Of a stretch of DNA of 64,000 nt, positions 1-64,000 are shown one piece after another. Where the stretch lies: the NCBI RefSeq assembly GCF_009914755.1, contig NC_060937.1; one strand, written 5' to 3'. The notes below the pieces were generated by a model. It did not search any database. It had not been told where the DNA came from and saw only the letters and a list, made by a program, of their open reading frames with translations. Every line of letters begins with the position of its first letter. Position 1 is the first letter of the stretch. The DNA comes from the human T2T-CHM13v2.0 reference genome, Homo sapiens. The position numbers were made by a program, and so were the translations under genes.

Positions 1-309
1 TGTAGTGAAATTGTCTGATTTGTGAAGATTTTCCAGATCCAATAAAATATGATTGAAGACCACAATTGACTTTCAATTCTTCTATTTTCTACATCTGACC
101 AACTTGTGCCATATATTCCAATCAAGCCATGTAATAAATGCATTTCTTTCTATTTGTACAATCCATATCCTTTATTTGGAAAACTTCTTTTCACTCTTCA
201 TGCTACCTTCTCTGTAAGTCTTTCATGGATCGGTAATCCTTGAACCATTTTCTTTTGAATCCCCCCTTACCCACAAAGTGTATTTTATAAAACATTTCCA
301 TTTGCAAAG

Positions 310-465
310 ATTTAATCGGCATAATCCTACAACATAGACAATGTTACTTTTCTTATGTTAAAGGTGAAACCATTGGAGCTCAGGTTAAATTACCTTTCAA
401 CAAGCCAAGTAAATGAAGGACCTACATGGAGTTCTAATCATATGATCTCATAAATTCTGTTTGTC
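310..465 (-). mobile_element. MIR SINE fragment (degenerate)
   Basis: Resembles the reverse-strand MIR core (…atgttacttttcttatgttaaaggtgaaaccattggagctcaggttaaattacc…); boundaries approximate. Confidence 0.4.
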
Positions 466-628
466 ATTGGACAATATATCTCAAGATTTTGTCATTCAAA
501 TCAGACCTCAGTTCAAACACTGATTCTTAGTTCTAATCATATGATATCATAGATCCTGTTTCTCATTGGACAATATATCTCAAGATTCTGTCATTGGAAT
601 CAGACCTCAGTTCAAACACTGATTCTTA
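431..628. repeat. Tandem duplication, 2 x 99 bp
   Basis: 431-529 and 530-628 align without gaps; 7 substitutions counted by eye. Confidence 0.95.
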
Positions 629-800
629 CCTGAAAACTTGAGAAAAATTGCTTAATTTCTCTAAGCTACAGTTTACTTCTCACTAACATGGGGATCCTAT
701 CTGTTCCACAAGATTGTTTTAAGAATTATAATAGATAATATTTATAAACGGTCCAGCATAGCACTTTAAATATAGTTAATGGTCAATATAGCTTAGCTTT
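595..800 (+). mobile_element. MIR SINE
   Basis: aatcagacctcagttcaaac…cttgagaaaaattgcttaatttctctaagctacagtttacttctcactaacatgggga…agattgttttaagaatta follows MIR core order. Confidence 0.55.
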
Positions 801-857
801 CATAAAAATAATTTAGAAATTACTTAATAAATAGTACCCATTCTTATTATAATTATG

Positions 858-990
858 ATCATCCATCCATCCATCCATTCATTCATTTTGCTCTCAAATA
901 TCTATTTAGTATTTATCTCACTCAAGAAATTTTGCTAAACCTTTGGTAGGTATACATTAGTAAACAACACACATGTGAACTTCTTATTTT
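858..990 (-). mobile_element. L2 3' end remnant with (CATC/CATT)n tail
   Basis: (ATCC)n(ATTC)n run followed by caaatatctatttagtattta, typical of a reverse L2 terminus. Confidence 0.4.
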
Positions 991-1033
991 TAATACATCA
1001 CTGGAATTTGGGTACTAGGCTGTGGTAGGCTAT

Positions 1034-1425
1034 TTTCTTAGACCATTTTCCATTGCTCTAACAATGGAATATCACAGACTGGTCAATTTATCAAGAAAAT
1101 AAGCTCATTCAACTTATGATTCTGGAAACTGGGAAGTCCAAAATCATGGCATCAGCATCTGGTGAGGGTCATCCCATGACAGAAGGATGGAAGGCAGAAG
1201 CAAGCGTGCAAGACAGAGCAAGAAGGAGAAGCATACTCACTTTTACAACCATCCATTCTCACAACAGCAAACCCACTCCCACGATAATGAAACATGAATC
1301 CATTGAAGAGGGCTCTGCCCTTGTGAGTCAATCACCTCTTATTAGCCCCGCTTCTCAACACTGCTGCATTTGAGATTAGATTTCCAACACATGAATTTGG
1401 GGAACACATTCAAACACCTTCAGCA
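1034..1425 (-). mobile_element. MaLR solo LTR (MSTD/MLT1A-like)
   Basis: ttcttagaccattttccattgc…ctgggaagtccaaaatcatggcatcagcatctggtgaggg…aacccactcccacgataa…aatcacctctta…acacattcaaac..cagca matches the reverse MST-type LTR layout. Confidence 0.85.
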
Positions 1426-1959
1426 TAGGGTTGACAATCAAAGAATGTTTGCTCAGTTCAACTTAATTTTCTAAACTTATTTTTCATCTATAAAATGGGG
1501 AGAAATAAGAGATGTTTTATGAGATGACTATTAAAAAACAATACATTAATATTCTGAAATAGTATAAAATACACAAAATATTTTATATAGAGTTAATTAA
1601 ATGACTGTGTTAACATTATTTGGATATTTACTGACTTGCAATGGCTCTTTGAAATGTTCTAAATCATATGACTTATATGTTTATACTTGCAGTGGTTATG
1701 ACTTTGTGTCTAAATCATAATTGGTGAAGCTAAGACTCAAATTCAGTTCTATGACTCCAATTCACAAATTCTTGACTAGTATGAAGTGCTGGTTTTGCTA
1801 TACATTACTGAGACGTATAAACTTACAGTCTTATTTCTAATGTTCCTAAAGATAGCATAACTGTAATAGTTGATGAATAGCTCTAATTAATAATTTCTTA
1901 AAATATCATTAAAAACAAAACAAGAGGAAAACGACAATAGATACCCATCAGCTTCTGAT

Positions 1960-1961
<2 letters not shown>

Positions 1962-1999
<38 letters not shown>
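1962..1999. repeat. (CA)n microsatellite
   Basis: Pure AC run of about 19 units. Confidence 0.95.
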
Positions 2000-2003
<4 letters not shown>

Positions 2004-3989
2004 ATATTAGACAATTTGTAAAGCATTATGATTCTGTAGGCAATTCCCATCAGAAAAACACAGCTAAGTCGTTGCTTGTTATGATTCAAGGAATGCTCTT
2101 TATACCTTTGATGGTTGTGAATGGCATTCTCTTTAAGTATAGTAGGAATAGGATTTTACATGGAATGTTTGTCAAGCTCTAGTCTACTGAGAGGAAATGG
2201 AATTCCAGATTCTTCAACCTCTGCTAAAGCTGAAATATCTAACATATAAAAAATATTTTTATTTTAATAAACTTGAATAAACTGCCTCTGGGTTTGATTT
2301 CAGCAGTTTTTTAATATACTTATACTACATAAACAACATTTAAATTTCTAACTTCTCTATCATGACCAAAAGGTTGTATCATATATCCTAAAGTTGCATT
2401 CTTGATTTCCTAAAGTAAATATTTTATATGTATGTATATATGCTCACTAGAGGCAGAAAATACAGACCTTTTAGAAAAGGGAACAATTTGCTTTTGAAAT
2501 GCTGGATCAATCGAAAGCTCTGGCGTTAATTTCCACAGTGACTGCTGGTACTCATGTTGCCTGAATTTTAAAATGTTGGTTTCATTAGGAGTAAAAATCA
2601 TTTAGTCTTCTCCTGCACTCTAAACATTTTATACAAACTAAAGTCATCCAATTTCCAAACTCCTGCCAACACAACAAGCATTAAAGTCTGGGATACATAT
2701 GTATGTGGTGATGTATACATTGGCCAAAAAAAGTTTTTGGATATTCCTAAACAAGAAACTTTAAAAACACACAAACTTGAATACATAAACTTATTTAGAA
2801 AAGAGTAGATTCTGCTTAAGAATCCATGAAACACTATGGCACCCTTTTTAAAAAGACAATTCCAGTAACACTTCATTAGGACATACCCCTGTTAAATTAA
2901 CTTTACAGACTTCTAATGGATTTCTTAATTAGACTTGTTATTAACAAGAATATTAAATGAATTAAAAACAGCTCTGACAGCCTCTTGTAATAAACAAAAA
3001 CTGAAAAGCAAGATTCATGCTCTTTACTTTTCCCTACTCAATCCAAAGCTTTTAATAACCTTACAAATGTACTGCAATTAATTATTCAACTGTCAAAAAA
3101 TAAAAAGCTTGGATCGTTACATGTCTGTTTGAAAACACATTTTTGTTATTTCAAAGATGAGGCTGGTTACTGGAGCTGCTCTTCTAGTCTTGCTTTTGAA
3201 GAGGCTGTTCCAGCATGGATGGTACATTGTCCTAAACACCGTTGTTGTTTAAGGACATTAATTCAGTATGTCTCTGTCTGCAGAAGTACCCCTTCTCTTC
3301 CTTCATTTGCTAGATAAAAAGAAGGGCATTTAATCAAAAGAGAAGAATAGTCGAATTCATAACTCAGAATTCTTGAATGACCAATCTCTTTTGAGTTTAA
3401 AAAGAGAAAGAGAAGGAGAGAGGAAGAAAGGGAGGGATGGAAAGACAGAGAGGGCACAAGATTTTCCCCTGTGGACCACACCAAAGCCCTTATGATCTGA
3501 TACTGACTTTAAATGCATATAGCTTTATATATGCACTGTGCCCTTCAGTTTTATTTTTATTTTGGTGATATATGTGTGTGTGTGCAGGTGTCTGCATGTG
3601 CCTTTACTGATAATGACATGATAGTCTTCTAATATAAACATGGAACAACAGATACAGAAAAGAAAAAATATTGTTTCCTTAGGATAAAGAAGAGCAGCAG
3701 ACTCTGCTATACTTATTGATTGAACCTCTATTCCTCAATGATGATGGCTTTGTTTCAGTGAGATTTTAAGTATAGCTCCAAGAACTAAGTGTGGCCACCC
3801 TCCAGAGTTCTATATACTTTGCCAAGAAGTCCAAAAGATTCCTTGATAACTATGAATAGAGAAGTTTCAGAAAACAAGCACTGTGGAGCTGACCACAACC
3901 TCAAGGTCTCTGTGGAGCCCTAGCTTGCTTCTCTCATTCTTATTGCCTGGATGGTCCCTGAAGGCTTTTGAATTTGATATCCCAATGTA

Positions 3990-4456
3990 GGAAGTGAAAA
4001 CCACCCAAATGCCTATCAAAGGATGAATGGAAAACCAAAATGTAGTTTATCTGTACAATGGAATATTATTCAGTCATGAAAAAGAATGAAGTACTGATAC
4101 ATGCTACCACCTGGATGAACTTGGGAAGCATTGTGCTAAGTGAAAGAAACAAGACACAATAAACCACATATTATATGATTCCATTTATATGAAATATTCC
4201 AAATAGGCAAATGTATGGGACAAAAGTAGGTGAGTGGTTGCTTCAGGCTGGTGGGGGAGGGGGGCAATGACACTGTAGAAAGGTAGTAGCTAAAGGAAAC
4301 TGAGTTTCTCTTTGTAATGAGAAAATGTTCAGAAATTGACTGTGGTGATAGTTTGACATATCTGTGAATATATTAAAACCCACTGAATTGTATATTTCAA
4401 ATGTGTGAATTGTATGGTATGTCAGTTATAAGTCAGTAATGCTGTTTTTAAAAAAT
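3990..4456 (+). mobile_element. L1MB-type LINE-1 3' end
   Basis: acaatggaatattattcagtcatgaaaaagaatgaagtactgatacatgctacc…atatgattccatttatatgaaat…gaaattgactgtggtgatagt…cactgaattgtata, then an A-rich end. Confidence 0.85.
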
Positions 4457-5445
4457 TAGTTGAATCAGATATGATCCAAATGTACTTTTTCACTTAAAAG
4501 AACCAGACATCAATATCAGTATCTCCACTCAATCAAATGTATTTATTTGACATGTGATTAGTATAAAGTCTGAGCCCAAAAGTTTCCATCAATAAACCAT
4601 GTCAATTAAATGTAAAATTAAAACAATACGTTAGTAGTTCTATATGTATTGCTGTTGGAATATATGCTGATAATTTCATATGGCTACTCAGCAAGTAAAT
4701 TTGAATTCTTAGCTTCAAATTTTTCTTAGAAAATCTATTAACATATTGTAAGTTTAGTCAACTAAAAAGACACTATCATTTATCATTTTAAGTCATGTTT
4801 CCAAAACATTAGAAACCATGGCATCAAAATAGTTTATATTTCTTGATAATTATATAAATGTTCTTTAGTCCATTTGTCACAACTTTTCTCCTCACAGTTT
4901 ATAATAATCACTGTTCTATCACCTTCGCAAACACTATTGTCATGTTTCTTATATCTGTTTACTAAAGACCCTTAATTCATTCAGACAGATATATTAGTTG
5001 AAATCACTCTACTTGCATTCTGAACAAAAGCTACTTAACAGACTACCTGAATATTAACTTAAGAGCCAAATGATTATCTTTTGAAAAAGATATTTACATT
5101 TAAAAGGGCTATCACTAAAACTAAACTTAAATGTAAATTAAGGTATAAGGAAAAAATATAAATTAGGGTATGTTTAGCATGGAAACTTAAAACTAATGCT
5201 ACATAATATGTTATGATTTCATTTAGCCCACTTTATATAAAATTACAACAACCATAAAACAAAACAAAAAAACCACATGTCATGAATTCAATTGTAATTA
5301 ACTTAAGATACTATTCAGGCTCACTCACAGAGAAAAGGATCCACGTCTGTCCTGTTCTTTTTATATAAAGAGGCAGTTACAATTCAGCCATAATAGGTAT
5401 TCACTTATTAGATATCTTCCTAGAAAAAAATCTGCCATATATACA

Positions 5446-5585
5446 CATATGCTCCTTGACTGAGTTGCATCCCAATAAACCCATCACAAGTAAGAAGTAT
5501 TCTGTCAATAAAGTATCTGATCCTTTCATAAACTCATCACACAGTTGAAACAGTGTAAGTTGAACCATAAATTGGGAACGGTCTG
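5446..5585 (+). mobile_element. MER47-like TcMar-Tigger MITE remnant
   Basis: Starts catatgctccttgact…cccaataaacccatc and ends gtaagttgaaccataaattgggaacggtctg, resembling the MER47 termini. Confidence 0.6.
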
Positions 5586-5589
5586 CATA

Positions 5590-5755
5590 TAGATGTGTGG
5601 GTATATATATACGCATATATACATGTATATATATACACACACACATACATACATGTATATATACACACACATTTATACATGTATATATACACACACATTT
5701 ATACATGTATATGTGTATATATACACATATATACCCACATATATACACATATGTA
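5590..5755. repeat. TA/CA compound low-complexity repeat (unit approximately atacatgtatatatacacacacattt)
   Basis: Seen directly; it generates the H/Y/I/T-rich spurious ORFs. Confidence 0.9.
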
Positions 5756-6744
5756 CCCAACTCTAAAACCTCTAGAGTTCTCAAACTAAAGAGCGATTCA
5801 GAGGTGCAGAGAAAACTAGAAATGAAATGGTGGAAATATAGTGGCAATTTAGTGTTAAAATATCTATGGTTGATAAAATATTTTTATCATCAATTCTATA
5901 TAACCAATTTTTTAAAAAATCTACCTGTGGAGTAGGGGTGAGGTTTACAGTCGGAACAACAATCTAAAAGTCAAAACATAATGTATTTTGATACTCAAAC
6001 ATATCAGAAAGCACCCTTCTGCTAGAATTAATGAGATAATTGAAATGTACAAACATGATAATAGCATGCCATATGCAGAGCAATCTAAATTATGAAATTC
6101 ATTCTAAATAAGCTATCTCTTTCACTCACATAAAGAGGTGGGCTGATGCATGCTTTTAGCTAAGTGGCCTCAAACACAGACACTCTCTAGGATACCGAAA
6201 GAAAATACCATTTTGACTTTGCAATATCATTGAGTTAGGAAAGCTTGGCATTTGTGATATTTTAATATGCCATATATTCCCAGTTCAGAGACTACTTTAT
6301 TTCAAATGACTCAAGCCATAATTGAAAATAGATGTGTTAACTATTAAAAATAAAGAAAAACTGCAATTTTGCCCAACTCTTTCACTAGAATAAACAAAAT
6401 TATATCTCAGAGACAAAATAGAAGCATGAGCAATTTCTGAAGTCAGAATTCTAGTTCCATCTAAACCATTTTTGCTGCTAAACTTAGACAAGTTTAGAAC
6501 CCCACAGTCCATATCCTGATTTAACTGGCCAAAATGCCACCACGGGCACTCGATAGCGATGACCCTTCACAGGACCCTTGGTTCTATAATCATCTCAGTG
6601 TAGCAGCTTTTTAAGTTTCTTTTCAGATCCAGGGAGAAGCCTATTATTGACACCAACTAATGCTTTGTGACAGGACTTTCATCCCTGCCTTGAAGGAGAA
6701 AAAAAGTGGGGAGCATTCAGCACATGACTAGAGAAGTAGAAAAG

Positions 6745-7720
6745 AGATTCATTCATAAAATATTTGGAACATCAATTCTGTGTCAATCACCATGTGAGGA
6801 GCTGGAGCTACAGGTGAACAGAATGGAGATCACCGTCCTCTGCAGAAGACAGGCTCATGACTGTGCGACAACACAGTCACAAAAATAAACATACAGTGAC
6901 ACACTGTGCTGAATTCTCTAAGGAACACACACAGTTTTGTTCTGCGTTATGGGCTAAGTTGCCCCCTCAAAAGATATGCCGACGTCCTAACCCTTAGTAC
7001 ATATAAAGGTGATCTTATTTGGAAATAGGTCTCTATAGATGCAGTCAAGTTAAGATGCAGTTCCTAGGGTGGAGCCTAATCCCATATAAAGAGCATTCAC
7101 ATAAGATGAAGAAACATAAAGACAGATACATGCAGAGGGAGACAATATGGAGAGACACAGGGGGAGTGCTGTGTGCTGACAGAGGCAGGGATTGCAGCAA
7201 TGCACCCACAAGCCAAGGATAGCCTGCAACCTGGAAGCTGAGAGTGGGGCAGGAAACAAATTCTCCTCTGGAGCCTTCAAAGGGAGCACAGACCCTCCAA
7301 CACCATGATTTCAGACTTCCAGCCTTCAGAAGCAGGAGAGAATACATTTCTGTTGTTTTCAGCCACCTGAATTCAGGTGTTTTGTGATGGTAGCTTGAGA
7401 AAGCCAATAGACTACAGCAGAGCAAACCAGAGATGTCTGTGTTTATCTCAGGAAGGAAGGACTAGGTCAGGCAAGAACTCCCTGAAGGACAGTTGGAGCC
7501 TGAGATCTGAAAGACGCATAGGGTCAGAGCAGATATGGAGCTGAGGGTCAAGTGTCATTTCCAAGCAGGAACCAGCATGGTCTGAAAAGGTGAGGAAGCA
7601 AGACGTACGACGCATCCCAATGGGAAGAGGTGGCTGTGAATGATGCTGGGAGAATGTGGGCAGTGTGGGGTGGAAACAGGCAAGATAGGCAGTGCGAGAT
7701 GGTATAGACTGAAAAAGAAA
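6745..7720 (-). mobile_element. L2 fragment split by an MLT1C insertion
   Basis: Reverse L2 3' end (attcattcataaaatatttgg…ggagctggagctacaggtgaacagaa) resumes after 7412 (…gagcctgagatctgaaaga…cagcatggtctgaaaagg). Confidence 0.55.
6945..7411 (+). mobile_element. MLT1C-like MaLR solo LTR
   Basis: gttatgggctaagttgccccctcaaaagatatg…gatcttatttggaaataggtc…caagccaaggat…gatttcagacttccagcc…atacatttctgttgttttcagccac. Confidence 0.85.
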
Positions 7721-8844
7721 GCCATTGGGTGGATTCTATGTATGACTCTCTTCCTGAACCTCCTAACACCCTGGAATTGCATGAGTAAATGCTAATCTCC
7801 CTAATAACTAATATCCCTGATAACTAGTTTGCCTCTGTACAGACTTCTTCCTCATAGCAAACATCTTAAATGATGTTGCATTTTTCCAGGCTTGTCTTTG
7901 TTAGATAAAAACAGGGGCTTTCTTTATACTGGAGTGTTCTGGGCTCTGGGTCAAGCATTGGAGAACATTTTTTCAGCTTTCCCCAGGGTCCTCGGCAGAT
8001 CACCTGAAACCGCTGGGCCTTCATTCTTCCCAGCAGTTATAGCCAACAACCCGATAAACCTGCCAACACCCACTTGGCCTCTTGCACCCTGGGGCCAGCG
8101 TGCCAACAAAGCCCATTGCGATTTATTCCATCCTGCTGCTCTGCAGACAGGCCTCATGAAAAGAGGGAAAGCTGCCACTTGAACTTAGTGCTCTTATAAT
8201 AACACACACCTACTGCATTTGTCCTCAAGGCAGGAGGAATCAATACGAAGCACAAACACACCCTGCTAAGGTTTTCCAGGCTAGGCTTTCCCAGCACAGG
8301 TTTGCCCAGAAATCCTCTCACATGTTTCCTCTTAATTGACCTCATGGGTGATATGTCCAGAATATAATGGGCTGAGTTATTTCATTTTAAACTAGGATCA
8401 GCTCTCCTAAATACTGCATTCATTTGTAGATTCAAGTTCTACATTGGCCTTTTTCTTTGCACTTCCAGGGGGCAAAAGAGCTCGAGCTAAAACCTGAACC
8501 ATTGCTAATACAAATCAATATTTCTCTATAAGGCAAGCTTAATTATTTTGTGGTTTCTCTCTCTCTCCCGCCCTCTCTCTCTGTCTCTCTCCCGGCTAGC
8601 TTTCCATCTATGCCTAAATTTAAAAAGTAAACAAATTCCACTGATGTAGTATATCAGTAAAATTACCTTTTAGGAAATAATACAAATATTGTGATATACG
8701 ACTACCAAGCTGTGTGTGTATACTGCATTATACATCTAAGTAGCACTTCCTGCAGCACTCAGTATACTTGAGTGCCTAATATAATAAATGCCATTTTATG
8801 GTATTGGAGGAAATATGGGAGAATAATTTACAGATAAACATTGG

Positions 8845-9050
8845 CAAGCCTAGTATTCTAAACCCAACTCAACTATTAGCTGTGTGACCATTATGGAGTC
8901 ACCTGACTTCTCTTACCATCTTAGGCTGCTCATTTGCAAGTGGAGATAATACCTGTATCATAGTTTTGTTATGAAAATTAAATAACATATTTGTAAACAT
9001 CTTTGTTCAATGCCTGACACTTTGAGAGTGTCCAATAAATGATGAGCATT
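8845..9050 (+). mobile_element. MIR SINE
   Basis: tattagctgtgtgacc…ctcatttgcaagtggagataatacc…atgcctgacac…caataaatg. Confidence 0.7.
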
Positions 9051-9377
9051 GATAATCATCACAATATATAAACAGAAAGTACAAATAACAACATTCATTC
9101 TTCGACTTCAACCACATCAGAAGAGTGCCTCTTATGTATAATAACATGATTTCTAATATTTCTGTGACAGAGGGTGAAAAAGTTGTTCAGGTGTTTTCCT
9201 GAAAGAAACTGTTCTATTGAAACTGAAATCCAGAAAAATTGAATTTTGTTATAAAATCCCAGATTCTTTAATTTGACATTATTTACTAGAATAATGTTAA
9301 ATTTCAATTACTTTGGAACTTAAGAGTCTATAATAAATATCATCTGTTGGTTACCAAATTTTTAAACAATTGTTGAA

Positions 9378-9625
9378 TAATAACATGGTTAATAATTATT
9401 GAATGTTTCTCATTGGCTAAGGACTCTGTAAAGTACTTTTCATGGATTAGTTTAATTAATCCTCACTACAGTTTTATGAGGTGGCAACTACCATTATCCC
9501 CATTTTACAGATGAGGTTACCAAGGCACAATTTGCCGTTATGATACATGCAGCACATGGTGAAGCCAGTTTAGAACACAGGCCTATGCTCCTGACTCACA
9601 CACACTGTCCTTGCATCTATATCAT
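9378..9625 (-). mobile_element. MIR SINE
   Basis: taatcctcactacagttttatgaggtgg…attatccccattttacagatgagg…aaggcaca. Confidence 0.8.
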
Positions 9626-9902
9626 CCTAAGCACTTGGGGCCACATTAGAGCAACTTCACCCAGGACAACACGGCATTTAACAGAGTGGTAATTACCCAC
9701 TTCTCTTAAATTGAAATGTATTCATATAGTCTATAATCTGATGAGATTATTGGTAGAACAAAACAGTGTTTAAAAAATTTAAAGAGAAGGGTTGCGACTG
9801 CAAGACCAGCAGTAGTAGCACAAGTAATTAAGGAATAGTGAACACTCTATTAGGAAAAAATAAATAGGAGATGGCCCATGCTTGTCTAGAAAGCCCCTTC
9901 CT

Positions 9903-10540
9903 ATTTTTTTTAAATTTTAGGTTCAGGAGTGCACGTGCAGGTTTGTTATATAGGTGAACTCGTGTCACAGGCATTTATTGTACAGATTATTTCATCACCC
10001 AGGTATGAAACCCAATATCCAATAGTTATTTTTTCTGCTTCTCTCCCTCCTCCCACCCTCCATCCTCGAGTAGCCCCCAGGGTCTGTTGTTCCCTTGTGT
10101 TCATGAGTTCTCATCATTTAGCTCCCACTTATAAGTGAGAACAAGTGGTATTTGGTTTTTTCTTCCTGTGTTAGTTTGCTAAGGACCACGGCCTCCAGCT
10201 CTATCCATGCTCCCACAAAAGGCATAATCTCATTCTTTTTTATGGCTGCGCAGTATTCCATGGTGTATATGCACCACGTTTTCTTTATCCAATCTGTCAT
10301 TGATGGGCATTTACACTGATTCCATGTCTTTGTTATTGTGAATAGTGCTGAAAAAACATCTGCATGCATGTGTCTTTAGAATGATTCATATCCCTCTGGG
10401 TATACATCCAGTAATGGGATTGCTGGGTTGAATAGTAGTTCTGTTTTTAGCTCTTTGAGGAATCACCACACTGATTTCCACAATAATTGAATGAATTTAC
10501 AGTCCCACCCACAATGTATGAGTGTCCTTCCTCCCCCTCC
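9903..10540 (-). mobile_element. LINE-1 3' end, L1PA13-15-like
   Basis: T-tail then gtgcaggtttgttatataggtgaactcgtgtcac…tcatttagctcccacttataagtgagaac; minus ORF 10118-10369 is the L1 ORF2 C-terminus (…WIKKTWCIYTMEY…SLISGS). Confidence 0.92.
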
Positions 10541-11414
10541 ACAATCTATCAACTGCCATACTCTGCTGGAGATGGTTCCTTAAGCTTTCCAGACTGTTCT
10601 GGGCCCTGACCTGCTCCCCTCTTAGTTCCATAGCAACCCACAGGTAGCACCAAGCGTGTTCTGTTGGACCCATTGATGTCCTTCTTGACTATCTACTTGT
10701 AGCCTGTGAACTTGTAGAGGAATATCTAGCCATACACACACACGTGTGTGTGTGTGTTTGTATTATACATATAAATAAAATAAAAAATTTTATTATAAAG
10801 ACAGCTTTGGTCATATTTTGGGAATCCAAATATAAGTATTATGCAGTTTCTGGGTGAGAAATGTAATTGTGAAAAGTGCATCTTGGTCAAGAAATACCAT
10901 AATTGCACATCGGCCAAGTAATTTATTAACATATTGACTATAGATGTGTAATATGAGCTTTTACCTCCAAAATCCTGGACCTAAGATGATTTTTACATTC
11001 TACCACCTCAGATAATAAAGGTTACCTTACAAACATGTTCTTTTGCCAATAACAGTGATGTGGAATTGCTAAATGCAAAGAAGCTTAATTACCTTTGAGC
11101 AAAATCAGTAGAAGTTAATATCTCTGTTGCACTAATCTATGACATCATTCCTTACATTTATCAATTGAGGGTGACAGTGGGACTGGCAGTGATTACAGTA
11201 AAGAGAATATGAAGGATTTATATACTTTTAAGTGGAAGAAATATAGAGCTACTTGCTGTATTCATATTTGTATATTGAATAAACCTGAAATTTTTAAGAG
11301 GTTGCCATTAAGAGTCTCTAAGAACATAAACTAAAAATTAGGTTTCACATCAGGTGAGATTAATCAATACAAAGGTATCAAATTCAGCTCTGAGAACTAC
11401 ATACAAATTTCAGT

Positions 11415-11970
11415 CTTTAATTTTGAAGACATGTATCTTCCAGAAAAGTTGCAGAAATAGTACAAAGAAATGTAATACATCTCTCCACCAGATTCCCCAA
11501 ATGTTAACATGTTAGTTCATTTACTTTATTATTCAGTGTGTATATATGGTTGTGTATACATATTTTTTGTATACTAATTGAGAGCAAGTTCCAGATATAA
11601 TGCCTGTTTACCACTACATACTTAAATGTTTATTTAAACAAGAACAATCTTCTCATAACCATACTACAATGATCAAAATCAGGAAATGAATATTGTTAAA
11701 TTTTATTATCTAACCCATGGAGCTTATGGAATTTTCCTCAATTTCCCACTAACATTCTTTATGCAACTTTTCATTTTTTTTTTTCTGATACAGGATCCAA
11801 TCCAGTTTCCAATAAGAATTGTATTTCCTGTCAACTATTCTGTTCATTTGGTCTGGAACACTTACTGAGTCTTTCTTTGCTATTCATGACCTTGGCATTT
11901 TTTAAGAAAGATAGACCATTAAATTTTTAGAAACTATCTTTGCATTTGTCTGATGTTTCTTCATCAGACA
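11415..11970 (-). mobile_element. L1MC4/5-type LINE-1 3' UTR
   Basis: agaaaagttgcagaaatagtacaaagaa…accagattccccaaatgttaacat…acaatgatcaaaatcaggaaat…caggatccaatccag…catgaccttggcattttt. Confidence 0.75.
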
Positions 11971-14109
11971 AATGATGACCCATAATCGCTTAAGTAAAAT
12001 GACCACTTTAGACAGCATTGAAACCATCACATCCTCAAAGCCATTCCAGATATTGCTACTTTTGAGGGACTTTACTGTACATTTTTACAACATTCTTGGA
12101 TAATGATTCCTCTCTTTGTCTTAACGTTCTTCCTTCTGTGTCCTCCTGGTTAATTTCCAGTTCATTTAAATTCAGCTCCAGAGCTCACCTCCCTCCCAAG
12201 TCTCACTGTCTCTGAATCTATACCTTGGGCTAAGGACTTCTCTGTGCTACTAGGGCTCCGATTGTTTCACTCATTATGAATTCATCCATCTTTATTGTTA
12301 AAATAAATATAAATGAACAACTGAGTGAAGCTTTGAGATTTCTAATCATTTTTAATACATAGAATAATTTATCATTTTGTTAACACTTTAACACACTGGG
12401 ATGACATCTGATCCTGTCCCCCTTTCATAATTATAGTCTAAGTCACCAGAATGTCACAACCTTGTCCGCCAGCATCTCTCTCATTGATCTTTTCCTCGTT
12501 ATTCAAAATTCACTACCTCAGTTCAGACCCTTCATTGTAGCACTTCTTGAATACTAAAAGGGGTTTCTGAATTTTCAGTTATTCTTGTTTCAGACAATTT
12601 TGTAAATAAGTCATTAGTCTTCCTTAGACATTTCTTTGATTAAGAATGTGAAGAGCTGAAAAGGAAAGAAGGGTGAGTTTTGCATACCAAAGAGGATAAC
12701 TAGACCAATGAACTATAATGTTAGTTTAGGTCCTGGCTCAGGTGACCTGAGATGAAGTTCAAATATTCTGATCTGGAATTGAAGTTTTTCTCTAACTTTG
12801 AGGTTATTTCACTATTTATTGACATTCAGAAAAAAAAAAAACTTATTGTTTGTGCTGTTGTTTCCCCTTTAGTCTCTCTTTTTATCCTTATATGTTGTTC
12901 TTCCTGTATAAAGTACATATACCTGTGGCCCCGTATGTGGTACCTGTAACCTGATTTTTTCCTGAAATCACTGCTGTGTCCTTTCTCACTTCTACCTTTC
13001 CACTTTCACTATCACCAGAACCTTGCTGTATTCTTCTCTCTCTCTGGTCGTACTGCGTCTGAAGTACATGTGCAGAATCAAGTTTATGCACTTCTTGTGA
13101 CGTCTCTTCTATGAACGAAGACATCTGTTACCTGAATCTCAGGTTTAAGTAACACTCTATTTGTTAGTTATTTGAATCCTATATTTACATACCATTGCAT
13201 TTATGTCTTATATTTATGCAAATTCCCATTTATTTGTGTTTTAGCATCTCAGTTTTGTGTGCTTTCTGAAGTCGATAATCATATCTTTATCATCATTATG
13301 TGAATCCACAGTAATTTTAAAACAATAATGACAACACAACAAACCCTACCTCTTCACTGCTCCTTAATTTTGAGCTAGGGACAGAAATGAATGAGATACA
13401 ATATCTGCAATTCATAAATGTGAAGGCAATTATATAAATATGTAAAACTTCATTTTATTTTATTAAATAGAATATTACATCGAGTAAAGTTATCATTTCT
13501 TGTGCCCCTACTATTATTTTTTCAACTGTCAAGATTGACGGTTGGGAAGCTGTCATCTTTATAATCATAATCTGAGGAGTGATTCATATAATTTCTGGAG
13601 TTTCAAAATCATGAAATATGTGACTCTTGCCCTTGATGTTGAAATTAACAGTAACCTCTTAGTGACCTCTTTTCTTAAACCTCTCTCCATAATCCTTGCA
13701 GTATTTCTTCTGTTCTACTTATTTCTGTTAAAGTATGAATATGTTTCTAACAAGGTTATTTATTACACTAATCAGGTCTACTCTGTACCTCTTAGAGTTA
13801 TTCTTCAGTCATTAAATTTTCTTTCCTAAGAGCAAGTAGTTAATAAAACAATCAGAATCTATTTAAGCTTTTGTTTTAATTATAAGAAAATAGCCTCTAA
13901 TTATGCTGTTAAAGGTTAATAAACATCTTCTTCAAAGTGTCAAGAAGTAAAAATTATGAAAGTAAACAGACATTTCTTGACAAGAATATATCCCCTCCAG
14001 AGGTGTACTAAAGGAAAATGCATGGGAAATCTAAGATAAATAGACCAATATCTTCAAGCTGCATTATATGAGTTAGAAATTAATTCTGAGATAGACATAT
14101 TCCCTTACT

Positions 14110-14232
14110 ACATTCTATGCAGAATGTAAATTTTTGGAAAGTGAGACTCTATCTATTCTTTTTAGTATATTCTCAGCACCCAGGTCATTGCCTGCTACAG
14201 TCAACAAATGTTTCCTGAACAAATAAATAAAT
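14110..14232 (+). mobile_element. L2 3' end
   Basis: agaatgtaaatttttggaaag…tatattctcagcaccc…caacaaatgtttcctgaacaaataaataaa. Confidence 0.6.
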
Positions 14233-15899
14233 AGAAATGCAACATGTGTCAATAAATATACCTCATGGTTACTATTTAGTTTCAAAATATGATATCGTTA
14301 TTTAAGTAGATTAATGCATCGGGCAAATTGTGCATTAGCAAATTAGATAATATTAGGAAAACGCACAGCTAATTTAATAGAATTTCCTTCTTTACAGGGG
14401 AGAATGTGGTGATTTTAAATGTTACTCCAAAAGATAAGAAAATCAGGAGTCCATCAGTCTACAAACACACACTGGACTCATTTATGTGTATTAACATTCT
14501 CATAAGCTGAGGATCCAGGAACACCACTTACAGGCACCACGGAGTCCCCACCTCAGTCTTTCTAAGGGTCAGTCCCACTTCACTGTTTGATATTCAAGGC
14601 ACTATAACACATATATTCATAATGATTCGGCCTTTATTATAAAAGGAAAAAGCATGAATAATTATATTCTAGTTTTGTATAAAGTGGTGCAAGTTTTTTA
14701 TTGTTCTTTAATCTTATGGTACTTAGAATATGGTTGACAGAATTACATCACATTTTTAGGAAGTAAAAGATGTGTGCTTTACCAGTGATTTACTGTCGTT
14801 TATATAATATTAAAATATTGTGCACAATATTAAATAGAGCTTAAATGTATAAACCCATTAATTTTCTCTTAAATACTCTGAATTGTTATCTACGAAATCA
14901 GTAGTTAAAATTTAATAACTAAAATTTAAAATGAAAGGCCTTCCTTCAGTTTATAAGATTTACAGGCTCAGCTCTCATAAATATAAATAGATGAATCTTC
15001 AATATCATCAATATATAGTAAATGAAAAGCAACACAGGCAAGATAAAAAAAGCTGAAATGGTTTGCAGAGGAAATTCTACCTAAAGTTTAAAGATAAGTG
15101 GTGTTTCCTGGCTTATAAAATTTAGAAACGCATTGCTAAATCTTTTCATAAAACTGGTTTATAACACGTAACAAATCCCCTTGTAATGAATGTACTTCAC
15201 ATTTCAGAAAAATCACATTTTTGTTATGTCTTGAGCAACTATCCATAATTCACCCCATGACAGTTTAGTAGACTTATATACATGTTACCTGACCCGTTCC
15301 GTATTAGACTCATTAAAATTGCACTGTGCTAAGAATATAGCTACATTTTAGGCAAATGTTTATACTGTATATAATATGTTCCAGGAATTATAAGAGAGTA
15401 TTTACATGTGTAATTTTATCTTCGAATAAAACCCTTTCAATTGCTTCTGAAGTTAGCATTATGATTTACTATAGATTTTTATGATCTAAAGTGTATTTAC
15501 AAATTAATGTAATTTGCTTCTCTTAATGTCCTAGTTGAATTGTCATATCAATAAAATCTCACCAATCAAAATATTCATTTGGCATTTAAATTAAGTTAAT
15601 TAAGCTTCATTAATTTATAGATACCTTATGGATATACTACAGCAAATAATTAGTTAAGTCACTTAAGTTATGCCAAACAGAGCCTCTTCTGTCTCTGCTT
15701 CAACTTTAAGAATCCAAGACGCGAGTATCTCAGAGCCCAGAGGAGCAATTGCGCTTCCTCCATCCCTACTTTGCCTCTCAGGGTTCATGTTAGTACTTAT
15801 CCTATCCCCAATTCTACTTTAGTTAAGTAAGTGCCTGGCAAAGTCCACGTCGTCTTTAAAAGAGCATATCCATGCACTGACACAGCCAGAGAGTCATCA

Positions 15900-16085
15900 G
15901 TCAGATTCTCACTGTCCCCGCTTACTTCATGGCTACATGCCATGGAGCTATCCAGCCCTGAGAGCCTTAGTCCCACATCTGCAAATGCAGATAATCCTGT
16001 GAGCTCATGCAGCTGTATGGGTAAGTGGGTGACATGACAGCAAGCTCCTGACACTACGTAGGGTTCCTGATGTATGGCAGACGCA
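15900..16085 (+). mobile_element. MIR-like remnant
   Basis: gagccttagtcccacatctgcaaatgcagataatcc…cctgacactacgtagg resembles the MIR core and 3' part. Confidence 0.4.
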
Positions 16086-17185
16086 CTCTGAGCTGAGCCC
16101 GGAGCCGAACTCGAGGCTGTGCCACAAGATGCAGCTGATGGAGCCCCAGGCTTCTCTTTGCAGGAAGCTCCATTTTCAGATTTCTGTAGAGAAATTCAGA
16201 GTATAGAACTATGTCTTTCCTTCTGTCCCGTTCCACAGTCAAAGGCCAGAAGTCCGGGGGGAAAAAGCTAGAAGGAAAATACTCCTTTAGTGAGAGAGTT
16301 TGTGAGGCCTGAGTCAGAGAATCTGCTACTTCAAAAAGAGGGTGAAGAAGGTTAATGCAGAGTTAGTCAGTTCTGCACAAAACACAGGGTGCCGCTGGCC
16401 AAGGAAAGACCCAGGCCAGGCAGTGCAACCAGTCCTCAAGAACCTGTGCAGCCCGGGGACCCAGGGAGCCTTCCCCTTATCAGAGGCCCAGAGAGGCTGA
16501 GAGAGAACGGAAGCCCAGACCCAAGAACTGGCAGGGAGTTGCCAAAGCAGGCCCTGGCCCCCATCAGATTGGATGTATTATTTACACAGGTTTTAATGTC
16601 AGAGTTTGCAATGTAATCTCCCTTTGTAATTGCTTCTGACAGTGGCTCACCATTCACATTTGCTACCCGCAGTTTTATGTTGTGTCTGTGCAAGTTTCTC
16701 GACCTCTCCAGCCACCACTGAAGCATGATAAATATTGCCCTTCCTCCCATGGAGGGAAGGTTTTGGTCTCTGCAGAATTCACAAGCAGGCTGGCTTGCAG
16801 GGTATAACTCCAGAGTACGGAAGGAGGAGTGTAGAGAATGTCTAAGTAGAGGAGGAACTAACAACTGTGCAGAAGAGCTTTGAGCCTAACCTGTCCGGGG
16901 AGGCCTCTGCTGAATAACATTTTTCTCTCTTCTAAATATCACAGGTAAAAAAGGCAAGGTTGTGCCGTAAAGCAATCACTTTAATTGGAGTGATCATTGC
17001 AATTCTCTAATTACTTAAATTGGCAGCAAACAAAATAATCCAATTGATCATTAAGCAGGCTGCTTAATTATATTGTAATTCACCACCCGAACCACGAGAA
17101 TAGGGCTCCAAACTGGATATTACGCATTTCTTCATGCAAGTCATCACTCAAAACTTACGTTGTGAGGGGAGAAGATGTTTGATTT

Positions 17186-17522
<337 letters not shown>

Positions 17523-18182
17523 AGATGTTTGATTTTAGTAACAAATTTAAAAAACAAATGTGGGAAACTCTTTAGAAACCCAAATTCACTTTGGGTAACA
17601 ATCATTAACTTTTTTCTGCTTATTCAAATTGCTTTATTGTTAATCAGTGCATCATTTATCGGTGTCATCATCTCTATGTATAATGAAAAAAATGTCACTA
17701 TATTGGGGAAAGCCTCTTTCAAATAAAAAACAAAATATGCTTATTGGAAAATTTTAGAAGAAATTCTACCACCTGCAAGCTTATATGGTTATATAAAAAT
17801 CAATACCCAGCAAAAAAGATAATATTTTGAGAATATTGTTGAAATCAAACTAAGAGCCTTAATCTTAAGTAAGTAAAATAACTTCCTTGAGAAATAGTTT
17901 AAATTTTACTATAAAATTATTATTGAATATTCTCATATTCTAAATCAATAAATTTTATTTAAGTCTATGAATGTATTATCTCTTCAAAACAGAGATATAT
18001 TATTCACTTGAAAGTAATTCTGGTTTTATATTTAAGCTAAACTTGTTTCAACTGAAGAGAACCTGACCAATTTTATACATATAAGATCTCTTATGAAAGA
18101 GGGACATGGAAAGATGGGGTATTGGACACAGATGTGGGACTGATAGTCATTCCTTTTGCTTATCTTCAGAGATGTGCCTCTC

Positions 18183-18880
<698 letters not shown>

Positions 18881-19375
18881 AGTGTATTCAATACTACACA
18901 AATTGTATAATGTGATTTTTCAACCTCTGAAATATCATGTGTTGGGTTATGATTTAGTGTACAACAGTACATCTTCCCCAAAATAGCAGAGCAGTTTAAT
19001 CAGATTTTTACATATTTCAAAAAGGTAGTATCTGTTCTTTAGTCATTTTTGATGGCCAGAGCCTAGCTTCTTGAAAAAAAAATGTTTTGTTAGGTTTGTT
19101 AGGTGTTTCCTTGAAGAACATTCGTTCACTGAAATTTAGGGCTTACTATGCATTGTAACCCTTTTAGCACAGAAGTTACAGCAGCAAACAATGCAAACAA
19201 ACAAGCACAGTCCATGTTGAATTCTTAAATGTGACTCTTGTAGAAGCAATCTTGATGGGGTGGTAATGCTAATTTCACATAGCCCCTATCACATTTGGGG
19301 AAAAGATGGAAACTTTGGAAAGGGGATGGGGTGACGGTTTGCATACCGTGGGGAAGGCAGAACCTGCTCTTTGCT

Positions 19376-19506
19376 GACAGAGCCAGGAGCAGTCCAGCAG
19401 TGTTGTTAGTAGGTTTGGCCTACTAACAACACTGCTACCAGCAGAAGGGACACTGGAAGCCCCTTTTGTGCTGGCACCAGACCACTGGACTGCTCCTGGC
19501 TCTGTC
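19376..19506. other. Nested inverted-repeat (T/Y-shaped) element of unknown origin
   Basis: Perfect 22-bp IR 19376-19397 / 19485-19506; perfect 18-bp IR 19396-19413 / 19419-19436; imperfect IR 19438-19449 / 19461-19474. Confidence 0.9.
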
Positions 19507-20561
19507 TCTGCTGCTCTGGAAAACTGATAATGGTCATTTCTCTTTGGATTATTTTGGTTTCTCAGAAGCACAGCCTTTTTGAGATGGAAGAAAACACATT
19601 TTGTGGAAAGGAACACTCAGACCCAGAAAGTTTCGGTGGTTTACCTAAAGCACAAAATCCATGGGTCCCAAATCCCATCTCCATATGCATTCTCCATGCC
19701 ACACTGTTTTAAAAATACAAGTGAAAAAGCAAGCACGGACACCCATGCAGCTGAGGAACCGAAAAGAGGCTCTACATCGACTCTAATTTTTCTTTATTCT
19801 GAAAATAATATATTTCAAGTTTTATCAAAAATGCCTACTCTCAGTACCGTGTCTGTGCACTAATGTTGTGCGTTGGTATTCTTGTGGGATGTGTCACTGT
19901 TGTGCTGATTGTTCATACTGGAAAGGTGTCGGCATTCAGAGAGACTGAGCACAGGAAACACAACCCAACCAACCCAAGCTGCGTCCCTGTTGTCTACACG
20001 CAGGTCACTGGCCTAATGATTCTGAGATTTTTCCCTGAGAATCTTCCAAGAAAAAAAAAAAAATTCAAATGTTGATGAAGATGAGTTCAGAAGGGAGAAA
20101 TTGCTCCAAAACATCACAGAAAATTAGTGGTAAATCTGTGAATATTCCTTGAGTCTCTTTTTTTTTAGTGTTTGTGTTACCAATTATTTTATTTGACATA
20201 TTTTCATTACTTCTAATTGTACATTATTATTTATTCATTTTTATCAATCTTTTTTAGAAGTAAGCTCTTCTTTGTTCTTTTCAATAGCACAAAAATTATC
20301 ATTGAAATTGGGCCAGTCTGACAGCTATATGTATAGTATAGTATTCCAATTTGCTAAAATTTATCCCCAAATATGGTATTCCACATTTCTTGAAAGAAAA
20401 TACTAATGATCCCACAACAAATAAAATACTAAGAGCAACCGTGGTTGCCTATGCTTGTTTTCACAGAATATAACTAAATCACTCCTTACTCTCACCTTTG
20501 GTTTAAGGTATGGCTTGAACTGGAATTTGGTTTGACGAGGTAGAGGTGGTGGAAGACATCC

Positions 20562-21060
20562 GGTGGTAGTAAATTTTATGTGTCCATTTGACTGGCTAAT
20601 GCCCAGATCACGGGTAAAACATGATTTCTGGGGTGTTTCAGGGCGTTTCCCAGAGAGATTAGCATTTTACTCTGTAGACTGAGTAAAGATGACCTGCCTC
20701 GCCCCTGCCTGTGGGCATCAACATGTCTGTCGAGGTCCTGGATTGAACATAGGCAGAGGAAGAGCGAGCTCTCTTTCCTCTTGAGCTGGGACATCCATCT
20801 TTCCTTGTCCTCAGATGTCAATGCTCCCAGTTCTTAGACTTTTGGACTCAGACTGGGACCACACCCTTGGCTCAGTGCTGTGGGGTCAGTGGGCCTGGGC
20901 TGGAAGGAAACCGTGGGCTTTCCTGGCCCCCCACCCTGCAGGGACCAGATCGTGGGACTTCTCCGCCTCCATGATGGCAGGAGCTGATACTTCATAACAG
21001 ATCTCTTTCTGTACATGCATGTATCCTATTGGCTCTCTTCCTCTGTAGAGCTCTAATACA
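20562..21060 (+). mobile_element. MLT2B-type ERVL solo LTR
   Basis: gtaaattttatgtgtccatttgactggctaa…gagattagcattt…gactgagtaaagatga…cttgagctgggacatcc…tatcctattggctct…ctaataca; 5-bp TSD CATCC/CACCC. Confidence 0.9.
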
Positions 21061-21779
21061 CACCCCATGTGGAGGAGACGGCAGCAGAGAGGAGACGCCA
21101 TGCTAAAAACTCAGCCAGTGTTATTAAAGAAGGGGTAGTAGAGAAAACTTCAGGGAGTAACTCCCAAAGTTTGCATGGTATAAAAGACACAGAAAACAGT
21201 CCGGATAAGGAGTGAATCTTTCATTGCTCGCTTATGTATTTTGCCTCATGACAATAACAACAACAAAACAAAACAAGTTAAGGCAGCTAGCAAAAATAAA
21301 AAGAGTAGACTACAATGTTAGAATAAAGGAAGAAATAATGAGAAAGGGAATAAATGCAAGAGAAATAAGATTAAATCAAGAGAAAAGTAAAAAACCAATA
21401 ATATCTCATTTGTTTCTATCTGAGCTTCCTAGACTCAAAGTAAGGAAGGGAACCAGCTCAGGCTGAGGAGGCATGCGGTCTGCAGAGGTTGTATACGGTG
21501 TCCCTGTGCATCCTTAGGTGTTCTGGGGAGGAACAACTACTCATCAGGATAGACATTTCTCCTCTGCGTCCTTATAAGCGCTGTCAAGGCCATGTAACGA
21601 ACTATCTATTCAGCATCAGCATCAAACCTTTGCAACAACAGCAAAAGCTTTAGGGTTGCTATTTGAATGTACACTCACACACACTCATTCCCAGTCCGAG
21701 TTTAAAAGTCCATTATTCTTTGATGTTCATTAATGGTAAACTCAAATTAAAAACTAAAATTAACACAGAATTTTTATCC

Positions 21780-22270
21780 TAGGAAAAAGATAACAACGTG
21801 AAATATATCGCTATTGGTGAGATATAAAGGAGAGACATGGCAGAGATGGAACCAGCTTGGACTAAAGGGGGATCCACCGGCCGAGGAAGGCAGGTAGCCC
21901 AAGGAAGGAGGCGGAGATCTTCCCAAGGCTTCCCTCCATAGAAAGGAAGGAAGGAGAAATCATTAAGCAAGAGAAGGGCCATTTAACCAGGGAAATCACC
22001 AAGTTTTTTGGGATTAGGGCTAAGAAGACAGTCAGGGAAGACAAGCTGGTTTGGAAACATTGACTTTGAAACGCCCGTAGAATTTTCAAACAGAGATAAT
22101 CGAATTCACAGGTTTCCAGGAATGTGCATTTGGAATTGGCAAAGGAATCTGCTGAAGAAGCTAAAGTCAATAGTGGATTCCAGAAAAGGAGGAAAATGAG
22201 GATGGGTCTTCTGCAATGTAGACTGGATGGGACTAGGGGGGAATGTTTGGAATCCAGAGAGAAAAATGAT
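21780..22270 (-). mobile_element. L2 fragment
   Basis: Purine-rich stretch with ggtttggaaacattgactttgaaacgcccgtaga, resembling the reverse L2 body. Confidence 0.4.
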
Positions 22271-22989
22271 AAACCACTGAATTGAATAAAATACCCAAGG
22301 ACTTGTCTGATGATTTCTTCCAAGAACACTACAAATAAAAAAGCAAACTAGATACTGAAATTATGTACTTAGAAATGTCTTTCTCACTCCAAATGTAAAT
22401 ATATTTTATGGTTTCTTTCAGTACTTTAAAATTTTATTTTTCATTTAGTTTTTTAAAGGTTCTGAACTATATTTTTAATATAGTATGATGTACTACATTG
22501 TCATTTTAAATGGAGAGCAGTTCACCAAAACTATGTCATTATTAGTATGTTCTTTCTGCTCATGTGTTTATCATGTAAATTCACATACAAGCACACATGC
22601 ACACTCACACACACTCACACAGAGGTATTTGTAATCTATGCTCCCCCACTGGTCTACTGGTGTTCTGCCAAGGCCATTTATTTTTATATTTTAACATCTT
22701 TATATTTGTTAAGGCACAGAAACCAACCTTCTTAAAAAAGATTGTTTGAAAGTCTTCACTGTCAACTTTGTGTGTACAGGATAATCTCTTCACCACGGTT
22801 GTGAAGAATGCTAAGAAATTATTTTCAACATTCCTTTTTCTAGTTTTGTTTCCTAATACCACCCACCATTAACCCCGTATGTTTTCCAAAAAACAATTTT
22901 TAAAACTATTCTATGTCAGTTCATTATTTTGTGTCATTATACACGTGTTCTAAGTGTTAAATGTTGAATGCCCTTGTCAGTATTTGTTT

Positions 22990-23580
22990 CTCTGAAACAT
23001 TTATGCCTTAATACCCACTAAGGTCTTATTTCCCAAGAACAAGGATATTCTCCTACAACAATGCAGTTATCAAAGTCAGTAGATGTAACAGTCACATGAT
23101 ATTTTCATCTAAGAAACATTTCATATTGCAATTTTAACAAATATCCCGAAGATTTCCCCTGTTCTGATGGAGAATCGAGTCCAGGCTCACATGTTGTACT
23201 TAGGTGCCATGTCACCTTCGTCTCCTTTTAGTCTGAAATGCCTCCTCAGCTTTACTTGTTTTTTCCTGACATTGACATTTTGAAGGCCAAAAGTAAGTTA
23301 TTTTATAGAACATCCTTCACTTTGGGTTTTTCTTATGTTACCTTGTGATTAAGTGCAAGTGTTATGTTCCCCACCAGAATAACAAATAACTATTATTTGT
23401 CAGAGTATCATATCGGAAGGACTCAGCGTCTGTCTCCTCCCATCAGCAATGGTAATTCTGAATTACTCAGCCAAGGTGACGTGTGAGATTTCCAATACAG
23501 TCGCTACTTTGCCCTTTAACTAATAAGGAATCTTTGGGGAAAAACTTTGAGAACATGCAAATTGCCTATTCCCTGCCAAT
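22990..23580 (-). mobile_element. L1MC4/5-type LINE-1 3' UTR
   Basis: tatttcccaagaacaaggatattctccta…gtccaggctcacatgttg…tgacattgacattttgaagg…tttggggaaaactttgaga. Confidence 0.7.
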
Positions 23581-25264
23581 CTTTTTAGTTTGCAAATTCC
23601 TACCTATTAATTTTTAAGATTACCATCTCCTCTGTATGAAAGTTTCACCAGTCACAGATAATGATTATTTCATCTTCCCCACTTCCTGTGAAGCCTGTCC
23701 ATGTCCCTGTCATAGGACTCATGGTAAACCTGTGTTTGCATAACTGTCTCTTCCATATTAACTTCTCAAAGGCAGAGACAACATATTGCTAGCCGTTAAC
23801 GTGCTCAATGTTAAGAACTACTTGCATTATTTATTAATGGACTTAGATCGTATCAAAAGAAACTTTCCTAGGTTTGTCATTTTAGATTAACAAGATAATA
23901 TGCAAAATGGAGCCTGCTTTGTCATCCCTTGAATTTAAGAATATTTAGTAAAACTGTATTCCTAATGTATAACAATGGTTGCCTAGTAGTCTATCTGAAC
24001 TTCTTTCTAAATATGATTTTGCTGTTTTGACCTTGCCTTGACATCTTGGAAATGCAAATATTATATTTTACTTCAGGATCCACTGCTCTGTAGGGACACA
24101 CTTTCTCCCATCTCATTTCAAAGGTATACAACTCATGAAATTCCTGCATGCTGGCATGCATGTGATCTTCATTGTCATTCTGTAACACAGGCTATTTTGA
24201 ATGAGTCTTATGCTAGCATCTGTGCAGTTTTATTTCTAAGAGAAACGACAGTCAAAGGCGTGCTTGTAATTTGTATATTGTATCCTTATGTGCCACTCAT
24301 GTCTGATCACAGGACTGTTCTGGAAGATAGGAGATTGTAAGCTCTGCAGTCCCTGGACTCCTGCTGGCTCCGACCCTGCTGTGCCTCCTCTCCTGCTTTG
24401 TATGCATCCCAGATCAGTCGCAGCACAGGGGTCTGTGAAGATACCTGATATCAATACAAACGTTTCCATTTTATTTTGCTCTGAAAAAATCAGTTGATAA
24501 ATGCTGTGGATGGATGTGGATCTTTAAGCTGTCATCTGCTTCTGTAGAATCTCCAGGTGTCAGCTGACAAATGTGAACTTCAAAATAACAAACATAATGC
24601 CATTTGTTTCCAAGACCATACGAACTCATTCTTTAGACATCTTTTGACTATGCCTTGTGCTCCTGGCTAAAAGAGCAACCAGAATAAATTAAATGTGGTT
24701 CTTAACATGAAGGAGTACCATGCAATAATCTGATGAAACAGGAGTGAGTGCTATGAGTGCTCTTTTTCATTTCACGGAAAAAATTACCTTCCAGGCATTT
24801 CCCAGTTCCCATGAGGAGTTTCCTCTGTGTTCCACTTCCTAACTGCCAAAGTTGACTTTTGAAATGTTGGAGCTGAGTCCTTCTTAAAACTTACATGAGT
24901 AGGCTTTTTGAATTCAGAGGTTGGAAGGCTTCTTCAGATGAACAAGTTAATGTAAGTAAAATAGGTTTAATGAGTTTTTACAATTGTTTATTCACGTTAG
25001 ATTAATAACAACAACAACAAAAAACCATTTACTGAGCACAAAATTTAAGCACATTCCTTGCTATTTGAGCAGTGAAAAAAAATGAAGGAGAAAACACTTT
25101 TGCCGCAAGGAGATTCCAGCCTGCTGGGGAAAATGGCAACTTCACAGGGAAGCTCAGCTGTGGATGACAGTCAGAGCCCCCAGGTCAAAGATCATCTCTC
25201 ACAGACTGTGGCCTTAAAAACAGGCCAGAGCACATTGATCCGTTGTGACAAACAATCACTGCTG

Positions 25265-25432
25265 TATTCCTACTGCCGAAAGTGTGATACAAGAAACACC
25301 AGCATCAACATCATTAGAGAGCTCCTCAGAAAGGCAGCATCTCAGCCCCCAACTGAGAACTTGAGATGGGAATCTGCATTTTAACGTGTTTTTCAGGTGA
25401 TTTGAGTGCAAAATCCTATTTGAGAAGCCCTG
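25265..25432 (+). mobile_element. MER5A hAT-Charlie MITE
   Basis: aaagtgtg…ccagcatcaacatcattagagagct…gaatctgcattttaac…caggtgatt…tttgagaagccctg. Confidence 0.75.
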
Positions 25433-27163
25433 ACACAGCAATTGTATTCTTTTATTTACACTTCAAATAGTGACAGATATTTGCAAAGCTGATTTTGTAG
25501 AAAAGATTGTGACGTATCCTGCAGAAATATCATTTATGTATTCCCACAAAGCACTAGTGTCCTTTACTTCTGTCCCTCTTTACTGAAAGTCTTTGAAGAC
25601 ATTGCAGCTAAATAGCCCTGTGCAGTTACAAGGAAATCAAAAGAAAACATTACCATTCTGGTCACTGGCAGCAGCACCAGCTGTTATGTAATTTTGTTAT
25701 AAAGCTATTTCCTGCTACTGGAGGGTTTGAAATAACATTTACTTGTATAATTTTAATTCCATTTAGTTGATCCATCCGGGGCCAAATAAAAAGCATAAAT
25801 TAATCCACTATGAATATGTCAGGCAGATAACCATTTTAGAATACGAGAGAATTAAAAGTTGTTTACAAATAATTTATAGCCTTATAAAAGTACCTTTACA
25901 AGGATCTATAAACATTCACTGAAAGTCCCATATTTGGCCCCTTATTGTTCAGGAGAGCAGCATTTTCCAAACTTTCATGGTTCTTAGCACTTTGGAATAT
26001 ACGAGATGTATTGGGAAAGATGCTTGGAAAGAAGAAACAACTGAAAGAATGGAGATAATGCACCATCCTGATGGAGTCTGGGGTAATGAGGCTTTCTCTA
26101 TTTCTGCAATCTAAAAGTTCATCCCTCAAATTTAAATATGCAACTGATCAATTTCAAGGACTTTGTAGCTATATAATCCAATGATTCTAACTTTATTTTT
26201 TTGTTTGTATATGTGTGCATGAAAGTGAGAGACACAGATTGATTTACCAAAAATCTTATTCCCTCATATTGGGAAACTGGACAAAAGAGCAGCAGTTGCC
26301 AGTCATTCTTCCAAGGTCTCCCTGTCTTCCCACCTGTCCTGGAGTAAAGCAAACATCAAACCACAGCCTTTCAACACGTAGGTCGTTTTAAGTGGGTGCA
26401 CCTTTCCTAGTTCACCCTGGTTGTTCTTGCTCATCCCCAGTGTAATAAAGACCAAACCTAGAGTCCAGGCCCCTAGTTCTTGGAGTTTTATTCTTGGAGG
26501 CTGGACGCTGATATTCTTCTGAGTAACTCAGACAAACGCTCCACATATAAAGTATGGATGCCACTTAAACACTACAAACTGCTATGGTCAAAGCCTCCAT
26601 ACACCTTCCTCCCTCTGTCCAAGAAAGGCCCACTGGCTCTAAATCAGCTGAAAGTTTATTCTTCTCTCAAGCTGGAAGAGTGTTGGTGGCAATAGGACAG
26701 GGCTTCTCTTTGGGTCACTTTTCCAATCTACAGTTCAGCTAGCAGCAATACAGTCTCTTCACCCTCCGGTCTAAGAGCCATTAGGGACCTCAGCCCAAAT
26801 TCCCCCATACAGGTGAGGCTGACACAAAGCTTGAAAGGCAAAGAATTAAGGTTGCCTCTACTACTGGGACCACGTGCGGCCACTCAGCACAAAAATTTCC
26901 CCACTTGAAACATGGGCAGGAAGGAGGTGAAAGCAGGAAACAAAGCTGCTGTATAAACACAAAGAAGTAGGAAACAAGGGGTGATATCTGCAAAAAAAAA
27001 AAAAAAAAAACCTAGCATAAGTAAAAGACAAAAAAAAAAAACAGACATAAACAACCATTATAAAATAAGAGTGTCATACAACAAAAGATATAGGAATTCA
27101 AAAGTTCCTGAGAGAAAAGACAAAAATGACCCCAAATAAGAAATTTTTAAAATTAAGGGGCAT

Positions 27164-27329
27164 GGCCAGGAGCAGTGGCCCACACTTGTAATCCCATCAC
27201 TTTGGGAGACTCATGCCAGAGCGTCCCTTGAGACCAGGAAGTCAAGGCTCCAGTGAGCTGCCATCGTGCCACTGCACTCCAGTCTGGGTGGCAGAGCGAG
27301 ACCTTATCTCAAAAAAAAAAAAAAAAAAG
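27164..27329 (+). mobile_element. Alu monomer (FRAM-like or left/right-arm recombinant of AluJ)
   Basis: Left-arm-type start (tgtaatcccatcactttgggag) joined to a right-arm end (cagtgagc…gtgccactgcactccagtctggg…gagacc) plus poly-A. Confidence 0.85.
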
Positions 27330-29902
27330 TAAAAAAGATTAAGGACTATAATAGGATAAGAGCTCTAGGAAGGTGATAAAGTATGCCCAAAAGAAAGCAA
27401 TGTTCTAATAAAAACAAAATAAAACAAAAACTCTATTTTCCATGAACCAGAGAAGAAACACGAAGATATTTTGAGAAGAATGCAGTCCCGAGAGTTGAAT
27501 AACCTCTTTTCTAGGCCTGATCTGACACAAATTCATTCTCTGATTCTAGCAAGTGGTGATTCTCAGTAGGTTTCAATTTCCCCATCTGCAAAATGAGACC
27601 GTGCCCATGAGTCTAAATCATGTGTGTGTACATACATGTGTGTATGAGTGTATCAGTCTCAGGTTATGGCCTCTGTAACTTACAACCATTAATTAGAGCT
27701 TTCTCCTTAATCTGATTGTTCTTGAATGTTATGAACCTATAATACTTTGTCCAGGCCAATTTCTGAATTTTCCTATGAAATTTAAAATGATTTAACTTGG
27801 AACTCCTAGCAGCCTCTTGCAGGAAAACATCTCCATCATTGAAATTTCTGTTTAAAACAGAAACGAAATGTTCCCAGTCCCCAAAGCAGTGTAACATATC
27901 ACTGGCTAGAACGTAGATTTTCAGTTAAGAGATAATTATATTTTTCAAGATGGGGTAAAACAATATGATATTTATTGCTCAAACATCATAAGTTATAATT
28001 TACCTCAGTGTAGGTCAATATATTCTTTCCTGTTGAAAGGCATTTCTCACCTGAAGGCAAGAATTGCTACAAAAACATTCATCCACAATGATAGGGAGGC
28101 TTTTATAAGAGGCATTTCACAAAAGATATTCACAATGTTACAGGCAAGGAGGGGTTTTATGGGAGGCTTGAGCAAAGTACATTATTTGGGAAATAAGGTA
28201 ACCTGCCAGCATCTTTCGCATGCTGCAGATTTGTGCAATAACTAATATAAACATAAATAGCTACCATAACAGAGAGGTGAGGAAGTCTCTGTAGTCACAG
28301 AAGAATCTCTCTGAAATGTAATGACTGTACTGGGAGCAACTGTAGTGGTGCAATGGCCCTGGAGTATTAGCTCAGTCAGCCAGAAGCACCCAGTGCTGTC
28401 TAGGTCCATCGGCTGGATACCCTTTCAGAACACTAAGCAGCCAACGTGATCCAACAAGAAGCAGGTCCAAGGGCACTAGGCAGGCCACCCTAACCAGAGC
28501 CTCACCAACCTCACGGAAAGGGGTTCGCACGGTAACACCAGATTCACGTTGTGGTTCCGTTTCAGACATCTTCAGAATGTGCTTTAAATATGTCTTTTAT
28601 ATGCATACCATTGATCCAGGGATGCTTTTAATCCTTTCTAACGAATGATTTTGTCATATTTTTTTCCGATTTCCAATTTCATAGAGTACCATTAGGTAAT
28701 CCTAAAGAGAGCTGTGTGAACAGAGTGGATTTGACATTTGCAGGCATGATCCACTTTTTAAGGCTGGAGAACCCCGAGGCAGTGCCCTGAGCGGCTTCTG
28801 TCCAGGCCAGCTGCCCAACACGGATATATTAGTACATTTTGAGTCAATGTATTCAAAAGACTGCTGTATTTTGGTCTACAAGTTGATGCCAGGGTTCATT
28901 TTATTTTATTTTTCCTATATTTTTTCTGATTAAAAGAAAAAATTACAAAGGCATAAAAATAACAAATATTAAAGACAAACATAATGAAAGAAATGAAAAA
29001 ATGCTACACTCCTGAAATAACTGTCTTCAACAGTTTAATGAACATTCTTCCAATTTTGTCCTTATATGTGATAACGTAGTTAAAATTATTTTTTAAAAAC
29101 TCAGTTTCATATATTTGTTTTAAAATTAAAATGAGCTATATGTACACTATCTGTATATATACATGCTGAATATAGATTCTTCCCCATACTTACCAAAATG
29201 TATTAGACATATTTTAATTGATAGCAAATTTTGACAATTTATGACGATCTCATCTAATGTTAATATTATATTTAGCCTTTTTAAAAAATAAAAATAAAAG
29301 ACTTACTAGGACCTCAAGTCAGAAATTAATTAGACATTAAGCAACAACATATATTGGCCTGATTGTCTACTTGACATGACACCCAACTTCACATTTTCTG
29401 TTAACTTTTCACTTTGAAATAAATACAGATTCATAGAAGGTTACAGATGACTACTCAGAGAAATCTTGTACATATTTTCTACAACTAAGGTAAAATTCAA
29501 AACCAAGAAACTGACATGTCTAATACCCCTAGAACTTGTTAAGATCTCACCATTACACATGCACTCTTCTGTACTTGTGGTTGAATGGGTGTGTCTGTAG
29601 CTCTATGCAGTTGTTACAGGTGTAGCTTTGAGTAACCACCACCAAAATCAAAATACTCTATCTAGCATTAACACGAATCTCCCTAAAATTACCCCTTTAT
29701 AGCCAAACCCACCCTCCCATCTCTAACACCTGCCAATCCCTAATCTGTTCTTCATCTCTGTGATTATGTTAGTTCAGAAACGTTACATAAATGAAACTAC
29801 GTGATTTGTATCCTTTTGAGAAGGGCTATTTTACTCTGTAATTTCCTTGATAGTGATCCAAGTTGTTATTTTTGTATACCAATGTTTTGTTCTCTTTTTA
29901 TT

Positions 29903-30208
<306 letters not shown>

Positions 30209-31115
30209 TTGTTCCCTTTTTATTGCTGGACAGTTTTTCATTCTGTGGATATACCACATGGTGTTCAACCTTTCTCTCACTGAAAGACTTTTGAATCATT
30301 TCCTGTTAGGGGCTATCACAAATACAGCTGCTATGAACATTCAGGTTTAAGTTCTTGCATAAAAATCAGTCTTTATTATCTGGAATGTGTGCCTCAGAGT
30401 GCAATTATTGGGTTGTATGGTATGTCCATTTTTAGTTTTGAAAGGCAGTACCAAACTATTTTTGGAATAGCTGTACCATTTTACGTATCCACTAGCACTA
30501 TATGAGAGATCCATTTTTTATATCTTTACCAGCATTTAATGTTATTCCTATTTATTATTTTAGTCACTCTAATAGATATGTACTAATTTCTCATTGTAGT
30601 TCTAATAGCCATTTCTCTACTGGTTAATGATGAAGATCTTTTTATGTGCTTATTTTCAAACTGTATATCCTATTTAGTGAAATGTCTGTGCATGTTTTTT
30701 GAGTATTTTTAACTGGATTTTTTGAATGTTGAATTTTGAAAGTTCTTTATATATTCTAAATACAAGGTCATTGTCAGATATGCAATTTGTAAATATTTTC
30801 TTCCAGTCTGTGATTTTATCTTTATAACAGTCTTTTGCAGAACATTTTTTAAAATATTGATTAAACACAATTTATCAAGTTTTCCTCTATGGATTATGCT
30901 TGTGATGTCCAATCTAAGAACTATTTGCCTAGTTTTAGGTAGCAAAGATTTTCTCTGTCCTTTCTAAAAGTTTTATAGTTTTATATTTTAAATTTACAAA
31001 CTATTTTGAGTAAGGCGTGGGATTCATATAAAGTGTGAGATACAGGTCAAAGTTTATCTTTCCTCTTTTGAATATCTAATTGCTCCATAACCATTTATTA
31101 AAAGTGCTACCCCAC

Positions 31116-31428
<313 letters not shown>

Positions 31429-32483
31429 TCATCCACCGAATTAGTTTTGTTCTTCACCAAAAATCTGTTTGGCATAGTTCTGTAGATCTATTTCTGGATT
31501 CTTTATTCTGTTCCATTTATCTATGAGTCTATCGTTCTGTTGGGGGTGCACTGTATTGATTACTGCATCTATCGAGTAAGATCTAACATCAGGAAGAGTG
31601 ATTCTTCCCATTTTATTCTTCCTTTTCAAAATTGTCTTGAATATTCTAGAGTCTTTATCTTTTCACGTACATTTTAGAATTAACTTTAAGTTGTCTGTTT
31701 ATAAAGAAACATGCTGAGATTTTAATAGCAGTTGCCTTAAACCTGTCTATCAATTTGTTAAGAATTGACACCATTAGTATATTAGTCTTCCAATACATGA
31801 ACATGATATATCTAATTGTTTAGGTCTTCTTTGATTTCATCATATAGATCCTGTACATGTTTTATTTTCCTTTGAAAAACTGCAAAGACATTGTATTTTT
31901 TTTAAAAAAAATCTCTGTTTCAATTTGTTCCTTGATAGTATAAAGAAATTCAATTGACTTTTTTAGGTAACTTTTGGTTCTATGACCTTATTGAACTCAT
32001 TTATTAATTTTAAAAAGTTGTTTTAATTGCTGTACACCTTGGTGTTTTCTATAATCATGTCATCTACAAACAGAAAGTTTTACTTCTTCCTTTCCAATGT
32101 ATATGCTTTTTTTTTCTTGCATTACAGCTGAGACTAGAACTGCCAGTGCTATATTAAATAGCAGTGAGAAAAGCAGACATCCTCATGTTAATTCTGATCT
32201 CAGAGATAAATCATTCATTCTTCCACCATAAAGTATGATCGTAGATACAGACTTTATATTGATGTTTTTAATAAAGCTGAGGAAGCTCTCTCTATTCCTA
32301 GTATAATGACAATTTTTATCATAAACACGTACTGAATTTTGTCAAATGTCTTTTCTGTGTAAATTGATATGATCCCATAATTTTTTCCTTTAATTTTTTG
32401 ATACGATGGATTAGATTGATTTTCAAATATTGAACCAGCCTAGTATTCCTGAAATAAATCCCACGTGCTCCATATTTATTTTT

Positions 32484-32596
32484 TTCTTTTATTTATTTAT
32501 TTATTTTATTTTATTATTATTATACTTTAAGTTTTAGGGTACATGTGCATAATGTGCAGGTTAGTTACATATGTATACATGTGCCATGCTGGGGAA
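32484..32596 (-). mobile_element. Very short young L1 (L1PA2/3-like) 3' terminal insertion
   Basis: T-rich tail then tatactttaagttttagggtacatgtgcataatgtgcaggttagttacatatgtatacatgtgccatgctgg; 13-bp TSD CATATTTATTTTT at 32471-32483 and 32597-32609. Confidence 0.93.
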
Positions 32597-33007
32597 CATA
32601 TTTATTTTTAAAAGCAAAGAAAGCATATCATTGGTACATAAGACTTTAAAAAATTATTACCTGATATATTTCACAGAGGAAATATTGTGTAGCTTTAATA
32701 TTAATAGACACTTGCAGTAAAATCAGAATTTATATTTTGTACATATATTTATTTTAAATGAATATAAACAGCTATATCCTTTGCACTAAATTTTTACAGG
32801 AATTTTAAAAGAGAATGAAAGGCTCCTTCCATTGCATGTTAGACATGAAAAAAAGATAAAGAATCTTAGGATTCTTCAATGAGATTTGTATATTTTAGTT
32901 CTTATGAATTGCTATGGCAACACAACCCTAAAATTAGAGCTGAAATAGATGGGAAAACATTATTTGAAATGAAAATACTTTTACAAACATCATGTATAAG
33001 ACAAGAA

Positions 33008-33831
33008 ATAATACTGTTGCAGCATAATAAGAAATATATGTTTGGTTTCTGCCCCCAGTTCCTGACACTTAAATCATAAAATCCTTAGAATTTCCTGAAT
33101 GGTCCAGGTGAGAGAAGTGTCTTTTTTTAATTCATAATAACTCCTTTTTGACCATACCTGAATTTATACTAATCAGGTGACCCTTGGATGCTTGGGACTC
33201 ATCACTGGAAAGACCAAAGTATGATTAGAGTAGCTGGACATTTTGGTCCCAACCCTGGACCTCTGGGGAGAGGAGAGGGGCTGGAGATTGACTTGATCAC
33301 CAATGCCAAGTGATTTAATCAATCATAATTAGGAAAGGAAACCTCCACAAAAACCCTAAATAATGGGGTTTGGAGAGTTTTTGGCTTGGTGTACACATGG
33401 AGGACCTGGGAGAGTGGTACGTCTGGGTAGATGGGAGCTCCGTGCCCCTGCCCCATACCTTGCCTCTTTCATGTGATTTTTCCTAAGTTGTGCCTTTTGT
33501 AATAAACTAGTAAGTAAAGTGTTTCCTTGAGTTCTTTGGGCCATTATAGCAATTTATTGAACTGAAGAAGGGGTTCATGCTAGTCAGAAGTTACAGGTGA
33601 CAACTTCGGACTTGAGACTGAAATGGGGAAAGTATTATAGAAATGAGCCAATAATGTGTGTGGGATCTGTGTTAACTCCAGGTAGCTACTATTAGAGTGG
33701 TACTGAATTGTAGGGCACCCCAGTTGGTGGGTAAAGATAATTTGAGAATTGCTTGGTGTGCAAATAACTTACACATTTGGTTTCTATATGAGTAGAAGTG
33801 TTATGTTTGAGTAGAAGAGTAGTTTTTTCTT
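33008..33831 (+). mobile_element. MER21B/C-like solo LTR
   Basis: ataataagaaatatatgtttggtttctgcccccagttcctgacac…accatacctgaatttatactaat…ggagaggagaggggctggagattga…gtaagtaaagtgtttccttgagttct. Confidence 0.85.
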
Positions 33832-34107
33832 TAATTGCCTTTTTAAAATCCAAGGTGCTCCAAATCATCGATTTGTAGAAATCATATTGAGAAACGTGTG
33901 TGTAGCAAATTACAAAGTATTCTCAATGCTTCTAAGGTACCTTAGCACGTCAACTATCACTATAAATAGCATTTCCTATTAATATCCTAAAACCATACAC
34001 AAAAATCTATAATTCACATTAACATGATAATTGATAAATAATATAATTGGTATATCTTGCATAAATACATTCATATTAATATCCTAAAATGATACTACTA
34101 AAATTGC

Positions 34108-34574
34108 ATTTATGGGAAATAATTCTCCAGAAGCTCTTGCCTTTCTGCATATCTTGTGAGGAGGCACTGACTCTCTTGTTCTGGTCTATTTTTTTCAACG
34201 ACCTTCTGGTAATGAACGACCCTGGGAGGCAGAGAAAGTTTGTCTCCATGGAGCAAACAAAGGGCAGGGGGATACTTACTGCCCATTATAAATGATTTGT
34301 TTTCCTAATTTCAAGCTGCCTCTGCTGTAATGCAATGCACTGGGTGGGCAGGGGTCACTTGGCTCTCTTGATGTTACCCCTGTGGGAATTGGGGCTCAAA
34401 AAAACTGTCACAAAAATGGTGGCAGTCTGTCTGTTGCTATTCTGTGAGTAACAAAATTCCCTTTGTGCCGATCCAGGATTCTCGTGACTTCTACCAGCAT
34501 CCATTAAACTGTGGCAGGAGAACTCGTCACATTGCAAGGAGGGTAAAATCTCAGGCCTTTCATTGTTTTTTACA
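34108..34574 (+). mobile_element. ERVL-type solo LTR (family name uncertain; LTR53/MER54-like group)
   Basis: tgggaaataattctcc…gaggcactgact…cttactgcccattataaa…ctgtgggaattggggctc…ccagcatccattaaactgtggcagg…gggtaaaatctcag…aca. Confidence 0.7.
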
Positions 34575-34774
34575 GACATGTTATTTCCTTAGCCCTACTT
34601 TGAGTGAACTAATTAGCAAATAAACTCTTCATTTTGGGAGACAAATGGCACTTTTGAAGTTCCGAGAACACGCTAATTTATAAAATGGCATATCTAGGTC
34701 GAAAACCAAATTCATCATTCATTTTTATGTTAATTTATCTCTTTTAAAAAATAATTCATACAAGAGATACTTTT

Positions 34775-35060
34775 CTTTTAAAACATATGTCAAATCATGT
34801 CACTCTCTTCTTCAAAACATGCCAGTGACTTCCTCATCCCACTCAGGGTAACATCGAAAGTGCTACCCACAGCCTACGGGGCTCTTCCAGACCCCATCTC
34901 CTGGTACTTCTCGAAATTGTCATGAGCCTTGCTCCCCACTGTCCACCCTGCAACCATCCGGGACTCTTCCTTGCTCTTCTTCAAACACACAACACACACC
35001 TTCTTCTGAGGGCCTTTGTGTCTGCTTCCTGTCTGTGAAACGACCTCCCTGTTTATCCTC
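34775..35060 (+). mobile_element. L2 fragment (continues at about 36205-36430)
   Basis: aaacatatgtcaaatcatgtcactctcttcttcaaaac..ccagtgacttcctcat…agggcctttgtg; L2 3' end ctagactacaagttgcaggagaacaga…tactcagtaaatgtt near 36335-36425. Confidence 0.7.
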
Positions 35061-35349
35061 CTGTGCTATGTTGCTCTAGACCTCTGACCACAGCAGCCAA
35101 GAGCCCACAGAACTAGTATTAGAACAGAATTGCTTCCAATGGTAGTAAGCACACCAAATTGTTTTAACACTTTCCTAACATACTTCTGCTCTTATTTATC
35201 TAATTTTTTTATCTTGTACATTTTGGTGTAGATCTCTCTTAAAATTTGGCTTTCCTTATAATTCTTATTTTGCTAAGGTATAGAGCAGTAAAAACTGCTG
35301 ACCTGGGGAATAAGAACACCCACAGTACTTGGCACATAATTGATGACTG

Positions 35350-36170
35350 GGGCAAATACCTACTGCACCAAATATACCTCTCTTCTTTTTACCAATGTTC
35401 TCAGCTAAAAGACTGCACTTCTGCCTCACTGTTACATCCAGATATGGAAACGTAGCTAATTTCTGAGTAGTGATTTATAGCAGAACTTGTAGGTGATGTC
35501 CAGGAATGCTACTCAGAGAAGGTTTAGCTACTCTTTCCTTGATATGATTTGGTTGTGTCCCCACCCAAAACTCATCTTGAATTGTAGCTCCCACGATTCC
35601 CACATGTCATGGGGGGGGACCTGGTCGGAGGTAATTGAATCATGGCATCTGGTCTTTCCTATGCTGTAATCATGACAGTGAGTCTGTCTCATGAGATCTG
35701 ATGCTTTTATAAAGGGGAGTTCCTCTGCATGTGCTCTCTTGCCTGCTGCCATGTAAGATGTGACTTTGCTCCTCACTCACCTTCCACCATGATTGTGAGT
35801 CTTCCCCAGCCATGTGGAACTGTGAGTCAATTAAACCTCTTTCTTTTATAAAGTACCCAGTCTTGGGTATGTCTTTATTAGCAGTGTGAGAACAGACTAA
35901 TACATTCCCCCATCGCTCTTTCTTGCTACAGTAAAATCATCTGGGACACAGAATAGTAGAACATGAAAACAAAAAACAATAAAGGTATATGGTATTTAGG
36001 TCCCCAGTGTAAGAGTTCTGTCTACTTCTACTAATATATGACATAAAAATATATGACATGCCTACTTCTGCAAATATATGAGATGAAAGAGAAACAAATT
36101 TTTGTCCTGCTTCAGCCAGTATTGTTTTGGAGTTTCTGTTTTATGCATCAAAATATAATCTTGAATGAAA
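35350..36170 (+). mobile_element. LTR33-like old ERVL LTR, split by THE1B
   Basis: cagctaaaagactgcacttctgcctc…ctaatttctgag…agcagaa, and after THE1B gagaaacaaatttttgtcctgcttcagccagtattgttttggagtttctgtt. Confidence 0.55.
35540..35904 (+). mobile_element. THE1B MaLR solo LTR
   Basis: tgatatgatttggttgtgtccccacccaaaactcatcttgaattgtagctccc…gagtcaattaaacctc…gaacagactaataca; 5-bp TSD TTCCT/TTCCC. Confidence 0.96.
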
Positions 36171-37826
36171 AACTACTCAAAGAGATTTGAGTAGGCTAAT
36201 GTCATAGCCCCATCATTCTCTGTTACCCTATCCTATACCATTTTTATTCTATCATTTATCATCACCTGACAATGATGCCTTTATGATTAATTGTTCACTT
36301 GTTTGTTGCCTATTTCTTCTCTCCAAACCCCAACTAGACTACAAGTTGCAGGAGAACAGAAGCTCTTTCTTGATGGCTGGTATATTCTTAGCATCTGCAA
36401 ACACAAGTACTCAGTAAATGTTAAATATGGTCATTGAATCTTTACAAGTGATCTTGTGCAATGAATATATAAATGAGGACTCTTATTTGGAGGTAAGACC
36501 ATTACTTCTGCATTAAAAGCACTTACTGGAGATCAGGCTTCACTTTTTCACATTAAGTGAGGCTCAAAGATAAAATTGAGTGACCTGTTGGTAGCAGATC
36601 AAAGTCTTACAATCATAAAAGGCTCAAGGGTCCTATTATTCTGCAGACTTTTGGTTGATTCCACAGCTTGAAATCCCTAAAGGACACGCTGATTTCTCAA
36701 TCTGCATATCAATGAACAGCCTTTCCTTAGCAAAGATGTTATCTTTAAATTACAAATGGAAACTTGACTCCATGTAAAACAGAGATTTGGAAAAGAAAGT
36801 ATATACAATCTAGGGTAGGCACATGAGAAGTTTTTGACAACTTAGAGATAGTAAAGTGACCAATAATTATTCTTACAGTTGAAATATCTTGCGCATTATG
36901 ACTACTATCCTCAGCCAACAAAACTCCTGGATGCATGCCATAATATATTTCCTGAGGCTTAGGAAGCGAGTCTAACTATTTTCACCGTACGAGGAGCAAG
37001 GGCATAATCAAGACCTAAGTGCACAAGGCCCACCGTGAAATTCCATTTTCCACTAACACTGGAAAATTAGGATGATAACACAGACTTAGATAAATGGGTC
37101 ATTTGGTAATAGAAGAGAGCCTTAGAACTTTGGTGAATTTTTCACCTTATCAAAACTGGTAGAGTTCAGGGGAAAAAAACAGAACAGAATCTTAGACAAA
37201 GGGACTTCAAGTCCATTTGGTAGGATCCACTCAATTTGCATTTAAAAAGATTTAGGTGCAAAGCTATGGAGTGAGTTGCCCAAAGTCAATCTGGTCAAAG
37301 AGGAACTAGAACCAGAGCCCATTCCAGAAAGGCTCTTGTCTCTCCAGGGCACCATCCCATGAGCCCCTTTCTACAATTTTAGCAGAGAGTCCCTGACCTG
37401 GTTCTTCTATACATCCTGAAGAGCAAAAATTACCACAAAATACTAAGGCTGGCAGCACGCTGCCTAGGAAATGGAAAGCCAAGAAGGCTCCATATAAACA
37501 ACTTGCCCTCGTCACCCATGCTATGCCATTCCCTGCTAGATGTTGCCCATTTCCCCCACTCCCTTTGCATTCATCGGGATCCTTTCTCTCCCATTTTTCC
37601 ATTTTGTTAAAGATGGACTCCTGGCTGTCACTTTCAGCCATCAGTCTGTAGTGGGAGAGGGTGTGTGAAAAAATCAGATTTTGCAGTATTAACAAAATTG
37701 TAGCATCTAAGGTGATTTTATTTTTCATCTGTAACATAAGCCTTGGAGTCCGGATTTCAGTTTGAGATTGCCATAGAACACAGTCTGGGTATAAAATGAA
37801 GTGCAAAGATGTATGTTTGGGAAGAG

Positions 37827-37984
37827 GTGTGTGTGTCTAGGCGTGTATGTTTATATGTGTGCATGTGTGTGTATGTGTATGTGTGTGTTGGGTGTGTGTG
37901 TGTGCATATGTGTGTGTGCATGTATATGTGTGTGTGTGTGTGTACCTGTGTCTGTACGTGTTTGTATCTTTGTGCAAGTGTAAC
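37827..37984. repeat. Degenerate (TG)n tract
   Basis: Seen directly; source of the C/V-rich ORFs. Confidence 0.9.
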
Positions 37985-38299
37985 ACATTTTGTGTCTCAG
38001 TCCTGATCCAGAGCAGAGGGATAAATAAAACAGTGACAGGATCAAACCTCATTATGTTCTCTGCCCTACTTGAGTTCAGGAAATGCGCTCTACCATAGTC
38101 TTTAGCTTTATTATTTAATGATGAAAGAAAATTTCTCTGACAGGTCTTATCATTGCAGATAATGATTGGCTCTTCTTATAGAGGATAACCATTGAATTGC
38201 TAATTTATACATGTTTGCTAACATCCTTCCTTCCCAGCTTTAAAATTCCTAACAGTGAAAGGATCTTTACCTGAAAACAAAGAGAAGTGTTTTTTTGTT

Positions 38300-38780
38300 T
38301 ATTTGCTCATTTGTTTTCTATTCTCTTAAGAAATCTTTGCTTGGACTAAGTTTATACCCTACTACATGTCAGGAACTCTAAAGGGTGAGGGTGGGAAACC
38401 ACAGATAAATAAATCATGCTATCTTCTCAACAAGGAGTCCATTCTGTAGAGAAAACCAACATCAAAAAACAGTTACCACTCTTGTGATAGGTTATAGTAA
38501 GACTACATACAGAGTCTTGCATGTGGGTCACATACATATGGGTCAAGGAAGGAAATGATTAATTTTCTAGGTGACTCAGGGAAGGCTTCATGATCTGGAC
38601 TTTGTGAAATTCGGTAGAATCAGCCAGACAAATTGGAAAGGCCATTCTAGGAGGAAAAGAATCACTGGCACAATAGAGGCAGGTGTGAAATGGGATGCCA
38701 TGTATTAAAAATGACAAGTGACAAGGAGTTTGGAAAAACAAAAGTGTAGAAAATAAATATTTCGTAGTCTCAGTGTAGGA
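38300..38780 (-). mobile_element. L2 fragment
   Basis: cctactacatgtcaggaactct…aaggagtccattctgtag…tcagggaaggcttcatga…ggccattctaggagg. Confidence 0.6.
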
Positions 38781-38909
38781 TTGACTTACCAATTGTTCCT
38801 ACTCTGTCAAAATCTTCTGCGAGCAAGCCTTCTCATGGGAGTGAGAAAATAGGAGCCAGCATTACAAGGAAGGGAGTTAAGTAAACTCGGGGTCAATTCC
38901 CTTAAATAA

Positions 38910-39410
38910 ATTAGAGAATAGGCACATTTTTATAACAAAAAGGGCCTACTATTCTCTGACCTAAGTAACATAAACTTGTTTCTTTTTCATATAATAAACT
39001 GGGAGTGGGCAAACCAGGCTGGCATGAAGGCTTGGCTCCAGAAAGATATTTTGGAGTCCAGGTTAGTTCCATCTTCTACCATTGACATCGTCCAGTTCCA
39101 GAGGTAGAAGGCGAAACTAACTTGGACTTTAAAATTTCATCATTCTCATCTGCATGTTGGAAGGTGGTTCACCATCAAGTCTGAGCTCCAACTTTAAGAT
39201 GTGGGGAAAGGTGAAACACAAGGCAAGCAATTTCAAGCAAGGTATATGCAAATCTCACAGATCTGCCTGTTCCTCTAAAGTTGGTTGGAAACTGGTCAGG
39301 TGGCCACACCTAGGAGCAACAAGGGGCTGATACATGTTCTTGGAGACTAGCATGCAAAACCAGGAAGAAAGGAACATAGGTTTGGGAGAGAAAGCTAGAT
39401 ATCTGCAATA
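38910..39410 (-). mobile_element. Old MLT1 (J/K/L-like) LTR
   Basis: gggagtgggcaaaccaggctggc…ccaggttagttccatctt…caggtggccacacctag…aaggggctg. Confidence 0.5.
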
Positions 39411-40999
39411 CCCCCAAATTATCAAAGTCAGTAGAAAACCCCAAAACTAGGTAATCTGTGATCCAGGAAAGGTGTGTTCATAATTCTTTTGAAAAGCGAT
39501 CTACATATTAACCCTCACTGAATTTATTAGCTCTGTGATTTAAAGAATGATCCTAAGTGTTCTTGCCTCTACTGGGAAGATCTCCTTATTAGCTGATTTG
39601 GAAGATCTATTTTTTGTTACATTTTCTCTCCCTCAAGTTTTCTGTGACCTGTATGTTGTAAAGACCACCCCGTTCTTGAAACTCTCCCACCCAAGCCCAT
39701 AAGCTTCTTAAATGCTGCTTCATCCCGGATCTCTTCAAGTTCCATTTTCACCTCCCTGTGTACGTTCTGGTTCTTCCTCTTCCTTCATCGCTTGAGTGGG
39801 CTCCTATCCTTGCCCACCTTCTTAGGCTACCCTTTCATTGGTAGCCTCCATCCTTTCATCATCAAGTAGCAGTTCTAATTTTTCCCTTTAGATGCAAATT
39901 TCCAGCTTAAAACCCTTTGAGATTCCATTCATCTAAAAGTATCTCCTGTGGGGTTTCACCAAGACCTGAAATTCTACAGGTCTAAAATTGATTGGTGCTA
40001 TCTCCTCTTCCCAATTCTTGCCTCCTCGTTTTACTCATTGTGTATCCAATCTCCAGTCACTGGAACTTAACATTTGAATCTCTGATAGTCTCCACTTATT
40101 TGCTGTTGTCATTCCATTTATTGACATGTTCTTCCACCTTTTCTTTACAAATAAGTCCTAAATCCATCAACTTTTATTTTTTTCTGGTTGTTTCTACCCT
40201 AGCACAGTACCCTGTTCTCCCTCATGGACAATTTTTCTAAGTGGTTTGACATTAGTCTTGCCGTGTTGAAATAAATTTACTCATTTTGGACTAGTCCTTT
40301 TGATGTGTGTCAAATTTCAATTCATTCAACATTCTAATAGAGTAATTTTTCATCCTTTCTTGTGATGTTTTCATTGGCCTAGGATGCTTTCCTCTCTTAT
40401 ACTTACTTGAATGGAACAAATGTTTTGAATTCTGTCTCAAAACTTCTTTTATATCCTCTACCACAACAACCTCAGCCCAGGCAATCATTCTGGCATTTAA
40501 TTCATACTCATTATATATTGCCTTGATGCTTTCCATAAATGAAAATCTTATATATTACCTATCAACTAGATTGTTGTATCATTGTGATATGAATCTTATT
40601 TATTTTTACCTGTGTTCCATAGTACATATTAAAATGAGTTATCTTTAATATAAAAATAATAAATACTGCTAATCTTCTAAGTAGCATCTGAATTTTGGAA
40701 GACGGAACCACTCGTATGAATATGTAGAACTATACTGTGTGTTGAAAATCACAGATTCTTAACTGATTTGTATTTCATTTCTTAAGTATGCTGCTATGTT
40801 TGTACCCTTTAGAGCCCCAAGCCAAAGATTATTCTTATTGTGGATTTTGCACTTCTCCCATCTTCCATGTATAAGCCATCAGCAAGTCCATTTATTTCTA
40901 CCATATTCCTTCTCAATTACTGTCACTCTGCTCCAAGCCATCATTGTACTTTGCCTGAATTACTACAAACCCTAAGTTTTCTCCATGCTTTCATGCTAA

Positions 41000-41321
<322 letters not shown>

Positions 41322-41526
41322 ATAATATTCATTTTCATAATCAATATCCATTCAGGTCTTCCTGAGGGCACTGTGCCCCCTCCTTATGTGGTCACTGGAG
41401 ACAGAGCAAAGAGAAAAGCAAAGTCTCTGTTGTGAGAATCCAGGCCACCCTCTCCCCTTGGCCACATGGCCCCTTGTGTCTCTTTCCTGCCTTCCTTTCA
41501 CCTCACAGTCTGATGCCTTTCTTTTC

Positions 41527-42227
41527 TTTTCTTTTCTTTTTAACCTTAAATATGTCCAATTTTTATTTGACAATTAAGCTATTTTTCTTTTTTTTTTTAG
41601 CTGATTTCATATTTCTTTTTTTTTATTATACTTTAAGTTTTAGGGTACATGTGCACAATGTGCAGGTTAGTTACATATGTATACATGTGCCATGCTGGTG
41701 TGCTGCACCCACTAACTCGTCATCTAGCATTAGGTATATCTCCCAATACTATCCCTTCCCCCTCCCCCACCTTTTACACTGTTGGTGGGACTGTAAACTA
41801 GTTCAACCATTGTGGAAGTCAGTGTGGCGATTCCTCAGGGATCTAGAACTAGAAATACCATTTGACCCAGCCATCCCATTACTGGGTATATACCCAAAGG
41901 ACTATAAATCATGCTGCTATAAAGACACATGCACACGTATGTTTATTGCGGCATTATTCACAATAGCAAAGACTTGGAACCAACCCAAATGTCCAATAAT
42001 GATAGACTGGATTAAGAAAATGTGGCACATATACACCATGGAATACTATGCAGCCATAAAAAATGATGAGTTCATGTCCTTTGTAGGGACATAGATGAAA
42101 TTGGAAATCATCATTCTCAGCAAACTATCACAAGAACAAAAAACCAAACACCGCATATTCTCACTCATAGGTGGGAATTGAACAATGAGAACACATGGAC
42201 ACAGGAAGGGGAACGTCACACTCTGGG
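41527..42227 (-). mobile_element. L1PA3-like insertion with 5' inversion (twin priming) and 3' transduction
   Basis: Minus-strand 3' end 41625-41770; inverted ORF2/3'UTR segment 41771-42227; extra non-L1 sequence and tails 41527-41615; TSD GCCTTTCTTTTC at 41515-41526 and 42228-42239. Confidence 0.93.
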
Positions 42228-43650
42228 GCCTTTCTTTTCAAACACCAAACTCCATTAATGTCTTCCTTTTTCTCCATAATACTTTTACCTATTTCCCACC
42301 CCAGGGCTTTAGCATCTGCCTTTTTCATGCCTGGAAAGCTCTGCCTGAATTGTGTGCAGGGCCCTATCCTCTTCATCATTCATGTGTCAAGCCCAATGGC
42401 ACCTCTCCCACAGGTCTGCTCCAGCTGACGGTTCAAAAGTAGCACTTCCCACCCCACATGCATGACATCAGCACCCACTTTAATTTTCTTCATTGTCCTC
42501 TTTACTCTCTCATATTATTTTCGGTATGTCTGATTTTTGACTCTTTCCTTAAGACTCTCAGTTTTATGAAAGAAAGAATGTTTTCTTGCTTGTGGCTTTA
42601 TTTCTTGGGCCTGGCACAGCAAATAATGGATCAAATTAATCATATATTCTTTCAAGTTTTGAGGAAAAAGCTTAAAACTTTGGAGAATCATGTTTAATGC
42701 ACAGATTGTTTTCCTCTTCCTGAATTATAACTAAACATTTTAACAACAGTGGAAAAGACAGCCAGGTTTTGACCAGCAAGGACTACAGACTTGGTGATGA
42801 TTCAAGAGTCAAAGAGAAAGAGCCAAGGAACAAAAAGAAAGAAAGAGTCACCTTAACAATGGGAGAAACACTGCCCTTGTCGGTGCCAGTCTGAACAGGA
42901 GCCAAGAAAGGCTTTAAATGAGTTGGAGACCAGAGAAAAATAGTCAAAATACGGTAAACCCAGATAAGAGCAACGTAAAAGGCTCTGGCTGTGAAAACTA
43001 AGACTAGGAAATGATTTTTTCAAGAAAAAATTTAAAAATAGAGTTACGTCTCCTGTTTTGTTCACGTTGTTTGTTCCTCGGACGCATTTTGATTCAGCTA
43101 AGGCAAGCTGACCACTGTTTCAAGACGGTATTTGTCAAAGGCTGGGCAACTGCTGTGTCATTGTCTCTTCTTGGTATTATGCAAATGTGACCATGTGATA
43201 TGTTTTTGTGTAAACAAAAAAGTAACACCATTAAGGACCAGAACAGGGGGAACAGAATCAACAAAGGAAAGCTCTGTAACTTAGTGCACTATCATTCCGT
43301 ATCTGATTCATACCTTTGAGCTTCCTACTTAGCATTTGTCTTAATTATTATATATGTCTTGAAAGCATAATATAGTGTTTATCTGTTCTGTCTAGAGGAA
43401 AGCAATCACAGCATATCAAATAAACTTCCAAAATCAATGGTCTTGCTAATTTAATTAAAAACTGACACATAAAACCTTGTGTACTACAAGAAAATTGTGT
43501 AAAGAGAGAAGGATCCAAATTATGAAGAAGGAAACATCAATCTAGTTCTGGTTGGAACTAAGTTTTAATAAAACAAAATGAGTGTATATTCCAATACATG
43601 TCTGGATAATGGATATATCCTTGCAAGCAGGTCCTTGAGCCCTGTACAGC

Positions 43651-43727
43651 TCATAAGCAAATGGCATCTATTACAACTAGCAAATTGCATCTATTTTTCT
43701 TCATAAGCAAATTGTATCTATTTTTCT
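43651..43727. repeat. Short degenerate tandem repeat (3 x ~27 bp, core AGCAAATTGCATCTATT)
   Basis: tcataagcaaatggcatctatt / agcaaattgcatctatttttct / tcataagcaaattgtatctatttttct. Confidence 0.85.
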
Positions 43728-44819
43728 ATTCTGACACCATATCAGACCCTCATCAATTCACATACAGTTCATTAAAATAGTCTCCCATTTTTGGTGACTG
43801 TTCTCACCTATCGTCTTACACAAATCCATAATAATAATTGTTCTAGTTCCTCGCAATTTCAGCCTATGGTGATCATTCCCACAAAAGATGCCTTTGGACA
43901 TTTACTTTTCATGTGACTCATTTACTCCAGAATTATAGGCTTGCTTCTAGGAATTCTGTGTTTCATTCTACATTCTTGTTGAACTCTCCAGTGCTGTAGG
44001 TTGCTTAGCCAAAATCTCTGGATATGAAACACATTATCTACACTATATATAAAATTTCAAAAATAATGAGAAAGATAATTTTGTTGACTCATGGTGCCTA
44101 AATTACCATAAATGACATAAATCCTTTAAAATAGATTCATTTTTCAAAGTCCTTAATGACTCCGAAGTAGACATTAAGAAAGGCATAGGGCAGAAGCCTG
44201 GATAAGGCATGGGCCCTGCTTTGTCCATAATATAACACTACTGTGTGAAGAAACACACAAATACCACAGAGGGTAACAAACATGACAGTGACGCCAGAAA
44301 TACACGTGTTACAGAAGTGCCACTGCATTGTCAGAGAAGCAGGAAGGGATTCACAGGCAGATAACACTTGCATCTAGTCCCAAAGGCTGAGAACATTCCA
44401 GTTCCAAAAGATAACCCTTGCAAACTATCCAGGAGCAAGAGAAAATCAGGAAATGTCAAAAATCAAGCACGGTGCAGTGCCAGTTGAATTTGGGGCAGGA
44501 GGCATGACTGGCTATGGGGTCAGAATTTAAAGAAGATTGTTTCAACTTCAACCTATGGTTACAAATTGTTTCTTTTCTTAAAATTTAATGTAAGGAAAGA
44601 TTCAAAGTAATTTTGAAAATATATACATGAAATATTTCTTGTACTTTTAAGCAAATGTGCATACTTAAAATGTGGAGTTCATATTTAAGATCAAAGAATT
44701 CTAAGAATAATACGTTCATTATGACTCCCTTAAATAAAAAGAAAATCCTGTATAATTCAGTTTGAAACTTTCATGTGTAATCAATGTGTAGCCTAAAATG
44801 AGTCTACGCGTGCACATCC

Positions 44820-45075
44820 ACACACTGCTCCATACACTGCTTTCTCACCTGGGTTTTGCTGTTGAGAAATCCAAAGCCATTCTGACCTCTGATTCCTGGT
44901 ATATCACCTTTTCCCCCCTCTCTGGAAGCTTTTGGAATCATCCTTTCATCATTTATGGCTTGAAATATCTCAGCAATGCATATAGGAGTAGGACTAGTTT
45001 CATCATTTACAGGAACACTTCTTGAAAGATTTCATTACAATTTCCTCCCTCTTTTCTCTGTCTCTTTTAGAGAGT
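44820..45075 (-). mobile_element. Ancient L1M/HAL1 ORF1-region fragment
   Basis: ttgctgttgagaaatccaaagccattctga…ctctctggaagcttttggaatc…atttcctccctcttttctctgtctc. Confidence 0.55.
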
Positions 45076-46818
45076 CAGAAGGAAATAAAGATTCTGAATT
45101 TGATAGATAAGACATATAGACATATAACATTATGCTATTTATGAAACATAATGTTATATAAATATATAATTTATAAATTTTAAGATTTACAATGCATATG
45201 TATTTTTGCAAGAATGAGTTTAATGATACGCTTCTCCACTTCAGGGTCTAAATAAATGTTCAAATAATGTTATCAACATTTTTACATTGTCAAACAAGTT
45301 AAATTTTTATTCTAAGATATTTTTGTTCAGATCACTTTTAAGTTATGAAATATGATTTGGTAAAAGAGGCATGACCTCTGCTTTCATATTTTAAATATTT
45401 TTATGTCTTTTGGATGTGTGGCCAATGATATAATGTAGCAGGAGTGATCCATCAGAACAAGACTATTACAATGGCTATTGTGATTTTAAGACCAGTTTCA
45501 AGATGTGAACTTTTAGAAATAAACAAATTGTTTGAGCTCTCAGTGTAACTGATATTAAAAATACACTGTGAGCACATATGACTATCAGCATTCTCTTACC
45601 TAAAGAGAGCCAGGATTCTTTACCTGGCATCAGTAAATACACATTTTTGGAAGTACTTAACCTCCAAGGACTATTACAAAGAGTGTGTTTATAAGTTTGA
45701 AAGGGGTACAAATTTTCAAAGCAATATGTGTCTCCAAGAGTTACTGTCTAGCAAAATACCCTGTAACCTTTCTTTCCCCTGCTACAGAATGCAGCTTTTT
45801 CCCTGGCCCTGTTTCTCTCTTTTCCTCATTAACTTTCTTCTTTGGCTCCCAGGTAAAGAGAGAGGTTTTCTACACCCCTATTCTAAGGACAAAAAAATCA
45901 TCTTAAATACCCTTTATCTTTCATAAGGGAGTATATAGCAATGAGGCATAATTGCCATCCAGGACTTTAGGTGAAATTTTGAAGGATATCTGGTACCTGA
46001 ACATATAGAATCTATACTTTAAATTTATGGAAAATCGTTTAAAAATGTGCTATGACCTAGGGACTCTCAATAAATAGTCTCTCTATCCTGTGAAATATGC
46101 ATTTTCTGAAATGAATGAACATAGGGAAAAGGAAATTGGTCAAATAATCATCTGTGAATATAAGATTAATACGTACCTGATACACATGAAAATTAGACAT
46201 ATATCACAGTTATTTAAGAGATTTAACAGAAACTGTGATTTGGAAAGTTGGATAGTCTAAAGCTATCACTAATAAGCAAGGTCCTTCCAGGGTGAAATAA
46301 TTGAAAGTATTTTAATGCATGCCTGTTTAAGAATATGAGTTTTCTTCTAAATTTTAGACTTGAAAAACCCTTATTTTTCTGTATTCATTCATCAATTTAC
46401 ACCTGCAGTTTAACATCATAAATCAAACCTAAAGGAAGCAGTGATTAATATGTTAAAGATGGACAACAGTTAGAAGAGGCTTTTAAATGATTGCTTCTTA
46501 TGGGAATGTCAAGTATCAGATTATTCTCATCCCTTATTACTGTATGAAATGATGTTAAAATACACTGTAATGTTGACTAAACTGCCCTCATACTTTTTAT
46601 TACTCGTATTTTTCACTTGTGATATATGGAGCAGTTCACTTCTAACAGCAAGTAGATCTCACTATCATTTCCGTAGCCACTCACTTGGGAGGTCCCTGTG
46701 CCATGCCTCACTCCACGTGAAGCCCACAGGCTGGGTGGCCATATCTGCTCACACTTTCCTCCCAACACAGTCCTTCAGATTATTTTGCAGCCTGCTTCTT
46801 TCACTGCCTGGTATTGCC

Positions 46819-46862
46819 ATTATTATTATTATCATCATCATCACTGTTACCATCACTACTTC
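46819..46862. repeat. (TAT)n(CAT)n trinucleotide tract
   Basis: cattattattattatcatcatcatcactgttaccatcactact. Confidence 0.85.
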
Positions 46863-48129
46863 TTCCTATTAGGCTACTACTTCTTAATTACCTATTACAT
46901 GCTATAAATGCTGCCTTCTAAAAGGCACAGAAAGATAAAGTAATCGGCAGTAGACACACAGATAAAATGTGACATAACTGCAATTCTAATATATTCTGAC
47001 TTTATAGTAGAAACTTGCCTACCATATTAAGATATCAATCTCCTTTGAACGAAAGAGATACGTTTTATCTATCTTTTAATCCAACCCGGTCATTTTTTTC
47101 CAAAATATACTCCTAATAATCAGTTGTTTAAATAAATCAAATAAAGAATATCTTTTCTTCTTTTACCTGAAAATAGATACAGATAAATTTGAGAAATTAC
47201 TAGATCACACTTTTAACCAACCAAACAAACCAAATCAAGGCTAGCATGGCAAATGCGAGTAAAGAAAAAAAATACTCGGTAAACCCAAGTGCTTTCTCAG
47301 GAAAAAAAATAGAATAGAAAAAAAAAATCCAACGTATCTGGGAAGAAATATGAGGTTTCACCCTTAGTCAAGGCCAATAATTTTGTTTTAAGGAACCAAC
47401 AAATTACTGTCAGTTTTCTGAAGGTTTCATAGAGGCAAAGGAGAAAGCTTCTGTGTTTTTCTTTTCTTAAGGAAAAAATATGAAATATTGGACAAAATTC
47501 CAATGATGATGTTTTAGCCCAGCTTTGATTCATTTCAACAGCACCTTCTGGATGGCGGCTCCACTATGGGAAATTACCAGCCATTTATCATCACCTACTT
47601 CCTGCTTGCTGGGGCCTCATAACCCAGCTGACAGCCTCTGCCATCTGTTCTTGGATAATAGTCAAGGACAATAAATACCTCAGAACAACAAAACATCACT
47701 CTTTGTGTTTATTTTTTCGGCCATTACCACATACCAATTTCATAAACACACTCTATGGTATTTCATTAACTTAATCACTCATTTCACAAAATCCTTTCTA
47801 TTGAGGAAAAATATCAATTCTCTGAAATATCAAGCAAAGCATGTATTTAATTACTTTTGACCATATGTTTAGCACTGGAACATTTGCTTATGATAGAGGT
47901 AGGATTCAAAATTAGTATTCTGCACCATCTAATGTGAAAAGTTGAGATCTGGAAGAATGCCTGTCACCTCAGCAGGTGACAAAAATGGAGATAAGCAATG
48001 GCATTGATTTTACTTATATTGAATATAGAAGGCTATGTGTGAAAGAGAAAAATGGAAAGAAAGGGAATTCATGGCCCAGGTACCTCATAGAATTGTGGCA
48101 CCCTTGGAAAAGTGCTATCTATAGGGAAA

Positions 48130-48262
48130 GCTGGTTTGAATCTGCAGCTTCATCACATACTACTACTGAATCTTAATCCCACTTTTCTCATTTACAAAGT
48201 GGGGCAATACCATCTTACCAACTTCACAGGATGGTTAGTAAAAGACGAAAACACTGTAAAAT
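48130..48262 (+). mobile_element. MIR fragment
   Basis: ctggtttgaatctgcagct…ttttctcatttacaaagtggggcaatacc…acttcacaggatggtt. Confidence 0.55.
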
Positions 48263-48572
48263 GCAGTCTTATACCCCTTTACTAATAAAGATCCTGGCAG
48301 TCAATGCAGCTTGAAGACATATGAGTCTACAGTTTGCATGTGACGGCCCTGTGATTCACTGGGACTCCAAACAGTAAATTCAACAGCTTCAGCATGCTTT
48401 TAGAATACCATTCTGTTATGAGTCCATTTCAAATTTTTTAAAGGCTATTTAAATAAATCATTGTTATTTATCTATTTATGGGAAGTAGGTTACTCAACTT
48501 GTATTTTAGGAATATATTTTCAAAAAGTAATCACTCAGAGATCTCTTGCCTACATTTAAAGCTCCCCTATGG

Positions 48573-48575
<3 letters not shown>

Positions 48576-48614
<39 letters not shown>
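48576..48614. repeat. Poly(T)39
   Basis: Pure T run with no adjacent SINE/LINE body. Confidence 0.95.
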
Positions 48615-48617
<3 letters not shown>

Positions 48618-49106
48618 AGGAATGAGTCTACAAAATGCAGGAGAGCAAACCAAATAGACAAATGTAAGGAATATTGTCTAAGGGACTACCAGATCTCCAA
48701 AATGCCACTACTTTTTGTATCCTACTATTCTCAACATTCTGTGTCAGTTACCTGTGGGCTCTAAGATTCATGTACAGAGAAGAAAAAATGGATGAGCATT
48801 AAAGACAAAAAATGAAGATGTCATAGTAGAAGGAGAAATAGTAAGTTATAAGGAATAGATTAGAAATAGATTTACCATGATTAATCTATTATGCTAGCAA
48901 ACTTATATAGAGCCATGCATTAGTAGATTGATTAGATAAATCTTATGAATCTCTTTATTTGAAAACCAAAAGTATTACATTGCCACTCAGTTTTGGACCT
49001 TTACTCACGAGTATCTGATTCTTGCTCCTGGTTCTGAATGATACTTCTACTTAGAACTGTGCCTCAGATGTCACACAGCTCCCAGATAAATGAGGGTAAT
49101 CAAAGT

Positions 49107-49137
49107 TCTTGAACATCAGTGTTTCTGATGTTCAAGA
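49107..49137. repeat. Perfect 13-bp inverted repeat with 5-nt loop
   Basis: TCTTGAACATCAG-tgttt-CTGATGTTCAAGA. Confidence 0.95.
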
Positions 49138-49829
49138 TAGTAGGTGTAGGACAGTCAGGAAGGGAACACAGACCTCTCACAAGGCTTATAAGAGTTTCTA
49201 CATATGAACTGCAGAGATTGAGGTGCTTTCCCCAACCACACGTGGGTTCCTTAAAGACAAAGACCTAAAAAATGAGGCACTGCCAAAATCATAAACAGTC
49301 TCTTCGGAAGATCAGTTTATCAGTGTACAAATACACTTACTGCTAAACTATATCTTTCAGGGTATTCTTTCCCTATTTCAATTGTGACTTGATTTTTAAC
49401 CTGTTTCTCTGTAATGAAAATACAATTCCAAATATAAATGTCATTTTAGGAATAATAATTGTGGACAAAATCACAATCCAATTTGTTATAGCTGGGCAGA
49501 GGGAGAATAAAAGGAAAAGCAAGAGTAAGAATGGATAAAAACGCACTCTTATAAGTGAGTCTGAGAAAGTGCTGTGTTTGCATTTGATATGAGGAAAAAG
49601 GGATTACCAGGTGATTTTAAAAAAAGTCAATAACATGGGCAGTCTGAGATGCAGCATTCTTCACAACTTTGTCCAGAGACGAACAATGAGAGGCATGTGA
49701 TCTGAATCAACACTTGACTAACTTATTATTTTTTTATTAGATTAATTGTTGTCCATAATTTTGTTTTCAACTGGGCTAGAGGTGAGCAAAACTGAACAGG
49801 TGCACAGCCCTCTCACATGGATGCATCCC

Positions 49830-49940
49830 TGCTAGACTGTAAACCACACATGGAGATGGAGTGTCTAACTCCTCTCTTCTGTATCTCCAGGACCTAGCAC
49901 AATAAAATGTACTGAACAAATGTGTGCATGGAAGAATGAA
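49830..49940 (+). mobile_element. L2 3' end
   Basis: ctagactgtaaaccac…ctgtatctccaggacctagcaca…aacaaatgtgtgcatggaagaatgaa. Confidence 0.65.
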
Positions 49941-52900
49941 CGACTGGCCAGCTTATGAATATTCTCTTGCTTACTTTACCAAGAGACTTTATTCCCAGAG
50001 TGCTATTTAATGAACCCACCATTGTCCATCTATGAAGGACTGTTCTCACAATTCTCGCATCAAGTGGGCACATTCCTAAACATCTTTCTCTACTCTTTCA
50101 TGGTGACACCATCCAAGAGCTTCCAAAAGTGGACTGTCCATGGGAGGCCCCTGTTGCCATACATACATTTCAGCTGAGAATGAAAGAACAAAGAGCCTTA
50201 ACAGAAATTAGTTTATCAAATAAGTTAGTGACCCAAACTGCTTTAGGCAATGTTGAGTCCCTGTCTTGATGCCATGTGATGTAGAATTGAACATGGGTAT
50301 GTTGGAGAGTCTGGAAAGACTAAGCTGAGAAATGAGACTGTGACAACTTGGATATCTAGAGGCCCTAAAGGGAGCCCTGGGAAACCAGAATGACCTAAGC
50401 ATGCCTGGGAATAACACAGAGACCCCAAATAATTGGGTACAGAAAAAGCACCTGCAATTATGAGGGTTTGGGCATACGTGAAAGACAGAATGAAGTCATC
50501 AAAGAGCCACACTGGGCATTTCATTGTTTTGATGAAGGCTGTTTGGTGCCTGTAAATCTGCTGTCTGTGAGTGTAAAAGGAAACATGGAGTAAGTAAACT
50601 TTACTTGTGTATTTTTTGACATGTAGTCTTTTAAATCCACATCTGCATAATTTTGACTGTGCAGAAAAATATCCTTTTAATTTTTATTTTTTCTAAATAG
50701 GGCATATTTGGCATCACGTCAGTGGCATTCTGCATAGGTACAAAACTGAATCAATCATGTTTTCAGTGAATAAATGCGGGGGAAAAAAGAAAGCCGAATC
50801 CTTAAGCATCAAGAGCATGTAAACCTCGGTAAATGGCAACGCCACAATTTGTGTCATTTTAAGAAATAGTTTAAGCATTTGAAAATGCTGAAATGATCAA
50901 CTTTGTCAAAGGTTAAGACACATTTCTGCCCAAAATAATTTAATTGCAATCCATTTTAATTGAAAGTTAGCCTAAAATATTCAGGACAGGGGAGAGCAAA
51001 CACATTACTGCCAAGATATTTCAGACCAGAATTTTTGTTTATGGTTTTCCTTATTTTTGAGGAGTAGCGTATACAATGAATTCTCAAGAAGTCAAGAATG
51101 AAATACCAATTTACGAATTATCCAAATTATTGTTTATCTTGTGTCCTTTCTTCTGCTTTTTAACATTTTTTATGAATACTGGCTCACTCGGAGTTTTTAG
51201 AAAAATCAAGAAGATAAATCTGAATGTACTACTTTCATCACCGTTAAAATCTTGGATGTTCTTCGGGGTCACGAGTGAAGCCAAAAGCAAATTCCAAGTG
51301 TCTAAATTTTGGTAGCTTTTTACCAAATGGCAATGGCAATCTTTCTACTAGGATAAATTTGTGTATAAAAATAATTGCTGAAACACCAAGATTTTACAAG
51401 TGCATTGAATCAACAGCAAATTCAGTTAAGTTTTGGGAAGGTTTAAAACTTCATTTTAGGAATTCTTGATATATTCAAACAGTTATCTGTGACTTGAGGG
51501 TAAATGATCTATCCAGGGTATTTTTTTCCCTGTGCATTAAAGAATAGCTGGTATTTGCAATTAAATATTAATTTTATTAGATCACACCTGTTTAGTTTTC
51601 ATAAAAGTTAACATAAATTTATCTGAATTATGAGTAATTAGATGGCAATTGTGATACAAAACATGAAATTAGAATATTTCCAAAATACATGTATAATTGA
51701 ATATTGATTAAAGTGGTAAGTTATCTAGTAAACTTGTATCTTCTTTCTTTGCCTGACTTTTGGAATTTCCCTTGAGGCAGGGCTTATATGATATGATGGG
51801 ACTTGAAATATTTGCTAATAACATATCAGGCAGGATAACCAAACAGATTGCACAGCTAGTCAGCTGACATCTCAGATGAAAGATGGTACTGGTAGCTACT
51901 AGGCACTTCCACCACTTCTATTACGAATAGATTACTATTTCTTGCTTTTTTACTTGAATGGAATTAAATTTTCTTTGTGTACTTGTTCTTGGTTGGCAGG
52001 AGAGACACTAGACATACAGAAAGACTGTAATTATAATAGTCATGAGTACTATTTTTGACAAATATCCTTATAGTGAAAAGTACCACCATCATAAAGTTAG
52101 AAAATGTTTAATCTTTATTTAGCACATAAAGATAAATGAAATGATAAAAAATTTCAAATGAGTAGTAAGAAATCCATGAAAATTATAATATTCAACATCT
52201 GACTTGCAAAATATTAATTTTATTTCTATAAGTTGTTTTTATAGGAAACAGAAATGAGTTCATTAACTTCTAAATTTCAAAGCATTTTAGAGTCACTTAG
52301 AAGAAAATGCAATTTACGACCTTCAGGATGATTATTGTATTGTGAGATATTGTATTGCCTTAAGTATCATGTGCTCAACAAGTTTGTCCATTGGTGGAAA
52401 GAAAATAGTTTGAATTTTAGACTGTTAAATATATAATAAACCATCTCCATTTCTATTAGTAAGAAAAACCAAAAAGTCTTCCTAGCTCGCACTGTACAGT
52501 ATAATAATGTTTTGTATATTTGGTGACATCAAGAAAGATTTAGAACAGAGAAGAGTTTGCTATTTAAAATGGAGTTATTCTCGGAGGTTAGAAACAAGTC
52601 TCATCCTTTTCTAACTCCTTTCTTTGTCCATTTATACATCTATCATGTGTGAATTTCTCTAAGCTGACTTCTGTTGGAGTAAGTGGGTATCAGTTTACAT
52701 TGCCTTATGAGGAAGACGTTGAGCCTGTGTGTCATGTCGCAGTGGTAACTGAGAAGAGGCCAAGCACCTTTCTCATGTACAGTTTTGATGACTCTCCTGC
52801 TCAATCATCATCCCCCACCCTCCACACTTCCTTCTGAGATATGCCTTTGTCTTACAGACACCTGAAATCCCCCTACATTAGCTGTAGTTGATGGATTAAA

Positions 52901-55900
52901 CATAGAAGTCATAGGATAGGTAGGATTGTTTGTAAGCATTCTATTAGAAACTCTAGCACAGAGTTTATAAAGACTGTTATAAAACTTACTGATAGAAATA
53001 ACATGTAAATGTAAAACTGAGAAACAGTAAAGAGAAAAGAGACCAACCAGTGATCCAAATGCCTAATGGAAGTAATAAAGATGAGAGTAACAATAGAATT
53101 CCCATTAAGATAACTCAATAGTTTCGTGATGCCAAGTAATAAAAAGAAACAGTCAAATGAGCATAAAATGGAAATGAGTATAAGATCGAGTATGGATGGA
53201 AATATTCCAGAGACCTCTTCCCTCCCGCAGCTTTAGTAAATGCAGTGACATATGAGTAACAGTCTTCATTTGAGTGACCAAGTTTAATACGTATTCTGCA
53301 CATAATAGGCTTCCATCATTCAGCATTGAGACTTCTTCAGAGACTGACTGAAAGATTTCAGTACATCCAAACCTATCTTTTAGATAAAATGTCAGTATGC
53401 AAATGTAAAATTTGATTAGAAGATTTTTACTTACTTTATTATACACATCAATTAAATGCCAGATGCAACATAAGGAGTAATTCAGAGTCATTTTCTTTAA
53501 TTTTTATTATGGGGTTGACTTTGCCTCCAACTGAGTGAAATGTAACTGGATTTAGGTCTGTTTGATTGTACAGCCCTTCCCACTACTTTCATAAAAAGAA
53601 GAAAGCCATTTAAATTTTCTTCACTCACTTGGAGTTTTAGAATTGCTTCATGCTGAAAGAAACAAAGTATGAAAGAAAACTTTGTGAATGATTCTCAGTA
53701 TTTGCTTTTCAAACGCGAAGATATATTTAACTCAATTAAAATATTTGGTAAAATAATTTCTAAAAATTAAACATTGTCTGAACATTTTCCCTCAACAGTC
53801 AACATAGACAAAGAAGGACTCTTATTTCTAATAATACTGAAGATGGATGGAGACCGTATGATCCTTGGGACAACCAAGTAAATAATTGACAGTGTTTGAC
53901 CTCCGATTTCAAATATTTACCTAACCACGTGCAAAAATTTTACTCAGATGACACTTTCTAATGATTTTACTCAGTGTTCCTTAGAAATCTGCTATACTAT
54001 CATCTCATTTTTATCTGGCAAAGAAAATGTATGTGTGTGTACATGTGTAAATAATTTTTTAAATGCCAAGTAAAAGTATATTCAGTATTTTTAAGCTTTG
54101 AATCTGTATGTAGCTAAAAATATTCTTAATGACTTGTTAGACTCTCTCAAATAAATAATTTAAATTACTTTTAATCTACCTCAAAATGTGATATTTGCTA
54201 TGATGACTAGGAAAGAAAAGATGGAATACTGGCAAAACTAGTTAAACTTCAAATATTTAGAAAATCTCATTAATCTGTGGAAAACTTAATTCACTGATCA
54301 ATTAAACATTGCATAGATCTGTAGCTTATTCTAGCAAGAGGAAGAATTCATTTAAAAAATACCTTAAAATATTATTCCAACTATTTTTATTATATAAGAG
54401 AGTTTTATTAAAAGTATGGTTTGTCCTTTGACATTATTTACACCATTGCTATGAAAAAACATTACTTAGTTCTAAGAAGAAGGGAAGTACTGGCATAAAA
54501 CTGGCATGTCATAAAAAATTAATAAATTCTACTAGCAGAATAAAAAATAGATAACTTTATTTCATGGCAAAATAACAGAATGCCTTGATTCAGCTTAACC
54601 TAGGCTCATCTTGATGTATATGAAATTGAAACTCTATAGAAAACATTTACTCATTTTTTGGTTGTTATCATCAACTTCTAAAATTCAGTAATTATCAAGG
54701 TCCAAACAGATCATTCATACATTTTAGAAAAACCTTCTTTGCATGACTTTTAACAGCATTTGTAGTTACCGATAAATTCTTAAAAATAAAGATACATAAA
54801 AATGAAATCCTCTCTGGATGCAAATCATCTGTTCTTTCTGGCATCTATACACATTCTTTATTTCTTTTTCCTCAATTCAAAAGTTTTCAATGTTTTAGCA
54901 TTTGGGTAGCAGTCTAAAGAAATATAAGCAAGCATAAATCTTTTATAGATATATAAAAATATTTTTAGTTAACGCTGTTGATCTCTTTAGCAAAGGTCAT
55001 CTTTTAATATATTTACTCTAACTGCATTAGAGGGTAATTTTTAGAATTAAGGTGGTCCTGCATCTCCTTGACGAAGTACATATTGTGTTCATTTTTAAAT
55101 TAATTAAGCAATAGATTTCAAATAAACACTTTCAATACACTTAGGACCATAAATTTAATCTAGGAATTTAAACCTTAAGAACATTTAATGCTGTACATTA
55201 TTCTAAAACATCTTATTTTATGCATATAAGTCAACTTCTAAGACTAGAATTATTTACCTGATGAAAATGATATTAATATTTTAATCAAATATTTATCCAT
55301 GGTTTTATTATTTAATTTTTATGGCTACTTTTTAACCCTAGAATTTTATTATAATTCTTGAGAAAGAGTATGCATTGACAAATGTTGACTGAATTAAATT
55401 TTACATGGTACTAGGTCATTATCCTCTAGTCACCATAATTTCCCAGAAGAAATAAGCAAGTTTTTAATAAATTCAATTAGCAGATTATACCCCTAAATGA
55501 ACAGTGATAAACACACAGGACTTTAAAACTGCTGAGAGACCTAAGTCTATCTCCCCAAATTTTGTCTTTCACACCATTCAATAAATTCCAACACTGAGAT
55601 CCTAGGAGTCAAACGATGTGTTTGGGGCACATACATCATTTGCTTGACATCACACAGCTCATGATACCATGAATCCTCGAGTAATAATAAAACAACCGTT
55701 TAATGCTATCACTGCATATCTAGAAAAATATCAATTATGATCAATGACCAACTCAGGACTGCTTCTGGAATGTTTTCAACAGGAAAAAAAAAAAACAGAA
55801 ACGGAAACTTGTATTTGTTTAGAGATTGTCTTGGATCAGGTGCCATAGAAGGTCTTTTCAAATATATTTAATCTTCCTAACAATATTTAGGGGAGTCCAT

Positions 55901-56789
55901 GGCAGGAAGTAGAAACTGTAGAATACCGAGCTTTAGGCCCACAGATAACATGACAAATTTACAGCTAAATAAAACCTCCTTTATCAAAAGCATGACATTA
56001 TGTCAACCTTCTAGATAACGATCCATTCATTCATCTCCTTTTCTTCAAATCCAAATCCCTCAAAACTGACACTCTAACAAGCCCTTCTGTCCACTCTTCA
56101 ATTCATGGAAATTGAGCAGAAAGTGGGCTGTAGTCTACATAATCTCCAAATCCCAAGTCTGCGTTGTCATCCGTAGCTTCCAGCATGACAGCAATAGTGC
56201 AAAATTTTACTACATCAATTCCCCTATTAACACTCTCTCCTTTACCTTATTATGTGAAAATTAGGCACTCAACAAAGATGAATTGATTTATGAATAACAC
56301 ATAAATAAATGCTTTACATCAATTTGAACAGTGAACTATGTAGTCAATTAGTTTGCACAATCAATATTACCAATCTCTCCCTTTGTCTCTCCTTCCCTCT
56401 TATCTTCTCTCTTTTGTCTCTTTCCCCCAATCCCCTGTGTCCCTGTGTGCAGGTTCGCATGCCTGTATGTATTTTTTCTGCTAAAGTAATCAGTGTGGCA
56501 TATTATCAAGGCATTGTACATTTACTGTCCTTCAAAGAAACCTAAAACAAATACTCCACCCAATAGTGTTTATGAAAACAGGAAACGATAAAAATAGTGA
56601 TGGCCAAAACAATTTTATATATTCATATAAGTTTGTGTTTAAAGCATAAAACCTCTTACAATAGTATTTGAGTGACCCAAAATCAACTGTGACAATTTTC
56701 TTTATTAGTGAGAAAACTAAAGTAAATTAATATTGTTTTTCCTTTTAGAAGGATATGTTGAAATGGTGCTGTCACACTGACAACTCTGT

Positions 56790-56887
56790 TAAGCCCAGCA
56801 TTCACAATGTACCCTTGTAACAAATCTATACACGTATATCTGAATCAAAAATTAAAAATTAAAAAAATAGAAAAGGAAAAAAGAAAA
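56790..56887 (+). mobile_element. L1PA15/16-like extreme 3' remnant with A-rich tail
   Basis: cagcattcacaatgtacccttgtaacaaatctatacacgtatatctgaatcaaaaattaaaaatt plus A-rich tail. Confidence 0.65.
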
Positions 56888-58197
56888 TTTTGGCAAAATA
56901 TTTGTGTCCACTGAGTTGCCTGTACACTTTCAGATCCATAGTTTATCTTTTATGATTATATAATTTCAAATTTTAAATATCCCAATAATTAATTTAGCAT
57001 GTTATTATTTTAGCATGCATACAGATACACACATAGTTAGAAAGCGTTCAAGGAACATGAACAGACAAGACAGCGACCACGGTCCCAGAGAGGTTTAATA
57101 TCAGAGTAAGGGAAAACAGAAATCTTTCAGTCTCTTTAAATCAACACTTTCAACCTAGTCATTTGGAAATTGTCAAACCATCCATAATCATGGAAAAGTT
57201 TATCTTCTAATTAATTGGAGTCTATCTAATCTACCATATAATGAGAACATTATTCTAATCATAAGAAACACAATTCTTTTACAAAACAATTTAAATAATA
57301 AGAATGGGTTCAGGGCATCTCTTCTCTTGTCCATAAATTTTAGTATATTAAAATTGTTAAAAGAGAGTATCTCATATGTTCTACTGATGGCACTAGAAAC
57401 ACAGTGGTATAGAATGCTGAGGAACATTTTTCTAATATTGCCTGGAAGCTTATGCTTTTCATGGCCCACCATCTACACATGCTTCATTTCATAACAAGCC
57501 AAACTAGTACTAAATAATTGCAGTTGCATAGCTGATTTCATTTTTATATAAGCAAGAATGGGCTTATTTCTAATGCATACTTTCTAATTGCTATATTTTC
57601 CAGATAATTGCTTTTTAAGAAGATAAATGCAAAGATTTTATAAACATGCCCTGCCTAATATAGCTGTCACATGCATCATCTGTGACCATGAGTGATGGAA
57701 AAGTGAAAACTCAGAACAATTCCAAATAACTGCAAAATCAAGGCTCAAGTAATGCAGCCTATTTTAACAGAAAGAGTTCAAGCGTCCTGCTCAATAGATG
57801 ATCATGTGATCTCTCTAACACCATTTTCTGAAATTTGCCCCTTACTGGCATAGTGTACCCTCTGACTTTTCTGCCTAGGTTTTGGATATTGCTGGGGCTC
57901 CAATTGGTATATTTAGCCACTGGTCACTGACATACCAAAACAAAAAAAGAGTAATATTAAAGGTTGTGGGGTGGAAACTGCCAAAACCCAGCTGTGTATG
58001 TGGAAGGGGAAGGTATCAGTCTTCGAGGGCAATGGAGAGAAAATTATCTTCAGTGGAGGAGGAATGATCTGTGGGAGAAGGCACCTCAACAAATACAAAG
58101 TAGTGGGAATCTTGCAATATTAAGGTCTCTGTCAATCTCAGGAAGCTACAGCCTCTAAAGAAACTCAAGTGCCTCCTCATAAGAAAAGGGAATTTTC

Positions 58198-58795
58198 TAG
58201 TTCAGCCATTGTGAAAGACAGTGTGGCGATTCCTCAAGGATCTAGAATCAGAAATACCATTTGGCCCAGCAATCCCATTACTGGGTATATACCCAAAGGA
58301 TTATAAATAATTCCACTATAAAGACACACGCACACATACGTGTATTGCAGCACTATTCACAATAGCAATGAATTGGAAACAACCCAAATGCTCATCAATG
58401 ATAGATTGGATAAAGAAAATGTGGCATATATACACCATGGAATGCTATGTAGCCACAAAAATGTATGAGTTCATGTCCTTTGCAGAAACGTGGATGAAGT
58501 TGGAAACCATCACTCTCAGCAAACTAACACAGGAACAGAAAACCAAACACTGCATGTTCTCACTCATAAGTGGGAGTTGAACAACGAGAACACATGGATA
58601 CAGGGAGAGGAACATCACACACCGGGGCCCTGTTGAGGGGGGTGGGGGACTAGGGGGAGGATAGCATTATGAGAAATACCTAATGTAGATGATGGGTTGA
58701 TGGGTGCAGCACACCATATGGAACATGTATACATATATAACAAACCTGCCCATTCTGCACATGTATCCCAGAACTTAAAGTATAATATATGGAAA
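58198..58795 (+). mobile_element. L1PA7-like 5'-truncated LINE-1
   Basis: ORF2 C-terminus (WKQPKCSSMIDWIKKMWHIYTME…SLISGS) plus 3' UTR; 17-bp TSD AAGAAAAG(GG/AC)AATTTTC at 58181-58197 and 58796-58812. Confidence 0.94.
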
Positions 58796-59796
58796 AAGAA
58801 AAGACAATTTTCATTCGTGTTCATTTCTATTTTTTTCCCATGTTGGCAGTATGCTCAATGTTATACTTATTTAGAGAAAGATATCATGCCTGTTATTTTA
58901 AGGAACTGAACTTTTTGAAGTCATTTCAAGTCACTTAAAAACACAATGATGATTGGAACTTCTAGGTATGCAACTCTATTTCCCCTGCTTCAGTTTTCTA
59001 TTTGCTTGAGACATTTCGATATATTCAAATTGAGACAGACCTTAAATGATATTTTGCATAGAGGGTGTTACGTTTCATACATGCCCTCAGAAAATATCAG
59101 CAGTGCTTTTGTAGATAAGGTGAATAAACAGATTTTTCAGTCAATCCTTGAAGAAGTCTATGTTATCAAAGACATTAGCATAAAGCAGCAGGTGTATTAC
59201 CTTAATGCTTTATGGCTTCTACAAATAATGCACATACACACACACACAAATGTGTACTCGCACACGTACACACATGACCCTCCTGCATAGGTACAGGAGG
59301 TAAATTAAGAAACATAATTCAAATTATGCTTTCTGTACAAGATTTAAAGAATGTCTACAGTAGGTTCTCCTATGTAGTATTTCATCTCCCACATAATTAC
59401 TTTGAAGCCTCTCCTTTTATATAATGACAGTGACAATGCATGAATTTTTGTGTGTGCATTAAGGTCTAACCGAGACTATCAATCTCATACACATCAAATT
59501 ATATCTTCCCAGGGCTTTTGTTCTTATAAATAATAGAGGTAACATAAAGGGTACTGAATTGTGTAAATGGCTTCCTTCTAGCAAAATAATATAAAAGCTT
59601 ACAAAAGAAAAAATAGTCAATATTAGATAGTACAATACAATTGTAAACGACAGTAGAAACTTACTGAGACCAAACCTATGAATATCTAAATTTTAAATGA
59701 AAATCACTTTTGCTGCTAATTGTAAGAATACATAATTATTTTAAAAATCAATCAAAAAGAATAAAATAAAAAGTACAATTTATCCACAACATTATG

Positions 59797-60045
59797 TAGA
59801 AAAATATCTCAGTTGTTTTTCATCTGGTAGTTAATTACTACTTAAACCAAATTTTCATCTCTGTTAAGAAGCTGTAGGAAACTAACCCCTTCAGGAAGTA
59901 CAGATAAGAAAATCATCATGACATTCAAAATTCAAGGTTGAAGATTATATGTTACAGTGACAATTACAAGACTATAACTTGGCAATCAAATTAAACTAAA
60001 TTTTTCTAGGTAATGTGATAGTATCCTCTATAAGACTTAGGGATA
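59797..60045 (+). repeat. Dispersed direct repeat, copy 1
   Basis: Aligns along its length with 61990-62242; identical 33-mer at 60005-60037 and 62202-62234. Confidence 0.92.
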
Positions 60046-60149
60046 TGCCTAGATGGTAAAACCTAGGTTAGTATTTTGCTCTCTGTCCAGAATTTGCTCT
60101 ATGGACACACACAACATGCACACACAATACACACACAGGCATACACACA

Positions 60150-60965
60150 ACACTAATTTGTCATAGATGTGTGATTTCCTTTCTATTTAACTTCACATTT
60201 TGAGCACCAATCCCTCTTGGTTTTCCACCTTTATCTTTGGTAACAATCCCTTTTTTCTTTGCTGAATCCTCATGTTCCAATTTCTTAATACACGAGTAGC
60301 TCAAGATTCAGAACTGAAATGCCTATGCTCATGTTTTTAAGTAATCACTGTCAGTCCCGTAGTTTTAAAATAATTTATAGACTGATGTTTCCCAAATACA
60401 TACCTCCAGTCCTGGATTTTCTTGCTTGAACACCAACCTCATAGACCCAGTTGCTAAGGAAAATCATTAACGGGATGCCTAATGTGCATATCAAATTTAA
60501 TGTGTCTAAAACCAAAGTTATAATTCTTCCTATCTCCAGAATGTGCCTTTCTCAGACTTGTTTATAAGCAGAGTAGAAATTCCATTATTCTAATTTCTCT
60601 GGCTAAAAATTGCAATCTATAATCCTCTGACACCATGCTTTGGAACTGGTTCTTCTGCATAGGATCATCTTTCTTCGTGTCATTTCATGGTTTGCACTCT
60701 TACTTACTCAGGTCTCTGATCAGCATCATTTTATAAGAGAAGTCTTAAAAGGCCACCTTACCTGAGGCAGTGGCCTTCTCCCTCCATTATCATTATTTAC
60801 TTACTCTAGCTTATTTTTCTTCTCACTTATCATGATCTGACATAATTTTCTTCCAAGCCAAATTACATTTGGGACTTTGTGTTGGTGTCTTCTTGCTTTT
60901 TGCTGCTCTTCCCGCCAAGACTAGAAAAGTACATAATGCTCAATAAACATTTATCAAATTAAGGA
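60150..60965 (+). mobile_element. L2 fragment
   Basis: actgatgtttcccaaatacatacctccagtcctgga…catatcaaatttaatgtgtctaaaacc…caggtctctgatcag…tgctcaataaacattt. Confidence 0.7.
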
Positions 60966-61014
60966 ATCAAATCATTTTGTCTTATGTCCCATAGTATGAG
61001 TTTGTCCTAAGTTA

Positions 61015-61680
<666 letters not shown>

Positions 61681-61989
61681 GTGAATTTTAACTAGTATAA
61701 TGGGATAAGAAGCTAAAAATATTAATTATCATAAATACAATAAAATATGACTTGGTTTCTTTATCTAAACAAGTTGTATAGAGTATGTTAGGGTAATCAT
61801 ACCTGCATTCCTGTAGGCATTTGGTAAATCCCAGGCTAATTACATGGGTCATAAAATATATCTAGTTGTGTACAACGAGTCATATTTAAATAATTTTGAT
61901 CATTTCCCCACTATATGGCCTAACTCTGATATAATGTTATTATTACTTGAATGATACCATCACAGCTTATGAAACAAGATCACAAAAAC

Positions 61990-62242
61990 TAGATAAATAT
62001 CTCAGTTGCTTTTCATCTGGTGGTTAATTATAACTTAAATAAAATTCTCATTTTTGGTTAAGAAGCTGTAAGAAAGTAGCCTCTTCAGGAAATATTGTAG
62101 GTAAGAAAATCACCATGGCATTCAGAATTCAAGGTTGAAGGTTGTGTGTTACAGTGACGATTGGAAGACAGCAATGCAGCAATAAAATTTCATTACGTTT
62201 ATCTAGGTAATGTGATAGTATCCTCTATAAGACTCAGGGATA
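61990..62242 (+). repeat. Dispersed direct repeat, copy 2
   Basis: Paralogous to 59797-60045. Confidence 0.92.
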
Positions 62243-62559
62243 CACAATAGGAAGCAAACAAGAACAGGGCAATGTTAGCTTTGCAATGTCTTCCTTATAT
62301 TATCAATATTTTAGAGTTAGAATGACTTAAGATTTTCATCCCACAAGGAAAGACGCCAATTGTACAGAAAGTTAATAAAAACAGACCTCCTCAAACTATT
62401 ATGTAGGTTAATGTCTTTTAAAAAATGGCCAGATATTCTAACTATGTTATTTTAATAAGGTTTTAATTCAATATTCATAAAAACAAAATATTTCAATGTT
62501 TTTTTGAATAGCTAACTTACTCCACAAACTGAGATACTGGCTAAGTCACATGTTTATTG

Positions 62560-63310
62560 TGTATCAGTTACTTACAGTGGTCGGTGCCTGTTGGATGCTT
62601 ACCTAGGCACTAAGCCTGGCTCTAGAAAGAGAGGTAAATAATATTAACTTATATAGACCCTCATTCAGAAACATACAGGTGAATAAGAGATAAAAACAAT
62701 AAAAGTAGCTTGAGATTTAAAGGAGCACAATGAATGATTGCTATATCATTAGTACTTTGAAATATTCCTGACACTTAACTTGACCTCGATAGTATTTGTT
62801 GAATGAATGCAGAAAATTACATGACTGCAGGGACTTGAAGGATGATTAGAAGGTATTTTAGGCAAGTGCCTAGTAAGAAATGAGTTTGTGCTATTGGGTG
62901 GGTCAGGGCAATCCCAGAGGAAGTCCTGACAGATGGAGAGCTGATAAAGGAAAACAGATATAAGGGAGAGGTATAAGTCACGGTAGGTCTTCCTAATCAT
63001 GTGAAGGATTTCTCTCTTTACCTAAGAAAAATATAGAGCCCTGAAAGCAATGTCAGTTGGGGACCAGCATGTGTGACTGCCCTTTAGAATGATTGCTGTA
63101 GTATCCATTAGGCAGTGGGCCAGATTGTGCAATGCTCCCCGACCTCAGATTGAAGAAACCCACAAGGAGTCTAAAGCCCCACTTCAGGCTGGAGGTGATG
63201 GGGAACTGAGCTGAGACTGTGCTGACCAGGATCGAGGTGGATTCCAATGTAAGAATTCCCCTAGAACACTTAAACGCAAATTTGGGAACTTGAAACAATC
63301 TTGTAGATTA
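62560..63310 (-). mobile_element. L2 fragment
   Basis: ctaggcactaagcctgg…ggacttgaaggatga…catgtgaaggatttctctctttacctaag…gagccctgaaag. Confidence 0.55.
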
Positions 63311-64000
63311 TTTTACTCTCTTTTTAAAAGAGAATTGTGGACATTGGGCTGAGAGATGGAGCGACTTTTCTTGAGATATGTATCCAACTTTCCTATCAAC
63401 ACTACTTTCCTGTGCTCTTCTGCAAGAATGGATTCAGCTCACCTCTAGGCGCTCACTACAGACCAACCCAAATGCAGTTAGAATTCACAGTTTTTATCAG
63501 GAGGCTTTGTTTGTATTTTGTAAGCTAAATTATTAGATTACCTCCTGACTATAATTTCTCAGGGTGTAGGAATATCCTAATAAAGCCAATGTCTTCATCA
63601 CACTTTTCAAAGAACTAAGGCAGTGTCTCATTCGCAACTGTTTTAGGGTATTCTCTTTTTTCATAAGTAGTGTTTTGGGGATTCAGAGATGAATACAAAA
63701 CAAAACACACACACACACAATAAAAAAAAATCACTATTGGTAGGAAAAAGGTGGAAATAGAGTATGTTTCTTCATATAGACATATTCTTAGCTAAAAAAA
63801 AAATGCTGTTACTTAAACCCAATATCAGTTTTACCCAATCGGAGAGAAATTACTGAGGCTCCCTCCCTTCCTTCCTTTTCCTTCTATTTCTCTCTCCCAC
63901 TTCCCTATCCTTTTTTGTTTTAATGCGACAAATTTCCCATTGTTTCCTTGAACATTTTTTCTTCAAATTCAATATGACTTGGACAATTTCCTAAAAATAA

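What the first reader, a model, noticed from the sequence alone, without database searches (positions are those of the whole stretch)
19376..19506. 131-bp T/Y-shaped nested palindrome: perfect 22-bp terminal IR enclosing two hairpins
Seen: GACAGAGCCAGGAGCAGTCCAG (19376-19397) is the exact reverse complement of 19485-19506. Inside it, AGCAGTGTTGTTAGTAGG-tttgg-CCTACTAACAACACTGCT (19396-19436) is a perfect 18-bp stem, overlapping the outer arm by 2 nt. CCAGCA-GAAGGG…CCCTTT-TG-TGCTGG (19438-19474) is a second, imperfect stem. Either strand can fold into a three-way junction. Two perfect, high-complexity IRs this long and nested are far beyond chance in 64 kb, and I match no repeat family to them. 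The perfection contrasts with the heavy decay of the DNA transposons in this window (MER5A, MER47). Inference, alternatives: (a) an unannotated MITE or foldback element; (b) a structured ncRNA or miRNA-like precursor kept by selection; (c) iterative replication template switching or intrastrand conversion; (d) architecture, not sequence, reminiscent of parvoviral T-shaped terminal hairpins.
Basis: partly seen in the sequence, partly recalled or inferred. Interest (0 to 1): 0.8.

Follow-up and report, generated by a model that had tools for sequence, protein, structure and literature searches.

The report
Split-arm perfect hairpin, template-switch scar
A real, single-copy 131-base palindrome in a human NALF1 intron is best read as one perfect 38-base-pair hairpin whose far arm is split by 48 bases, most likely a by-product of DNA copying errors and not a gene or a mobile element.

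Summary
19376-19397 and 19485-19506 are perfectly complementary (22 bp). 19396-19413 and 19419-19436 form a perfect 18-bp stem with a 5-nt loop. These are the two longest perfect inverted repeats in the window, and the 151-nt stretch folds about 9-11 sd better than shuffles. The third stem (19438-19474) is no better than chance.

New reading: the two left arms are one contiguous 38-mer (19376-19413). Its exact reverse complement lies on the right in two pieces sharing a 2-nt CT overlap, separated by 48 unique bases.

The element, its 48-nt insert and 1.2 kb around it are single copy in the 3.1-Gb assembly. No Rfam family reaches its threshold; mir-34 scores 30.4 bits against a cut-off of 53.4, and the real mir-34 loci score 63-70. 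No viral or prokaryotic match is meaningful.

A random 200-kb genome sample held another single-copy perfect 23-bp inverted repeat, so the class is common. Published work counts tens of thousands of template-switch stems on the primate-to-human lineage.

Best explanation (about 0.7): one compound or two successive template-switch (snap-back) copying events, probably neutral. Origin and age could not be tested because no primate genomes were available. New member of a known kind; interest is low to moderate.

The parts
19376..19413 (.). Contiguous 38-nt 5' arm. It is the outer left arm 19376-19397 plus the inner 5' arm 19396-19413, which overlap by 2 nt.
   Evidence: its exact reverse complement equals 19419-19436 joined to 19485-19506 with a 2-nt CT overlap. 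Searches give the coordinates.
19414..19418 (.). 5-nt apical loop (TTTGG)
19419..19436 (.). Inner 3' arm, 18 nt, perfectly complementary to 19396-19413
   Evidence: (I2, 100%)
19437..19484 (.). 48-nt unique segment that splits the 3' arm. It holds the weak imperfect stem 19438-19474 and part of a CCAG/CTGG mini-hairpin.
   Evidence: no other copy in the window; no other copy in the genome; the stem is not better than shuffles (z -1.59).
19485..19506 (.). Outer 3' arm, 22 nt, perfectly complementary to 19376-19397
   Evidence: (I1)
19370..19375 (.). Left copy (TTTGCT) of an imperfect 6-bp flanking direct repeat
   Evidence: 5 of 6 identical to 19507-19512. Only 0.8% of window positions do as well at this spacing.
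19507..19512 (.). Right copy (TCTGCT) of the imperfect 6-bp flanking direct repeat

Best explanation
The element is a lineage-specific scar of templated mis-copying of DNA. A growing strand briefly used nearby sequence of the opposite sense as its template, either by a template switch at a replication fork or by snap-back synthesis during break repair, and then returned.

The product is a 38-nt stretch (19376-19413) that is the exact reverse complement of two nearby stretches (19419-19436 and 19485-19506). These two meet at a 2-nt CT microhomology and are separated by 48 nt of native sequence.

Either one compound event with an extra jump wrote the 38-mer in one go, or two successive switches wrote the two 3' pieces, the second starting at the base of the hairpin made by the first. 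The order and number of events are inferred, not shown.

The result is probably neutral. It lies deep in a NALF1 intron, so it would be transcribed on the minus strand as a roughly 40-bp interrupted double-stranded RNA. As DNA, the 18-bp/5-nt-loop core could extrude as a cruciform. Nothing found here indicates a dedicated function.
For: Shown:
- Perfect complementarity over 38 bp, with sharp ends on both sides and no complementarity in the flanks.
- The two 5' arms are contiguous, while the 3' arms are split and share a CT overlap.
- The element (151-nt query), the 48-nt insert (62-nt query) and 1.2 kb around it hit only themselves in the 3.1-Gb assembly.
- Without the 5' arm, the 3' half is unstructured: z -0.44, and 60 of 200 shuffles fold as well. 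This matches published cases where stems arise from unstructured sequence (PMC10710096, section 6 read).
- A random 200-kb sample of the same genome held 1 other single-copy, high-complexity, perfect 23-bp inverted repeat, so such objects are common.

From papers:
- 53,666 putative template-switch mutations in genic regions on the primate-to-human lineage; 31,007 made a new stem and 6,054 were miRNA-sized (PMC10710096, section 9).
- Of 79 template-switch miRNA loci, the Fig. [quoted passage not shown]
- Hominid events have a median copied length of 12 nt and a maximum of 128 nt (PMC7954356, passages). Copies of 18, 22 or 38 nt are within that range.
Against: - No outgroup or second human haplotype could be examined, so the defining evidence (an ancestral state lacking the copy) is missing.
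- The locus is not among the 4,017 hominid events listed in PMC7954356 S2 Data. The nearest chr13 rows are about 21 kb and 77 kb away. The GRCh38 position rests on recalled coordinates of MIR1267 and NALF1.
- There is no clear microhomology at the other switch points (read).
- The idea that the 48 nt was skipped because it folds is not supported thermodynamically.
- An imperfect 6-bp flanking direct repeat, seen at 0.8-1.2% of window positions, would also fit an insertion.
- Perfect arms could equally reflect selection or repeated homogenisation.
Confidence: 0.7

Rival explanations
1. It is an unannotated small-RNA or double-stranded-RNA gene, such as a young miRNA-like or endo-siRNA hairpin, expressed from the NALF1 intron. 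One arm resembles miR-34/449.
For: - Very stable RNA folds on both strands.
- It lies in an intron of a transcribed gene (hub annotation).
- The inner hairpin is the second-best match of an Rfam search of 2 kb around it, to mir-34: 30.4 bits, E 3.4e-4 for that search, sharing GCAGUGU and GUUAG with the consensus.
- Template-switch hairpins are a documented source of new miRNAs (PMC10710096).
Against: - 30.4 bits is far below the cut-off of 53.4. The real mir-34 loci in this genome score 63.4-69.8, and the antisense of one scores 29.6.
- Other miRNA models give the same perfect hairpin 17-24 bits from structure alone.
- Nothing in the whole window reaches a gathering score.
- An 18-bp stem with a 5-nt loop, or a 38-bp stem with a 48-nt one-sided branch, does not fit the ~35-bp stem and >=10-nt loop described for pri-miRNAs (PMC10710096 introduction).
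- Only 57 of 6,054 suitable template-switch hairpins are annotated miRNAs.
- No paper holds the arm sequences (DNA spelling only).
Confidence: 0.06
2. It is a MITE, a foldback transposon, or another inserted palindromic DNA, with 22-bp terminal inverted repeats and a 6-bp target-site duplication.
For: - Perfect terminal inverted repeats.
- An imperfect flanking direct repeat TTTGCT/TCTGCT, 5 of 6 identical. This is seen at 0.8% of window positions for k=6, and at 1.2% for any k of 6-10 with <=1 mismatch.
Against: - Single copy. The 151-nt and 1,201-nt queries hit only themselves.
- At <=3 mismatches the outer arm has 55 genome matches against 8 for the reversed control, but only its own 2 copies are exact. 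The 12 near-match loci examined share at most 25 nt, and none has an inverted partner.
- The flanks are rich in GCTCT/CTGCT motifs, which inflates short direct matches.
- One mismatch in 12 duplication sites against none in 76 arm sites is awkward for a single insertion date (inference).
- The termini do not match any terminal-repeat or duplication rule that I recall.
Confidence: 0.06
3. It is a structure kept by selection at the DNA or RNA level, for example a cruciform or protein-binding palindrome, or an RNA three-way junction acting in NALF1 pre-mRNA processing.
For: - 38 of 38 pairs are intact.
- Fold z-scores are extreme.
- The window lies in a large neuronal gene with RefSeq enhancers elsewhere in it (hub annotation).
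Against: - Perfection is expected for a young neutral copy.
- One branch of the junction is at chance level.
- No known RNA family matches.
- No RefSeq functional element is listed at this place (hub annotation).
- Comparable single-copy perfect inverted repeats turn up in a random 200-kb sample.
Confidence: 0.07
4. It is an assembly artefact, or a variant private to the CHM13 cell line or haplotype.
For: - Only one assembly could be examined.
- Template-switch clusters do segregate in humans: 3,705 such clusters are cited in PMC10710096, section 9.
Against: - The region is unique, non-repetitive sequence with no N.
- From my own knowledge, palindromic read artefacts are usually read-length rather than 131 bp.
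Confidence: 0.03
5. It is a relic of a parvovirus-like terminal hairpin.
For: Only the T/Y shape of the predicted fold.
Against: - The outer arm has 0 exact matches in viral contigs. The inner arm has 1 match, on one strand only and without a partner arm. I judge that to be at chance level, but I did not compute an expectation.
- No viral gene remnants are evident, and the surrounding 1.2 kb is unique human sequence.
- One 'ear' is not significant.
Confidence: 0.01

Closest known systems
Short-range template-switch mutations (four-point model of Loytynoja & Goldman; hairpins described in PMC10710096, PMC7954356 and PMC8794818)
   Same: An inverted copy of adjacent sequence that is perfect with sharp boundaries. 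It is single-locus and intronic, and it creates a stable stem out of unstructured sequence. Copy lengths are within the published range.
   Different: The copy is templated from two stretches 48 nt apart, or written in two abutting instalments. That needs more than the standard two jumps. The ancestral state was not observed here.
Polymerase-theta / SD-MMEJ snap-back templated insertions at repaired breaks (PMC4912351, PMC5068794, PMC5728401; search listing and start of abstracts only)
   Same: Inverted templated synthesis from nearby sequence. Repeated rounds of synthesis can give compound products. Microhomologies occur at junctions, here the CT overlap and the 5-of-6 flanking repeat.
   Different: As I recall, typical templated insertions are shorter. 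No break or deletion scar can be identified without an outgroup.
mir-34 family (Rfam RF00456)
   Same: A hairpin whose arm shares GCAGUGU..GUUAG..GG with the family consensus.
   Different: It scores 30.4 bits against a cut-off of 53.4, while real members score 63-70. The family consensus reads GGCAGUG where this hairpin reads AGCAGUG. The loop has 5 nt and the stem is perfect.
Palindromic MITEs of the human genome (for example MADE1-type elements that give mir-548 hairpins; recalled, not tested)
   Same: A short element with perfect-looking terminal inverted repeats that folds as a hairpin.
   Different: Such MITEs are present in many dispersed copies with defined target duplications. This element is single copy.
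Parvoviral (AAV-type) T-shaped terminal hairpin (architecture recalled)
   Same: An outer stem enclosing two small hairpins, of similar total length.
   Different: No sequence relation. One inner hairpin is at chance level. There is no viral context.

Membership tests
Template-switch-generated inverted repeat | A stretch that is the exact reverse complement of sequence within short range (tens of bases) | tested here: met
   the 38-nt stretch 19376-19413 is the reverse complement of 19419-19436 plus 19485-19506.
Template-switch-generated inverted repeat | Sharp boundaries between perfect identity and unrelated sequence | tested here: met
   there is no pairing at 19375/19507 or at 19395/19437. 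Past the 22-bp outer arm only 5 of 9 positions match.
Template-switch-generated inverted repeat | The ancestral or outgroup sequence lacks the copy, so it appears as a mutation cluster in an alignment | not testable with these tools
   No primate or other human genomes are held. The locus is not in the hominid event list of PMC7954356 (its position was estimated from recalled coordinates).
Template-switch-generated inverted repeat | A local, single-locus event with no dispersed family | tested here: met
   Searches returned self-hits only.
MITE / foldback transposon | Multiple dispersed, related copies in the genome | tested here: not met
   there are no copies, and near-matches share at most 25 nt. 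Very old, diverged copies below BLAST sensitivity cannot be excluded.
MITE / foldback transposon | A target-site duplication flanking the terminal inverted repeats | tested here: inconclusive
   an imperfect 6-bp repeat, 5 of 6 identical, empirical frequency 0.8-1.2%, in a motif-rich context.
mir-34 (RF00456) or any Rfam family | A score at or above the curated gathering threshold | tested here: not met
   30.4 against 53.4; 0 matches at gathering in the 64 kb; real loci score 63.4-69.8.
Canonical animal miRNA precursor | A ~35-bp stem with an unstructured apical loop of >=10 nt (as stated in PMC10710096) | tested here: not met
   an 18-bp stem with a 5-nt loop, or a 38-bp stem with a 48-nt one-sided branch.
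Canonical animal miRNA precursor | ~22-nt products with defined ends in small-RNA data | not testable with these tools
   No expression data are held.
Parvoviral terminal hairpin | Sequence relation to viral termini, or adjacent viral genes | tested here: not met
   Only exact-word scans of viral contigs were run.

The most novel reading that the evidence does not exclude
The split-arm hairpin is a newly born functional RNA element. It would be transcribed within NALF1 pre-mRNA in neurons. Its ~40-bp perfect duplex would be processed into small RNAs, with an arm one base off the miR-34/449 seed, or would act as an ADAR or dsRNA-binding-protein site. It would be kept perfect by selection or by recurrent template switching.
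Probability: 0.05. Interest if true: 0.55.

Novelty: new member of a known kind. Interest (0 to 1): 0.25.

Why it matters
If the reading is right, this locus is a clean textbook example of a compound template-switch product. A 38-bp perfect stem was created at a stroke from unstructured intronic sequence, and one arm was templated from two places. Current two-jump detection algorithms are said to miss such cases (PMC10710096), so it could serve as a test case for multi-switch models. It is also raw material of the kind from which new miRNAs arise. It does not open a new kind of biology, because thousands of comparable stems exist.

Tried and rejected
1. Dispersed copies. Whole-genome searches with 151-, 62- and 1,201-nt queries and with both arms as mismatch-tolerant patterns found only self-matches and short chance-like matches. 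The 24-of-25 match on C10 (L005) has no inverted partner and no wider similarity.

2. Known RNA families. Nothing reached a threshold. The mir-34 likeness was set aside after comparison with the real loci.

3. Viral or prokaryotic relatives. Exact-word scans gave 0, 1 (one arm only, which I judge to be chance) and 0 hits.

4. Origin of the 48-nt insert. No direct or inverted source was found in the window or the genome.

5. 'Hairpin bypass' of the 48 nt. This is not supported, because that segment and the whole 3' half fold no better than shuffles.

6. Published event lists.
- The arm sequences, in DNA spelling, are in 0 papers. The U-spelled forms were not searched.
- Three supplement files of PMC10710096 have no 'chr13', 'mir-1267' or 'FAM155A'. 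One further file was too large to read.
- PMC7954356 S2 Data has no row at the estimated position.
- For PMC9435742, only 11 of 22 supplement files were searched. They hold examples, not the full list.

7. Background rate. Only 200 kb of the planned 1 Mb could be fetched. The rate of 1 per 200 kb therefore rests on a single locus.

8. Earlier scan notes were not open.

Full report
**1. The observation**

- The repeat finder reports arms 19376-19406 / 19476-19506, 31 nt at 87%. The outer 22 nt are perfect.
- It also reports arms 19396-19413 / 19419-19436, 18 nt at 100%, 5 nt apart.
- Each arm sequence occurs in the 64-kb window only as its own two copies, even at up to 3 mismatches. In 0 of 100 dinucleotide shuffles were there two or more matches.
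- My scan of the window for perfect inverted repeats (arm >=12, spacer <=150) found 44. These two are the longest. All others above 13 bp lie in (CT)n, (TA)n or TA/TG-rich tracts.
- The 151-nt stretch folds far better than its shuffles. As DNA it gives -54.5 against -25.0 +/- 3.1 kcal/mol, z -9.67. As + strand RNA z is -9.15, and as - strand RNA z is -11.2. In each case 0 of 200 shuffles were as good.

The third, imperfect stem (19438-19474) exists but is not better than chance: -8.8 against -5.9 +/- 1.8 kcal/mol, z -1.59, 14 of 200 shuffles as good. The 'three-way junction' is therefore two significant helices plus one incidental one. The DNA minimum-energy fold actually shows a four-way variant.

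**2. A simpler anatomy**

The outer left arm and the inner 5' arm overlap by 2 nt, so they form one contiguous 38-mer (19376-19413). One search shows that its exact reverse complement equals 19419-19436 joined to 19485-19506 through a shared CT.

The element is thus a perfect 38-bp hairpin with a 5-nt loop, whose 3' arm is interrupted by 48 nt (19437-19484). Both ends of the 38-mer are sharp. There is no pairing outside 19376/19506, and past the 22-bp arm only 5 of 9 positions match.

Without the 5' arm, the 3' half (19414-19520) is unstructured: z -0.44, 60 of 200 shuffles as good.

**3. Copy number and relatives**
- The own-genome search (3.12 Gb, 24 contigs) returned only self-matches for the 151-nt element (4 matches, all at the locus), for 1,201 nt around it (2 matches, both self) and for a 62-nt query covering the 48-nt insert (1 match, self).
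- Pattern searches gave 55 genome matches to the outer arm at <=3 mismatches, against 8 for the reversed control. They gave 133 to the inner arm at <=2 mismatches, against 35 for the control. Only the element's own arms are exact.
- In the 12 near-match loci examined (L005-L010, L013-L018), shared sequence is at most 25 nt, and none has an inverted partner.
- The excess over the reversed control probably reflects the CAG/CTG-rich, CpG-poor composition (inference).
- The tool warns that it scores only the best candidates, so very diverged old copies cannot be excluded.
- Exact scans of viral contigs gave 0 hits for the outer arm and 1 for the inner arm. That hit is on one strand only, without a partner arm, and I judge it to be chance. 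A scan of prokaryotic genomes gave 0 hits for the outer arm.

**4. Known RNA families**

In 2 kb around the element there were 14 matches at E <= 10, and none reached a gathering score. The best for the hairpin is mir-34, at 30.4 bits against a cut-off of 53.4. It matches on both strands, as expected for a palindrome. The arm shares GCAGUGU..GUUAG..GG with the consensus.

Other miRNA models give the same hairpin 17-24 bits from structure alone. In this genome the real mir-34 loci score 69.8, 68.1 and 63.4 bits, a C5 locus scores 38.7, and the antisense of the C1 locus scores 29.6 (only 63 of 323,091 first-look candidates were scored). I treat the likeness as coincidental.

The whole window has 0 matches at gathering.

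**5. How common such objects are**

That sample held 225 perfect inverted repeats with arms >=12. Four of them were high-complexity, with arms of 12, 12, 15 and 23 bp. The 23-bp one (L023:3473-3558, spacer 40) is also single copy. One locus in 200 kb is a very rough rate, but it shows that a perfect, unique, high-complexity inverted repeat of about 20 bp is not exceptional in this genome.

The literature agrees.
- Monttinen et al. 2023 (PMC10710096; outline and sections 6, 9 and 15 read) infer 53,666 template-switch mutations in genic regions between the primate ancestor and human. Of these, 31,007 created a new stem and 6,054 were miRNA-sized. Only 57 of the 6,054 are annotated as miRNAs.
- Of their 79 template-switch miRNA loci, the Fig. 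[quoted passage not shown] They also note multi-switch cases that their algorithm does not capture.
- Walker et al. 2021 (PMC7954356; passages and S2 Data searched) report 4,017 hominid events, with a median copied length of 12 nt and a maximum of 128 nt.

**6. Mechanism**

What is shown is an exact, sharply bounded, local inverted copy at a unique locus, which turns unstructured sequence into a very stable stem. What I infer is that it arose by templated mis-copying. This could be a replication template switch. From sequence alone it is indistinguishable from snap-back synthesis during polymerase-theta or SD-MMEJ repair (PMC4912351, PMC5068794, PMC5728401; listing and start of abstracts only).

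The contiguity of the 5' arms needs explaining, because two independent events would abut by chance only rarely. I see three routes.
- (i) One compound event wrote the 38-mer from two template stretches, jumping 48 nt at the CT microhomology.
- (ii) Two switches took place, the second priming on AG/CT at the base of the hairpin made by the first, where stacking on the existing helix would favour it.
- (iii) A simple 81-nt palindrome formed and was later interrupted by a 48-nt insertion.

Route (iii) is disfavoured, because the 48 nt has no source elsewhere. For route (i), a fold-driven bypass is not supported, so the jump would simply be a third switch.

*Age (inference).* No substitution has hit 76 arm sites. 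With neutral decay, exp(-76d) = 0.05 gives d of about 0.04. On recalled primate divergences this is roughly the age of catarrhines at most, and probably much younger. The locus is absent from the hominid event list. The nearest chr13 rows are at 107,578,585 and 107,634,630, against an estimated position of about 107.557 Mb. This is weakly compatible with an origin before the gorilla split, or with a miss by that method. The estimate uses recalled GRCh38 coordinates of MIR1267 and NALF1, which agree with each other to within about 400 bp.

**7. Points against, and rivals**

An imperfect 6-bp direct repeat (TTTGCT/TCTGCT) flanks the element. Only 0.8% of window positions do as well at k=6, and 1.2% for any k of 6-10 with <=1 mismatch. 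This is the one feature that favours an insertion, such as a MITE or captured foldback DNA. However, the flanks are rich in GCTCT/CTGCT motifs and the element is single copy. Microhomology at a repair or return junction would give the same picture.

A functional small-RNA or dsRNA element cannot be excluded without expression and comparative data. Its prior is low (57 of 6,054), and the geometry is not canonical. Assembly error or a private variant could not be tested.

**8. Verdict**

This is a real and striking structure that is better described as a split-arm 38-bp perfect hairpin. It is most likely a neutral template-switch scar of primate age in a NALF1 intron, and so a new member of a known and abundant kind. 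It is of some use as an example of a multi-jump event.

Noticed in passing
L023:3473-3558 (G000:C4:105492706-105492791): A random genome sample held another single-copy perfect inverted repeat: 23-bp arms with a 40-nt spacer that contains a ~20-nt tandem direct repeat. It looks like a second compound template-switch product.
   Followed up: partly
L005:1501-1525 (G000:C10:11897569-11897593): A 24-of-25 match to the outer arm plus the next 3 nt, with no inverted partner and no wider similarity. It is unexpectedly close for a random 25-mer, and is probably a CAG-rich motif coincidence.
   Followed up: partly
window 18500-18691: An Alu-like fragment: a partial Metazoa_SRP match on the minus strand (36.9 bits, below the cut-off of 70), within a stretch masked as repeat (hub table).
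   Followed up: no
window 18183-18296 and 5596-5752: (CT)n/(TA)n and TA/TG-rich microsatellite tracts. They account for nearly all other perfect inverted repeats of >=13 bp in the window.
   Followed up: no
window 11943-11974 and 49107-49137: Two high-complexity perfect 13-bp hairpins with 6- and 5-nt loops. They may be small template-switch products or chance.
   Followed up: no
window about 40500-40900 (estimated): A published hominid template-switch event (PMC7954356 S2 Data, name 818, chr13:107578585-107578591 GRCh38, human descendant, partially significant) should fall here by recalled coordinate offsets. Several weak inverted repeats are present, but the event was not pinned down.
   Followed up: partly
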